From the NCBI GenBank assembly GCA_049968255.1, contig JBMFRB010000002.1, positions 320,001 through 384,000 on the forward strand: DNA of 64,000 nt, written 5' to 3'. A program made the translations under genes and the position numbers. A model generated the notes under the pieces. That model saw only the letters and a program-made list of their open reading frames with translations, made no database searches and was not told the origin of the DNA. Origin of the DNA: Candidatus Sumerlaeaceae bacterium (GTDB lineage: Bacteria; Sumerlaeota; Sumerlaeia; Sumerlaeales; Sumerlaeaceae). Of this stretch, positions 1 through 64,000 are shown one piece after another; positions within the stretch are counted from its first letter, which is position 1, and each line of letters begins with the position of its first letter.

Positions 1-211
1 TTTGGCTTCACTCGATGGAGCGTTTCTTAGCGGACGCTATCTCGATTTGATTCAACTTAATAGGCTGCAACTCATCTCTGCGGGTATTCCTGGCTCGCAC
101 ATCAAGGCGAGTGGCATTTGCACGAAGCACTCGCTGGACCGTTTTTACTCGTATCGTGCGGAAGGCGAACAAGCGGGCCGGATTGTGACAATGATTGCGC
201 GCACTGAGTGA
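1..211 (+). CDS. pgeF: PgeF/YfiH-family (laccase-domain, peptidoglycan editing factor) protein, C-terminal part, truncated by window edge
   Basis: The C-terminal motif 'ICT...FYSYRAEG..AGR' is typical of YfiH/PgeF. Its stop overlaps the miaA start (GTGA). Confidence 0.75.
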   Translation, partial: LASLDGAFLSGRYLDLIQLNRLQLISAGIPGSHIKASGICTKHSLDRFYSYRAEGEQAGRIVTMIARTE

Positions 212-1155
212 GACAGCGCATGAACTCGTCTCCCGAGGTGATCGTGATTACGGGGCCGACGGCTGTAGGCAAAACCGCGGCAGCAATAGAACTAGCGAGA
301 CGGCTGCGAACCGAAGTTATCTCAGCCGATTCGATGCAAGTCTACAAGGTGCTTTCGATTGGTACCGCCAAGCCTACTGCGGACGAGCTCCAAGGTGTTA
401 CTTATCATCTCGTGGATTTTGTGGACCCGAATTATCAATTTAACCTGGGAGATTATGTTGCTCTGGCCACGCCCATTGTGGAAAGGCTCACAGCACAAGG
501 GCGCACGCCTATTGTTTGCGGTGGCACCTGCATGTACCTCAAGGGCCTGCTCCATGGAGTTTTTGATTTGCCCTCGCGCGACGAATCGGTCAGACGGATG
601 TTGGCCGCACGCTGCGAACGTGATGGAGTGGGGGCCCTCTATGCGGAGCTGCGCAACATTGATCCACACGCAACGCACATCATGCCCAACGACCGCCAAC
701 GGATTTTGCGCGCGTTAGAAGTTTTTTATGTCACGGGTAAGCCAATTTCTCAGCTCCAACGTCAGTTTCGCTCCGAGATGCGTTATAAGGCGGCAATCTT
801 TGTGCTCAATATGGAGCGCGCCAAACTCTACAAAAGAATCGAAGAGCGAGTTAATCACATGTTATCATCGGGTTGGGTACAGGAGGTTGAAGAATACATG
901 CGAGCTGGGTACTCACTGGAAAATCCAGCAATTCGTGCTCTTGGTTATCAGGAAATCATCGCGTACTTGCGGGGTGAGACGACTTATGAGGAGGCTGTGA
1001 AGGCTATCAAGCGTAAGACCCGTAACTTTGCAAAGCGCCAGCTCACATGGCTTCGCGCGATGAAGGACGCCACTTGGGTGGATGTCGAATCCAAATCGTC
1101 GGAGGAAATTGCACTCGAGATTATGAAGAGAGTGTCGCCGCACGCAAATGGGTGA
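208..1155 (+). CDS. miaA: tRNA dimethylallyltransferase
   Basis: Motifs GPTAVGKT, ISADSMQVY, IGTAKP, RALEV and TRNFAKRQLTW. Conserved miaA-hfq order. Alternative ATG start at 220. Confidence 0.97.
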   Translation: MRQRMNSSPEVIVITGPTAVGKTAAAIELARRLRTEVISADSMQVYKVLSIGTAKPTADELQGVTYHLVDFVDPNYQFNLGDYVALATPIVERLTAQGRTPIVCGGTCMYLKGLLHGVFDLPSRDESVRRMLAARCERDGVGALYAELRNIDPHATHIMPNDRQRILRALEVFYVTGKPISQLQRQFRSEMRYKAAIFVLNMERAKLYKRIEERVNHMLSSGWVQEVEEYMRAGYSLENPAIRALGYQEIIAYLRGETTYEEAVKAIKRKTRNFAKRQLTWLRAMKDATWVDVESKSSEEIALEIMKRVSPHANG

Positions 1156-1249
1156 TCGTTTTTCGTTGCGCTGCGTTTGGCGCACCGCTTAGCCTAGCAA
1201 TCGTATTCAGTTTTCCGAAACAACGATGGGTGAAAAGGGAGTTTTTTGA

Positions 1250-1639
1250 ATGCCGAAAGCAGCAGGTAACCTTCAGGACAGCGTGCTCAATCAACTCCGC
1301 AAGGACAACGCGGAGGTAGAATTTTTCTTTTTGTCTGGGAAATCCATTCGCGGAACTGTGAGAGGGTTTGACAACTTCACCATCATCGTCCGCGACACTG
1401 AAGGACATCATCACCTTGTTTACAAACACGCTGTAGCGCACGTGGCAAGCGAGAGACCCTTTGGTCTGCGCCAACAACAACCTGCTGCTGGACAGAAGCG
1501 CGTTGCACCTCAACCGAAAACCGAGGAGAGCGAAAGTGGGGAGGGCGCGTCAAAGGCGCCTGAAGATTCGGAAAAGAAAAAAGGCGGAAAGGAGCCTTTT
1601 AATCGGATTGATCTCTCGCAAATAAAACTTTCCGAATAA
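1250..1639 (+). CDS. hfq: RNA chaperone Hfq with long C-terminal extension
   Basis: NLQD..LN.LRK, G.VRGFDNFTI and LVYKHAV (Sm1/Sm2). Lies downstream of miaA, with RBS AAGGGAG. Confidence 0.93.
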   Translation: MPKAAGNLQDSVLNQLRKDNAEVEFFFLSGKSIRGTVRGFDNFTIIVRDTEGHHHLVYKHAVAHVASERPFGLRQQQPAAGQKRVAPQPKTEESESGEGASKAPEDSEKKKGGKEPFNRIDLSQIKLSE

Positions 1640-1659
1640 GGGGAATTCTTTTCCCCTTA
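1637..1659. terminator. Hairpin between convergent hfq and radical SAM gene (candidate bidirectional terminator)
   Basis: TAAGGGGAA-TTCTT-TTCCCCTTA is a perfect 9-bp stem that contains both stop codons, with a T-rich run downstream on +. Confidence 0.55.
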
Positions 1660-3723
1660 AGATTTTTTATGCGGGAAAAGACGGGAGAGTTTTGAGACAA
1701 GTCCCTGGGGTTTCTGTGCATTCTGCAGTTGGGCCTCGAGGTATTCGCACTGCTTTTCAAGATCAAGAACGCGTAATTGCAGCTCGCTAACACGTTTTGC
1801 CTTTTTTGCACATTCCTCCTTAGCAATTCGCTCTTGTTCTCTGCATTGGGCAAGTTCCACCTCGAGCGCTTGAATCCGCGAGTTGAGCTTTTCGAGCTCC
1901 GATTGCAGTTGCTGCTGAAGAAGTTGCTCGGCTTCCCGTGCCCTTACGAGCGACGCCTCTTGAACGAGAATCGGGTCGGCGATCCATAAGTGAACTTCCT
2001 CTGGCTCCGGGGCATTTGCTTCGAACAGAAGCACCAACTGTCCTGCAGAAATTTCCTCAGGAATAGGGATGAGCAGCTCGCGCCAGCGGCCAGCAATGCG
2101 CCCATGATTTGGTCCAAAATGCTTTTCTGCGAGGACCACTCGCTGATCATTGCATAGACACGCAATTTCCAAGCGAGCGGAAGCGTTGCGCGCAGACAAA
2201 TAGCGTTCGCTTTTCTCAGGAAGCGAAAGCGCCATTTGGAGCACCGAGTTATCTGGAAAAGCGACCGAGGGAAAGACAATTGCGACCGTTGGAACGAGAG
2301 TGAGAACGGAGCGAGTGCCATTCTTCGCCGTGTAGGCCTGAAGCGCAATGGTGCCACTGCTTCTGAACGCTAACTGCGTGTTGGGGAGATAATGGAAAAA
2401 ACTCTGCAACGCATGCGTGGGAGCGGCCGGAAGCGAAGAAACAGCTTTCGCAATGGCGACAAGGGTAATTTCGTTCAGAAAGGACTGAAATTGCTCTTTG
2501 CTCACGTTGCCACAGCTGAAGCCACAAGCAAGAGCGGAGAGGGGACGGCTCGGCTGCTGCAAAGCTTGAAGTTTCGGCCGGCAGTACTCCCCTAGTGGGG
2601 TCTTCTCCACTGGAAAATAGGCCCGCCATTCGATGGTGCTTGCTTTGAGCGCCTTGAAGAATGTCAGCGTTTCCTGCTCATGTGACTCATTCTCAAGGGG
2701 CAGACCTAACATCACGCGAGCACAAATTTTTATCCCAATTTCTGCTGCCAAATCACAGGTATTCACAATGCACTCGTTCAGCAGATTTCTTGTCGCAATG
2801 CGCTTGCGGAATTGCTCGTTGCCCGTTTCGACGCCTATATTGAGAATGCGACATCCCCCTTGGTATAGAAGCTCAAGTGCTTCTCGGTCGAGGCGCTCAA
2901 CTGCAACTGTGGCCTCCCACGGAGGAAGCTCTAAGCCTCGCACATGCTGGAGGAAGGCGCGTAGCCACGTTTTGGTCACCGGAAACATTTCATCCGTGAA
3001 CACAATACGCGAATAAGACCTGCGCCGAAGTGCGCCAAGAAGCTCGCCAGCCACGTGTCCCGCAGCGCGAGGGCGGTAAAAATCTCCTTTTCCAGCATAG
3101 GCCCGAGCCATCAAGGGGACAAAACAGAATGTGCATTCGTGGGGGCATCCGAGAGACGCACGCAAAGCGAGTGGGGCATCGTCCGGAAACCTTAGCCAAT
3201 CGTTTTCTATGAGTGAGCGGTCTGGCAGCGGCAGGACATCCGGATTATCGATCAGTGGGCGGAGAGGATTTCGCGCGATTTCGCCATCGGCTCTGCGCAG
3301 CCAGAGATTTCTAATTTGCGAGAATTTTTCTTCTCTATCCCAAACTCCGACAAGCTCGAAAAGCGCGCTCTCTGGCTCACCTGCGACGATGTAATCGAAA
3401 CCTGGGTGATGGAGGATCGTTTCGGGTGCCAGAACCGTGTAAGGCCCTACGGCGATTGTTTGAACATTTGGATATTTTTGCCGGAATCTCTGCGCAAAAT
3501 CGGCTGTTGCCGAAAAGTTAAACTCGTCCAAATAAAAAATCGCCACGTTCGGCGTTGTCTCAAGGCGTTGCGAAACTTGTTCACATGACTCAAACCATCC
3601 AAAGAGTGTGCTTCGCACATCGTGGTTAGCATCGGCTAACATTTGGTGCATGGTGCCAATTTCCAGCAGATGGCTCGCACGGGATGGAGCGCCCACGTCG
3701 CAGTACAAAAATGCAGCTCGCAT
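1657..3723 (-). CDS. B12-binding-domain radical SAM protein with C-terminal beta-rich domain and coiled coil
   Basis: Cobalamin-binding-type N-terminus (GPYTV..PE...DYIVAGEPE), CxxxCxxC (CPHECTFC), FTDEMF and GVETGN, then an E/Q/L/K heptad tail. Confidence 0.85.
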   Translation of the reverse strand: MRAAFLYCDVGAPSRASHLLEIGTMHQMLADANHDVRSTLFGWFESCEQVSQRLETTPNVAIFYLDEFNFSATADFAQRFRQKYPNVQTIAVGPYTVLAPETILHHPGFDYIVAGEPESALFELVGVWDREEKFSQIRNLWLRRADGEIARNPLRPLIDNPDVLPLPDRSLIENDWLRFPDDAPLALRASLGCPHECTFCFVPLMARAYAGKGDFYRPRAAGHVAGELLGALRRRSYSRIVFTDEMFPVTKTWLRAFLQHVRGLELPPWEATVAVERLDREALELLYQGGCRILNIGVETGNEQFRKRIATRNLLNECIVNTCDLAAEIGIKICARVMLGLPLENESHEQETLTFFKALKASTIEWRAYFPVEKTPLGEYCRPKLQALQQPSRPLSALACGFSCGNVSKEQFQSFLNEITLVAIAKAVSSLPAAPTHALQSFFHYLPNTQLAFRSSGTIALQAYTAKNGTRSVLTLVPTVAIVFPSVAFPDNSVLQMALSLPEKSERYLSARNASARLEIACLCNDQRVVLAEKHFGPNHGRIAGRWRELLIPIPEEISAGQLVLLFEANAPEPEEVHLWIADPILVQEASLVRAREAEQLLQQQLQSELEKLNSRIQALEVELAQCREQERIAKEECAKKAKRVSELQLRVLDLEKQCEYLEAQLQNAQKPQGLVSKLSRLFPHKKS

Positions 3724-3787
3724 GAGCTTCCTTTTGAGAAAACTCTCGTTTCAAAGCAAGGTTTTACTCAACGATTTACTGTCTGGC

Positions 3788-5659
3788 TCATTCGTACATG
3801 CTATCAATGAGTCGAGCAAATCTGGCCGTGATAACATTGCGTTTTGGCTTCAGGGTTTGCGTCAGCAAACCATTTTCAGGCGAAAACGGCTCTTCGAGCA
3901 GGCGCACGTGCTGGATGAATTCATAAACACGAAAGTTTCCGTCTTTTTTCAGCGTTGCGTTGATGCTTTCCTTTACAATCCGTGCCGCGTCAGGATGGCT
4001 AATGATGTCCGCGGCTGGGGTGTCGGTGGGAAGCTGAAGAGCCACGGCAAGCTGAGCAAAATCTGGCACAACCAAGGCACCTAGTGCTTTTTTATCCTGT
4101 CCGACAACCACGATTTGCTGAACGAGAGGGCTCTTGCGTGCAACCGATTCGATTGGCTCTGGCTCGACATTCTCTCCGCTAGACAGGACAATGGTGTCCT
4201 TAGCACGTCCGCAGATAACCAGATGGCCCTGCCAAGTAAACCATCCCAAATCGCCTGTATTGAACCATCCATCCTCCGTGAGGACTCTTTTTGTTTCTTC
4301 ATCGTTCCGATAGTATCCGGACATGACTTGCGGCCCTTTGGCCCAGATAACACCAGTTTTCCCGGGAGGCAGAACCTGGCCGTCCTCATCACGGATTTCG
4401 ATCGTTGTTCCGAGGAGTGGTTTCCCCACCGTGCCCCGTATGTTTTCTTTCAGTGTGCGCACTGCTAGCACTGGCGATGTCTCTGTGAGTCCGTAGCCAT
4501 TGAGAATTGGGATCCCAACAGCTTCAAAAAAATCATCAAGATAGGGAGCAAGCGAGCCTCCCCCGCTGACGGCTGCCTTGAGCCGCGAGCCTGTCATTGT
4601 TCGAATTTTACGATAAAGCAGCAAATCCGCGAGCAAATGCGGAACGGTGAGAATGAGCATGCTGAGTGTGGCCTTCCACTTTTCGCCGAGTGTAGGCGGA
4701 GCCGCAGCGGCGTTGTGCTCGCGCACGATTCGACGATTCTTGATGTAGTGACGACTCAGATCAAGCAGTTTCAGAACTAAGGCACGGCGGCCACGGGGGA
4801 ATTTATCCAGTTTTGCCATGATGGCGTCATAGACCGACTCCCAAATCCGCGGAACGCAGGGAAGAAAAGCGGGATTGGCTTTGCTCATGTCGTCGCGTAG
4901 CCAGCGCTTATCCGTGTAGTAAATCGTTGTGCCGTGATACATGCCAAAATACTCGGCGATCCGCTCGTAGACATGCCATGACGGCAAAATGGAGAGAAGT
5001 ACATCACCCGGCTTGATCTCAAACCCGAGGTCTATCGCTTCGCACTGGTAGAGAAAATTCCTGTGGCGTAGAGGTACTCCCTTGGGAATGCCTGTGGTAC
5101 CAGAAGTATAGACGATGGCCGCAATGTCATCGCTGGTTGTTGCCTGGCACGCGTCGTCGAAGGTTGATGTCAATGTGGCGCCTTTATGTACAGTTTCTTC
5201 GAAATCGTAGATCTCGAGGCCGGAATCCCGGCGCATTGCGCTAGCTGAGTTGTCGAACATGATGAGGCACTGAAGGCTGGGTGCGCCAGAGATCTCTTTA
5301 GCAAGCCGGTCAAAAAGTTTTCGGTTTTCGAGAATGACGACCTTCGCTTCGCTATGATTAATAATGTACCAGATTTCTGCAAGACTCGTATCCGAGCCGC
5401 GCGGCACACTGATGGCGCCAATGGAGAGAATGGCGAGGTCGGAAATGATCCACTCCGGCTGGTTATCTGATATAAGAGCAATCCGATCGCCTTTCTGAAC
5501 TCCAAGCGCAAGCAAGCCGGCTCCGAAAGCACGCACCTTTTCTCCCATTTCTCCGTAGGTCATGAGTAACGGGGGATTGCGGTGCGGGGCGTGAAGAGCG
5601 GGGATGTGGCCATATTTTTCTACGCAATTTTGAAAGACGGCGCCGATTGTTGAACTCAT
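3788..5659 (-). CDS. fadD: Long-chain fatty acid--CoA ligase (AMP-binding)
   Basis: YTSGTTGIPKG, GYGLTETSP, WFNTGDLG, GRAKDTIVLSSGENVEPEPIE and LLTQTLKPKR. Alternative GTG start at 5671. Confidence 0.9.
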   Translation of the reverse strand: MSSTIGAVFQNCVEKYGHIPALHAPHRNPPLLMTYGEMGEKVRAFGAGLLALGVQKGDRIALISDNQPEWIISDLAILSIGAISVPRGSDTSLAEIWYIINHSEAKVVILENRKLFDRLAKEISGAPSLQCLIMFDNSASAMRRDSGLEIYDFEETVHKGATLTSTFDDACQATTSDDIAAIVYTSGTTGIPKGVPLRHRNFLYQCEAIDLGFEIKPGDVLLSILPSWHVYERIAEYFGMYHGTTIYYTDKRWLRDDMSKANPAFLPCVPRIWESVYDAIMAKLDKFPRGRRALVLKLLDLSRHYIKNRRIVREHNAAAAPPTLGEKWKATLSMLILTVPHLLADLLLYRKIRTMTGSRLKAAVSGGGSLAPYLDDFFEAVGIPILNGYGLTETSPVLAVRTLKENIRGTVGKPLLGTTIEIRDEDGQVLPPGKTGVIWAKGPQVMSGYYRNDEETKRVLTEDGWFNTGDLGWFTWQGHLVICGRAKDTIVLSSGENVEPEPIESVARKSPLVQQIVVVGQDKKALGALVVPDFAQLAVALQLPTDTPAADIISHPDAARIVKESINATLKKDGNFRVYEFIQHVRLLEEPFSPENGLLTQTLKPKRNVITARFARLIDSMYE

Positions 5660-5817
5660 GAGCCCTACCACTATGGCATTTGCATCAGAGAGTGAACATT
5701 TCTGCCAGATCCAGCTCTTGTGGCAACGTTTTTTGTTTGAAAAACGCCGCGCCGCGAAATGGCTTCACGTGACCTTTCTCCGGCCAAGCAGCTGTTCACT
5801 GGGTAAAAGAAAGAACA

Positions 5818-7293
5818 TCACATTGCCCCGTAACCCGTGGCCACGACATAGATGGTTTTGAGCAAAATTTTGAAATCGAGCCAAAGCGACCAGTTATCGA
5901 TATACTCCAGGTCTAGCTTCATCCAAACATCGAACGGTAGTTTGTTGCGACCATTCACCTGCCAAAGACATGTGATACCTGGTTTCATGGAAAGACGCCG
6001 GCGCTGCCAGCGATCGTATTTCTCCACTTCTGAGGGGATGGGTGGGCGCGGCCCCACAAGACTCATCTCACCACGCAGTACATTCCACAGTTGTGGTAGC
6101 TCATCTATGCTTGTCTTGCGGATGAACTTGCCGATGGGGGTGATGCGTGGATCGTCGCGCATTTTAAACACAGGGCCACCCATGAGGTTTTTGTCGCGCA
6201 GCTTGTCCACCTCTTTGTCGGCGCCGACCCTCATCGAGCGAAATTTCCAACACGTGAAGCGTTTGCCATTGAGCCCGCAGCGCGTTTGTCCGTAAAAAAT
6301 CGGGTCGCTCCACGATTCGGATGTTATCTTTATAAGAATAGCAGTGACGATGAAAACGGGTGATAGCAGAACGAGGAGAACGAAAGCAGCCACCCGATCA
6401 AATGCGTATTTGAAAAGCAAGGCGCCGTTCATTTCCCGCGTTGGGAAATAGGAAACCATGGGAACGGTTTCGAACATATCAAGCACGGGGCGCGCAATGC
6501 TGGGTCGAAAGAAGTTGAGCGACAGGCGCGTGCGAATTCCCATTTCTTCGCATTGTTCAAAATACGGCGCAAGGAGTGCCAAGGGAGTGGATTCGGGAAG
6601 GAAAACGACCTCGTCGACAGGCTGCTTCTCCAAAAAGGGAACCAGCGATTTCAAAGTGCCGACGACGGGGATGTTTTGGACAAATTTGGCTTCACGGCTA
6701 GTGTCGTCCACAATCCCGATAATCCTGAACCCCCACCAGGGGTGATCTTCGATCAATTTGAGAAAACGCCGTAAGGACTCACCACTTCCCACAAGCAGGA
6801 GTGTGTGCTCCTTAGTTGAGGCCATGCGCCACCGGCAAAGCATGCGCTGAATAATCGCGGTCTTGAGACCAAGTAGCACGATCAGAACGAATGGGAAAAT
6901 AATAATGACAGAGCGGCTAATTTTCTCGATTCCTACGGGGGCAACCTCGCTGCGCGAAGAACGTCCCTGGACAAAAAAGGCGATCACAATAAGACCAACC
7001 GTCGCCTGAAATGCAGCGGTTAATAAAGTTCCGAGTGGCGTTTTGCCCTCTCCCCATTCAGAAAGGTCGTAATAACGCTGATGGGCAAGACACACAACAG
7101 TGACAACGGGAGCAGCGACGAACAACCACCAGTAGTCCTCGATTTGCGATGGTCCACGCAGAAGCGTAGGGAAAAAATATGGCGCCAGGATTTCGTTGCG
7201 AAGCCAATGAGCGGCCGCGACGCTTGCAGCAGCCACTACTGCGTCGGCAAGCATGTTGACACGCGAGAATATATAGCGGCGCTCTTTTAGCAT
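5818..7293 (-). CDS. Polyprenyl-phosphate hexose-1-phosphate transferase (WcaJ/CpsE-like priming sugar transferase)
   Basis: N-terminal TM helices and a Rossmann-like middle domain, then KFRSM, DPRIT.IG.FIRKTSIDELPQLWNVLRGEMSLVGPRP, KPGITCLWQV and WSLWLD. Confidence 0.92.
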   Translation of the reverse strand: MLKERRYIFSRVNMLADAVVAAASVAAAHWLRNEILAPYFFPTLLRGPSQIEDYWWLFVAAPVVTVVCLAHQRYYDLSEWGEGKTPLGTLLTAAFQATVGLIVIAFFVQGRSSRSEVAPVGIEKISRSVIIIFPFVLIVLLGLKTAIIQRMLCRWRMASTKEHTLLLVGSGESLRRFLKLIEDHPWWGFRIIGIVDDTSREAKFVQNIPVVGTLKSLVPFLEKQPVDEVVFLPESTPLALLAPYFEQCEEMGIRTRLSLNFFRPSIARPVLDMFETVPMVSYFPTREMNGALLFKYAFDRVAAFVLLVLLSPVFIVTAILIKITSESWSDPIFYGQTRCGLNGKRFTCWKFRSMRVGADKEVDKLRDKNLMGGPVFKMRDDPRITPIGKFIRKTSIDELPQLWNVLRGEMSLVGPRPPIPSEVEKYDRWQRRRLSMKPGITCLWQVNGRNKLPFDVWMKLDLEYIDNWSLWLDFKILLKTIYVVATGYGAM

Positions 7294-7361
7294 CCCACAA
7301 GAATCTACCTAATCTTTCAAATGTTCATCGGGCCTCAGGCTCGTGCGGTGTCGCTAGCTTT

Positions 7362-8213
7362 TCAGAATCGCACGTTATCGATTAAGCGTGTTTTGCCGAG
7401 AAAAACCGCCGCCGCAACCATCGTGTTTCCGAATTCGACCTGTTTCAGAGGTGCCAGGTTATCAAGGCGAACTATTTCCACATAGTCCACAACGCCCCCC
7501 ATATTTTCTCCGAGAGTGTGCAGAATTTTTTCCCGAAGAATCTGGGAATCCAGGCATCGCCCACTGACGGCCAACTCCTTCGCTTCGGTCAGAGCTCGGT
7601 AAAGCCAGGGCGCTCGCTCTCGTTCTTCGGGCGAAAGGTAAGTATTTCGCGAGCTCATGGCCAGTCCATCAGCTTCGCGAACCGTCTCGACGCCGACGAT
7701 TTCCATAGGAAAGTTCAGGTCAGCTACCATCTTCTTGATGATGAGCAGCTGTTGCGCATCCTTCCAACCGAAGACGGCGAAATCGGGCTCGACGATATTA
7801 AACAGTTTTGCCACGATCGTACAAACGCCCCGAAAGTGGCCTGGACGCGATTTGCCACAGAGTACGGAACCCATAGGCCCAGGATCTACAGTCACCTGCA
7901 TATCCGACGGTGTGATGAGTGCGGCTGATGGGTAAAATAAGATTGTTCCGCCAGCTTCATCGATGACCTTTTTGTCATGCTCGATATCGCGCGGATAGCG
8001 CTCAAAATCTTCATTCGGTCCGAACTGCAAGGGATTGACGAAGACCGAGACAACGACTACAGGGGCAAGCTCCGCCGCTTTTCGAATGAGCGTGGCGTGC
8101 CCCTCGTGCAAATACCCCATCGTGGGCACAAAGGCAATAGCCTGATTAGACCTTTTAGCCGCCTGTAAGGTCGAGCGCAGCAATCCAATTGTATCATAAA
8201 TCTCTAGTTTCAT
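7362..8213 (-). CDS. panC: Pantoate--beta-alanine ligase
   Basis: FVPTMGYLHEGH, SVFVNPLQF, RPGHFRGV, KDAQQ, GLAMSSRN and TRLIDN. Start moved to ATG 8213 (283 aa). Confidence 0.96.
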   Translation of the reverse strand: MKLEIYDTIGLLRSTLQAAKRSNQAIAFVPTMGYLHEGHATLIRKAAELAPVVVVSVFVNPLQFGPNEDFERYPRDIEHDKKVIDEAGGTILFYPSAALITPSDMQVTVDPGPMGSVLCGKSRPGHFRGVCTIVAKLFNIVEPDFAVFGWKDAQQLLIIKKMVADLNFPMEIVGVETVREADGLAMSSRNTYLSPEERERAPWLYRALTEAKELAVSGRCLDSQILREKILHTLGENMGGVVDYVEIVRLDNLAPLKQVEFGNTMVAAAVFLGKTRLIDNVRF

Positions 8214-8336
8214 AAAATCCTTGCTAGGCAAAGCCACGTTGTTGCTCAAGCGTATATGAGACGCGCGTTCAGCAGGGGGACAAACACAATCTGATGGTAT
8301 TTGACATTTTACGGAGGAGGGCGGATCCGAAGTCCT

Positions 8337-10871
8337 ATGACTCAGAAACACAAAATCGTGTGCGTACTTTTCTTAACCGCGGTTTTTTTTGTTTCGGCAA
8401 GTGGGCATGCCGACAAACTTGTTTTTCGTACGGGTAGTGTGATCGAGGGGATAATTCTTGAGGAAACAGCGGACCATATTCTTTTTCGCGATCGCAGCGG
8501 AGAAGTCCGCAGCTATAGCAAAACGTTGTTGCAGTCCGTTCAGCGCGAGGAGTCCGCGCTTGGCACCAGTGTGGCGGATGTATTGCAGCGTGCTAGGAGT
8601 TATCGCCAAGCAGGCAAATTCGACGCCGCGCTGGAGGTTCTCGTGCAAGCAGCCGCGAATGCGCCTGGAAGTGCCAACGCTTTGTCTGAGGAATTTCAGG
8701 CGACGCTCTTCCAGCTCGATGCGGCGCTCAAGGAAGTGTATCCGCGCGATAAAAGACGAGCTCGCGAACTTCTTGTCACAAGACAGAAAAGCTTGCAAAG
8801 CTCTGGGACTTTGCTTCTCGTCCCGGCCAGGGCAACTCTCGAGTCATGGCGAAAAGAAACCAGCAAATCACTAGCTGCGATAGACTATGAGTTGGCGGTG
8901 TCATTCTCGCAGCAGCCTAATAAACTTCCACAAATTCGGGAACTACTCCTCGAGGCTATTGCACTCGACCCACAAAACGCGAATGCACATCTTTATCTCG
9001 CGGATACGGCCCTGGCACTGGACGATATCGCATTGGCTATGCGCGAATATAAAACGGCGTTGGGATTTTCGGGAACAAGTACAGAATTTCGTCAGCGTGC
9101 CGAACAAGGCTTGCAGGTAGCTCAAGCTCGATTAGCAGCTCGGCAAACACCAGCTCCGGTGCGCACGCAACTCGAGTTGCAATCCCCACCAGGTACCCAA
9201 TCGCTCTCGCCACAGCCCGAGGCTCAGCCGTCGACAAAGTTTGCCGTCTGGCTGGCTATCGTGGAGCAGCGTCTGGAAAAAACTGGCATCATGGCTTATG
9301 TTCGCCCGGTCTGGCGCGAAATAAGTAGTGGAGAATACAATGCGTACCTTATTGGGGTCCCCTCTTTTGTTTTTGTGTTTTGGCTTCTCCCTTACTGGTT
9401 CGTCCGCTACCGCTCGAAAAATGGCGATGTGCTGGCAGCAGAGCTTCGTGAGCCCGCCAAGAAAATTGGTTTGGTGGCTTTACTGCTTTACCTCGGGCGT
9501 GCGTTGAAATCGGCAAAACCGAAAAACCGCTGTCCCTTTTGTAACAAGAGCCTCGATAAATTGGATGCTTACACGGATCTCAACTTCTACGCCTGCCCGC
9601 ACTGCCATGAACCGATAACGCCAATTTATGATCTCAAGGATTACATAGACCATCTCGTCAAACAGATCGAGCTCCAACTCAAGCACTCGAAAGAAAGCGT
9701 CATCGCGGGCGTCGAACGTGATCTCATGCTGAAGCTCGTGCGCGCGGTTATAACACTAGCAGTGCGCAGACGCGCCAGCGATTTGCATTTGGAGACCGAG
9801 GTCGACGGCGCCAAGCTCCGTGTCCGCATCGACGGCATGATGTACGATTTCATGCATTTACCGCGCAGCGTGTCGTTGGCGTTTATTTCGGCTTTGAAAA
9901 TCATGGCGAACCTCGACATCACCGAACGGCGAATTCCGCAGGACGGCAAGATCGGCATGTGGATAGATAAGGTAGATCTTGACCTACGCATCAACACCAG
10001 CCCCGCAGCCATGGGAGAAAAGGTCACTATTCGAATTTTAAATCCGAAAAGCATTGCTGTAGATCCGGTGCGGCTTGGCCTGGAGGGTGAGAATCTTGAA
10101 CGATTTGAACGAGCGATTCATCGTCCGCACGGCATGATTATCGTCACTGGGCCGGCTGGCTCAGGCAAGTCTACCACGCTTTACGTGGCACTGAACCTCA
10201 TCAACACAGGGGAAAAGAACATTGTGACCTTAGAGGACCCCATCGAGTACCAGATCAAAGGGGCGTCGCAAATGCAGGTCAACCCTGCTACCAATTTTAC
10301 TTTTGCCACGGGACTGCGTTCAATCCTTCGCCAGGATCCCGATGTGATTATGGTCGGCGAGATTCGGGATTCTGAAACAGCCGAGATTGCGGTCGAAGCT
10401 GCTTTGACTGGGCACTTGCTGCTGACAACTCTTCACACGATTGATTCGGCCACAGCGTTCGCGCGCATGGCAGATCTTGGTGTGGACACATCGCGGATGG
10501 CAAGTGCGCTCATTTGCATCATTGCCCAACGTCTCGTCCGCACGATCTGCCCGAACTGTAAGAAACCTTACAAACCAAAACGAGAGCTGCTTGAGCAACT
10601 CAACGTCGTCGAAGTACCACGGGATTTCACTTTCGTGCATGGGGCAGGCTGTGCCGAGTGCATGAATACAGGCTACTGTGGCAGAATGGGATTGTTTGAA
10701 TTCCTCATGCCCGATGACCAGATGCGCGAGGTGCTCGAAGGGGCCCCGCCTGTGTCAGTTATCAGAGAACTCTCGCGGAAAAAAGGATTTGCTTCGCTGA
10801 AAGAAGAAGGTGTGCGTCGAGTGCTCAGCGGACTCACAACTGTCGAAGAAGTTTTGCGGGTGACAAGCTGA
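8337..10871 (+). CDS. GspE/PilB-family secretion/pilus ATPase fused to N-terminal signal peptide, TPR region, TM segment(s) and Zn ribbon
   Basis: The C-terminal half has ASDLHLE, RIPQDG, Walker A GPAGSGKS, TLEDPIE, LRQDPDVIMVGEIRD, His box TGHL..TTLHT, CPNC...CAEC..TGY.GR and G.TTVEEVLRV. The N-terminus has a Sec-type signal peptide (..VSASGHA|D) and TPR-like helices. Confidence 0.9.
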   Translation: MTQKHKIVCVLFLTAVFFVSASGHADKLVFRTGSVIEGIILEETADHILFRDRSGEVRSYSKTLLQSVQREESALGTSVADVLQRARSYRQAGKFDAALEVLVQAAANAPGSANALSEEFQATLFQLDAALKEVYPRDKRRARELLVTRQKSLQSSGTLLLVPARATLESWRKETSKSLAAIDYELAVSFSQQPNKLPQIRELLLEAIALDPQNANAHLYLADTALALDDIALAMREYKTALGFSGTSTEFRQRAEQGLQVAQARLAARQTPAPVRTQLELQSPPGTQSLSPQPEAQPSTKFAVWLAIVEQRLEKTGIMAYVRPVWREISSGEYNAYLIGVPSFVFVFWLLPYWFVRYRSKNGDVLAAELREPAKKIGLVALLLYLGRALKSAKPKNRCPFCNKSLDKLDAYTDLNFYACPHCHEPITPIYDLKDYIDHLVKQIELQLKHSKESVIAGVERDLMLKLVRAVITLAVRRRASDLHLETEVDGAKLRVRIDGMMYDFMHLPRSVSLAFISALKIMANLDITERRIPQDGKIGMWIDKVDLDLRINTSPAAMGEKVTIRILNPKSIAVDPVRLGLEGENLERFERAIHRPHGMIIVTGPAGSGKSTTLYVALNLINTGEKNIVTLEDPIEYQIKGASQMQVNPATNFTFATGLRSILRQDPDVIMVGEIRDSETAEIAVEAALTGHLLLTTLHTIDSATAFARMADLGVDTSRMASALICIIAQRLVRTICPNCKKPYKPKRELLEQLNVVEVPRDFTFVHGAGCAECMNTGYCGRMGLFEFLMPDDQMREVLEGAPPVSVIRELSRKKGFASLKEEGVRRVLSGLTTVEEVLRVTS

Positions 10872-10885
10872 TCGGCGCGCCCAGA

Positions 10886-12085
10886 CTAGTCCATTGGCCA
10901 GTTGGGATCGCGGCTGAGGGCTTTCTCATCGGGAAAGCCGAGAACTTCGTAGTAGAGTTCCAGATATTGGCGAACGATTTTTCTTTCGCTGAAGAGTCGT
11001 TGTGCGCGTAAGCGTCCAGCACGTCCAAGACGGCTGGCTAATTCGCGGTCAGCAAAGATTCGCGTGACAGCTTCTGCCAAGCAGCCAATGTCGCCAACGG
11101 GACAAAGAAAGCCCGTTTTTCCGTGCTCAACCACTTCGCTGAGTCCACTGCCTTCAGTGCCAACAACAGGAACGCCACTAGCCATGGCCTCTAGTGCAGC
11201 CATTCCAAAAGATTCGTACTCACTTGGCAAAATGAGTGCATCGGCTAAACTATAGAAGTCTTCGATATTTGGATATTTACCTAAAAAGATAACATCCTTC
11301 GAGAGCTTAAGGCGATGAGCAAGTTTTTCCGCATGGGGACGTTCCGGACCGTCGCCTATAAGAATGAGCTTTGATGGAACCGCTTTCCGCACGATGTTGA
11401 ATGCTCCCACAACGTCGCGCACTCGCTTGACTGGCCGAAAATTCGACACGTGGAGAAGGACCTTCTCCTGCAGTGAGGCAAAGCATTCGCGAGACAGGCG
11501 TCTTGGACCTGGCCGAAAACGTGAGCAATCTACGAAATTGTAAATGACCGTCGGTGGCGTGTTTAGGGCGAATCCTTTTTCTGCACGTTGGGCAAGCCAA
11601 GCCGAGACGGCGGTTATTGCGTCGCTCTGCTCAAGAGCCCACTGCGAGAGCTCATAGAAGCTTGTTGTTCTGCCTACTAAGGTAACGTCCGTGCCATGAG
11701 CAGTCGTGATGAGCTTCGTGCGCGTGTTTTTTGTTACAAGCCGCGCCAAAGCTGCGACAATTGCGTGCGGAACAACATAGTGGGCATGAAGAATGTCGAG
11801 ATCTTCTTGCCGAATGACCTTGGCAATGTGCGAAGCCAGGTCGAGGCCCATCATCGGCGCTGGAAAGACGTCATAGTGGAATTGCTCCACCTCGTGATAA
11901 AAGAGGTTTTCCATGAACTCGGCCTGCTGGAGACGGAACGGGAGTTGGGGACTGAGAAAATGAACGCGATGGCCAAGACGCGCGAGTGCCTTGCCAAGTT
12001 CCGTTGCAATGACACCAGACCCGCCATGAGAACCGAAACATGCAATGCCAATGTTCAGCAAACGTCCTTTGCGGCGAACGGCCAT
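10886..12085 (-). CDS. bshA: N-acetyl-alpha-D-glucosaminyl L-malate synthase (GT4)
   Basis: GGSGVIATELG..LA..GH.VH, HAHY.VPHA, HGTDVTLVG, HVSNFRPVKR and ESFG.AALEAMA.GVPV form the BshA signature set. Confidence 0.88.
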   Translation of the reverse strand: MAVRRKGRLLNIGIACFGSHGGSGVIATELGKALARLGHRVHFLSPQLPFRLQQAEFMENLFYHEVEQFHYDVFPAPMMGLDLASHIAKVIRQEDLDILHAHYVVPHAIVAALARLVTKNTRTKLITTAHGTDVTLVGRTTSFYELSQWALEQSDAITAVSAWLAQRAEKGFALNTPPTVIYNFVDCSRFRPGPRRLSRECFASLQEKVLLHVSNFRPVKRVRDVVGAFNIVRKAVPSKLILIGDGPERPHAEKLAHRLKLSKDVIFLGKYPNIEDFYSLADALILPSEYESFGMAALEAMASGVPVVGTEGSGLSEVVEHGKTGFLCPVGDIGCLAEAVTRIFADRELASRLGRAGRLRAQRLFSERKIVRQYLELYYEVLGFPDEKALSRDPNWPMD

Positions 12086-12107
12086 GGCCTTTCTCCTGGA
12101 TGTGGCT

Positions 12108-14024
12108 TCACCGCGGCAGTGGTTGCCGCATACCTCGAAGGTACACTAAAAGTATGCTGACATCCGCGGGGCTGACGCCAGCGATTCTCAGCGCTTGTCC
12201 CAGGGTTTCGGGGCGTTTCTGTGCAAGCTTTTGCGCAGCTTCTTTGCGCAGGCCTCGAACGGTAGCGTAATCAAAGTTCGGCGGAATCGGGTGATCATCA
12301 AGTCTGCGAAGCCTATCGACCTGGCTCTCCTGTCGCGCAATGTAACCAGCATATTTCACCATAAGCTCGACCTGCTCTATAACGCGTTGGCACTCGCAGG
12401 GAGACGTCTCCCACTCTAGCTCAAAAGGGGAGCCAAAGCCCAGTTGGGCCAGATCATGATACGTCATGTCGGGACGTGCCAAAAATTGCCAAAGAGACAA
12501 TCCCTTTTTCAAATCCGTAAGTCCGTACATCTCAGCAAGCGTCTCGGGCACATCATTCGGCCGAATGATGGTTGAACGCAGCCGATCGAGCTCTTTTTCG
12601 ATTGTCTGACGATAACGCACGAACTGGCCGTATCGTTCGTCGTCGATGAGCCCAAGCTTTCGTCCGAACTCTGTCAACCGCAGGTCAGCATTGTCTTGCC
12701 TGAGTAGCAGGCGGAACTCAGCGCGGGAAGTAAACATGCGATAGGGCTCAGTGTGATCTTTTGTGATGAGATCGTCAATGAGTACTCCGATATAGGCGTC
12801 GTTTCGACGAAGGACGAAAGGTTCTTCTTCCCGCACTCTTATAAGCACGGCGTTAATCCCGGCCATAAGCCCTTGAGCCGCTGCCTCTTCATAGCCCGTC
12901 GTGCCATTGATTTGACCAGCAAGAAAGAGCCCTCTTATGTTTTTACATTCAAGTGTAGTGCGAATCTGGGAGGGAAAAACAAAAGTGTACTCGATTGCGT
13001 ACCCTACCCGGGTTATGCGGGCTTGTTCTAGCCCTCGGATGGTGCGGAGAAATTGCCGCTGGATTTCTTCCGGCAGCGATGTGCTGACGCCGTTTACATA
13101 GATTTCATTTGTGTCAAGCCCCTCTGGCTCAAGGAATACCTGGTGGCGCTCCTTGTCAGCAAAGCGCACACACTTATCCTCGATGCTTGGGCAGTAGCGC
13201 GGCCCCACACTTTTGATGTAGCCGCCGTACATGGCGCTCCGATGCAAATTGTCTAAGATAATTTTATGGGTCTCGGCATTTGTGTAGGTTAGATAACACG
13301 GCAATTGGGGCAAAACTGGTCCGCGACTTGTAAAAGAAAACATGGGGGGGGGATTGTCGCTGTATTGTGGCTCGAGAATCTCCCAGTTGACTGATCTTCG
13401 ATCCAGCCTGGCGGGCGTTCCGGTCTTTAGCCGTCCCGTGTGTAATCCTAATTCTCGTAAAGATGTCGAAAGGGTTTCTGCAGCGCACTCCCCTGCTCGT
13501 CCTGCAGGAAATGAGCGGTCGCCAATGTGAATAATTCCGTCAAGAAAGGTTCCTGTAGTCACAATGACAGCGCGACAGGCGAGTGTTTCGCCAGTTTGTA
13601 AAACGACGGCCGTGATGTATGCTCCGCTACCGTCGCTTTGCCAAAGAAGCCTTTCCACTGTGCCTTGACGTAAGTCGAGGTTAGGAACGTTTTCGAGGAA
13701 ATACTTCATCCAACGCGCGTAGCGAATTTTGTCCACCTGTGCACGTGGAGCTCGGACAGCTGGCCCTTTAGAGGTGTTGAGCATGCGGAACTGAATGCCA
13801 TTCTGGTCCGTCGCAAGGCCCATAATGCCGCCGAGAGCGTCAATTTCGCGGACAAGATGTCCTTTCGCAAGACCGCCAACGCTGGGGTTGCAACTCATAA
13901 GTGCAATGTGATCAAGGTGCATTGTGAGCAAGAGCGTGCGCGCCCCCATCCGCGCCGCAGCATAGGCTGCTTCGCATCCGGCGTGCCCCGCCCCAACGAC
14001 GATGATGTCGTAGCGATTATCCAT
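12108..14024 (-). CDS. mnmG: tRNA uridine 5-carboxymethylaminomethyl modification enzyme
   Basis: GAGHAGCEAA, MSCNP, RLKTGTP.R, GPRYCPSIEDK, GQINGTTGYEEAAAQG and EPYRMFTSRAE. Confidence 0.98.
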   Translation of the reverse strand: MDNRYDIIVVGAGHAGCEAAYAAARMGARTLLLTMHLDHIALMSCNPSVGGLAKGHLVREIDALGGIMGLATDQNGIQFRMLNTSKGPAVRAPRAQVDKIRYARWMKYFLENVPNLDLRQGTVERLLWQSDGSGAYITAVVLQTGETLACRAVIVTTGTFLDGIIHIGDRSFPAGRAGECAAETLSTSLRELGLHTGRLKTGTPARLDRRSVNWEILEPQYSDNPPPMFSFTSRGPVLPQLPCYLTYTNAETHKIILDNLHRSAMYGGYIKSVGPRYCPSIEDKCVRFADKERHQVFLEPEGLDTNEIYVNGVSTSLPEEIQRQFLRTIRGLEQARITRVGYAIEYTFVFPSQIRTTLECKNIRGLFLAGQINGTTGYEEAAAQGLMAGINAVLIRVREEEPFVLRRNDAYIGVLIDDLITKDHTEPYRMFTSRAEFRLLLRQDNADLRLTEFGRKLGLIDDERYGQFVRYRQTIEKELDRLRSTIIRPNDVPETLAEMYGLTDLKKGLSLWQFLARPDMTYHDLAQLGFGSPFELEWETSPCECQRVIEQVELMVKYAGYIARQESQVDRLRRLDDHPIPPNFDYATVRGLRKEAAQKLAQKRPETLGQALRIAGVSPADVSILLVYLRGMRQPLPR

Positions 14025-14157
14025 GAATTATGCCACTCGGCTGAATGCGAACAGATTTTTACGACTATTTTTTCGCATGTTTTACTTACACATTTGGACG
14101 GTTTGAGTTCGTTTTTGTGCTAAGCAAACAGCAGCGCGAGTTTTCAGGAATTGTACG

Positions 14158-14934
14158 ATGAACAAAATGTTAGCGGGTAAAACAGCAGTTGTTTTTGGCG
14201 TCGCGAACCGACGCAGTATTGCCTGGGCTATCGCCGAAGCGTGGGCGAAAGAAGGCGCTAAAATTATCTTTAGTTATCAAGGTGAACGCCTTGCGGGAAA
14301 TGTTCGCGAGTTGGCTGAAACACTTGATAGTGAGCCATGGGTAGCTCCATGCGACGTGACATCTGATGAAGAAATTCATAGCTTTTTTGAGTTTGTGCGT
14401 AGCAAAACTCCTCGTGTGGATTTGCTGCTTCACAGTATCGCCTATGCCCCGCGGGAAGCTCTTGATGGACTTTTTCTCGAAACGAGCCGAGAGGCCTTCC
14501 ACGTAGCAATGGACGTGAGTGTTTATTCCCTCATTGCCTTAGCCCGCGAAGCAGCACCGCTCCTTAGCGGGGGAGGCAGTATCATCACGCTGTCTTTCTA
14601 CGGCGCACAAAAGGTTTTCCCGCACTACAACGTTATGGGCGTGGCTAAAGCAGCACTCGAATCAGCGGTGCGCTATCTGGCTTACGATCTCGGTCCGCGC
14701 AAAGTTCGCGTAAATGCTATTAGCGCGGGCCCGGTCAACACGTTGGCAGCTCGCGGCATTAGCGGGTTTACGGAAATGTTGGCCCGATACGCTGAGCTAG
14801 CGCCTATGGGGCGGAGCTGCAATCAGGAAGAAATAGCTCAGACCGCCTTGTTTCTCGCGAGCGACGGTGCCTCGGCTATTACGGGGCAGACAATCTTCGT
14901 GGACGGCGGCTACGAAATCATGGGCATGCGCTAG
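14158..14934 (+). CDS. fabI: Enoyl-ACP reductase (NADH)
   Basis: GVANRRSIAWAIA, YNVMGVAKAALE and RVNAISAGPVNTLAA. Confidence 0.96.
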   Translation: MNKMLAGKTAVVFGVANRRSIAWAIAEAWAKEGAKIIFSYQGERLAGNVRELAETLDSEPWVAPCDVTSDEEIHSFFEFVRSKTPRVDLLLHSIAYAPREALDGLFLETSREAFHVAMDVSVYSLIALAREAAPLLSGGGSIITLSFYGAQKVFPHYNVMGVAKAALESAVRYLAYDLGPRKVRVNAISAGPVNTLAARGISGFTEMLARYAELAPMGRSCNQEEIAQTALFLASDGASAITGQTIFVDGGYEIMGMR

Positions 14935-14981
14935 CGTCGATCTCGCTCCACAACGTATTGACGAGGGTTCGAAATCATGAG

Positions 14982-17417
14982 ATGAGTGGCCGAGACGACA
15001 ATGCAAAAGCGCGGGCACCGTGCTCGACTTCTCTATTTTTCGAATGGGGCGCCTCTGCGCTCGGCATTGCTGTGGGATGTATTGTTCCGTTGTGGCCTGG
15101 GAGAGTGCTTTCCACAGCTTCGCTTCCCGGTGCTCCGAGATCGGATTTTGAATACTACTTTTTCCCACTGCGATGTCATCTCGCGCGCGTTTGGGGCAGT
15201 GGCATCATCCCGTTTTGGAATCCTCACCTGTTCTGCGGCTATCCGGTCATTGAATCTGTTCAGAGCGCCGTGCTTTATCCCTTCAACGCACTGGGGCTAA
15301 ACGTGCCGGCCGCTGAAGCCATTGTCTATCTCACCGCGGCGCATCTGGTTCTCAATTATCTAACCTGGTGGTTGGCACTACGCAAAGGCTTCGGATTTTC
15401 CTGTGCCACAAGTTCTGTCACTGCCGCTCTCGCGAATGTCTCGGCTTTGCTACCTTACCGATTTTTTGCTGGCCATCTGACAATCATTTTCGCTTTTCCC
15501 TGGATTCCACTCCTTGGCGCTGCTGCGTATCAACTTGTCCGACAGAGATCCTTTGTGTTGCGCTGGTGGGGCTGGGCCGTTGTGTGCTCTTCACTTGTTA
15601 TCACTGCTGGGGCACCACAGTTTGCTTTATTTGCTTTTTATGGCGCCATTGTACTCGCCACAGCCAAGGCGATATGCGGAAAAAGCGCCTACCATTTGTC
15701 GGGCGCTGTAGGAGCTTTGTTTCTCGGTGGGCTTCTGGCTTTGCCCCAAATCGCGGCCACACTCGATTACATTCCCTTTTCTGCGCGCCAGGGAAGCTGG
15801 ACCGCTCCTTACGATTCTGCCGGTTTTTGCGCCGCCGTTCTGGAAACCCTTTTACCTGCCCCGCTAGGCGACGGTGTTACCGAGATGCATATGAACGAGC
15901 GCGGCGTCTGGGACACCGCCGGGTACTTTGGGGCGATAGCTCTAGTTGCTGGATTTTTAGAGGCAGGATGCTTTTTCAAACGGGGGTTAGCAAAAAGTGA
16001 TCCACGCGCCTTCGCTGCGCTGATGCTGTTGTGCTTCGCGATTTATATCATGAGCGGTGGTTACTTGCCTGGTTTCAGCGGAATCCGCGAAAGTCAACGC
16101 GCCCTCGTTCTTTTACATTTTAGCGCATTGCTTTTCGTTGCCCTTTTTCTCGACTCGATGAGGAAGCTTTCAAGGACAAGGCTCCTTCGCCGACGTATTT
16201 GGGGGTATTATTTTGCGATTTTTCTTTCTGCCGTTGCTGCGCTCATCGTTTTTCAGCAGCTTTCTGCGGCGCAATTTTCCCCGATTTTGTCGTGGATTGT
16301 TCATCGCTGTCTTGGACAACTTACTTTTTCATCCCGGGAGTTACCTGACACGGCAACCTATTTGTTCCTCACTTTCCAGCGCAGCCTTAATTGGGTCGTT
16401 GGCTGGCTGGCTCTTGCAGCTCTCGCGACAACGGTTTCGCTTTATCGGCCCCAGACCGGATGGCTGATTTTAGCAATTCTCATGCTTCTCGATCCGTTGC
16501 TTCTTCACTACGATGCTTATCAGTGTAGAACACGAATGCGCGACATGGGGTATCCACTTGGTCTAGAAAACACTCTTGCTTCAGTCGCCGAGCAGCGTAA
16601 AAAACAACGTCTACCGCCCCCACGTTTTGTGTTTCCTACGAGCCATACGAATATTGCCCAGTGCACGGATGGAGTTTACGATGCGGGTGGCTACGACCCC
16701 TTGATGCCTGCGCTGGCACTGGCTCGCCGAGGCTGGATTACTGGCAGTGTTTCTTTCGAGGCGCGACAGCACGCAACCTTCGCAGCGCTTGGAGTGTGCG
16801 GAGTTCTCGATGAACCCAAACATCAGCCAGAGTTTGTGCCCCCACCTCAAAGGCTCATCACTCTGCGACACGTGCCTTGCGCGAACGGTGCAGCGGAACT
16901 CGTCACTGAGGTCGGCCTGCAACCACGATCATACTTGTTCGGTCCTGTCGATGGGACGACCCACACTGTGGAGAGTGATCAGTTGCTTATCGAAATACGG
17001 CGCTGGCTCAGAAAGTCTGATCTTGCGACGGCACAAAACCTTTCCACGTCATCTGTCCGTGGAAAAGTTCGCTGGTATCAGACACCGAATCCGAATCACA
17101 TATGGTTGAGTTGTTTCAGTGAAGTCCCTCAGCTTCTGGTTGTTCACACCACCTGGCTACCGGGGTGGCGAGCAACAGTGGAAAGTGGTCGTGGCGTGCG
17201 ATTCCAGAAGCTATTGCGCTGTAATGGTTGGATGATTGGATGCCCTGTGCCAGCGGGGTATTCCTTCGTCAAACTTGATTATGCACCTCGCTCATGGCAT
17301 CTGTCTGTGTTTCTGTCGCTTACAGTACTTACGGCGGTGATCGTTTTCGTAGGGGGGCGCACTTCAGCTCGAACGCGAGCAGTGAACGCGAGGACAACTA
17401 GTACTCCCAGGGCTTAA
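14982..17417 (+). CDS. YfhO-like polytopic membrane protein (putative GT-C glycosyltransferase)
   Basis: P.WNP....G.P....Q..VLYP.N motif and many TM helices, then GYDPL, a PGW.A.V...V.L.Y.P C-terminal beta domain and a final TM. Start uncertain (14958/14982). Confidence 0.72.
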   Translation: MSGRDDNAKARAPCSTSLFFEWGASALGIAVGCIVPLWPGRVLSTASLPGAPRSDFEYYFFPLRCHLARVWGSGIIPFWNPHLFCGYPVIESVQSAVLYPFNALGLNVPAAEAIVYLTAAHLVLNYLTWWLALRKGFGFSCATSSVTAALANVSALLPYRFFAGHLTIIFAFPWIPLLGAAAYQLVRQRSFVLRWWGWAVVCSSLVITAGAPQFALFAFYGAIVLATAKAICGKSAYHLSGAVGALFLGGLLALPQIAATLDYIPFSARQGSWTAPYDSAGFCAAVLETLLPAPLGDGVTEMHMNERGVWDTAGYFGAIALVAGFLEAGCFFKRGLAKSDPRAFAALMLLCFAIYIMSGGYLPGFSGIRESQRALVLLHFSALLFVALFLDSMRKLSRTRLLRRRIWGYYFAIFLSAVAALIVFQQLSAAQFSPILSWIVHRCLGQLTFSSRELPDTATYLFLTFQRSLNWVVGWLALAALATTVSLYRPQTGWLILAILMLLDPLLLHYDAYQCRTRMRDMGYPLGLENTLASVAEQRKKQRLPPPRFVFPTSHTNIAQCTDGVYDAGGYDPLMPALALARRGWITGSVSFEARQHATFAALGVCGVLDEPKHQPEFVPPPQRLITLRHVPCANGAAELVTEVGLQPRSYLFGPVDGTTHTVESDQLLIEIRRWLRKSDLATAQNLSTSSVRGKVRWYQTPNPNHIWLSCFSEVPQLLVVHTTWLPGWRATVESGRGVRFQKLLRCNGWMIGCPVPAGYSFVKLDYAPRSWHLSVFLSLTVLTAVIVFVGGRTSARTRAVNARTTSTPRA

Positions 17418-18240
17418 GAATGTCTTTCCACGTTCGTGGAGGCTTGCGAAGCTCGTCCTCTATCATAAGCTCACAGGCACGGCGCCTATAGTTTTTTAGC
17501 GGCTGACCGTTGCCGAGCTCACTTTTCGCTTGTCGAAGCTTTGCCAAAAACTCGTCGGCCAGAACGATGCCGATGCTAGATGTCGCGCTCCAAACAGGGA
17601 GGATGAAGATCGATCCGAGAACTGTAAGAGATCCGATTGCACTGATCATTGCAAAAAAGAAAAAGGCGCTTATCCATAAGGACGGCAAAACAACCAGCGA
17701 GATGAGTGCAGTTCGCATCGAGGCGAAGAAACCAAGCCTATCAGGCGCCACTGCGACCGTGCCAAAGAGGGGCATGAGATAAACGAACCAAAAGATCATA
17801 AGATAACAAAATAAAATTACCACAACTAAACTTGCAAATCCCCACGGTTTGCCCAAACGACTCGCCTGAACTGCGTAAAAGTAAATATTGGACGAGACAA
17901 GCAAGGTGCCTAGGCCGGCAAAGGATGTATACATGACCGCGGCTTTGACTCTACCCATGGAGGGAAAAAGATAGGCGGCGGGATGAATCGGCTTCTCGTG
18001 GGCGATGCACTCCCCTAAACTGAAAAGCATTGCGACACTATAGATCAGCCATGCTCCCGCCAGACCTCCAATAATCCACCTTAGGCTCGGGATTCGGACA
18101 AGGAGAAAAAGTCTTTCAGCGTCTACCAGCAAAAATCCGAGCAGCCAGAAACCCGCTGCTGCAATTAATCCGGAAATAGTAAGCGTCCCAAGGTAGTCGT
18201 AGAGTCCCCAAAACAAGCGATGAAAAAGAAGTTTTATCAT
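17398..18240 (-). CDS. Hypothetical integral membrane protein
   Basis: About 5-6 hydrophobic segments. Start overlaps the murA stop (ATGA). Confidence 0.65.
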   Translation of the reverse strand: MIKLLFHRLFWGLYDYLGTLTISGLIAAAGFWLLGFLLVDAERLFLLVRIPSLRWIIGGLAGAWLIYSVAMLFSLGECIAHEKPIHPAAYLFPSMGRVKAAVMYTSFAGLGTLLVSSNIYFYAVQASRLGKPWGFASLVVVILFCYLMIFWFVYLMPLFGTVAVAPDRLGFFASMRTALISLVVLPSLWISAFFFFAMISAIGSLTVLGSIFILPVWSATSSIGIVLADEFLAKLRQAKSELGNGQPLKNYRRRACELMIEDELRKPPRTWKDILKPWEY

Positions 18241-19535
18241 GATTCTGGTGCTGGCTGTTCTTCCGGATCGCTGTCACTGACACGAACCACTTTTGCACCG
18301 AGTGCGGCTAGTTTTTTCTCAATGGCTTCGTAGCCGCGATCAATGTGATAGACACGGTTTACAATAGTTGTTCCCTCCGCCGCCAGTCCTGCCAAGACAA
18401 GTGCGGCCGATGCGCGAAGGTCACTTGCCATGACTGGTGCGCCGCTCAATTTGGGAACGCCGATAATCGTAGCCATCCCATTGATAACCTGAATGTTTGC
18501 TCCCATGCGACTGAGTTCTGCCGCATGGAGAAATCGATCCACATAGATTGTCTCGCGGATGATGCTTGTGCCTGGAACCAGCGACAGAAGCGCCATGAAT
18601 TGCGCCTGCATGTCCGTAGGAAACCCTGGGTATGTCCAAGTTTGAATATTCGTGGGATTATAATTCTCGAAGGTGCCCCAAATGCGTGTCCCCTCGGTTG
18701 TCGTTTCTACGCGAGCGCCAATTTCGTGGAGCTTTGCAACTACCGCGTCCATATGGTCGAGGGGTGCATTCTCAATGACAATGTCACCACCAGTGATAGC
18801 AGCCGCAACCATGAAGGTCCCAGCCTCGATTCTATCTGCTACAATCGTGTGGGTGGTGCCACGAAGCGATTTTACCCCCTTGATTCGTAAAATTCGCTCG
18901 CCGCTGCCCTCAATTTGCGCGCCCATTTTGCGGAGAAACGCGATAAGCTCGCAGACCTCCGGCTCACGCGCCGCACCGTAAATTACTGTCTCACCTTCGG
19001 CAAGCACGGCTGACATGAGCACGTTGCAGGTGGCTCCTACGCTTGAGCCCGCAGCGCCCGACAGGCTGAATTCTGCCCCTCGTAGCTTTTCCGCGTGGGC
19101 GATTACGTAGCCGTGCTCCACACTGATTTTTGTTCCGAGCGCACTGAAGCCCTTGAGATGAAGGTCAATTGGGCGAGGGCCAATTGCACAGCCTCCGGGC
19201 ATCGAGACACTTGCTCTGCCGAGTTTGGCGATCATGGGACCCATCACGTACACCGAAGCGCGCATTTTGCGGACCATGTCGTACGGGGCTTCGTGTTTTT
19301 TAAAACCGCGAGGATCAATGACCATGACGTGGTCATGAAAAGTAACGTCGGCCCCAAGGTAGCGCAGGACATCAGCCATTGTGCGGGTGTCGCGAAGGTC
19401 TGGCACATTGTAGAGGGTTGTGGTGCTATCGCCGAGCAAGGCTGCAGCCATAAGCGGAAGAGTAGCGTTTTTCGAGCCACTTATGGAAACCCTTCCCCGT
19501 AATGGCACGCCACCCTCAATTACAAATTTGTCCAC
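18237..19535 (-). CDS. murA: UDP-N-acetylglucosamine 1-carboxyvinyltransferase
   Basis: SGSKNA, MRAS, PGGCAIGPRPIDLH (Cys115 equivalent), DRIEAGTF, PGFPTDMQ, DLRA and HIDRGYE. Start moved to GTG 19535 with RBS AAAGGTGG. Confidence 0.97.
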   Translation of the reverse strand: MDKFVIEGGVPLRGRVSISGSKNATLPLMAAALLGDSTTTLYNVPDLRDTRTMADVLRYLGADVTFHDHVMVIDPRGFKKHEAPYDMVRKMRASVYVMGPMIAKLGRASVSMPGGCAIGPRPIDLHLKGFSALGTKISVEHGYVIAHAEKLRGAEFSLSGAAGSSVGATCNVLMSAVLAEGETVIYGAAREPEVCELIAFLRKMGAQIEGSGERILRIKGVKSLRGTTHTIVADRIEAGTFMVAAAITGGDIVIENAPLDHMDAVVAKLHEIGARVETTTEGTRIWGTFENYNPTNIQTWTYPGFPTDMQAQFMALLSLVPGTSIIRETIYVDRFLHAAELSRMGANIQVINGMATIIGVPKLSGAPVMASDLRASAALVLAGLAAEGTTIVNRVYHIDRGYEAIEKKLAALGAKVVRVSDSDPEEQPAPES

Positions 19536-19584
19536 AAGCGAACCACCTTTCAGCAGAGTGGATCTGAAAAACTCGCGATTGTGC

Positions 19585-20007
19585 TCAGAAGGGCTTACTC
19601 TGTGGTGATTCGATTTTTGGCATGTGTGCGATGCATTCGATTTCGATGAGAACGTTCTTCGGCAGACGCGACACTTCAACCGTGGCTCTCGCTGGCGGCA
19701 ATACGGGGAAGAACTTGGCATACACTTCGTTCATCTTGGGAAAATCATCCATGTTTTTAAGATAAACAGTGGTTTTTACGATTTGAAAAAGGCCGCTACC
19801 GGCAGCTTCGAGTAAACCTTGCAAGTTCTTGAGCACCCGCTCGGTTTGTGTCTCGATATCAGTTCCAACAACTTCTCCTGTTTTGGGATCAACCGGGATT
19901 TGACCACTACAGAAAATGAAATCAGCGCATTTGATAGCCTGTGAGTAGGGCCCAATTGCCGCAGGAGCGAGTGGACTAACGACAGGAACCTTGTCTTGCG
20001 AGATCAT
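19585..20007 (-). CDS. ridA: RidA family reactive intermediate/imine deaminase
   Basis: [22 protein letters not shown] and [12 protein letters not shown]...LIEIE. Confidence 0.93.
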
Positions 20008-20050
20008 TTTTCAGATCCTCCTTATAAAATTGTCTTCCCTGCAAGTGCGC

Positions 20051-20524
20051 TTATCCGCGCGCCAAAGCGATTCTTCCTGTACGCACCAACTCCAGGATGC
20101 CGTACGGTTTGAGCAAGTCAATCAAAGCGGCGATTTTTGCGCCGCTGCCTACTGCCTCAAGTGTGAGCGAACCGTGCTGAACGTCCACCACCTTACTCCG
20201 AAAAATGTCAGCGATTTCGATGACTTCGCGCCGGTTCTTAGCCGTCGTGGCAATTTTCAAAAGCACCAGCTCGCGCTCGATGTGCATTTCTTGCGATAGA
20301 TCCACTGCTCGAATAACGCTCACCTGGCGATTGAGTTGCTTGAGGATTTGCTCAACGACGCGGTCATCCCCATGGACAACAATGGTCATGCGAGACACCG
20401 AAGGATCTTCGGTCTCGCCAACGGCGAGACTATCAATGTTGAAGCCGCGCCCCGAGAACATTCCTGCGATATGGGCGAGCACACCAAATTTGTTTTCGAC
20501 AAGGACGGAAATCACGTGTTCCAT
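20051..20524 (-). CDS. ilvN: Acetolactate synthase small (regulatory) subunit
   Basis: VLVENKFGVL...GMFSGRGFNIDSL.V, SRMTI, QILKQLN, RELVLLK and ELVRTG. Confidence 0.95.
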   Translation of the reverse strand: MEHVISVLVENKFGVLAHIAGMFSGRGFNIDSLAVGETEDPSVSRMTIVVHGDDRVVEQILKQLNRQVSVIRAVDLSQEMHIERELVLLKIATTAKNRREVIEIADIFRSKVVDVQHGSLTLEAVGSGAKIAALIDLLKPYGILELVRTGRIALARG

Positions 20525-20592
20525 GTTTTTTCACCTTTTGCGATTGCAACCGAAAGCATGATTACCATCGGGTGAAGGGCAAAGAAGCGTCA

Positions 20593-22872
20593 ATGAAAAG
20601 AAAGCAGCGAACGCGCAGTCTCTTGTTTCCTCAAGCACTGGAGCAGCGGGGCATCATGGGACTTTTGATTGTCGGTTGCGCACTTGCTTTCATTTACGCT
20701 CCATTGCTCGATCCCTCCCGTTTTATCAGTGGAATGGACTTTTTGAACCTCGTCTATCCTCAGGTCGCCTATGCACGACAAGTTCTGGTGAGCGGTACAG
20801 TCCCTCTCTGGAACTGGTATACGTGGGGAGGGTCACCACTTCTTGCCGCTTGGCAGAGTGCAATCTTTTACCCGCCAACCTGGCTCTGCATGGCAATTGG
20901 ACTTCCCTATGGCTTACAGCTCTCCATTTTTGCTCACCTTGTGTTGGCCGCCTGGGGGGCAAAACGCTTTGCCGAGAATATGTTTGGCGCCGGAAGCCTC
21001 GGCTCGCTTTACGCGGGTCTTGTCTATGCGGGCAGCGCTTTTTTCTTGGGGCACATCGAACAGGTCAACTCAGTGGCTACGCTGGCATGGACGCCTTGGG
21101 CACTCGACGCTTTGTTTCGCACCATCGCAAACCGTCGTGGATATCTCCAGCTAGCAGTTGCAGTCCTCATGGGATTTCTTGCGGGCCATCCTCAGCATCT
21201 GCAGCTCGCCCTTTTCTTTGGCGTCGTCGGCGGAGCGAGTTTTCTGCTCCTTTCAAGAATCAAGCCGTGCACTCACCTTTTCCTTCCCGGGCGTGCGATT
21301 TGGTCGAACGCGTGTTTAGCAGGAGCTGCGGTGGGCCTTGGAATTGTTGCCAGTGCTCCGCAATTATTCCCGTCCTTAGAACTTGCTGCCTGGTCGGAAC
21401 GCGTTTGGCCTTTCGACGACCCATTCACCCCGCATTTCCGCTGGCGCCACTTGCTTGCTTTCGTAGTTCCGAGGTTTTTCAATAAACTCGCTGGGACAGA
21501 GGGTCAACCTGTGGGGTTTACGGAGGAGGGGGTCTACTGTGGAATCTTGTCGCTGCTACTTTGCGGCGTCTATGTCTGTCTGGCACGGCGCCACACGCTC
21601 CTTGCCCGATCATTCCCGATTTGGTTGCTGATGGTTGTGGGGGCTTTTCTGTTTTCGCTCGGTCCTGAAGGCGGCCTCGCCCCTATCGTTTGCCACACAA
21701 TTCCCGGCTTCGCTAAGCTCCGGGGCTCGGCACGCGCTCTGAATGTCGTGGTGTTGCTGCTCGGTTGTGGCGCGGGCACTGGCTTTTCGATCCTTGCACG
21801 GCGGTTTTCTGACGGAGCGCGTTTTTCCCTTTTCCTTGGAGCTATGGCTTGCACCACAGCGGAGCTCGCCTGGACGCACCAACCAGAGTTAGCCTCGCTC
21901 TTTGTGTCGAGAGAGGTACTCACTGCGGATAAACCGCGTTTTGGCGAGGTAAAACCTTCCCTATGGTCGCCGCGCCGCGTTTATCGGTTTATGGCTCACG
22001 ACAGTGATCTTTACCTTGATCATCGTGCAACGGCAGTTTCAGAGCGGTTCGTGCGAATGCAGCCAAACCTTAATATGATCACAGGCGTTGCTGTGATTGA
22101 CGGTTACGAAGAGGGATTATTGCCGCCTTGGCCCTATGGCAATTTTCTCCGAAAGTTTAATCGCAATCTTCGCAATGAGACGCTCGACGCCACTTTGCTT
22201 GCTCTCATGGGCGTTGAATATGTCATCTCGGAATATCCGGCAAAATTTGACAACGACCGCTGGGAGCTCAAGCAACGATGGACAGACCGTGCACCAATGG
22301 GAAGCGTTTACACTTTATGGAAAACTCGTGTTCCGACGGCATGGTTTTACGACTGGAAAACACTTGTTACAGCCAATGATGTGGCTTCCAAGGGAGAGCA
22401 ACATCCACTTCGCGACATCCTGTCCGACGAGCGGACGGCCAATGGGCAACCTCAGCGAACACCCCCCGGTCGACTGCTTGTCGAACACCCATTGTCCAAG
22501 TATTCATCTTCAAGTTTTGCATTGGCTGCACGGCAAGCCTCACTAAGAGTCCGCGCGATTGCGCCAAACTCCCTTCTGCTGGAGGTGCGGGACACACATT
22601 CTTCCAGCACGCGCGTGATTTATAGTGGGGTGCTCTGTCCTGGCTGGAAATGGTGCCTTTGCAAACATCAGCTTGTGCCAGTCGTTTACAGTGGAGCATT
22701 TCGGCCCTTTTCCCTTGTCGAGCTTCCTCCTATTGAAAACAGGCAGAACCTTCGCCTGTGCTACGCCCCGTTTTCCTACCGGTTCGGATGTTTCTCAGGG
22801 CTCGCTGGTGTGCTGGTCATGGTGATTGTTGCATTGAGTGTCCGCCTGAAAAGGGAACTAGTCCAGTGTTGA
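20593..22872 (+). CDS. YfhO-like polytopic membrane protein (second paralog)
   Basis: PLWN.Y..GG.P.LA..Q...FYPP, AGHPQ and many TM helices, then DGY, PGW, Y.P.S...G and a C-terminal TM. Start uncertain (20572/20593). Confidence 0.75.
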   Translation: MKRKQRTRSLLFPQALEQRGIMGLLIVGCALAFIYAPLLDPSRFISGMDFLNLVYPQVAYARQVLVSGTVPLWNWYTWGGSPLLAAWQSAIFYPPTWLCMAIGLPYGLQLSIFAHLVLAAWGAKRFAENMFGAGSLGSLYAGLVYAGSAFFLGHIEQVNSVATLAWTPWALDALFRTIANRRGYLQLAVAVLMGFLAGHPQHLQLALFFGVVGGASFLLLSRIKPCTHLFLPGRAIWSNACLAGAAVGLGIVASAPQLFPSLELAAWSERVWPFDDPFTPHFRWRHLLAFVVPRFFNKLAGTEGQPVGFTEEGVYCGILSLLLCGVYVCLARRHTLLARSFPIWLLMVVGAFLFSLGPEGGLAPIVCHTIPGFAKLRGSARALNVVVLLLGCGAGTGFSILARRFSDGARFSLFLGAMACTTAELAWTHQPELASLFVSREVLTADKPRFGEVKPSLWSPRRVYRFMAHDSDLYLDHRATAVSERFVRMQPNLNMITGVAVIDGYEEGLLPPWPYGNFLRKFNRNLRNETLDATLLALMGVEYVISEYPAKFDNDRWELKQRWTDRAPMGSVYTLWKTRVPTAWFYDWKTLVTANDVASKGEQHPLRDILSDERTANGQPQRTPPGRLLVEHPLSKYSSSSFALAARQASLRVRAIAPNSLLLEVRDTHSSSTRVIYSGVLCPGWKWCLCKHQLVPVVYSGAFRPFSLVELPPIENRQNLRLCYAPFSYRFGCFSGLAGVLVMVIVALSVRLKRELVQC

Positions 22873-22904
22873 CGTCACAAATGTCATTTGAGTAGGGGGA
22901 AAAC

Positions 22905-23306
22905 ATGGCCGGTCAGACAAATCGCCGATATCCGCGAGTTCCCGTGCAATTGACGGGAACCCTCTGTATTTTGATTCCTGAAGAAACTTTTCAACCCATC
23001 GTCCACGATGTTCGTGTGTGCGATCTTAGCGAGCGTGGCGCGATGGTCGAATTTACTGCGCATGAAAGCACAATAAAGGCGTTATTACGTTCCACGCGTT
23101 ATTGCCGCTTGAGTTTTCATGGTTCCCCTGAGCTGCCGGAAAAAATCATTGGAAAGGCGGTCTGGGTTCAGCCCATTGGTTCCGGCGAGCATGTGCTGTG
23201 CCGGATTGGACTTTTCTTTGAGCAGTCCCCCGATGAGGCAGTGTCACAATTGAGGGCGTATATCGAAAAGCGTTTACGTGAGTTAGTTGACACAGATAAA
23301 CGCTGA
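22905..23306 (+). CDS. Stand-alone PilZ domain protein
   Basis: RxxxR (RRYPR) and DxSxxG (DLSERG) c-di-GMP motifs, plus GKAVW and IGLFF. RBS AGGGGG. Confidence 0.85.
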   Translation: MAGQTNRRYPRVPVQLTGTLCILIPEETFQPIVHDVRVCDLSERGAMVEFTAHESTIKALLRSTRYCRLSFHGSPELPEKIIGKAVWVQPIGSGEHVLCRIGLFFEQSPDEAVSQLRAYIEKRLRELVDTDKR

Positions 23307-23359
23307 ACCTCAGCTTCTTCGGAAATTAGCGAATAACCAAGCATGCGAGGAGCAAGGCC

Positions 23360-24763
23360 GTGTGGTTCGATAAAAAGAGCTGGCGCCTACGTCGAAAAAT
23401 CAAAGACCTTCAAGCGGATTTGCGCGCTGCGGAAAAAGAGGGACGCTACGTGCTTGAAGATGGTCTTTTTTTTGCCGAGCTCGAGGACATGGGCGAAATG
23501 ACCATGCTTGTCTTCGGGACGACAGATGTCCTCTCTGCTCAAGAGGAAACCGTCACTCGAAGCTTCTTTGAGCGCAACGGCTTTACGGTTCACCGTCTGA
23601 AAATTGACAAAAGCCAAAGTCATCTTGCAGAAGTAGAGATCATTCCCCCATCGGAGATGGTGCGCTATGTGGCCCGCCGGCTGAAATCCCAAGGCTATAA
23701 GGTTTTAGACGATTCCGCGAAAGAAACTCCAAGCGAGCTTGATAAACGGATTATTACTCTAAGCGGTCTGGTACGCGCGCTGGTCATTCTCTTTTGCGAA
23801 CGCGTCCAGAGGACAATTGCCTCGACGAGGATCAAAATGAACAAGGAGGGCAACCGCCTGCTCCATTGGATGCCTAGAATCGCCGAGACACTCCACAGGA
23901 AAACCTCAAGCGATCTCGTGTCGCTCTTGAAGCCGCTTTTCGAGGACGCATATGCGGAATTTTATGGACACCTTGCGGAGAGCACATCGCCTCGCTCGGT
24001 AGCAGAGCCCGCTTTGCCAGCCGACCGCATTCCCGCTATACAATTTCCAGCGGAACAACCCCCACTCGCTTCCAAGTCGTCAATGGAATCGGTGAAATTT
24101 CCTGCCGCTATCCCTCTGCAGGAACCCAAAACGGCACCTGCTCCACCGCCGACAGGTGATCGAGTAATGGTCCCCGGTGAGCAGCCGGCTGCAGACATGG
24201 TCAGAGCAGCGCCACCCAAGGCAGTTTCAGATAGTGATCGCATAGAGATCGAGCGGCTTCTCAAGGAGGTCGAGGCGTCGGAGAGCGTCGCCCGTATGTA
24301 TCGGAAGTTGGTACGCGCTCAATCTAGCCGCTGCGTGCGAAATGCACAAGCGCTCCTTGAGGAGGTCAACCGACTCTTCGGCGCGACGGCTTCCTGTCTC
24401 CTTGTGAAAGTGCCCCATGCGCATGGCGTTACGATTCATGCTCAGGCCGGCAAGCCCCTCATTTGGGGGCAAGGTGGCAGAGAAGGTTTTCCTGTGTCCA
24501 CTTCAGTCGTTGCTGAAGTGGTCAAGACAAAGAAGGCTGCCAAAGCTGATCAGGGATCGTCTCCGGCCTCAGAAAGCATGATTTTGCACAGTATCGAGGC
24601 CGTGGCAGCAGCTCCAGTGTTCTTCAACGGCGAAATTGTGGCGATAGTGTATGTGGACCGTCGCGAGGGGCTTTGCCCTTTCGATCTCAACGATATGCGC
24701 GCATTGGAAAGGGTAGCTAAAGTTTTCGAAGAATTTCCCGATTTGACACTCGGGCTCGTGTGA
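23360..24763 (+). CDS. Hypothetical protein with Pro-rich linker and C-terminal GAF domain
   Basis: The C-terminus (S.SVV.EV...SESM....I..V.AAPV...GEIVAIVYVD....F...D) is GAF-like. The N-terminal domain is unrecognised. RBS GAGGAG. Confidence 0.65.
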   Translation: MWFDKKSWRLRRKIKDLQADLRAAEKEGRYVLEDGLFFAELEDMGEMTMLVFGTTDVLSAQEETVTRSFFERNGFTVHRLKIDKSQSHLAEVEIIPPSEMVRYVARRLKSQGYKVLDDSAKETPSELDKRIITLSGLVRALVILFCERVQRTIASTRIKMNKEGNRLLHWMPRIAETLHRKTSSDLVSLLKPLFEDAYAEFYGHLAESTSPRSVAEPALPADRIPAIQFPAEQPPLASKSSMESVKFPAAIPLQEPKTAPAPPPTGDRVMVPGEQPAADMVRAAPPKAVSDSDRIEIERLLKEVEASESVARMYRKLVRAQSSRCVRNAQALLEEVNRLFGATASCLLVKVPHAHGVTIHAQAGKPLIWGQGGREGFPVSTSVVAEVVKTKKAAKADQGSSPASESMILHSIEAVAAAPVFFNGEIVAIVYVDRREGLCPFDLNDMRALERVAKVFEEFPDLTLGLV

Positions 24764-24777
24764 AGGAGTGAGATTCT

Positions 24778-26358
24778 GTGCTCTGGTTAGAATCTCCCGC
24801 ACAACGAGGGCAGATGCAGGGTGAAAGACATAGCTTGAAAGAATCCCCGCTCGTGCCGTTGAGCCTCACGTACCTCGTTTTTTGGTTGCTCACTGCGGTC
24901 GGATATTCGCGGCCTGTTCAGTTTCGACAAGTTTCTGTTCCCGTTCAGTCGCTGAATCCGAAGATGGCTGTACATCCTGTGGATCTATGGGGCGACGAAA
25001 AACTAGAGTTCGTCGTCGTGTCGCCGAGTGGCAGTCTAGATGTTTTTGGATGGGACGGAGACAAGCTGAAATCTGAACAACGGATCAATTTCCCGACAGA
25101 GGATAATGGTCCGACGTATTATAGTTTTGCTCGGCTGATCCGTGGTGGAAAGTATTCCCTAATCCTACTCAGAGCAAATGGCTTGTACGTGTGGCCAGTG
25201 ACCGAGGAGCACTTCGACACATCACCGAAAAAACTTCTCGACATCTCACTGCCTAAGACCAACACAGCAGGTGAAACTTGCGAGTATTTTGAAATGGCTT
25301 ATGATCTTGATGGCGACGGCATTGACGAGTTGATTCTCCCTCAGGCTGAGCGCTTCACCCTTTACCATGCGCGGGAGCCGCTCCATTATGTTTCGGTTTC
25401 GCTTCCTCGCGATCCCTTTAAGTCCACATCAACATTTCAGTTTCGCCGACAACTTCCGGATGACCCTGTACGTGTGCCAAGTATCAGCGGCTCGGTGCTG
25501 CGGCGCCGGGGGGTAGATGATCTCGTATTCTTCGATGCCAATGGCGACGCAAAAGAGGATCTCGTCTTCACAAGCATTGTGCACGCTCCTAAAAGTCGAG
25601 AGATTGAGCGGTACGAGATATTTTTTCAGAAAAGCGGCCTGACTTTCGGAGTTGTCCCAGACCAAGTCATAGAGATTCCCTACGATGAGCGCTCCTACGT
25701 TACTTTTCGGGATTTCGACCGGGATGGCCGCTGCGAAGCGTTCACAGTGGCAAGCAACTACGACATTGTTGCCCCCCGCACCATCATTCGGATTCTTGGT
25801 GGCGATGCTAAGCGCACAACGTCGTCGAAGGAGCGTTTTCGTTTGGTCACAAAAGACCCTATCGGCCTTGTGAAACTCGGCGACTTCAATCGCGACGGTG
25901 TAGAAGATTTCGCCTGCACCTTTTTCAGCTATCAGTTCGGTTCGACGGAGGACATCGCCAGCATCGTCGCAGCTAACCGTGTGCGTTTTCGCCTTCAATT
26001 TTTCCTTGGCCAGACCGGAAAACTTTTTGCGCGCCAACCGAGTTATGAGTTTGAGCTCAATTTGAGTCTAAAACCTGAATCATATGGTTCCTATCCTCCA
26101 TTTTACCTCGTGCCCGACATGAACGGCGACGGTATTGTGGACCTTGTGGCACGAGCCGATGAAACGCGCGTTGCCGTCTACTTTTCCGAGGCGAAATTTG
26201 CTTATCCGCGCCAACCGACCGTCTCACTTCTCGTACCTCCCGATGCAGCGCTGAGTTTTGCTGACTGCAATGGCGATGGGCTTGATGACCTTATCGTGAC
26301 GAGCATCCAAAAACAGAGCGTGAGTATCTACCTCGCTCCGCCGAGGAGAGAAAAGTGA
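24778..26358 (+). CDS. Secreted FG-GAP/VCBS-repeat (beta-propeller, Ca-binding) protein
   Basis: Repeated D-x-[N/D]-[G/R]-D-G motifs (DLDGDGIDEL, DFDRDGRCE, DFNRDGVEDF, DMNGDGIVDL, DCNGDGLDDL) and an N-terminal hydrophobic segment. Confidence 0.82.
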   Translation: MLWLESPAQRGQMQGERHSLKESPLVPLSLTYLVFWLLTAVGYSRPVQFRQVSVPVQSLNPKMAVHPVDLWGDEKLEFVVVSPSGSLDVFGWDGDKLKSEQRINFPTEDNGPTYYSFARLIRGGKYSLILLRANGLYVWPVTEEHFDTSPKKLLDISLPKTNTAGETCEYFEMAYDLDGDGIDELILPQAERFTLYHAREPLHYVSVSLPRDPFKSTSTFQFRRQLPDDPVRVPSISGSVLRRRGVDDLVFFDANGDAKEDLVFTSIVHAPKSREIERYEIFFQKSGLTFGVVPDQVIEIPYDERSYVTFRDFDRDGRCEAFTVASNYDIVAPRTIIRILGGDAKRTTSSKERFRLVTKDPIGLVKLGDFNRDGVEDFACTFFSYQFGSTEDIASIVAANRVRFRLQFFLGQTGKLFARQPSYEFELNLSLKPESYGSYPPFYLVPDMNGDGIVDLVARADETRVAVYFSEAKFAYPRQPTVSLLVPPDAALSFADCNGDGLDDLIVTSIQKQSVSIYLAPPRREK

Positions 26359-26361
26359 GTC

Positions 26362-27981
26362 ATGGCAGGAGAATCCACGCCATCGCTGGATGACATGCTC
26401 GCCATCGCGCAAGAGATGCCGCTCGGAGAGCGGGTTGGCCGTGTTTTCATGTTTCATTTGCGAAATTTGGTTCATGCGGAAAATCTCTTGCGGCTCAAGC
26501 CAGCTGGTTTTGTGCGAATTTATTCTGATGCACTTACCGCGGTGCGCCAACATGCCCAACTTCAGAGTCACGCTGGCTACCCACTCTTGCTTGCAGCCGA
26601 CTTCGAGAAGGGCGTGGCCCCAGTGGTCAGTGGGGCGACCGAATACGGACCAGCTATGGCACTCGCTGCAGCAGGGGAAGAGCAGCTCACTTATGCCATT
26701 GCCCGCGCCATTGCAGCGGAAGCCAGCGCCATTGGGATCAACTGGAATCTCATGCCGACGCTGGATGTCAACACTGAGCCTCGTAACCCCATCATCAATG
26801 TGCGTGCATTTTCCGATGACCCGCTTACGGTCGTCGAACACGGACGTGCTTTCATAAAAGGCTCTCACGACAATGGGGTCTTGGTTTGCCCAAAACATTT
26901 TCCAGGTCACGGCTCCACTGCGACCGATTCGCATGCCACTCTTCCTGTCATCACCCTGCCTGAGGCGGAGTTGCGAAAAACGCATATCTCGCCTTTTGCG
27001 GAGCTTATTCGCACAGAACACGTTGAAGCCGTGATGGTGGGGCATTTGGTGTGTCCCGCACTTGATCCATCTAGACTTCCAGCAACTTTTTCGCAGCGGC
27101 TCATCGAACAAATGCTCCGAGAAGAATTGGAATTCGATGGTGTGGTGGTGAGCGATGCCCTTGATATGGGAGCATTGACTCGTTGTTTCTCCACGGAAGA
27201 GATCGTTGTGCGCGCCTTTACTGCCGGATGTGATCTCCTGCTGATGCCCGCGGATCCTTGGGCTGCTTATGAAGCTTTATTGCGCGCGGTCCAAGATGGG
27301 ACAATATCCGAGGAACGCCTGAATTTAGCCGTGGCCCGAGTTCTGCGCCTTGCCACGTACGTCGAGACTAGGAACAAGAACGTAGTAAGGCCAGACGACA
27401 CGCTCGGTGTTGTGGGGAACGTCGCCCACATAGGTTTGGCGGAAAAACTCGGTAGAGCATGCATCACTGTCATCCGTGGTGTCTCGGGTAACTGCCCGGT
27501 TTCAAAGACAAAACACGTGGCGGTTATAAGCTTTTCGACCACACATGACGGTCTTTTTGAATACCTTGCACCCAAGGAGTTTGGAGACTACTGCGAAGCG
27601 CTGCACCCACTCTGCAGGAGCTTCTACTGTGGGAAGCTCGGGCAAGAGCGTTATGATATCCCCGACGCAGTTGGCTACGCGCTTGAGTTATGTGCTGGAG
27701 CCGACATGATCGTCCTTGGCATTTATGCTCGTATCGTGGTCGCAAGTGGCCATATTGGCTTCGCCCCACAGGAGCTCGAGTTTCTCGCGCGCGTTTTGTC
27801 CCTCGGAAAACCAGTGATCGTTGTTTTGTTTGCCCCCCCTTGCCTAGCGCTGGATTTGCCATCGGAAATCAGCAATGTCATTTGTGCATTTGGTTCCGGG
27901 TGGGCACTTCAAAAAGCAGCAGCTGCTGCGGTTTTTGGGCGGATTCCCTTTCAGGGGAAATTGCCAATACGTCTCGAGTAG
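26362..27981 (+). CDS. nagZ: GH3 beta-N-acetylhexosaminidase (NagZ-like, two-domain)
   Basis: ADFE.G, NPIINVRAF, KHFPGHG....DSH (catalytic Asp-His dyad) and SDALDM, plus a C-terminal GH3_C domain ending G.LP. Confidence 0.85.
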   Translation: MAGESTPSLDDMLAIAQEMPLGERVGRVFMFHLRNLVHAENLLRLKPAGFVRIYSDALTAVRQHAQLQSHAGYPLLLAADFEKGVAPVVSGATEYGPAMALAAAGEEQLTYAIARAIAAEASAIGINWNLMPTLDVNTEPRNPIINVRAFSDDPLTVVEHGRAFIKGSHDNGVLVCPKHFPGHGSTATDSHATLPVITLPEAELRKTHISPFAELIRTEHVEAVMVGHLVCPALDPSRLPATFSQRLIEQMLREELEFDGVVVSDALDMGALTRCFSTEEIVVRAFTAGCDLLLMPADPWAAYEALLRAVQDGTISEERLNLAVARVLRLATYVETRNKNVVRPDDTLGVVGNVAHIGLAEKLGRACITVIRGVSGNCPVSKTKHVAVISFSTTHDGLFEYLAPKEFGDYCEALHPLCRSFYCGKLGQERYDIPDAVGYALELCAGADMIVLGIYARIVVASGHIGFAPQELEFLARVLSLGKPVIVVLFAPPCLALDLPSEISNVICAFGSGWALQKAAAAAVFGRIPFQGKLPIRLE

Positions 27982-27995
27982 GAGATTCCAAGCGC

Positions 27996-28412
27996 ATGTC
28001 CTGTCCGCCAGATTCGTCCTCGCACCAAGACCAAATTGTCAAAGAAGTAGAGGCGTTGATTCGTCTATATGATGTTACGGAGCTTCAGCGCTTACGCGAG
28101 AGCCTTTCCCCCAGGTGGTGGGAAAGTGGCTTGCGGATTTTGCTATTTGTGTCCGGGCTGGGCTTTGCAATCACTGTTTACAAGTTAATTCCCTCGGCAA
28201 ATTCTTTTCTTTTTGGCTTTGTGTTCTTCTGGTTTATCCTTTTCATTCTCACGATGCTGGGACTTATCGAGTACCTTGTATTGAAAGTGCGTGCACTCAC
28301 GAGATTTTGCGAGTACCAAGGGCGGCTGCTTGACCACATGCTCAAAAAATCTGCTGTGCGGAGCACTCTCGCCGATGAGGCCACGCAGGCACACAGTTCT
28401 AAAAGTGGTTGA
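27996..28412 (+). CDS. Hypothetical two-TM membrane protein
   Basis: RBS GGAG at 27981 and ATG at 27996 give 138 aa with two strong hydrophobic helices. Confidence 0.65.
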   Translation: MSCPPDSSSHQDQIVKEVEALIRLYDVTELQRLRESLSPRWWESGLRILLFVSGLGFAITVYKLIPSANSFLFGFVFFWFILFILTMLGLIEYLVLKVRALTRFCEYQGRLLDHMLKKSAVRSTLADEATQAHSSKSG

Positions 28413-28490
28413 AAAGCCGCCCGTTGCACTTTCTAGCTGCAGAGAGAATTTTGGGATAAGGGATCCGATGACGGAAGGGAGTCGCTAACT

Positions 28491-29609
28491 ATGATTATCG
28501 GCGTGCCGAAAGAGATTAAGAATAATGAATATCGCGTAGGGATGGTTCCGGCTGGCGTGCGTCAGCTCGCGAGGTCGGGCCACAGAGTCCTGATAGAAAC
28601 ACGGGCCGGTGAGGGCAGCGGCATTTCTGACGACGAATATGCGAATGCGGGGGCGGAGATTGTTCCCGATGCCGCGAGTGTGTACGGCGCGGCTGGTATG
28701 ATTGTCAAGGTGAAGGAGCCGCTCGAACAGGAGTACCCTCTCATCCGCGAAGGGCAGATCATTTTTACGTATTTCCATTTTGCCTCTTCGCGCGAGCTCA
28801 CGGAGGCAATGATTCAACGCAAGGCCATTTGCGTGGCTTACGAGACGATAACCACCCCCGACGGAAAACTGCCTTGCCTTACGCCGATGAGCGAAGTTGC
28901 CGGCCGCATGAGCATCCAAGAGGGTGCCAAATATTTGGAAAAACCGATGAAGGGACGTGGAATCCTGCTAAGTGGCGTGCCGGGGGTGGATCCTGCGCGA
29001 GTACTCGTGCTTGGGGGAGGGGTCGTCGGAGCAAACGCCGCAAAGATCGCTGCAGGGCTTGGGGCACAAGTGACGATCATGGACGTGAATCTGGACCGCC
29101 TACGTTATCTTGCTGACATTATGCCGGCAAACGTGATTACTCTGATGAGCAACGAGGACAATATCCGCGCACGTTTGCCATTGGCCGATCTTGTCATAGG
29201 CGCCGTCCTTGTCGTTGGTGCACGTGCCCCGCGCCTGATCACACGTGATATGCTTAAGCTCATGAAACCCGGCGCAGTCATTGTGGACGTGGCGATTGAC
29301 CAGGGTGGTTGCGTGGAAACTTCGCGGCCGACCACACATGCTGATCCCATTTTCATCGTGGACAACGTGGTGCACTATTGTGTGACAAACATGCCTGGAG
29401 CTGTTGGGCGCACGTCTACATATGCACTCACAAACGTGACCACCCCCTATGCTGTGAAGATTGCGAACGAAGGTTGGCCTAACTTTGCTCGAAAGGATTC
29501 TGCGCTGGCGGCCGGCGTTAATATGGTCGAGGGCGTTGTAACTTGTAAACCTGTGGCGGAGTGTTTTGGGCTAGCGAACTACACACCCATCGAAGAGTTG
29601 ATAAAATAG
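28491..29609 (+). CDS. ald: Alanine dehydrogenase
   Basis: IGVPKEIKNNEYRV, KVKEP, PMSEVAGR, GGGVVG, DVAIDQGG and HYCV.NMPGAV. Confidence 0.97.
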   Translation: MIIGVPKEIKNNEYRVGMVPAGVRQLARSGHRVLIETRAGEGSGISDDEYANAGAEIVPDAASVYGAAGMIVKVKEPLEQEYPLIREGQIIFTYFHFASSRELTEAMIQRKAICVAYETITTPDGKLPCLTPMSEVAGRMSIQEGAKYLEKPMKGRGILLSGVPGVDPARVLVLGGGVVGANAAKIAAGLGAQVTIMDVNLDRLRYLADIMPANVITLMSNEDNIRARLPLADLVIGAVLVVGARAPRLITRDMLKLMKPGAVIVDVAIDQGGCVETSRPTTHADPIFIVDNVVHYCVTNMPGAVGRTSTYALTNVTTPYAVKIANEGWPNFARKDSALAAGVNMVEGVVTCKPVAECFGLANYTPIEELIK

Positions 29610-29634
29610 TTTGAGCCGAGGCTTGTTTGTTGAC

Positions 29635-29675
29635 GAGGGACGCATGCGTGAGGTGCGTCCCTCATGTTTATTATG
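29635..29675 (+). terminator. Probable intrinsic terminator after ald
   Basis: A 10-bp perfect stem GAGGGACGCA/TGCGTCCCTC followed by a T-rich tract. Confidence 0.55.
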
Positions 29676-29693
29676 TTCACTAAGCGCTAAAAC

Positions 29694-30830
29694 GTGCTGC
29701 GATACGTGCGACTAAAAATCCTCGACCGACTTCTTCTCAGCGAATTCTGGCTTGCTTTCTTTGCAACCTTGGCGTTCTGCGCACTTCTCCTCATAGTGGC
29801 GACGATCTTTGAAAAGTTTCAGGACATCATTGAGAACGACGCCCCTTTGAACAAAGTGGTGCTCTACTTTCTGTGCAGCCTGCCGTTCAAACTGATCCAA
29901 GTCATTCCCATGGTGTGTGCCTTAGCGGTTCTATTCTCGGTAGGCGGCCTTGCGCGAAACAACGAAATCCTCGCGTTTCTCACCAGCGGCGTGCATAATC
30001 TTCGCATTCTCGCACCAGTGGCCGCCTCGGGAGCTGTGATTATGGTCGGAGTCTTTGTTGTGAATGAGTTTTTCGTAGCACGGCTTGAGCAAGAGGCGCG
30101 TTACTTGGAACGGCGTTACATCGAGGCCAAGAGTGAAGCGAGGCTTGTCACTCGGCGCGACATTTTTGTTCGCGGTATGGGGAATCGCTTTTACCTCATG
30201 AAGATGTACGATACTCGCGAAGGCAGGATGTATAATCCACAAATTGTGGACATGACCGAGGACTACTCGGCCCTGCGCCAACGGATTGATGCGCGTGAAG
30301 CCAAGTTGATAGCCGACAAGCGGGGTGAGCAGCGGTCTGAATGGCAATTGTCCCAACCCCGAATATGGAGCTTTGACGAGCGGGGAAATCTCACGAATTT
30401 TGAACAGATCACTGGAGAGCGGCGCGTCTATCTAGAACCTGACTTGTCTGTGATTTTAGGGCAAAAGAAAAAGCCGGAGGAAATGAATTTCTTTGAATTG
30501 CGCCGGCACATTCAAATTCTTGCCGAGCGTGCCCAGCCGGTCTTTGATTACGAGACGGACCTCTATCGCAAACTAACCTTACCCATATCGATCCTCGTTG
30601 CTATGACCATGGCTTTCTCCTACGCGGTGCGAACCCGTGCAGGTAACGCAACAAGCGCGTTTGGCTACGGTCTCACGTGGGTCATTGGCCTGTACGCAGC
30701 GAACGCGGTTTTTGGGGCGTTAGGGCACTCTGGAGTTATTCCCCCATTCTCTGCAGCCTGGCTCCCTATTTTTCTCTTTGCAGGCGCGGCTGTCGTCCAC
30801 GTCAGGAAAAGTTATCGGTGGTATGCTTGA
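29694..30830 (+). CDS. LptF/LptG family LPS export permease
   Basis: Three N-terminal TMs, NE..A...SG, a periplasmic beta-rich domain, PEEM...EL, three C-terminal TMs and AAWLP. Confidence 0.88.
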   Translation: MLRYVRLKILDRLLLSEFWLAFFATLAFCALLLIVATIFEKFQDIIENDAPLNKVVLYFLCSLPFKLIQVIPMVCALAVLFSVGGLARNNEILAFLTSGVHNLRILAPVAASGAVIMVGVFVVNEFFVARLEQEARYLERRYIEAKSEARLVTRRDIFVRGMGNRFYLMKMYDTREGRMYNPQIVDMTEDYSALRQRIDAREAKLIADKRGEQRSEWQLSQPRIWSFDERGNLTNFEQITGERRVYLEPDLSVILGQKKKPEEMNFFELRRHIQILAERAQPVFDYETDLYRKLTLPISILVAMTMAFSYAVRTRAGNATSAFGYGLTWVIGLYAANAVFGALGHSGVIPPFSAAWLPIFLFAGAAVVHVRKSYRWYA

Positions 30831-30867
30831 GCAGTGCGCACTCCCCCTCTCCCCGAGCCTTGCAGTC

Positions 30868-31875
30868 CTACCGTAGGGCTGGAAGCTTCACCGTCGAAAA
30901 TTGCTGGAAGAACGCTCCGGAGGATTCGGTTGCAAACTTCTCAACCATGTCCAGAAAAGTTTTTTTTGTGGTGAAGTCAACAAACGGCGCCTTGGCCGGC
31001 AGATTAGCAAGAATAGTCGCGCGGCGCCGGGCGTCTTCAAGATTGCCTATGCTGTCGATGAGTCCGAGAGCGAGTGCCTGCTCGCCAGTAAACACCCGTC
31101 CATCGGCCATTGCTCTCACCCGGTCAACGATCGCCACATCTACACTCAGCTCTTGCGCCATCGCCTCGGCGTCAAATGCTGCGAGCTCTATGGCTTTTTC
31201 ACGCTTTTTCGTCTCGGTCGTGGCAAGAATATCACTGTAGGCCTGCGGATGATCACGCAATGCTTTTTCGATTGCTGTGCGTCGGCTACGTATGACTTCG
31301 CGAACAAACTGACGATGAAGGTCGTAAACCAGGCGCTGCAGCAAATTTTTCTCCTCCTCCGTCATCGGCCGGAGGGGCGAGCCAGTGTCCTTGTGCTCAC
31401 CGCTTTTGATTACGTTGGGACGAATGCGCAGTGATTGCAAAAGCTGCTCAATGTCAAAATCCGTTGCGATGACCCCAATGCTTCCCGTAATCGTTCCCGC
31501 GTTTGCGAAAATTTCATTTGCGCCAGTGGAAATGTAATAACCGCCTGAGGCGGCAACGTTACCCATGGAGATCACAACAGGTTTTTCCGCGCGTGTTCTG
31601 ACGAGTTCGCGATAAATCTCTTCGCTCGCGCCTACGGCGCCACCGGGGCTGTCCACGCGCACGACAATTGCTTTTACCTGTTTGGCTTCGCGTGCCCTTC
31701 TGATGCTGTCCAACGCATTCTTACTTTCGTAGATTGGGCCCTCGATTCTGATCAAGGCCACACATTCTTGTGTCGCGCCGGCTTTTGCCATTACTGCCGC
31801 GAACACAACGAGAAGCACGATCATTCCGAGCACGGTCAAGACGATCATGCATCCTTTTCTTAGTGCGCTAGCCAT
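30868..31875 (-). CDS. sppA: Signal peptide peptidase SppA (36K type)
   Basis: RVDSPGG, SMGNVAASGGYY, TGSIGV, KSGEHKD and ADGRVFTGEQA. Start moved to ATG 31875 (RBS GGAGG). Confidence 0.92.
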   Translation of the reverse strand: MASALRKGCMIVLTVLGMIVLLVVFAAVMAKAGATQECVALIRIEGPIYESKNALDSIRRAREAKQVKAIVVRVDSPGGAVGASEEIYRELVRTRAEKPVVISMGNVAASGGYYISTGANEIFANAGTITGSIGVIATDFDIEQLLQSLRIRPNVIKSGEHKDTGSPLRPMTEEEKNLLQRLVYDLHRQFVREVIRSRRTAIEKALRDHPQAYSDILATTETKKREKAIELAAFDAEAMAQELSVDVAIVDRVRAMADGRVFTGEQALALGLIDSIGNLEDARRRATILANLPAKAPFVDFTTKKTFLDMVEKFATESSGAFFQQFSTVKLPALR

Positions 31876-31921
31876 TGAAAAGCGCCCTCCAGTTGCATCA
31901 TCGAAAAGCGGATCTTGGGAC

Positions 31922-33643
31922 TCACATTTGCTCCGGGTGCTCAATGCCGAGAAGGTCTAATCCTTGTGCGATTGTTCGTGCTGTCAGCGAACACAAAATA
32001 AGCCGTCGTGAACGTGTGGGCTCCTCGGCATAGAGCACAGGACACTTTTCATAAAACGCAGTGAAGCGCGTCGCAAGCTCATAAAGGTAGGTGCACAGGT
32101 GATGCGGCTTGAGCTCCTTGGTCACAGAGTCGATGGCTTCGCCAAAACGTAGAAGATGCTTTCCCAGACGCAATTCCTCTGGCTGCTCGAAATCTAGTTG
32201 TCCTGCGGGCGGTTCCTCTACGTTTCCTCTTCGGAAAATCGAGCGAATGCGAGCGTAAGCATATTGCATATAGGGCGCAGTATTGCCATCAAGCGCCAAC
32301 ATTTTGTCCCAAGAGAAGACATAATCACTGATCCTGTCCTTGCTCAGGTCAGCATATTTGATTCCGCCGATCCCAACGGCCTTCGCAATTTGGCGCCGTT
32401 GGCCTTCGGAGAGGGCAGGATTTTTCTCTGTCACGAGTGCAAAAGCTCGCTCTTCGGCCTCGTCGAGAAGGTCCTTCAACTTTACGGTGTCGCCACTGCG
32501 GGTTTTAAATGGTTTTCCATCTTCGCCAAGCATTGTGCCGAAAGGTGCAAATTCAAGGGCCACTCCTTTAGCCCAGCCTGCACGCTGAGCGACTTCGAAA
32601 ACCTGTGCGAAGTGCTGCGCCTGGCGGGCATCGTGGGTGTAGATAATTCGTGTGGCCCGCAGGACTTCGATTCGATATCGAATCGCGGCCAGGTCGGTTG
32701 TGGCGTAGAGATAACCACCATCGGATTTTTGGATGATAAGAGGGTTGTCGTAACCGGCCGTGAAGACGACAATGGCGCCGTCACTTTCCACAGCAAGCCC
32801 TGCTTTCCTTAGATCATCGACGACCCGCGGCAGCATGTCGTTATAGAAACTTTCGCCACGCTCGTCCTCCACGGTTAGCTTGACTCCAAGTCTTTCGTAG
32901 ATGGGGAGATAATGCCGGCGTGTTTCCTCAATGATCCGCTGCCAGAGAGACCGCTCGCGTTCTCCCCCACTTTGAAGCCTGACCACCGTCTGGCGAGCAC
33001 GTTCTTGAAATTCGGGATCTGAGTCAAAGCGGGCCTTGGCAGCCCGATAAAACTCCTCGAGATCTTCGATGTGAGAATCTGCCGGCAGATTGCTCTCGTC
33101 GAGATAGGCAATGAGCATCCCGAACTGTGTTCCCCAATCCCCCACGTGATTCTGCCTAATTACCGTATGCCCCAAGAATTCGATAACCCTGCTAATCGCG
33201 TCGCCGATGATTGTACTGCGGAGATGCCCCACATGCATTTGTTTCGCGACATTTGGCCCGGAGTAATCTACCACCACACGTTCAGGCTTGTCCGTCGCAG
33301 GGATTGAAAGACGTTCGTCGGCGAACATGCGTTCTAAACGCTCGGCAACGAAGCGCGGCAACAGGGTAACATTAATAAATCCAGGCCCTGCAATTGTGAC
33401 TTCTTCGGCTAAATCACCAAGGGATAGGTTATCGACAATGCGCTGGGCGATCTCCCGCGGATTAGCTTTGCCCCCTGTCTCATGAGCCAAGTCTTTTGCA
33501 AATCCCATGGCCACATTTGCCTGATAGTCCCCAAACCGCTCATGCGTTGCAGGGGTCAGTTGGGGAGGAATATCCCTATGAAAAGTTTTCTGAATTGCAG
33601 TGCGAAAACGTTCCTCAAGCTCATGAATGACCAGATTGCTCAC
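31922..33643 (-). CDS. argS: Arginine--tRNA ligase
   Basis: FGDYQ.N, AGPGFIN, DYSGPNVAKQMHVGHLRSTIIGD, NHVGDWGTQFGMLI, FKTRSG and GNTAPYMQYAYARI. Confidence 0.98.
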   Translation of the reverse strand: MSNLVIHELEERFRTAIQKTFHRDIPPQLTPATHERFGDYQANVAMGFAKDLAHETGGKANPREIAQRIVDNLSLGDLAEEVTIAGPGFINVTLLPRFVAERLERMFADERLSIPATDKPERVVVDYSGPNVAKQMHVGHLRSTIIGDAISRVIEFLGHTVIRQNHVGDWGTQFGMLIAYLDESNLPADSHIEDLEEFYRAAKARFDSDPEFQERARQTVVRLQSGGERERSLWQRIIEETRRHYLPIYERLGVKLTVEDERGESFYNDMLPRVVDDLRKAGLAVESDGAIVVFTAGYDNPLIIQKSDGGYLYATTDLAAIRYRIEVLRATRIIYTHDARQAQHFAQVFEVAQRAGWAKGVALEFAPFGTMLGEDGKPFKTRSGDTVKLKDLLDEAEERAFALVTEKNPALSEGQRRQIAKAVGIGGIKYADLSKDRISDYVFSWDKMLALDGNTAPYMQYAYARIRSIFRRGNVEEPPAGQLDFEQPEELRLGKHLLRFGEAIDSVTKELKPHHLCTYLYELATRFTAFYEKCPVLYAEEPTRSRRLILCSLTARTIAQGLDLLGIEHPEQM

Positions 33644-33670
33644 GGAGCTTACTCCTTACACGCTGAACTT

Positions 33671-37324
<3,654 letters not shown>

Positions 37325-37442
37325 CTGTGCGCGGTTGACTTGACACGCGTAGGCGCGCCGAGCAACGGTAGCGCTGATCCTGCAAAATTGAACCGAAATA
37401 GTTTTTCCAAAAGATACGGGAACCGTGAGGAAATTTTACGAG

Positions 37443-40400
37443 ATGAGAAAGCTTTGGGCAGTCGTTGGTATCGTTGTATTTTTGCCGGCTTGTCAGGAAT
37501 CACCGAAGGAAAATGCTAAGGTGGCCATTTCGTCGCCCACTCCTCCTCAATTCAAGGCAACGACCCCGACGGTTCCAAACGAAGAAAAAAGCACAGCGCC
37601 AGTGGTGCGGCTAGATATTGAAGAACCGATGATGCCGCTTCGGGGAACCATCAAAGCGTACGAGATTCGAGACGTTTCTCAGTTCAGTCCTGGCCTTCTG
37701 GCCGACGGATTCCTGGGAGATCTTGTTCTTGAGAACGACCTGGTGCGGTTCGTTGTGCGGCGTCCGGATCCTTCGTTGCCGGAGATGCCCCCCGCAGGGG
37801 CGATCATTGATGTAGCGAACCAGAAATCGCACGCCGACTATTTCAATTACTGCGAGCCGATTCCAGACGTCGAGACGACAACAACCAAAATTAAGATTGA
37901 GCGCGTCGCTTCATTCCTTGTGGATAAACAGACTACTTCGCGCCTTGTTTTGACGGGACGTCTTATCGAAACGCTCGCCCCCCCGCCCAGTGAAAACGAG
38001 AGTCAGACCTCACCACCGGTAACAAAAAACCTCCCCGTTCGTGTGGTGATGACTTACGAGCTGGCGAAGGACACTCCGTATCTGATCGTCAAAACAACCT
38101 TCACAAATGAAAGCACAGGGCCGATCTCACTGTCACCAGGCGATTTTATTGATTGGGGCGAAGCCCAGTCCTTCGTCGAAGGGCTTGGTGTCGGCGTCGG
38201 CGTTGTCACGAAGTCAAACTGGGTCGGGGCAACGATTGACAATTTTTCTATGGGCGTGTGCCTGCCGGGGCCAAAGCCAGTAACCAACTATGCGTCCGGC
38301 CGATACACGGTCGTTCAAGCCCTTGAAACTGAGGCGCGCAAGCCCCTCGCCTTACCGACACATACACCGTCACCAACGCCTTCGCTTACTAAGACAGTTC
38401 AAAGTTTTGCCCCGGGCGGCTTTACGCCCATAGGCGTTGCCAACCAGCCTGAGCAGCCACGTGCAACGCCTACGTTGGCGCCGCCGCGAACAGAAACCAC
38501 ATACGCTCCTCAAGCAAAACCGACCATGGCCCCAATCCGTCCTCCGCGCGCTGAAACAATATATGGGCCCCACGCCAATGTTGGTGATGCGACTAGACGT
38601 TCGCAGGCCACAATTCTGCCCGCTCAACAGGCATCGGATCTCCATGGAGAATCTCTCGGTGGTGGAGGAGGCAAAAACGAGGAAACGACGGGAGTGACCG
38701 GACCACTCAAAGGGCCTTCCGCTGAAAGTAAACTGGCGCGAACGGATCGAGTGGTGCTCGCGCCTAGGAAAAGCTATGAGTATACACGCTACTATGTCGT
38801 TGGCGATCGCAATCTTTCGCGGGTCAGCGAGCAGGTTTATCGCCTGAAAAACATTCCGCTCGGTGTCGTTGCTGGACTAGTAGTCGAAGAAGGAACCAAT
38901 CGGCCTATCGCGCAAGCTGAGGTGCGTGTCTCCGGGGGGGCAGCTTGGAACGGGAAGGGAGCTCCTTACGCATTTACAAAAACTTTGACCAGAGCCGACG
39001 GGACTTTTGTCGTCCGCCTTCCTTATGGCAACTATGTCCTGACTGCGGCAAAAGTTGGGCGCCAGCTTGTCATCTCACCGCAGAAGGTCTCGCTTTACCG
39101 CAAAAGCGCTGAACAATATGTTGGAATCATCTTGTCCAAAGAAGCTCGAATTGAGGTGGCGGTAAGTGACCCAGATGCACCCACTTCTGCCCCTCTCCCC
39201 TGCCGGTTGACACTCGTGGCTAAACCTGGGACAGAGCCTATTGATTGGGGCTACGGGTCGGGCAGCGTGGCAGCGGTACGCAATGTGGCATATATGCCTT
39301 ATGGCGGCGCGACGCTTCCCGTCACTCCTGGTTACTATCGGCTTCTGATTAGTCGCGGACCCGAGTACGACGCCCTCGAACAGGATCTCGTGGTAACCAA
39401 GGGCTCGACGCAAAAAATTATTGTGACCCTCCCGCGCGCATTCCGTACGCCGGGAATGGTCAGCGCCGATGTGGGGGTCATGACAACAGCGAGTGCCATC
39501 GCTCTAACGACACCTGAGGATCTTGCCGTTATGGCCGCCTGCGAAGGCGTGTCAGTTCTCGTGAGCGGTGACTTCGAGAAAGCCACAGATCTTACCCAGG
39601 CCATAAAATCATTGCAGCTCCAAAAGTATGTGAAAGCTATCCCTGGGATGCGCTTCCTCGTAAGTGGCCGGGGAGCCACGGCAAACGTCCTCGTTTATCC
39701 GGTGACAGCAGAGACGGAGGCAAAGTTGAGAGATTTCCGGGCGAAAAGCAAAAATGTCGCCCCCGATGTTTTTCTTGCGGATCTCCGGCGACAATTTAGC
39801 GACCTTGTGATTCAGATCGATCAGCCACTTCATCCCTTGGCAGGCTACCTAGCACGAATCCCGTTCAACGAGCGCTTCAAGCGTTACGAGGATTCAGATG
39901 TTCCTCCGCCCGATTTTCATGCACTTCAGGTTTTAAATGGCAAACTCGTCAACGAGTTCCAGGACGTCATGGATCGCTACTTCGATCTGGCTGTGAAGCG
40001 AACGCGCTGGCCCGAGGCATCTCCTGCACTCACGCCCCTAGGTTCTTCCATGTGCCGTCTTCCCTATGGCACAGAAGTTGGCTACCCCCGCGTGTATGCA
40101 ATTACGATCCACGACACCTTGGACACCTTCGGCTCGACTGATCTGGCCCAATCTATTATGAACCAGCGGGTGATCGTGACAAATAGCCTCATGCCGAAAT
40201 TACTGGGTTATTCGCCAGCTGCACGCACTTATGCAGCCCAACCAGGCGACGTGGTGGATACTGGAACAACCGGTGCTCTCCCAATGAAAATCAACATCAT
40301 GGCGGCGTCGTGGGTTTCGCTGAGCAACTTTGATCTCACATGGAACGGGAAATTGGTCCGCCGCATCCAGGTAATGCCCGTGAAAAGGGTTTTGCGTTAT

Positions 40401-40637
40401 CCTGTTCGTCAACAAGCCGACGCGGATATGCAGTACGTCTATGTCGATGGCGACGGTTTCTCGAATCTGATTTGCTTTAGCAACCGCAAATCACTTTCCC
40501 CCATCGTTCCCGCCTCATTGCCAGATTTCGGCGGCGACGTTTGGCCGCTCGCTTGGACCGGGCCAATTTTCGTAGATCAGAACCGCGACGGGAAAATCAG
40601 AATTGAGTCGCAGCAGGATCAGAAAACGAAGCCATAG
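37443..40637 (+). CDS. Large lipoprotein with carboxypeptidase-regulatory-like beta-sandwiches and degenerate PHP-like (CehA/McbA-like) domain
   Basis: Signal peptide ending VVFLPA-C, then GD.VLEN..VRFV, G.IID, T.ADGTF...LP.G.Y and SRGPEY. The PHP-like region lacks His ligands. C-terminal A.T.PIFVD..RDG. Confidence 0.65.
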   Translation: MRKLWAVVGIVVFLPACQESPKENAKVAISSPTPPQFKATTPTVPNEEKSTAPVVRLDIEEPMMPLRGTIKAYEIRDVSQFSPGLLADGFLGDLVLENDLVRFVVRRPDPSLPEMPPAGAIIDVANQKSHADYFNYCEPIPDVETTTTKIKIERVASFLVDKQTTSRLVLTGRLIETLAPPPSENESQTSPPVTKNLPVRVVMTYELAKDTPYLIVKTTFTNESTGPISLSPGDFIDWGEAQSFVEGLGVGVGVVTKSNWVGATIDNFSMGVCLPGPKPVTNYASGRYTVVQALETEARKPLALPTHTPSPTPSLTKTVQSFAPGGFTPIGVANQPEQPRATPTLAPPRTETTYAPQAKPTMAPIRPPRAETIYGPHANVGDATRRSQATILPAQQASDLHGESLGGGGGKNEETTGVTGPLKGPSAESKLARTDRVVLAPRKSYEYTRYYVVGDRNLSRVSEQVYRLKNIPLGVVAGLVVEEGTNRPIAQAEVRVSGGAAWNGKGAPYAFTKTLTRADGTFVVRLPYGNYVLTAAKVGRQLVISPQKVSLYRKSAEQYVGIILSKEARIEVAVSDPDAPTSAPLPCRLTLVAKPGTEPIDWGYGSGSVAAVRNVAYMPYGGATLPVTPGYYRLLISRGPEYDALEQDLVVTKGSTQKIIVTLPRAFRTPGMVSADVGVMTTASAIALTTPEDLAVMAACEGVSVLVSGDFEKATDLTQAIKSLQLQKYVKAIPGMRFLVSGRGATANVLVYPVTAETEAKLRDFRAKSKNVAPDVFLADLRRQFSDLVIQIDQPLHPLAGYLARIPFNERFKRYEDSDVPPPDFHALQVLNGKLVNEFQDVMDRYFDLAVKRTRWPEASPALTPLGSSMCRLPYGTEVGYPRVYAITIHDTLDTFGSTDLAQSIMNQRVIVTNSLMPKLLGYSPAARTYAAQPGDVVDTGTTGALPMKINIMAASWVSLSNFDLTWNGKLVRRIQVMPVKRVLRYPVRQQADADMQYVYVDGDGFSNLICFSNRKSLSPIVPASLPDFGGDVWPLAWTGPIFVDQNRDGKIRIESQQDQKTKP

Positions 40638-40666
40638 ATTCAGCGATTCTTGCCGCGAACCAAGAT

Positions 40667-40720
40667 GAAGAAAGCTCCGTTTTCGCAAGTTGCGGAAGCG
40701 GAGCTTCTTCGGTTCCTTTT
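40667..40720. terminator. Long hairpin between convergent lipoprotein gene and mtnA
   Basis: AAGCTCCG-TTTTCGCA-AGT-TGCGGAAG-CGGAGCTT extended stem, with T-rich sequence downstream on +. Confidence 0.55.
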
Positions 40721-40747
40721 CGTTTCCTTGGCGCTTGAGCTTCAGGT

Positions 40748-41794
40748 TTACTTTGAGGTGAACAGATCAGGAATTGTTTTTGCATAAGGGGGATGGACAA
40801 TTCCCTTCTCAGTGATGATTGCCGTGATGAGCTCATGTGGCGTTACATCGAAGGCGGGATTGTAAACGTTGATTCCCTCTGGCGCAATTCGGCGACCTGC
40901 AATCGTGGTCACCTCCTCTGCCGGGCGCTGCTCGATTGGGATTTGGTCTCCACTTGCTAATGAAATATCAATTGAGGACAGCGGGGCAACAACATAAAAA
41001 GGGATCCCATGCTGTTTGGCCAAGACGGCAAGTCCATAAGTTCCGATTTTATTGGCGACGTCCCCGTTGCGTACAGTTCTGTCAGTCCCGACAAACACTG
41101 CATTCACCCACGCTCGCCGCATGATATCAGCAGCCATGTTGTCGCAGATCAGAGTGACGGGAATACCGGCTTCGCGCAGTTCCCAGGCGGTGAGGCGAGC
41201 TCCCTGAAGAAGGGGGCGTGTTTCGTCGGCAAACACCTCAATGGTTTTTCCCTCGCGTTCGACCGCATAGTAGACAGCGGCCAGAGCGGTCCCATACTGA
41301 GCTGTTGCTAACCCTCCCGCATTACAGTGTGTCAGGACGCGGTCCCCAGAACTCAGAAGAGAAGCTCCATATCGTCCCAGTGCCAAGCAAACTTCATTGT
41401 CTTCTTCGATCATTTTCTCGGCAAGTGCTAGCATCTCACGTTTGAATTCATTTGGGGGCAGCGAGCAAGATTTCCGCGCATGCGTTTTCACACGTTCTAG
41501 CGCCCAGAAAAGGTTCACCGCTGTTGGTCGTGCAGTGCCGAGATAACCACACGCCCTTTCGACGCTTGAAACCAATTCTTTGCTTGTAGCGGATTGTTGG
41601 TCGCGAATCGCCACCCACACGCCGAGCGCTGCAGCAATTCCAATAGCGGGAGCCCCTCGTACCCGCAATGTTCGAATGGCGCTCCACATCTGCTCGACAG
41701 AGAGAATCTCTTCCACCGCATATTCCAAAGGCAGTTTTGTCTGATCGATGATAAAAACTCGACCGTTTTCGACCCAAAGCGTTGGTTTAGGCAT
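40748..41794 (-). CDS. mtnA: Methylthioribose-1-phosphate isomerase
   Basis: DQT.LP, VRGAPAIG, RPTAVNL, LTHCNAG.LAT..YGTA, ETRP.LQGARLT, NGDVANKIGTY and NPAFDVTP. Confidence 0.97.
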   Translation of the reverse strand: MPKPTLWVENGRVFIIDQTKLPLEYAVEEILSVEQMWSAIRTLRVRGAPAIGIAAALGVWVAIRDQQSATSKELVSSVERACGYLGTARPTAVNLFWALERVKTHARKSCSLPPNEFKREMLALAEKMIEEDNEVCLALGRYGASLLSSGDRVLTHCNAGGLATAQYGTALAAVYYAVEREGKTIEVFADETRPLLQGARLTAWELREAGIPVTLICDNMAADIMRRAWVNAVFVGTDRTVRNGDVANKIGTYGLAVLAKQHGIPFYVVAPLSSIDISLASGDQIPIEQRPAEEVTTIAGRRIAPEGINVYNPAFDVTPHELITAIITEKGIVHPPYAKTIPDLFTSK

Positions 41795-42087
41795 TGCTCA
41801 TCTCTTCGTGAGAATTGAGTTTTATTGCTCGAAAACTGATGATGGGGTGGGCGGTGCCATGCAATTCAAAAACACCCGTGTTGCAACGTTTCGAAAATGG
41901 ACTTCGGTTGTGTTTCGCCCGATCAATGGTCAAGGATATCCCCCTTCGAGAAGGGGCATGCGAGACAATCAAAACCCCTTCGCGTGCAATCGGAGCAGCA
42001 CCGAGTGTTGGCAGTTCCGCGCCAGGGAAATCAAAGTTTACCGATGAATGACCTGTTGGAGAAAATGTATAAGCACAGCGATAAAAA

Positions 42088-42163
42088 GCCCACGTAGCTC
42101 AGTCGGTAGAGCACGCCCTTGGTAAGGGCGAGGTCACCAGTTCAATCCTGGTCGTGGGCTCCA
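42088..42163 (+). tRNA. tRNA-Thr (GGT)
   Basis: 76-nt cloverleaf: acceptor GCCCACG/CGTGGGC, D-arm GCTCAGTCGGTAGAGC, anticodon arm CGCCC-TTGGTAA-GGGCG, T-arm CCAG-TTCAATC-CTGG, and encoded CCA. Confidence 0.97.
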
Positions 42164-42188
42164 CCTATTTATATTTTGTGAGGCACCC

Positions 42189-42746
42189 ATGCAAGCGAAT
42201 GATATCCGCCGCGGGCACATTATCCTTTATAAAGGAGAACCTCATCTGGTGTTGGATTTTCAGCACCGTACGCCGGGCAATCTCCGAGCGTTTGTGCAGT
42301 GTAGGTTGCGCAATCTCAAAAGTGGTAACTCGTATGAGGTCCGCTTTAGCTCGACAGAAGATGTGGAACGCGCCGTGTTGGATCACCAGGACATGGAGTT
42401 CCTTTACAAAGATGAGAATCTGTACCACTTCATGAATACGGAAACGTATGAGCAGATCGCACTGAATGAAGAAGCGCTAGGCGACGCGGCCAAGTACATG
42501 ACTGAGGGGATTCGGGTACAAATCAGTTTCTTTGAAGGAACACCGATTGCAGTTGAGCTCTCCCCGACGATCGAGCTTGAAGTCGTTGAAACCGAGCCGG
42601 AAGTAAAAGGAGCCACAGCAAGTAATTCCCCGAAGCCCGCAAAGCTTTCCAACGGGGTCACAGTCATGGTGCCCCCTTTCATTAAAGTCGGGGACAAGAT
42701 TCGAATCAACCCGAACGAAGACAAGTATCTGGAGCGCGTGAAGTAA
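42189..42746 (+). CDS. efp: Elongation factor P
   Basis: PG-N-LRAFV loop, FLY.D...YHFM..ETYEQ, ETEP.VKG.TA, KPA.L.NG..V.VPPFI and Y.ERV. 185 aa. Confidence 0.95.
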   Translation: MQANDIRRGHIILYKGEPHLVLDFQHRTPGNLRAFVQCRLRNLKSGNSYEVRFSSTEDVERAVLDHQDMEFLYKDENLYHFMNTETYEQIALNEEALGDAAKYMTEGIRVQISFFEGTPIAVELSPTIELEVVETEPEVKGATASNSPKPAKLSNGVTVMVPPFIKVGDKIRINPNEDKYLERVK

Positions 42747-42807
42747 ATCTCTCCCATTCTGGCACGCAGACAGAGAATCAAGGCGAGTTGGACGCCCGTT
42801 TGGTCGC

Positions 42808-43506
42808 TCAGCTCGCCTTTTGCATTGCTAAAAAGGCTGCAATTGAACGGAAAAGACTTGCGCCGTCAGCACCACCCAATTCTTCCTGGACGGCTCGTTC
42901 GGGATGTGGCATCATACCCAGAACATTGCCGTCCTCGTTGACGATTCCTGCAATGTTTGAGATAGATCCATTGGGATTTGCTGCCTCGTTCGTATTGCCA
43001 AGACGATCACAATAGCGGAAAACTATCTGACGATTTTCCTCGAGACGCGTAAGCCCCTCTTCATCAATAAAGTAGTTTCCCATTCCATGCGCTATAGGAA
43101 GATGGATGATTTTCGGAAGAGTGTTTGTGAAAGGTAGGTCCTGGCGTTCCGTTCGTAGATAGACCCATTTGCAAACGAATTTTAGGCATTTGTTTGGCAG
43201 CATGGCGCCGGGGAGAAGCCCCGCTTCGAGCAGAATTTGGAAACCATTGCATATTCCTACGACAAGTCCGCCGCTCATGGCGTACTCAATAACGCTCTTC
43301 ATGACAGGCGAAAAGCGCGCAATCGCCCCAGCCCGCAGATAATCGCCGTAGGAGAAACCGCCGGGAAGGATAACGAGGTCGGTGTTCGGAGGAATTCGAT
43401 CTTTATGCCACACCAAGGTAGGCTTTATGTTCAGAACGTGCGAAACAGCGCGGACAGTGTCCATCTCACAGTTTGACCCAGGAAACTGCACGACAGCGAT
43501 TTTCAT
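42808..43506 (-). CDS. purQ: FGAM synthase glutaminase subunit PurQ
   Basis: FPGSNC, PGGFSYGDYLR, GICNGFQ, NPNGS and GMMPHPER. Confidence 0.97.
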   Translation of the reverse strand: MKIAVVQFPGSNCEMDTVRAVSHVLNIKPTLVWHKDRIPPNTDLVILPGGFSYGDYLRAGAIARFSPVMKSVIEYAMSGGLVVGICNGFQILLEAGLLPGAMLPNKCLKFVCKWVYLRTERQDLPFTNTLPKIIHLPIAHGMGNYFIDEEGLTRLEENRQIVFRYCDRLGNTNEAANPNGSISNIAGIVNEDGNVLGMMPHPERAVQEELGGADGASLFRSIAAFLAMQKAS

Positions 43507-43775
43507 TTCCGGTGAGTCTCCCTACTGCCCAAGGGGGCCAAAGCGATCTCATACGTTTCGATGACTGGGTTTGCGAGAAGCTTTTCGCACAGCTCAGACA
43601 ATTTCGATCGCGCAGTCCCATCATCTGGGGCTTCAAGCACGACCTCAAAATAACGGCCAGTTCGGATGCTCTTCGCTTCTTGCAAGCCTAAATGCTGAGC
43701 AGCCTCAAGAATTGCTTGCCCTTGCGGGTCCATGACATCGGATTTCAGCCTTACCACAATGTGCGCTCGGTACAT
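43503..43775 (-). CDS. purS: FGAM synthase subunit PurS
   Basis: DPQG and LLANPVIE. Lies between purC and purQ with overlapping stop/start codons. Confidence 0.95.
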   Translation of the reverse strand: MYRAHIVVRLKSDVMDPQGQAILEAAQHLGLQEAKSIRTGRYFEVVLEAPDDGTARSKLSELCEKLLANPVIETYEIALAPLGSRETHRK

Positions 43776-44674
43776 TAGCGTTCCTTTTGCAGTACGGATT
43801 CCAGACTCGTTCCCGTAATCCTCCGGAAAATCTCAAGGTATCGGCGCGAGGTCTCGTGAATAACCTCTTGTGGCAATCGCGGTGCGGGCGGTTGCTTATT
43901 CCACCCGATAGATTCAACGTAATCGCGAACAAACTGTTTATCGAGGCTCAACCCCTGCCCTCCCTCAAGGTATGGAGCAGCTTCCCAGAAGCGCGATGAG
44001 TCCGGCGTCAAAGCCTCGTCAATCAGGATAACTTCGCCGTCTGCAAAACCGAACTCAAATTTCGTGTCGCTAATCAAAATGCCTTTAGCGAGCAACTGCT
44101 CGTGCGCAAATGAATAGAGTTCGATGCTCTTGATTCGAAGCATTTCGGCTACTTCCACGCCCACCATTTCAACGACATCTTCGAAACTTATGGGTTGATC
44201 GTGTCCTGATTGGGCTTTCGTGGTGGGCGTGAATATAGGCGTTGGAAGTTTTGCACGGCGCTTCAAACCAGCCGGCAGCCGAATCCCACAGACGGTTTGG
44301 TTCTTCTGATAGTCCTGCCACGCACTCCCCTCTAAATAGCCGCGAACGACGCATTCAACAGTAATAGGTTGCACTTTACGGCAGAGTGAGACACGTCCCC
44401 AAAGATCATCCGTCGCTAAAGAACAGTCGCCGCATGATCTAGGCAGTGCCGTGATCAGGTGATTCGGAACAATGTGTTTCGTGCGCTCGAACCAGTAAGC
44501 ACTAAGCTGATTGAGGACCGGTCCTTTCCATGGGATCGGATCACCGAAGACAACGTCAAAGGCACTGAGGCGATCAGTCGCTACAAGCAGAAGATTCGAC
44601 TCGCAGGCATAAATGTCACGCACCTTTCCGCGGCCAAGGAGCGGGAGAGGTAAGTCAGAACTGTACAAGACCAT
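43775..44674 (-). CDS. purC: SAICAR synthetase
   Basis: GKVRDIY, TDRLSAFD, ECVVRGY, FTPTTKA, DTKFEFG, DE.LTPDSSRFW and DKQFVRDY. Confidence 0.97.
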   Translation of the reverse strand: MVLYSSDLPLPLLGRGKVRDIYACESNLLLVATDRLSAFDVVFGDPIPWKGPVLNQLSAYWFERTKHIVPNHLITALPRSCGDCSLATDDLWGRVSLCRKVQPITVECVVRGYLEGSAWQDYQKNQTVCGIRLPAGLKRRAKLPTPIFTPTTKAQSGHDQPISFEDVVEMVGVEVAEMLRIKSIELYSFAHEQLLAKGILISDTKFEFGFADGEVILIDEALTPDSSRFWEAAPYLEGGQGLSLDKQFVRDYVESIGWNKQPPAPRLPQEVIHETSRRYLEIFRRITGTSLESVLQKER

Positions 44675-44687
44675 TTCTGAGCTCCCT

Positions 44688-44730
44688 AAAAAACAAAAGT
44701 TGGCCCGAGGTCTTTTTCCCTCAGGTCAAC
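44688..44730 (-). terminator. Intrinsic-terminator-like hairpin immediately upstream of the purC RBS
   Basis: Minus-strand RNA reads GUUG-A-CCUGAGG-GAAAAAGA-CCUCGGG-C-CAAC-UUUUGUUUUUU, followed directly by the AGGGAG RBS. Confidence 0.55.
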
Positions 44731-44827
44731 ACCATGAGGTCCGACGCGCGCGTGTGTATTGCAATAAATTTTTTGAGCAGCAATCGGCATGCCCAATGTT
44801 TTTTTGACTTGCGAGACCTTTGTTGCG

Positions 44828-45778
44828 CTATCGCGCACGCTCAGTGACTTCTTGAACCAGCGCTTCAACGGCGAGAAGTTTGGCACGCGCTTCCGCCTTT
44901 TGAGGAAAGCCGTCAGCACGTGATATGATATCGTACTCGCTGCGCGCCGCGTTTGCGTAGCCTTCGAATTGCCGCATGTCAAAATTGGGGCCGTCGGGGT
45001 CGGCCTTGATCATGTATTGTGTCGCCAGTTCAAAATAGAAATCAGCCAACATCATGCGATGCCGGTAACGTTGCTTTGAATCTTTGTTCTGTTCGATATT
45101 TCGGCGGAGCTGGGCCAGGGCATCATCGGTCGTATAGGGCTGGATAAATCTCATGGTGACGTAAAACTCTGCGAGGAGCAATTGCGCCCGCTCGCGCTCG
45201 AGCAGTGCGAGGCATTGAGAGTGCGTACCCTTGAGCTCAGCCACCAAGTCATCAAGATCGCGAATGAGTTTGCTGAGGTCACGTTCGTAGGTGCGCAGTC
45301 CAGAGCGGTCGAGGCTTTGGCGCACGACACGAATAAAACGCCGCATGCGCTCTGCGCCTTCTGACGCACTCTTCGCTATGTTTGGATCAGATGATTTGGC
45401 CGCTTTTTCGTAATTTGCGAGTGCTTCTTCGTAGGCTGTGAGCTTTTCGAAGGCTTGGGCCTTCGCCAGGCTCACAATATCTGGCAACTTTTTTGGATAG
45501 AGAGTCTCGTAATTTGCTAACCGAATTAAGGCTGCGCGAAAAATGTTTTGTCCCGTAAAATCCTGAGGGTAGGGATAGCGATACACGTCATCAGCAAGAT
45601 GGCGCTGGATATCTGCGACAATAATGAGAAGATTCTCCGTTGGTTGGGCCACGCTGGGCTGCTGCGTTTTATCGCGCTTGAAAGGGCCGCCTAAGGCAAG
45701 AGCACCAATTGCAGCTAGGGCGATTACTACTCCCCACCGCCAACGAGCGTTGGGTGAAGTGGGGCGTTGCCTCATCAT
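44828..45778 (-). CDS. Hypothetical membrane-anchored all-helical (TPR-like) protein
   Basis: A basic N-terminus and hydrophobic helix, then helical repeats (AKAQAFEKL..YEEALANYEKA). Follows suhB closely. Confidence 0.65.
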   Translation of the reverse strand: MMRQRPTSPNARWRWGVVIALAAIGALALGGPFKRDKTQQPSVAQPTENLLIIVADIQRHLADDVYRYPYPQDFTGQNIFRAALIRLANYETLYPKKLPDIVSLAKAQAFEKLTAYEEALANYEKAAKSSDPNIAKSASEGAERMRRFIRVVRQSLDRSGLRTYERDLSKLIRDLDDLVAELKGTHSQCLALLERERAQLLLAEFYVTMRFIQPYTTDDALAQLRRNIEQNKDSKQRYRHRMMLADFYFELATQYMIKADPDGPNFDMRQFEGYANAARSEYDIISRADGFPQKAEARAKLLAVEALVQEVTERAR

Positions 45779-45785
45779 TCTAAAA

Positions 45786-46583
45786 TTAGTCCGTGAGTTT
45801 GTGGGCATTGCTCAACCACGTCAGGAATTCCTCGTGAACCAATCCATTCGAACAAACCAATTCTTTTTCATAAGGGGAGAATTTGCCGCCCGAAAAATTG
45901 GTCACTTTACCATTGGCCTCTTCCACAATGAGCCAGCCCGCAGCTGTGTCCCACGGATTCAAGTTGCGCTGCCAGAAAACTTCCATTCGGCCGCATGCAA
46001 CGAAGCACATATCAAGGGCAGCCGCCCCGAGGCGCAAAATTCCGTGGACCTTGCCCAAAAAATATCCGACCTCTCTAAGACACAATTGCAGGACATGTCG
46101 GTCTGAGTGCGGAAAGCCTGTAACCAAAAGGCTGCGAGGGAGATTTCCGACGGAAGATACCCGAATCCGCTTTTCATTCAAGGTGGCGCCAGCCCCGGCT
46201 TCGGCAAGAAACCTTTCTTCGCTGACAGGGTTGTATACTCCTGCCACGCAAATTTTGCCTTTGTGTTCAAGTGCCACGGAGACGGCAAAAATCGGGACAG
46301 AGTGCGCGAAATTGGTCGTGCCATCGAGAGGGTCGATAATCCAGCGAAAATCTGAGCCAGGAGCGGGCTCAAGACCCTGCTCCTCTCCTAAAATTTCATG
46401 CAAAGGGTAGGCGCCTTTCAGGACAGCTCGGACGGCTGCCTCGCTTTCGCGATCAGCAATTGTCACGAGATCTCGTTCCGAGCTTTTCGTGTCATAACGT
46501 TCGAGTTTGCCATAGTAGCGCAAGAGCGCTTCGCCACCGGCGTTCAATGCTTTATCGAGGACTGCGATGTAATCATTCATCAC
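45786..46583 (-). CDS. suhB: Inositol monophosphatase family protein
   Basis: DLVT.AD..SE, GEE, WIIDPLDGTTNF.H, G.AALD.C.VA.GR and PWD.AAG. Confidence 0.9.
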   Translation of the reverse strand: MMNDYIAVLDKALNAGGEALLRYYGKLERYDTKSSERDLVTIADRESEAAVRAVLKGAYPLHEILGEEQGLEPAPGSDFRWIIDPLDGTTNFAHSVPIFAVSVALEHKGKICVAGVYNPVSEERFLAEAGAGATLNEKRIRVSSVGNLPRSLLVTGFPHSDRHVLQLCLREVGYFLGKVHGILRLGAAALDMCFVACGRMEVFWQRNLNPWDTAAGWLIVEEANGKVTNFSGGKFSPYEKELVCSNGLVHEEFLTWLSNAHKLTD

Positions 46584-46721
46584 AGTGATTATCGTTCATA
46601 TGGACTGATGGCCATAAGCAAGTCCGCTTTTTCTTCAGCCCCTTTCAAAACAGAGCCAAAAGGGACATGAATAGGTGCAATTTTATGTTCTAAGTATCTG
46701 AAAGAAAGTGAGGTCGTGACG

Positions 46722-46976
46722 ATGCCATCAATGGGATTGCAAGAATGGGTCTTTCTTTTCATCATCGTTTTGATCATCTTTGGTCCGAGCAGCTTGCCGA
46801 AAGTGGGACGCGCTTTGGGCAAGGGAATCCGCGAATTCAAGGATGCGGTTAGCGGGATTGGTTCAACAATTGAGCAAGAAGATGCGGAAAAGAAAAAGCA
46901 AGAGCACGGGGGCATCACGCCCATTGCGCGTAGTGGGGACGAAAAAGAGAACCCGTCGCACGCTGGCCAAGGTTGA
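46722..46976 (+). CDS. tatA: Twin-arginine translocase subunit TatA/E
   Basis: G..E....FIIVLIIFGP..LP..GR.LGKGIREFK. RBS GAGGT. Confidence 0.93.
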   Translation: MPSMGLQEWVFLFIIVLIIFGPSSLPKVGRALGKGIREFKDAVSGIGSTIEQEDAEKKKQEHGGITPIARSGDEKENPSHAGQG

Positions 46977-47000
46977 TGGCTAGAATCCGGTAGTAACGAA

Positions 47001-47981
47001 ATGCGTAACGTGATAGACCGGGAAGAAGAGGAAGCAGAGGAGGGTGGGAGAGTTCTTTCTTTTACTGAGCATCTCGAAGAATTGAGGCGTCGCATTATTG
47101 TGACGCTTGTTTTTTTTGCCGCGTGCTTTGTCGGTGGTTTTTTCGTTGCGCCTCATGTCATCACAATCCTTATCGCCCCACTCACCCACATAGAAGCGCC
47201 AGTGCATGACGAGGCAACAATTCAGCTTCAGGTGGATGCAGATGGCCGGCTTCGAGCCTCACCAAACTTTCTCGACGCTATTTCCAGCGGAGCCCAGACT
47301 GGCAAGCAGGTGTCGGTACAATCGCTTGCTTTGAAAGCAGGAGATAAAACATTCGTATTTTCTGGTTCTACGAAAACACCGTCTTCTTTGTTTTTTCTCT
47401 CTCCCATCGAGCCATTTTCACTCCTCGTGAAAGGTGCACTTTTTGTGGCGGCACTTCTAGCCATTCCGATGGCTGTTTATCAACTCTGGCTATTTGTGGC
47501 GCCAGGTCTGCTACCGCGAGAGAGACGCATCGTGCGGCCGATCTTGATCGGCGCCTTGGTGCTTTTCCCCCTTGGTGCAAGTTTTGCTTACGCAGTATCG
47601 CACGTGATGTTGAAGCTTTTACTCGGATTTGGCGATTACATTCCTGGGCTACAACCAAACATCGTCGCGTCGCACTATTTGAGTTTTATCCTCACCCTGA
47701 TGCTGGGGTTTGGTTTGGTTTTTGAGTTTCCTTTGCTTCTTTTACTCCTGGCCCGTCTGGGGCTGATCAGTTCCCGTATGTTGGCCGAGCGACGAAAATA
47801 TGCGATAGTTGTCATTGCCTTCGTTGCTGCTGCGGTGACCCCCACTCCGGATGCACTCAACATGCTAATCATGATGGCGCCATTGATCATCCTCTACGAG
47901 GTTTCGATCTGGGCGATTCGTCTGATTGAACCGCACAGCGGCAATACTTCTGCGCATTGGCCAGTGGAAGAAACACCTTGA
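47001..47981 (+). CDS. tatC: Twin-arginine translocase subunit TatC (with enlarged first periplasmic loop)
   Basis: EHLEELRRR, YQLW.FVAPGL...ER, G.VFEFP, R.YA, TP.PD and LYE.SI. Confidence 0.95.
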   Translation: MRNVIDREEEEAEEGGRVLSFTEHLEELRRRIIVTLVFFAACFVGGFFVAPHVITILIAPLTHIEAPVHDEATIQLQVDADGRLRASPNFLDAISSGAQTGKQVSVQSLALKAGDKTFVFSGSTKTPSSLFFLSPIEPFSLLVKGALFVAALLAIPMAVYQLWLFVAPGLLPRERRIVRPILIGALVLFPLGASFAYAVSHVMLKLLLGFGDYIPGLQPNIVASHYLSFILTLMLGFGLVFEFPLLLLLLARLGLISSRMLAERRKYAIVVIAFVAAAVTPTPDALNMLIMMAPLIILYEVSIWAIRLIEPHSGNTSAHWPVEETP

Positions 47982-48031
47982 TTCTGCTTTGACAGCCACC
48001 AAGCAGTTCGCAGAAAAGACATGGCACGACA

Positions 48032-48970
48032 ATGCGAGAGGGAATCGTCAGCCCAAATAAACGGTTGCTTATCGCAAGCGCTGATCCGCATATGCGCCAT
48101 ATTTTGCGCAACTTTTTTTCGCGATTTTTAACAGTAGAAATCGCCGAGACAGCGAATGAAGCTGTCATGGCAGTTGAGGGAAGTGCTGTCGAGTTCGATG
48201 CACTTTTCGTGGATATGAGTATACCACCTTCTGGTATTGAACTCGTTGCCCGCATCCGTCGAGAATTTCCTCACATTCCCGTGGCACTTCTCACGAGCAA
48301 TGAATACGAACATCAATTCAATTTGCTAAATAGATATGATATTTTCTGTGTTTTGGTAAAGACCATTCCCCTCGACTTCGATGAACTCCAGCTCGCTGTC
48401 GAGAACTTGCTCGTCCCAGCGAAAGCATTCGGCCTCGCACGGTATTTGCGCCCGCCGTGCGATATCCGGGAAAAAGTCATACAGACATTAGCGGATAAGC
48501 AGATGATGATGGAAGAGGCTCTCGAACTGTTTCGGCGCTATCGGCCTCACGATACGGACATTTCGCAAATCCGCCTTGCTTTCGAGGAGCTAATCAATAA
48601 TGCTATCTATCACGCGTTTCGGCGCGCAACGGGGGATGAAAAGTATAAGCTGGGTGCCTTTGAACGACTCGAACGTGGGGAGGTCATCCGTGTCGAATTT
48701 GGTGCCGACAAACGTTTCGTTGGCTGCAGTGTGACCGATAATCAGGGGACGATGGAAGAAGGAACGGTCATGAAGAAAATTGAGCGACAAATCACACAAG
48801 AAGGTCTTCTCGACGAAAGCGGGCGGGGGCTCTACCTAACCAGGACCCTCTCGGATAAGATGATCATAAATATTCACCCCCATGTGGCCACCCAGCTCAT
48901 CCTTCTTTTTGCGCATAGAGATCGCCCAAAAATCAAGCCGTTCTACCTCAACCTTGTGCGGACGCTTTGA
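48032..48970 (+). CDS. Receiver-like domain fused to RsbW/SpoIIAB-type HATPase domain
   Basis: The N-terminal REC-like fold (LFVDMSIP..G, VALLT, LVK) has an atypical acidic pocket. The C-terminus has AFEELINNAIYH, VTD.QG and SGRGLYL. Confidence 0.72.
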   Translation: MREGIVSPNKRLLIASADPHMRHILRNFFSRFLTVEIAETANEAVMAVEGSAVEFDALFVDMSIPPSGIELVARIRREFPHIPVALLTSNEYEHQFNLLNRYDIFCVLVKTIPLDFDELQLAVENLLVPAKAFGLARYLRPPCDIREKVIQTLADKQMMMEEALELFRRYRPHDTDISQIRLAFEELINNAIYHAFRRATGDEKYKLGAFERLERGEVIRVEFGADKRFVGCSVTDNQGTMEEGTVMKKIERQITQEGLLDESGRGLYLTRTLSDKMIINIHPHVATQLILLFAHRDRPKIKPFYLNLVRTL

Positions 48971-48982
48971 ATACTGCCGTGG

Positions 48983-49909
48983 TCAGGGAAGGCTTGAGGA
49001 AATGCCACGAGGCGACGCTGTCGAACTCACGACTGGTTCGGCTCCGGGCGCATAGGGCGAGAGTTGGGCTGGCTCCGATGGGACACGTTCAAGTACGTGG
49101 ACCCTGCTACCGTCCACGACGATAGGGCCGCGCCATTGTCTGGACTTGGCGAGCTCTTGGGTCGGCACTGCTTGATTGGGATTTCTTGCGACGTCTTTCG
49201 TTGGTTCGGGAGCTCGCGAATACTGCACCACAGCTGTTCCTTGAGAAGGTACGAGGGAATATTTGGTCGGCGCCAGAAAGTTCGTCCTGTTGCTCCCCTG
49301 TCCGAGGTTCATCGCTCGCTCCAATTGGACTGTCTGCATCTGCGCCACCCGAAGTTTCGTCTCATAGGACGGATCGTTTTGACGTTTTTCGACCCACCCT
49401 CGCACTTCCCGCAAATGCTTTGGATCAGTGAGGGTTTGCACGAGCTGCGCGGCAGAATCGCCAATGAGCCATTTTTTCGGATAATGCTTTTCCATGACCT
49501 CGCGAGCGGTTCTCAGTGCCAGCTGGCGATTCTCTTCCATCAATTCCGTAGTGGGGCTGGCTTCCATGCGCATGGCATAAATTTGCGCGATGAGGAAATG
49601 GTGAACCGCCCGGCGCTCTGGATCAGCTCCCTCGCAATTTGTAACCTCACGCGCCACACGAAGCGCTTCCTCGTATTCTTCGGCTTGGATGAGCTTCTTG
49701 CATAACTCCTCCAAGCCCTTGGAACGTGTCTCGGGATCTCGCGCCGCCTGAACGTCCGCCTTGCACTGCGCAATAGTGCGCTGGAGCGCCAACCGGTGGC
49801 CAGGCGCTAATGCTTTGGTACGATAGAGAGAATCCCCCAACGCTAATGAGGAGAGCACTAGCATCGCCAAAAAGCTCCAGATAAACTTTACTCCTCTGCG
49901 GTGGCTCAT
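48983..49909 (-). CDS. Hypothetical secreted protein (helical N-domain, low-complexity tail)
   Basis: Signal peptide (..FLAMLVLSSLALG|D). ATG 49909 overlaps the kinase stop (ATGA). Confidence 0.65.
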   Translation of the reverse strand: MSHRRGVKFIWSFLAMLVLSSLALGDSLYRTKALAPGHRLALQRTIAQCKADVQAARDPETRSKGLEELCKKLIQAEEYEEALRVAREVTNCEGADPERRAVHHFLIAQIYAMRMEASPTTELMEENRQLALRTAREVMEKHYPKKWLIGDSAAQLVQTLTDPKHLREVRGWVEKRQNDPSYETKLRVAQMQTVQLERAMNLGQGSNRTNFLAPTKYSLVPSQGTAVVQYSRAPEPTKDVARNPNQAVPTQELAKSRQWRGPIVVDGSRVHVLERVPSEPAQLSPYAPGAEPVVSSTASPRGISSSLP

Positions 49910-51042
49910 TCCTCTGTCTCCACAGCATCGCATTTAGCCTTTAATGGGACATAAAGCCGGAATGTTGTCAATTCGTTTGGCGTGCTCTGAACTTCGATAG
50001 CCCCTCCGTGAAGTTCAACGATGTAGCGTGTGATATACAGCCCAAGCCCGCTGCCCTCGATTCCCCCATGAGCATCACTGCGGCGGTATTTCTCAAAGAT
50101 TTGCGGCAGGTCCTCTGGCGCAATACCGCTGCCAGTGTTAGTCACAGCCACCAGGACTGTGTCGCAAGCGAGCGGAGATTCCGTGGCTGGCACAAAACGC
50201 GTAAGAATGGTAATGGTTCCACCAACTGGTGTAAACTTGTAAGCGTTACCGACGACATTGCTTACAGCGCGGAAGAGAAGATTCTCGTCGGCCATGACAG
50301 GCGGCAGGTTGTCGGCCAGGTCCGTAGTTACTGTTAGGGATTTTCGTTCCGCATCGGCCTGAAATACACACACAAGGTCCTCGACAAGGAAATTGAGCTG
50401 TACCTGGCGGAGAAAAAGCCGGAGTTTACCGCCTTCGATTTTACATGATGTTAAAAAGTTATCAATGAGAGACAGAATCTTCAACGCATTTGAGTGGATC
50501 GTTTGAACGAATTCTTTCGCGCGTGGATTCAACTGTCCAGTGGTTTTATCAAAGATAAGAGAAGCATAGCCGATGATCGAGGAGAGCGGAATTTTGATGT
50601 CATGGGTGATCATTGAAATAAGATCTTCGCGGAAACGCTGAGCTTCCACTGCCGCGAAAGCGCGTTCCACGGTCTTACGCAGCTGTTCAAACTCAAACGG
50701 CTTGGGCAAGTAGTCAAACGCTTTGTGATGGACGGCTTGGATGGCACTTTCTGTCGAAGCGTGTCCAGTGATGATGATAAAAGCCGTGTGCCGACTGTCT
50801 CCCACCGATCGCATGATTTCGAAACCATCCGCATCGTCCATTCGGAGATCGGTGATCACGACAGGATAATCTTGCGCTGCGAGTTTTTGGATCGCCTCAT
50901 TGCCACCAAGAGCAGTGTCCACGACATACCCGCAGGATGACAGCAATGTGCGCAGGCTCTCGACCATGCGCTTTTCGTCATCGACAACAAGAATGCGCCG
51001 CTCGGTCTGCGGAGGAGGCGAAATGATCTTGGTTTCATTCAT
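49906..51042 (-). CDS. Hybrid response regulator-histidine kinase (REC-HisKA-HATPase), cytoplasmic
   Basis: REC motifs ILVVDDE, ITDLRM and YLPKP. H-box ITHDIKIPL, N-box NVVGNAYKF, G1 TNTGSGI, F-box IFEKY and G2 GSGLGL. No TM segments. Confidence 0.92.
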   Translation of the reverse strand: MNETKIISPPPQTERRILVVDDEKRMVESLRTLLSSCGYVVDTALGGNEAIQKLAAQDYPVVITDLRMDDADGFEIMRSVGDSRHTAFIIITGHASTESAIQAVHHKAFDYLPKPFEFEQLRKTVERAFAAVEAQRFREDLISMITHDIKIPLSSIIGYASLIFDKTTGQLNPRAKEFVQTIHSNALKILSLIDNFLTSCKIEGGKLRLFLRQVQLNFLVEDLVCVFQADAERKSLTVTTDLADNLPPVMADENLLFRAVSNVVGNAYKFTPVGGTITILTRFVPATESPLACDTVLVAVTNTGSGIAPEDLPQIFEKYRRSDAHGGIEGSGLGLYITRYIVELHGGAIEVQSTPNELTTFRLYVPLKAKCDAVETEE

Positions 51043-51161
51043 CGGTTGTATCTACTGAGTGCATAAAAGCCGGGCAACTCGCTGCGTTCAAAAAAATTGC
51101 CCGAAACGTATTACCAGAGCAATCAAGTTTGACCACCTGTGAAGCGCTGGAGGCAAGCAAA

Positions 51162-51710
51162 ATGACCGACAGGCTAACTCATCTTGACGCGCAAGGGGCG
51201 GCTCAAATGGTCGACTTAGGCCAGAAACAGCCCTCCCTTCGCGAAGCCACCGCCGAGGGTGTGCTTGTCCTAACCCCCAAGGTGTGGGAGGCCGTTTGCG
51301 AAGGAAAATTCCCTAAGGGAGAACTCTGGAACACTGCGCGAGTTGCAGGAATTCTTGCCGCAAAGCGGACTCATGAACTCATCCCCCTGTGCCACGCATT
51401 GCAGCTGCGTTCGGTAAACGTAAACTTTGCTCTCGACTCTACGCGTAAACAGATTGTCGCGCGAGCTCGCGTAGCTGCCCTTGAGGTCACCGGCGTGGAA
51501 ATGGAAGCACTCGTCGCGACTTCAGCGGCCTTACTTACCTTGTACGACATGCTCAAAGCAGTGGACAAAGGGATGCAAATCGGGCCAATTCGACTGCTTA
51601 GCAAATCTGGCGGCAAATCTGGCACATACGTAGCGCCTAGCGAAAGCTGGTTTTCGTCAGCGGATTTTTCCATACAGGGCGAATCCGAGGCGAAAGCATG
51701 CGCAGAATGA
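51162..51710 (+). CDS. moaC: Cyclic pyranopterin monophosphate synthase
   Basis: LTHLD..G.A.MVD, KG, AGILAAKRT.ELIPLCH, TGVEMEAL, YDMLKAVD and KSGGKSG. RBS GGAGG before ATG 51162. Confidence 0.96.
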   Translation: MTDRLTHLDAQGAAQMVDLGQKQPSLREATAEGVLVLTPKVWEAVCEGKFPKGELWNTARVAGILAAKRTHELIPLCHALQLRSVNVNFALDSTRKQIVARARVAALEVTGVEMEALVATSAALLTLYDMLKAVDKGMQIGPIRLLSKSGGKSGTYVAPSESWFSSADFSIQGESEAKACAE

Positions 51711-51888
51711 CGGCAACGGCTCACTTTTTGCGATTATTCAAGAAGATTGCATTTAGATCGCTCCAATAACTTGCCTTATTGTTTAATAAGGAAAAAATCG
51801 TTGGAGCGTCGTGTGTTTTTTCTGAAGCTTTCGCCGCCGCTAGCGTATGGCTACTTGTACAGCAAGATGTTGCACCAAGCGGTAGTAG

Positions 51889-52938
<1,050 letters not shown>

Positions 52939-52989
52939 GAGGAAGGCTCCGGTGAGATCCAGTTTAGATAAAAGCGACTAAAAAAGCGC

Positions 52990-53021
52990 GGGCGGGGAAG
53001 GTCCATTGTTCCCCGCCCTTT
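52990..53021 (+). terminator. Hairpin between gap and tpiA (terminator or mRNA-stabilising stem)
   Basis: A 10-bp stem GGGCGGGGAA/TTCCCCGCCC followed by TTT. Confidence 0.5.
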
Positions 53022-53079
53022 GTGCTGCGCATCCTTCGCAACGAACATCAGAGCACCTCCAAGAAAGGATTATACTGCA

Positions 53080-53835
53080 ATGGCTCGAAAGCCCATCATC
53101 GCTGGGAACTGGAAAATGCACAAGACGCGGCGTGAAGCCGCGGATTTAGCTAATGCGTTGGCTGCTCAACTTGGTACCTACGAGGCGGTCGAGGTGGTGT
53201 TATGTCCTCCTTACACGGCACTGGAAACGGTTGCAGCCGCGATTCGCGGAACACGCATCAGCTTGGGGGCCCAAAACTGCCACTGGGCCGATTCAGGAGC
53301 TTTTACGGGGGAAGTTTCGGCGCCAATGCTCGTGGACGTTGGGTGCAAATACGTGATTATCGGGCATTCGGAACGTCGGCAGTATTTTGCCGAAACCGAC
53401 GAATCCATCAATAAAAAGGCGCAGGCAGCTTACAAGCACGGCCTCACACCCATTATTTGCGTGGGCGAAACGCTTGAAGAGCGCCAGGCCGGCCGCACAG
53501 AGCAGGTCGTTACGACTCAGATAAAGGGCTGTCTCAACGGGTTACCAGCTGAAAAAGTTGCCCAGAGCGTGATTGCATACGAGCCAGTCTGGGCAATTGG
53601 CACGGGGCAAACGGCCACAAAAGAACAGGCTCAGCAAGTGCATGCTCTCATTCGCGGCCTTGTTGCCAAGATGTTTTCCCCAGAGGTTGCCGGAGAAATC
53701 CGCATTCAGTATGGGGGAAGTGTCAAGCCTCAAAACATTCGTGAACTCATGGCGCAGCCAGATATAGATGGGGCGCTCGTGGGTGGCGCCAGCCTTGAAG
53801 CGGATTCATTTGCGTCAATCGTTCGCTATGAATAA
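53080..53835 (+). CDS. tpiA: Triosephosphate isomerase
   Basis: AGNWKM, GAFTGE, IGHSERR, AYEPVWAIGTG, YGGSV and DGALVGGASL. RBS AAAGGA. Confidence 0.98.
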   Translation: MARKPIIAGNWKMHKTRREAADLANALAAQLGTYEAVEVVLCPPYTALETVAAAIRGTRISLGAQNCHWADSGAFTGEVSAPMLVDVGCKYVIIGHSERRQYFAETDESINKKAQAAYKHGLTPIICVGETLEERQAGRTEQVVTTQIKGCLNGLPAEKVAQSVIAYEPVWAIGTGQTATKEQAQQVHALIRGLVAKMFSPEVAGEIRIQYGGSVKPQNIRELMAQPDIDGALVGGASLEADSFASIVRYE

Positions 53836-53891
53836 GTCGCAATCGTAGCAAATTAGCAAGCTAACAATCCGATAGGAGGCAGGAAGTAGCC

Positions 53892-55547
53892 ATGTCGCAT
53901 CACATCTCCATGTTGGAGTCCCAACGGCTTCAGTACAAGCCCAAGATGCCAAAAGCTCTGGCATCAGGGAGGATCAAAATTGAAAAAGGTCCATTTGTGG
54001 AACCAAAGGCCAACGCTGCGGAAATTAAAAGCCTTTTCCCGGCTACATACGGGTACCCGCTCGTGCGGTTGGTCGAAGGTGAAGGTGATCTCACGACTGC
54101 ACCGCTGTGCGTGGGTGTTGTTTTGAGTGGCGGGCCTGCCGCGGGTGGCCACAATGCAATTGCCGGACTCTTTGATGCGCTTAAGGCCGCAAATCCGCGG
54201 AGCCGTCTCATAGGTTTTCTGGGAGGGCCAAAGGGAATTTTTACCAATAAGTGGATTGAACTTACCGGCGAGAAGATCGATGCTTACCGCAATACTGGTG
54301 GATTCGACATGATCGGAAGCGGCCGGGACAAGATCGAGACGAAAGAACAGCTCGAAGGTTGTGAAAACACAGCTCAAGAGCTCGGACTGAACGCCTTGGT
54401 CGTAATTGGGGGGGATGACTCAAACACCAATGCAGCCATTCTCGCCGAATACTGCGCAGCGAAAAACTTCCCGCTCCAGGTCATTGGTTTACCAAAGACC
54501 ATCGATGGCGACATGCGCAACGAGTTCATTGACATGTCGTTCGGCTTCGACACTGCCGTCAAAACCTATGCCTACCTCGTTGGAAATATCTGTCGCGATG
54601 CGCGTTCCGGTCGCAAATATTATCATTTTATCAAGTTGATGGGGCGCTCAGCCAGTCACGTGACCCTTGAGGTGGCTCTTCGGACGCAGCCAAACTTGGC
54701 CATTATCTCCGAAGAGCTAAAGTCCCGCAAGCATACTTTGGATGACGTCGTCACAGCTATTGCTCAGGTTGTGGCACAGCGGGCGGAAGCAGGCAAAAAT
54801 TACGGGGTGATTCTCATTCCTGAGGGACTCCTAGAATTCCTTGCCGATTTCAAAGGTTTTCTGAAAGACCTCGGCGAGTTGCTCGGTAAAGAGGAAGAGC
54901 AGATGAGTGCTTTACCGAAAGACAAGCGAACTGAATTCGTCGCGTCGAAACTCTCAGGGGCCTCAGGTGAACTGTATAGAAGACTTCCTACCTCCTTGCA
55001 GGAAGTGCTTTTGCAAAGAGATTCGCATGGTAATCTCACAGTGTCGCAACTGGAGACAGAAAAGTTCCTCGCCGAACTTGTGGAAGCGCGGCTCAACGAA
55101 TGGAAACAAGAAGGGCGCTTCAAAGGGAAATTTGCGGCAATCACGCACTTCTTCGGCTATGAAGGACGTTGTGGTTTTCCGACGAACTTCGATGCGGATT
55201 ACACGTATTGTCTGGGCTTCGCGGCAGCCCAACTTATACGCGGTGGCTTGAGCGGCTACACGGTTTCGGCCAAGAATCTCGCCCATTCCGTCGAAAAATG
55301 GGAGTTCGGCGGAGTACCGGTCACATCCATGCTGACCCTCGAGCATCGCAAGGGCGAACTAAAGCCCGTTATCGCCAAAGCGCTCGTCGAGCTCGACAAA
55401 CCACCGTTCCAATACTTTGCAGCGAACCGTGAACGGTGGGCAGTGGATGATTGTTATCACTCGCCAGGCCCGATTCAATATTTTGGCCCAAGTGAAATCT
55501 GCGATGCCCGAAATATGACCATGCTTTTAGAGGCCGGTCTAGTGTGA
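53892..55547 (+). CDS. pfp: PPi-dependent phosphofructokinase (long clade)
   Basis: GGDD and PKTIDGD (PPi-type residues), plus LMGRSASH, RD.HGN and FFGYEGR. 551 aa. Confidence 0.92.
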   Translation: MSHHISMLESQRLQYKPKMPKALASGRIKIEKGPFVEPKANAAEIKSLFPATYGYPLVRLVEGEGDLTTAPLCVGVVLSGGPAAGGHNAIAGLFDALKAANPRSRLIGFLGGPKGIFTNKWIELTGEKIDAYRNTGGFDMIGSGRDKIETKEQLEGCENTAQELGLNALVVIGGDDSNTNAAILAEYCAAKNFPLQVIGLPKTIDGDMRNEFIDMSFGFDTAVKTYAYLVGNICRDARSGRKYYHFIKLMGRSASHVTLEVALRTQPNLAIISEELKSRKHTLDDVVTAIAQVVAQRAEAGKNYGVILIPEGLLEFLADFKGFLKDLGELLGKEEEQMSALPKDKRTEFVASKLSGASGELYRRLPTSLQEVLLQRDSHGNLTVSQLETEKFLAELVEARLNEWKQEGRFKGKFAAITHFFGYEGRCGFPTNFDADYTYCLGFAAAQLIRGGLSGYTVSAKNLAHSVEKWEFGGVPVTSMLTLEHRKGELKPVIAKALVELDKPPFQYFAANRERWAVDDCYHSPGPIQYFGPSEICDARNMTMLLEAGLV

Positions 55548-56893
55548 GCGACCCGAAGCAAACAATAAAAACCGGGGCACAGGAAGATCCTTTTCATGTG
55601 ACCTGTTTAGGTGAACGGGGCGTGTCCTCGCCACTAAGGCTAGCGCCAAAGTACCGCGAGGGCATGCCCTCTTTTGTCTCCGACCAGACGCGTATTTTGC
55701 TCAATATCGAATTTCAGGCCGGGCAGCTGCCTCCCTGTGCCGAGGCATTTGAAATGGCGGGGCCACGCGCAAACATTTTCTTTCATCCCGCGCGGACAAA
55801 GGTTGGTATTGTGACCTGTGGTGGCTTGTGTCCGGGGCTAAACAACGTAATCCGGTCTGCTTTTCTGGAGTTTTACTACAATTATGGTGTCCGTGAGATT
55901 TGGGGCATCCGTTACGGCTATGCGGGACTTGATCCACGCAACGGCATTCCTCCTGTTCGTTTGAACGAGGAAATGGTGGATGCTATACAAAACGATGGCG
56001 GGACACTGCTTGGCTCCTCACGCGAGCGTGTTGATCCGGCCGTTATGACAGATTTTCTCATCCAGGAGAAATTCGATATTTTGCTCACTGTGGGCGGCGA
56101 CGGCACAATGCGCGGCGCAGTGGCGCTCACGGAAGAAATTCAAAAGAGGGGGATAAAAATCGCCGTAGTCGGGGTGCCCAAGACCATCGATAATGACATC
56201 CCTTATGTTGACCCAAGCTTCGGTTTTTCTACGGCTGTTGCCCGCGCGCGCAATATTTTGGATAGCGCTCACGCCGAAGCAAAAGGAGCGCCGTATGGTA
56301 TTGGACTTGTCAAACTGATGGGGCGCGAGGCAGGTTTCGTTGCGGCGGGAGCAACTTTGGCCAGCCAGCAGGTGAATTTTTGCCTTGTGCCTGAGCAACG
56401 TCTCGTCCTTGAAGGCGATCGCGGCTTTCTTGCTGTTTTACATCGACGCATGCTTGAGCATAAGCATGCCGTTATTGCACTTGCTGAGGGTGCAGGGCAG
56501 GATCTTTTTGGCGATACTCCGCGGGAGTTTGATGCTTCAGGAAACGTAAAGCTTTCTGACGTCGGCGCCTTGCTTCGAACCCGGATTGTCCCGTACATGG
56601 AGAAGCAAGGTCTGAAGGTAAATTTGAAATACTTTGAGCCGAGTTACTACATCCGGAGCGTGCCAGCAAATGCAACGGACGCCCTCCTTTGCGATCGACT
56701 TGCACGTTACGCCGTTGATGCTGCAATGGCAGGCAAAACGGGAGTGCTCATTGGCTATTGGAACAACAAATTTGTGCATGTTCCGATGCGGGCGGTTGTT
56801 GGCCAAAAACGCCGCTTAAAACTCGACAGCGATCTGTGGCGTTCTGTGCTGGCCAGCACTGGCCAACCTTGCACTTTTGAACCACTTGGATGA
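55544..56893 (+). CDS. ATP-dependent 6-phosphofructokinase (group X-like)
   Basis: AGPR..IFF, GIVTCGGLCPGLNNVIR, GGDGT (ATP-type), PKTIDND, KLMGR and PSY.IRS. Confidence 0.9.
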   Translation: MSDPKQTIKTGAQEDPFHVTCLGERGVSSPLRLAPKYREGMPSFVSDQTRILLNIEFQAGQLPPCAEAFEMAGPRANIFFHPARTKVGIVTCGGLCPGLNNVIRSAFLEFYYNYGVREIWGIRYGYAGLDPRNGIPPVRLNEEMVDAIQNDGGTLLGSSRERVDPAVMTDFLIQEKFDILLTVGGDGTMRGAVALTEEIQKRGIKIAVVGVPKTIDNDIPYVDPSFGFSTAVARARNILDSAHAEAKGAPYGIGLVKLMGREAGFVAAGATLASQQVNFCLVPEQRLVLEGDRGFLAVLHRRMLEHKHAVIALAEGAGQDLFGDTPREFDASGNVKLSDVGALLRTRIVPYMEKQGLKVNLKYFEPSYYIRSVPANATDALLCDRLARYAVDAAMAGKTGVLIGYWNNKFVHVPMRAVVGQKRRLKLDSDLWRSVLASTGQPCTFEPLG

Positions 56894-56919
56894 AACGCCG
56901 CTCTTCGTGCTTCCGCATG

Positions 56920-57501
56920 TCATTGTGACGGGGGACGAGGTGATTTAGGGTCAAGTGGTTTCCGAATTATAGCCTTAGCGTCTTCATCGGGGCGGGGATA
57001 CCAGTCGTCTTTGATCTTTCGCACGTTCGAGATGCCGTGGTACTCTAGAGGCTGAACGTAATCCTTACGCAAAGGGTGGCCGATCCAGTCTTCGGGGCAA
57101 AGGATTCTTCGCAAATCTGGATGGCCTTCGAAGACAACGCCGAGCAGATCAAATTGCTCACGTTCGTGCCAGTCAGCGGAGGGCCACAGATCACAGACGC
57201 TCGGCACTCGCGGATTATCGTGATCTGTTCGCACCTTTACTGCGATCTTGTGGCTGTGCGGTATGCTCCAGAGGTGATAGACGACCTCGAAGTGTGTTAC
57301 CCAATCTATGGCTGTGACCAACTGAAGAAAATCGAACTGAAGATCGGGATGCGAACGCAGCAATTCCATCACAGGGCGAAGACTGCTTAGCGAGACGCGG
57401 ATCCACGGAGAGTAGCCGCTAAAATCCGACTCATCCACGCTGTCACTGGCAATTTCGGAACGAAGAATTTCTGCTATGCGCTCAGGCCTCATGGAAGACA
57501 T
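56920..57501 (-). CDS. nuoC: NADH-quinone oxidoreductase subunit C
   Basis: FEVVYHL.S and [20 protein letters not shown]...W.GHPLRKDY. Confidence 0.95.
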
Positions 57502-57507
57502 AAGATT

Positions 57508-58155
57508 TTAGTTAGACTCTTTCTTGTTAAATCGGGGATCAATGGGAGAGCGTCCCATTTCGTCCGGATAAAGGCCAAGACGACTTGCGATAATGTGCTC
57601 GCTGCGGACTTTCTCTTGCAGCCGCATGAGGGCCTCCAAGAGAGTCTCCGGCCTTGGGGGACACCCAGGCACGTAGACGTCTACGGGTACAATTTTATCT
57701 ACCCCTTTGACGACGTGGTAGCCATGCAGTGAGTAGGGGCCACCGCCAAGCACACACGCGCCCATCGCGATTACGTACTTGGGCTCGGGCATTTGCTCGA
57801 AGAGTCTTTTCACGCGCGGTGCCATTTTGTAGGTGACAGTGCCTGCGACAATCATCACGTCCGCCTGACGCGGCGTTGCGCGGAATGCACCAGCGCCGAA
57901 GCGATCGATGTCATATTTAGAAGCACTGGCTGCCATCATTTCAATCGCGCAACATGCAAGGCCAAAGGTCATCGGCCACAAGGAGCCTAGGCGGGCCCAA
58001 TTGATAATGGCATCAAGTGGCGCCACATAGAGGGCCCGATCCAGACCTTCAGCGCGAATTGCCTCGTTGAGTTCGCGCCGCAACCGCTCACGTTCGCGAT
58101 CCGGATACGACATGTCGAATTCGTGCCTAAGGCGCGTGTCTAGCAGCTTTCCCAT
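57508..58155 (-). CDS. nuoB: NADH-quinone oxidoreductase subunit B
   Basis: [40 protein letters not shown] and [14 protein letters not shown]. Confidence 0.97.
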
Positions 58156-58157
58156 GG

Positions 58158-58652
58158 CTATGCCACTCCCCCTTCGGATGAAGCCCGACCGGCATCGGTC
58201 GGATCGAGCTTTTGGTGTCTGACCGGCTCAACAACGGAAGTCTGACTTAGTTCGCCGCTGCGCAACCAATCGAGATTGCCAAAGCGCCATGCGTAGACGA
58301 GCGCTACAAGCAGTACACCCACAAAGCCCAGCAGCTCAACGAGCGCAATTGTCCCCGCTGAATTTTCAACAAACCAGCGGAAAACGCGTGCCACCGGAAC
58401 CAGAAAGACCGTCTCGACGTCGAAAACAAGAAAAACGAGAGCTACCGTATAGAAGCGGATGTTGTAACGAATCCACGCGCTGCCGATGGTTGGTTCCCCG
58501 CACTCGTAAATCCGAACCTTTTCCTGCGAAGGTTTGCGTGGGCGCAAAAGCAAGCCGACGCCTAAGCTAAGGTAAACAAAAGCTGCAGTTGCGAGGAAAA
58601 AAGTGGCAACAGCCAACCAGTTGAATTGTGAATCGTGAACTGTTTCCATCAC
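58158..58652 (-). CDS. nuoA: NADH-quinone oxidoreductase subunit A
   Basis: Three TMs, with YECGE, FY..ALVF..FDVE and YAW..G.LDW. Confidence 0.95.
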
Positions 58653-58792
58653 GACAATCCCTCTGATAGCATTACAAAGTGGACCTGCATGTCTTATTCG
58701 ATAAATGTTTCGCTGCTATCTTTTTTCGCCACCGATCGAAGGGACGACTCTTTTTCAACTCGGATAAAAAAATGTTTAGGATCACTCGCTTT

Positions 58793-58810
58793 TCAGTTGA
58801 AATCAACTGA
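58793..58810. promoter_or_regulatory. Perfect 8-2-8 inverted repeat in divergent promoter region (candidate operator)
   Basis: TCAGTTGA-AA-TCAACTGA lies between nuoA (-) and the small lipoprotein gene (+). Confidence 0.35.
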
Positions 58811-58865
58811 CGTTTTTTTGCTGCATTGGACTCGAGGTTAGAAAACTGCCGAAGGAGGCTGTACG

Positions 58866-59021
58866 ATGAAAGCAATTTCTCTCGCGTTGGTCGCTGCATT
58901 TGCGGCGGTAATTTTCTCTGGCTGCTGCAGCTATAAGACCAAGTGCTATCCGTACCCGATGTACGATCTCTCGCCGGGTAAGGTTTGCGGCGCTGGTCCT
59001 TGTGCTGTGAAATCCAAATAA
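58866..59021 (+). CDS. Small Cys-rich lipoprotein (51 aa), not in ORF track
   Basis: RBS AAGGAGG lies 7 nt before the ATG. Translation: MKAISLALVAAFAAVIFSG-CCSYKTKCYPYPMYDLSPGKVCGAGPCAVKSK. Lipobox-like FSG-C, with a terminator directly downstream. Confidence 0.8.
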   Translation: MKAISLALVAAFAAVIFSGCCSYKTKCYPYPMYDLSPGKVCGAGPCAVKSK

Positions 59022-59048
59022 GTCAGAGCAGAAATTTGCTGGTCGGAT

Positions 59049-59090
59049 AACCTGCCGCCGGCGGAGAAGTCGGCGGCAGGTTTTCTTTTT
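59049..59090 (+). terminator. Intrinsic terminator of the small lipoprotein gene
   Basis: AACCTGCCGCCG(GC)-GGAGAA-(GT)CGGCGGCAGGTT stem followed by TTCTTTTT. Confidence 0.85.
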
Positions 59091-59272
59091 GACACGCTGG
59101 GTTCTCGGTTGGATCAAAAGCTCTTGGCATGCGCCAAGGAGCAACATTTCCGAAGAAATACGGTTCCATCAATCAAGTCTGTTCTCCCCATCTTTGCCCG
59201 GCAGCGCCAATCGTGCATACCTTGGTAATCCGCGATGCCAAACGACACGAAAAGGAGATCTGTGGTTAGCTG

Positions 59273-60241
59273 ATGACTGCAAGCATGCTCGCCGAAAATC
59301 CGGCTAAATTTGGCCACAAACACCTACTTGGATTGGAGCACCTTACAGCTTCGGAGATTGAACTGATTCTCAACAACGCAGTGGCAATGAAGGAAATTTT
59401 CACCCGGACGGTGAAAAAAGTGCCGACACTGCGCGGCAAAACGGTTTGCAATTTGTTTTTCGAAAACTCGACACGCACACGAACGAGTTTTGAAATTGCG
59501 GCAAAACGTTTATCCGCAGACGTCGTGAATTTCAACGTGGCAACGAGCAGCGTCGTCAAAGGGGAATCGCTCTTGGACACAGCGCGGACAATCCAGGCTA
59601 TGGGAGTGGACTTTGTTGTCATGCGTCACTCTTGTCCCGGAACGCCCTACTTGCTTTCGCAGAGATTGAACATGAGTGTGATCAATGCTGGCGACGGCGC
59701 GCATGAGCACCCGACACAAGGCTTACTCGATGTTTTTACGATGCGGGAGAAAAAGGGGTGTATTGCGGGATTGAAAGTGGCCATCGTTGGTGATATTGCA
59801 CATTCACGAGTGGCGCGCTCGAATATTTGGGCGTTGACAAAACTTGGGGCTCGGGTGGCGCTCGTTGGCCCGGCGACTCTTGTTCCCCCGGAATTCGAAA
59901 AGCTCGGATGCGAAATTCATCACGATCTGCACAAAGGCCTCGAAGGCGCCGACGTCATAAATCTTTTGCGAATTCAACTCGAGCGCCAGCGCAAAAATCT
60001 GTTTCCTTCGATCCGCGAATACAGGCTCCTGTACGGCCTGACGCGAGAGCGCTTGGCGTGGGCTAAGCCTGACGTGCTCGTCATGCATCCAGGCCCCGTG
60101 AACCGTGGCGTGGAAATCTCTCAGGATGTGGCTGATGGCGAGCATTCCGTCATCACGGAGCAAGTGACAAATGGCATCGCTGTGCGAATGGCGGTGCTTT
60201 ATCTTTTGAGTGGCGAGGCCGCTTCGGAGGTGGGCGCATGA
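59273..60241 (+). CDS. pyrB: Aspartate carbamoyltransferase catalytic subunit
   Basis: [47 protein letters not shown] and MHPGP.NRG. Confidence 0.97.
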
Positions 60242-60272
60242 ACAGCCCTCCAGCTTGCGCGGGAAACTTTGT

Positions 60273-60764
60273 TCACAACAGTTGTTCAAAGTTTTTCGCC
60301 ATGACAAGAGCAGCAACAGCAGCTTCATAGCCTTTGTTCTTCGTTGACTCTTCAGACCGAGCAAGAGCTTGTGCAACGGTGCCCACGGTGAGAATCGCAT
60401 TGCCAACAGCGACATTGGCTTCATAAGCCAGTTGGCTTACGCCGTGCATGGCCTCGGCGGCAACAAAGTGATAGTGATCTGTCTCACCACGCACCACGGC
60501 ACCGCAGCAAACAATCCCGTGGTACTTGGGAGCGCCGTTCACCACCTGCCTTGCCACACGATGGGCCAGTGCGGGTATTTCTAGCGCTCCCGGGCACCAA
60601 AAGATATCGACGTCACTCGAAGAAACTCCGAAGTCGCGGAAAGCCCGCTTGGCTCCTGCTACAAGCCGTTCCACAATCTCGGCATTGAAGCGACTTGCGA
60701 CGATGGCAAACCGTTTTGCCTTGCCACTGAGTCCTGGCCACTCACTCTCTGCTTTCCCTACCAT
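60273..60764 (-). CDS. ribH: 6,7-dimethyl-8-ribityllumazine synthase
   Basis: SRFN..IV..L..GA, PGA.EIP, G.VVRGET.H and NKG.EAA. Confidence 0.94.
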   Translation of the reverse strand: MVGKAESEWPGLSGKAKRFAIVASRFNAEIVERLVAGAKRAFRDFGVSSSDVDIFWCPGALEIPALAHRVARQVVNGAPKYHGIVCCGAVVRGETDHYHFVAAEAMHGVSQLAYEANVAVGNAILTVGTVAQALARSEESTKNKGYEAAVAALVMAKNFEQLL

Positions 60765-60871
60765 TGTCTTGGACTCCTGTGAATTCTACCTCGTCGGTGA
60801 CTGTTTAGCTACAGCATAGATAGGTCCGAAGAAGCGGCAAGCGTTCAAGGGAATTACAAGAGTCTCGACCG

Positions 60872-61534
60872 GTGAGAACCGTTGGTGTAAAAATCTGTGG
60901 GTTGACGCGCGAAGAAGATGTGCGTGCTGCTTGTGAGGCTGGAGCAGATTTCCTTGGGTTCGTTTTTTATCCTAAGAGTAAGCGCTACGTGGAGCCGCAA
61001 GTTGTTTGCAAGTTCATCGAATTGGTTCGCGAATTCACCCATGCTCCTATCCCAGTGGCGGTGACGGTGGATGTCGCATTTGAACAGTTGATTATGCTTC
61101 ATAAACAGACAGGCATTGACTGGTTTCAACTGCACGGCAAAGAACCGCCAGAGTTAGTCGAGCGGCTGAAGCAAGCTGGTTTGCGCACAATTAAGGCGGT
61201 CTTCATTGGGCACACTCAGGTTCTTCCTCCCTGGCAGCCGTACAATTCAGATTTTTTCCTTTGTGACACATTAGATGCTCGGCAACCGGGCGGTACCGGC
61301 CGCTCGTGGGAAATCGATTGGTTACCACAGGATTTTCCCCTGCACAGGACTTTTCTCGCTGGTGGCCTAAATTGCGATAATGTTGCTGCACGCCTGGCCA
61401 AGGCACATCCCTTTGCCGTGGACATTTCCTCAGGCGTGGAAATCGCGCCAGGCATCAAGGATGTTGAGAAGATTAGACGTTTTGTCGAAATCGTACGGAC
61501 CGCCTCAGTGAGGCTAGAAAGGCAAACGCAATGA
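60872..61534 (+). CDS. trpF: Phosphoribosylanthranilate isomerase
   Basis: [11 protein letters not shown]...SKR, QLHG.E, GGTG, LAGGL..NV and VD.SSGVE..PG.KD. Confidence 0.94.
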
Positions 61535-62757
61535 GCACCAATCAAAATGCAGTGTTTGCGATTGGCCCGGACAACAGAGGGTATTTTGGCGAATTTGGAG
61601 GGCGTTTCGTCCCGGAAACGCTCATGCCGGCATTGATCGAGCTCGAAAAGCAATATCACCAAGTCAAAAACGATCCAGCGTTTCAGGAGGAGCTCGACTA
61701 TCTGTTGCGCGAGTACGTTGGGCGACCGACGCCGCTGTATTTTGCCGCAAATCTCTCTGCACACTTGGGCAAGAACATGCGCGTTTACTTGAAGCGCGAG
61801 GACCTTTGTCACACTGGTGCGCACAAGATCAATAACACCCTGGGGCAAGCCTTGCTGGCAAAGCGGCTGGGAAAGCGGCGAATCATCGCCGAGACGGGCG
61901 CCGGGCAGCACGGTGTGGCTACCGCAACGGCATGCGCTCTCTTGGGATTGGAATGCTGCGTTTATATGGGAAGCGAGGACGTTGTGCGCCAGCGGCTTAA
62001 TGTTTTTCGAATGGAACTGTTGGGGGCTAAAGTGATCGAAGTAACAGCCGGAACGCGCACACTGAAAGACGCAACAAGTGAGGCGCTACGCGATTGGATG
62101 GCCAATTGCGATCATACTCACTACATCATCGGCAGTGTTGTGGGACCGCATCCCTTCCCCATGATGGTGCGCGATTTCCAGAGTATTATTGGACGCGAAA
62201 CACGCGACCAAATTTTGCACCAAGAAGGAAGATTGCCTGACGCGATCGTGGCATGCGTGGGGGGAGGCTCGAATGCGATGGGGATTTTTTTTCCGTTCCT
62301 GAACGAGAAAGAAGTTCGTCTCTACGGAGTCGAAGCCGCGGGGTGTGGCCTCGAGACTGGAAAACACGCGGCGAGCATCACTGCCGGCGAGATCGGTGTT
62401 TTCCATGGTGCGAAAAGTTATGTCTTACAAACACTGGATGGGCAAATCACCCCCGCCCATTCGATTTCAGCTGGTTTGGACTACCCTGGCACTGGACCCG
62501 AGCACAGCTATTTGGCTGCAACGGGGCGTGCACAATATGATGCCATAACAGATAAAGAGGCGCTGGAAGCTGTTGAGCTTCTCTGCAAGACGGAGGGCAT
62601 TATTCCCGCATTGGAAAGCGCGCACGCCATTGCGTATCTTCCCAAGCTTCAGCACAATCTCCCAGAGGGCAGCGTTGTTGTCGTAAACCTTTCCGGGCGC
62701 GGCGACAAGGATGTGTATTCAATAGCTAAAGCAATGGGGAAATCTTTGCAGCCTTAG
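61531..62757 (+). CDS. trpB: Tryptophan synthase beta chain (TrpB1 type)
   Basis: [54 protein letters not shown] and NLSGRGDKD. Confidence 0.98.
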
Positions 62758-62853
62758 CGGGCCTGTTTGACAGCAAAAATCTTGCGTCAGCTGGCATTGC
62801 CTGGTAGTAAGGGATTAGTGTTCTCATCTCCCGCTCAGTCTGTCGAGAGGGAG

Positions 62854-63603
62854 CTATTTCTCCCTGACACCGTAGGCGGCCTTGATTCGCTTGCGGACTT
62901 CTGCTTCAATATGTCCGCTCAGCACGTACGGAGTAAAGTATTTCCCAGGACACGCGGTTTGTGCATATTCGCGGTGACATGCTATGGTGGCTGGGTCGAT
63001 GTTGTAGTGATCACACAGCCAGGCAAGGAAATCGCACAGAGACTCCAGTTGTTTAGGTGTCGGCGTCTGAAGCTCGTAGTTGCCCATCAAGGTTACCAGC
63101 ACGTGGCCAGTCGGGTCATACTGGGTATTCGTATCGCCGACCGCCCAAAGATTGCGCGCTTCATAAATGTTTCCGTTGAGGTCAATCAGGAAATGATAGG
63201 GGATGTCCGGCCAGCCTTTCACCCGAAAACCCCAATTCTGCAAGTTGCGCAAAAGGCGCTTTGGATCGTCCGATGTCGTGAGAGGTTTGGCCGAACCTTC
63301 ATGGTGCAGCGTGATCCTTACGGGGCGATGGAGCTTAAGGGCACCACTCGATTCTTGTCCGCCCCATACGGTTTTCGGAATTGTTGGCGGTTTCTTCACA
63401 CGCGCAACCGGATTCGTTGTGCCCGCCAGCTCAGCGAGAAATTCGCGTCCTAACGGCCCCAGCCGCGAAACCATGGGACGACACGCTGTGGATATATCTT
63501 TTTTCTCTGGAGTGTCGGCTGCTGTGCACGGCGTGAGGACTGCGCCTAAACAAACCAATGCACAAACCGCACGGACATCGATATTTGACCAGATTCTTCG
63601 CAT
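62854..63603 (-). CDS. Secreted PGRP-like N-acetylmuramoyl-L-alanine amidase (Amidase_2)
   Basis: Signal peptide, then ITLHH, W.DIPYHFLID..G.IYE.R and H.....T.CPG (His/His/Cys Zn ligands). Start 63603 or 63618. Confidence 0.85.
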   Translation of the reverse strand: MRRIWSNIDVRAVCALVCLGAVLTPCTAADTPEKKDISTACRPMVSRLGPLGREFLAELAGTTNPVARVKKPPTIPKTVWGGQESSGALKLHRPVRITLHHEGSAKPLTTSDDPKRLLRNLQNWGFRVKGWPDIPYHFLIDLNGNIYEARNLWAVGDTNTQYDPTGHVLVTLMGNYELQTPTPKQLESLCDFLAWLCDHYNIDPATIACHREYAQTACPGKYFTPYVLSGHIEAEVRKRIKAAYGVREK

Positions 63604-63632
63604 AGTAGTTCTTCCCACAATGTTTTGCTCGT

Positions 63633-63830
63633 CTAGCGCATCTTGCGCACGGGTAAAGCGGTGGCTGGTGGAAGAGGCGTGCCCGATTTCTCAGCCACTC
63701 CCACTTCATTCATCACATCACTCCCCCCGCGAGTCGAGAGACTTTTCGCCTTCTGTGCAAGGCCGCCACACCCACTCAGCCCAAGGGCGACTACGACTGT
63801 GAGCAGCGCTAACGTTATTCTCTTGTTCAT
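63633..63830 (-). CDS. Small lipoprotein (65 aa)
   Basis: MNKRITLALLTVVVALGLSG-C is a canonical lipobox. RBS GGAG. Lies directly upstream of the amidase. Confidence 0.72.
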   Translation of the reverse strand: MNKRITLALLTVVVALGLSGCGGLAQKAKSLSTRGGSDVMNEVGVAEKSGTPLPPATALPVRKMR

Positions 63831-63945
63831 CTGTATTCTCCGCGGCAATGTTTTGCTCGTGAACTCCTTGATCTGACATAAACATCCTAGTATACTAGGG
63901 TAAAGTTTGTTTACCTATCAACACGATCCTTTAGATCAGTGAGAG

Positions 63946-64000
63946 ATGCTCCAGCAAGAACGCATTCGGATTCTCAACAATGAGCCGGTTCGGCCTGGAC
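63946..64000 (+). CDS. Start of a CDS truncated by the window edge (possibly class II photolyase-like)
   Basis: ATG after GAGAG, open to the edge: MLQQERIRILNNEPVRPG. Only 18 codons are visible. Confidence 0.3.
   Translation, partial: MLQQERIRILNNEPVRPG

Follow-up and report, generated by a model that had tools for sequence, protein, structure and literature searches.

Motors of type IV filament machines are modelled as soluble rings that exchange in a PilM/GspL socket. The locus analysed here raises the question of what kind of protein results when an ATPase of the PilB/GspE family is encoded behind a signal peptide and a predicted membrane-spanning segment, and whether such a gene is real. 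The gene lies in the window, which is the whole stretch of 64,000 nucleotides from a Candidatus Sumerlaeaceae bacterium that was analysed. A sequence-only reading had taken it for an orphan, receptor-like motor gated across the membrane from the periplasm, and for the best candidate for a new system in this DNA. In this study, we report the domain organisation, distribution and genomic context of the gene, and find that its product is an ATPase with intact catalytic motifs in which a predicted single-pass anchor and a Zn ribbon stand in the place of N1D. A motor that is normally soluble is likely, judging from these sequence features, to be tied into the membrane by its own polypeptide.

Gene organisation and domain architecture

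The gene occupies a single, uninterrupted reading frame (8337-10871, + strand) of 844 amino acids counted from the ATG, as had been claimed. The gaps to the flanking genes are 123 bp (panC) and 14 bp (bshA-like gene), and no sigma-70-like promoter was found in 8100-8420. The features of the locus are listed below, with positions of the window and, where applicable, the basis of the assignment in brackets.

7362..8213, - strand, panC, divergent upstream neighbour, outside the system
8337..10871, + strand, whole gene, predicted membrane-anchored PilB/GspE-family ATPase, 844 aa, apparently monocistronic (ORF and orthologs)
8337..8411, + strand, predicted Sec signal peptide, residues 1-25, GHA/D (hydropathy and ortholog pattern, simple rule)
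8412..8552, + strand, Sm/Hfq-fold beta domain of five strands, residues 26-72, Lepto_7_Nterm-like below cut-off
8571..9143, + strand, TPR-like helical ectodomain, residues 79-269 (Pfam and AlphaFold)
9144..9242, + strand, disordered linker rich in P/Q/T, residues 270-302 (pLDDT <50)
9243..9326, + strand, juxtamembrane amphipathic helices, residues 303-330, predicted on the periplasmic face (AlphaFold)
9348..9404, + strand, TM1, residues 338-356, carrying a conserved W-x-x-P motif (hydropathy)
9405..9509, + strand, basic loop and short interfacial helix H2, residues 357-391, forming a PLDc_N-like module together with TM1
9531..9605, + strand, Zn ribbon CPFC-x17-CPHC, residues 399-423, four invariant Cys
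9633..9686, + strand, amphipathic connecting helix, residues 433-450, running into N2D (AlphaFold)
9714..10865, + strand, PilB/GspE ATPase core, N2D 460-568 and CTD 569-843 (Pfam, NCBIfam and structure comparison)
Core motifs, + strand: Walker A 10149-10175; Asp box 10233-10247; Walker B 10347-10370; His box 10413-10436; tetracysteine 10548-10661
10886..12085, - strand, BshA-like glycosyltransferase, convergent downstream neighbour, outside the system

The hydropathy profile has peaks at residues 7-25, the h-region of the putative signal followed by GHA/DK, and at residues 338-356, which correspond to 9348-9404 and thereby place the strong TM that had been proposed at about 9343-9405. The shorter hydrophobic stretch expected behind it is found at residues 379-391 and is amphipathic. 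The proposed Zn ribbon was located with CPFC at 9531 and CPHC at 9594, its inner cysteines separated by 17 residues. Pfam searches assigned T2SSE to residues 463-841 (E 2.5e-120) and gave weak TPR matches at residues 82-116 and 202-243; T2SSE_N/MshEN, the N1D family, was absent from the best 25 of 26 Pfam families. The top NCBIfam matches were GspE (TIGR02533, 474.5 < 630.25) and PilB (TIGR02538, 442 < 675.65), both under their equivalog cut-offs, accompanied by a weak Lepto_7_Nterm match at residues 12-68.

An AlphaFold2 model (44-sequence alignment, mean pLDDT 88, pTM 0.56) shows, in this order, the beta domain (26-69), helical repeats (79-269), a disordered segment (272-302), helices (303-330), a long helix (335-361), short helices up to residue 391, the Zn ribbon, a helix (433-450) and the ATPase. 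The TPR-like helices and the P/Q linker of the sequence-only reading are thus recovered, as is its small beta domain, to which the Sm/Hfq-type fold can now be added. Its signal peptide agrees with the hydropathy of residues 7-25 and a similar N-terminus in orthologs, by the simple rule used for prediction.

The ATPase core

The presence of an N2D and a RecA-like CTD was indicated by Pfam and by structure superposition, the ATPase model aligning with PilF/PilB 5oiu at a TM-score of 0.95 (by target) and an rmsd of 1.9 A. All elements of the complete motor that had been described, with Walker A at 10149, the Asp box, Walker B, the His box and the tetracysteine, are in place. In the Sumerlaeota phylum, all 55 complete copies keep the Walker A Lys, E633, E637, E675, H693, H700 and the four Cys; the latter, C738, C741, C772 and C775 of the CTD, are invariant, and R532 is missing in 6 of the 55. 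For the window gene, hydrolysis looks to be under selection, as far as residue conservation can indicate.

In the second phylum that carries the gene (Hinthialibacterota/OLB16), catalytic motifs are intact in 14 of 22 complete copies. Both His-box histidines have been lost in the other 8, which retain the full architecture and most of which are also altered in Walker A, the Asp box or Walker B. A FastTree phylogeny requires two origins of this degeneration. PilT function is reported to require the Walker B Glu and one His-box His (PMC6858323). The degenerate copies with full architecture indicate that motor activity is not always under selection.

Distribution and reality of the fusion

Genes combining the anchor with the ATPase were found in two little-studied, mostly uncultured phyla, usually in single copy. 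A profile of the TM and Zn-ribbon module matched once and only once in 64 of the 75 Sumerlaeota-phylum genomes, including 41 of the 43 of high quality, a count that is partly circular as the profile was built from 58 sequences of the same phylum. The two high-quality misses are G063, where the N-terminal part falls at a contig edge, and G069, where the gene is apparently absent. The latter genome, a single contig that is 96% complete, has nine PilB-like matches and no anchored gene, so the anchored ATPase appears to be non-essential. Using the N-terminal half as query, matches were obtained in 68 of the 75 genomes, some being other TPR proteins. The second phylum has one strong module match in 24 of 35 genomes; a weak match in one further genome is an unrelated small protein. 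A divergent homolog had led to this phylum by way of SURF_12, which has been assigned to OLB16/Hinthialibacterota (PMC9324843).

A search of the module against 1.84 billion cluster representatives returned 68 matches at E <=1e-10, of which 62 carry ATPase sequence, the rest being five short fragments and one 344-aa truncated form. One homolog cluster, for example, is labelled 'Type IV fimbrial assembly, ATPase PilB' (Sumerlaea chitinivorans). Cluster look-ups of divergent representatives gave no taxon for 8/10 and 10/10, and occurrence in additional phyla is possible. Databases label the family simply GspE/PilB, although it is a near-universal single-copy signature of both phyla.

To refute the fusion, two separate genes joined by assembly or frameshift had been suggested. 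This is excluded by 60 loci from 60 genomes: the module lies inside a long ORF in every one, and a complete ATPase follows it in frame in 55, the remainder stopping at contig ends (3) or breaking within the ATPase (2). Broken assembled copies include L034, L048 and L083. One DNA sequencing run left 8858-10079 uncovered and is therefore uninformative on the fusion junction. In a quick tree, 31 sampled anchored ATPases of the first phylum formed one clade (SH-aLRT 99) apart from the soluble paralogs of six genomes; the placement of a sister group to this clade is tentative (support 84, long branches). Taken from sequence comparison, these results support a real, ancient fusion and not an assembly artefact.

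Predicted membrane topology and the anchor module

The topology given here is a prediction from hydropathy, charge bias and a simple signal-peptide rule. The beta domain was detected in 52 of the 84 members. Each of these 52 carries basic residues and a hydrophobic stretch ahead of the domain, and in 40 of them small residues occupy -1/-3 immediately upstream of it (same simple rule, for which there was no negative control). Among 58 orthologs, a Kyte-Doolittle value of 1.6 is reached by TM1 in 56 and by H2 in 12. Mean K+R rises from 1.7 ahead of TM1 to 5.2 in the TM1-H2 loop and 5.9 behind H2; this loop is more basic than the upstream flank in 57/58. The uncharged run of H2 is <=14 residues in 36/58 and >=17, enough for a membrane span, in 12/58. 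In the window protein, H2 as a second full TM was rejected on account of an uncharged run of 11 and basic flanks. Polytopic forms, read by eye, have an odd number of TMs ahead of a weak H2. A single crossing with the N-terminus out and the ATPase in, as had been proposed, agrees with the charge bias, and the data support a predicted arrangement with H2 in the inner leaflet and the Zn ribbon and ATPase in the cytoplasm.

The anchor and Zn ribbon are present in every member and are the best-kept parts outside the ATPase. For 58 members, the 25 families listed do not include PF13396 (PLDc_N), and a PDB sequence search with the TM and Zn profile gave no match below E 0.13. An indirect link to PLDc_N is provided by P0090, which passes the PF13396 cut-off (26.5 > 23.3), and by hhalign. 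Small stand-alone PLDc_N and zinc-ribbon proteins matched the profile with 99.3% over the full module and 94.9% when only the membrane part was compared, and 30 column shuffles gave <=2%; the comparison is biased upward, as these proteins were chosen by the module's own profile. In view of this likeness, an origin of the module by fusion is plausible.

Variability of the ectodomain

Mean identity to the window protein among 43 TPR-type homologs is 25% for the beta domain, 22% for the TPRs, 14% for the linker, 34% for TM-H2, 53% for the Zn region and 64% for the ATPase, with N2D and CTD equally conserved (64% each). The ectodomain (22-25%) is thus the least conserved folded part. Inspection by eye showed that it is swapped for 4-6 extra TMs in 10/60 loci, which fall into two families, and cut down to about 35-45 residues in 3/60; other loci are without the beta domain or without TPRs. 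The constant unit, as the alignments define it, is the putative anchor, the Zn ribbon and the ATPase, in place of N1D. Since the ectodomain diverges, is replaced or reduced in 13/60 loci and is followed by a disordered linker before the TM, a universal role as ligand receptor is unlikely.

The best match of the beta domain in a PDB sequence search was Hfq (E 0.003). Foldseek aligned 45 residues with 3hfo (TM-score 0.85, rmsd 0.9 A), and VIA-align gave Hfq a Z of 7.8 (rmsd 1.3 A, 48 residues), tied with the top match, a domain of cytochrome Kustd1711 (Z 8.4). Strand 1 begins right after the predicted cleavage site, without the N-terminal helix of Hfq. The same fold occurs in non-ring and other secreted proteins (7zs0, BirA, YgdR-like). 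Because the domain also opens other predicted secreted proteins, among them at least three other ORFs of the genome, ring formation by it is only a lead. The ESM Atlas returned only generic TPR clusters (<=0.79).

Genomic context

Searches of the 64-kb window revealed no PilC/GspF, secretin or PilM match and no prepilin-like ORF, confirming that it has no pilin, PilC/GspF or secretin gene. The whole genome contains 7 PilB-like and about 9 PilT-like ORFs, 4 PilC/GspF, 3 secretins, three PilM-like loci and 28 prepilin-like ORFs (strict motif). Type IV twitching genes are mentioned for the Sumerlaeota in part of a paper on the phylum (PMC8092238). With 7 PilB-like genes for 4 PilC/GspF and 3 secretins, platforms must be shared or some of the ATPases act otherwise. 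The gene is an orphan in that no pilus genes adjoin it; this status is not distinctive, however, as four of the other six PilB-like genes are also without an adjacent PilC, the remaining two PilB paralogs adjoining one. 'Orphan' as a sign of a new stand-alone system was rejected, soluble PilB paralogs here being likewise unlinked.

Within about 6 kb of the anchored gene, PilC was found in 2/60 loci and prepilin-like ORFs in 0/60, against about 10% of random windows of the genome, and another type IV filament ATPase in 6/60. Clustering of the neighbourhoods of the 60 first-phylum loci revealed lineage-level housekeeping neighbours only and no conserved operon. The new system of the sequence-only reading therefore does not stand: no pilus genes travel with the gene, and the anchored ATPase is a new form of motor and not a self-contained system. 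PilB-like matches number 4-9 per genome in all 35 second-phylum genomes and 5-9 in five sampled first-phylum genomes. PilC is present in 35/35 second-phylum genomes, so its presence cannot discriminate.

Directly upstream of the anchored ATPase, two secreted-protein genes on the same strand are found at 12 of 23 second-phylum loci, one encoding a beta-domain and TPR protein and the other a protein with TolB_N-like and FGE-sulfatase domains. The TolB_N-like/FGE protein occurs in 25/35 genomes, namely all 24 with the anchored ATPase, one more, and none of the other ten (kin that are not independent). When its N-terminal domain was used as query, no match was found in 74/75 first-phylum genomes, the window's genome included. 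Gating by a protein partner stays plausible, mainly on account of this second-phylum operon.

Proposed function and alternative explanations

We put the chances at about even that the protein is an alternative assembly motor that tethers itself and serves a type IV pilus or T2SS machine encoded elsewhere in the genome. The N-terminal arm would be exported by Sec and the transfer stopped by TM1, so that the basic loop and short helix would come to lie at the cytoplasmic side of the membrane. The usual ring of six cores would surround the PilC/GspF platform and be kept in place by the six anchors, a task otherwise performed by N1D through its contact with the PilM/GspL stator. Attachment through N2D would fit the membrane-facing side of the ring. 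The resident motor would act through a PilC encoded elsewhere, and the periplasmic Hfq-fold/TPR arm, most likely a variable protein-docking or localising module and less so a small-molecule sensor, may determine the site of motor assembly or the machine that the motor joins. What is both new and conserved is the predicted anchor. Observations that stand against the motor reading are the scarcity of nearby PilC (2/60 loci) and prepilin-like ORFs (0/60), the catalytic degeneracy of some second-phylum copies, an H2 that may span the membrane in 12/58 orthologs, the apparent absence of the gene from G069 and the loss of R532 in 6/55 copies.

A partner-gated, receptor-like motor, in which a periplasmic protein clusters the Hfq-fold/TPR arms, nucleates the ATPase ring and switches assembly on, is the main alternative, possible but rather doubtful. 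The same-strand pair of secreted-protein genes upstream of 12/23 second-phylum loci argues for it, as do the FGE protein in all 24 second-phylum genomes with the anchored ATPase (again with kin not independent), the fold shared with ring-forming Hfq, the retention of the ectodomain by degenerate ATPases, and the precedent of TagQ/TagR, proposed to act in this way on the kinase PpkA (PMC13713981). However, the FGE N-terminal domain was not found in 74/75 first-phylum genomes, including that of the window, the ectodomain is replaced or nearly absent in 13/60 loci, the beta domain is detected in only 52/84 members, and its fold is shared with non-ring and other secreted proteins, at least three of them ORFs of this genome. 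Read as a receptor-ATPase, an option with the same modest odds, partners or Hfq-fold domains would form a ring outside and nucleate a PilB hexamer inside, the protein being a dead receptor or scaffold in some Hinthialibacterota. Catalytic decay, which arose at least twice in the second phylum while the gene stayed full-length and single-copy, would also suit a regulatory or scaffold subunit that holds the platform, or joins soluble PilB paralogs as a brake, placeholder or localiser, with hydrolysis dispensable; the many PilB-like paralogs (4-9 in the 35 second-phylum and 5-9 in the five first-phylum genomes) are consistent with this. We regard such a role as improbable, catalytic residues being kept in 55/55 first-phylum and 14/22 second-phylum complete copies; it fits the degenerate copies better than the window gene.

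A function apart from PilC, in which the protein's own TM ring moves or assembles a periplasmic or outer-membrane complex, would explain why the gene is unlinked to pilus genes, and ExeA is a precedent as a single-TM ATPase with a periplasmic domain (PMC4098917). This appears quite improbable, since N2D and CTD are equally conserved (64% each) and PilB-like throughout, tetracysteine included; the missing linkage itself says little, because the soluble PilB paralogs of the genome are unlinked too. An artefact or wrong topology, whether an assembly fusion or a two-TM hairpin leaving the N-terminal arm in the cytoplasm, is scarcely credible. Although H2 could span the membrane in 12/58 orthologs, a few assembled copies are broken (L034, L048, L083) and reads leave the junction uncovered, one frame leads from module to complete ATPase in 55/60 independent genomes, which refutes a fusion artefact; all 52 beta-domain members have a signal-like N-terminus, and a hairpin would place a loop averaging 5.2 K/R outside.

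A motor with a predicted anchor of its own and no N1D offers a natural test of the purpose of the stator contact, of the need for a diffusible ATPase in PilB/PilT exchange, and of the possibility that outside signals reach the motor directly. The receptor-ATPase reading, if true, would mean direct outside-in control over pilus assembly or secretion. The family brings its own controls in the form of TPR-arm, extra-TM and almost armless members and of dead active sites.

Comparison with known systems

The beta domain resembles Hfq/Sm proteins in its five-stranded barrel and differs from them in having no N-terminal helix and a predicted periplasmic location. The anchor resembles the widespread small PLDc_N and zinc-ribbon membrane proteins in its order of TM, basic loop, G, short helix and Zn ribbon; those proteins, in contrast, are stand-alone and 100-180 aa long.

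In ExeA, the ATPase is N-terminal, whereas that of the window protein is C-terminal, behind a signal peptide. ExeA/GspA of the Aeromonas T2SS nevertheless shares with it one TM, predicted here, between a cytoplasmic ATPase and a periplasmic domain, and serves a machine of the type IV filament family. ExeA is described as a single-TM inner-membrane ATPase with a periplasmic domain, and as an AAA ATPase with a peptidoglycan-binding domain that aids secretin assembly (PMC4098917). The window protein, by comparison, has a T2SSE-family ATPase and a TPR/Sm-fold ectodomain, with no AAA or peptidoglycan-binding match among the families listed.

The TagQ/TagR-PpkA system of the P. aeruginosa H1-T6SS likewise has a single-pass protein, in which a disordered linker connects a folded domain in the periplasm with a catalytic domain in the cytoplasm, and it includes an FGE-domain periplasmic protein, a layout shared by the second-phylum operon. 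In a published model, the FGE domain of TagR binds PpkA's periplasmic domain over a disordered linker (PMC13713981). The likeness goes no further than analogy: PpkA is a kinase and not homologous to the ATPase, and a search of the genome that contains the window did not find the FGE gene.

The closest likeness in the core is to PilB/GspE themselves (Thermus PilF 5oiu, Geobacter PilB 5tsh, Vibrio EpsE 4kss/4pht), which share the N2D and CTD fold at 40-44% identity, all catalytic motifs and the CTD tetracysteine. PilB is described as docking in a cytoplasmic PilM socket, and N1D as the proposed stator contact of PilB and GspE, in a review in whose available text the word 'transmembrane' is used 0 times (PMC11656802). 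Unlike these soluble cytoplasmic proteins, the family has a conserved predicted signal peptide and TM, and in place of N1D/MshEN it carries the signal peptide, ectodomain, TM, interfacial helix and a second Zn ribbon. As it fails the defining features of N1D and solubility, it is not a plain member of PilB/GspE and would represent a new variant. No matching characterised family was found among Pfam and NCBIfam families or in the open-access literature, nor was a description of a membrane-anchored PilB/GspE found there by title or abstract start. Relative to that literature, the anchored arrangement is new, on a PilB/GspE core that is itself of a known kind.

Hfq-fold proteins and the operon of the second phylum

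A conserved operon of three genes was found in the second phylum (Hinthialibacterota/OLB16) at loci L122, L123, L124, L125, L154, L156 and L159-L164, and encodes a secreted Hfq-fold and TPR protein, a secreted protein with TolB_N-like and FGE-sulfatase domains, and the anchored ATPase.

L122:4017-9040, example of the operon

Three further proteins with an N-terminal Hfq-fold domain as in the anchored ATPase, all predicted to be secreted, are encoded by the window's genome, G000, and are candidate periplasmic partners. Long TPR arrays are present in two of the three.

G000 C8:45029-47014, Hfq-fold protein
G000 C3:340919-342568, Hfq-fold protein
G000 C10:49448-50272, Hfq-fold protein

Other genes of the window and of G000

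window 208-1639, miaA-like gene, then hfq
window 22905-26358, consecutive genes for PilZ-domain, GAF-domain and FG-GAP repeat proteins
window 37425-40637, lipoprotein-like ORF, 1070 aa, P/T-rich linkers
G000 C5:65301-67328, divergent PilB paralog with altered motifs
G000 C5:61926-65282, 1118-aa ORF, TPR-like repeats
G000 C2:21016-28296, PilM-like 671-aa gene, small membrane protein, secretin ORF

The miaA-like/hfq pair is ordinary; Hfq scores above the TIGR02383 cut-off and carries a long, charged C-terminal tail. The PilZ-domain gene lies 12 kb from the anchored ATPase gene and shows no sign of being linked to it. The lipoprotein-like ORF had no NCBIfam match at 1e-10.

The PilB paralog, directly upstream of the 1118-aa ORF, has SNMFDG for R-x-PQDG, as well as EEP and GEISD. 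The secretin ORF, at 1576 aa, is unusually long. Pilin-like genes are strongly expanded genome-wide; about 17, dispersed and distant from the machine loci, share the N-terminus F-T-L-I-E-L-L-I-V-V-A-I-(I/V)-A-(I/V)-L-A-A-I-A-(V/L)-(P/V)-N-(F/L)-L.

Loss and variation of the anchored ATPase

The anchored ATPase gene appears to be absent from G069, a single-contig genome of the same class, a natural loss usable in comparative profiling. The His box and other catalytic motifs are degenerate in the full-length anchored ATPases of L128, L131, L140, L143 and L146-L149, with at least two independent origins. At L055, L064, L067, L068, L070, L071, L074, L075, L077 and L084, 4-6 extra TM helices stand in place of the ectodomain and resemble repeated copies of the anchor module.
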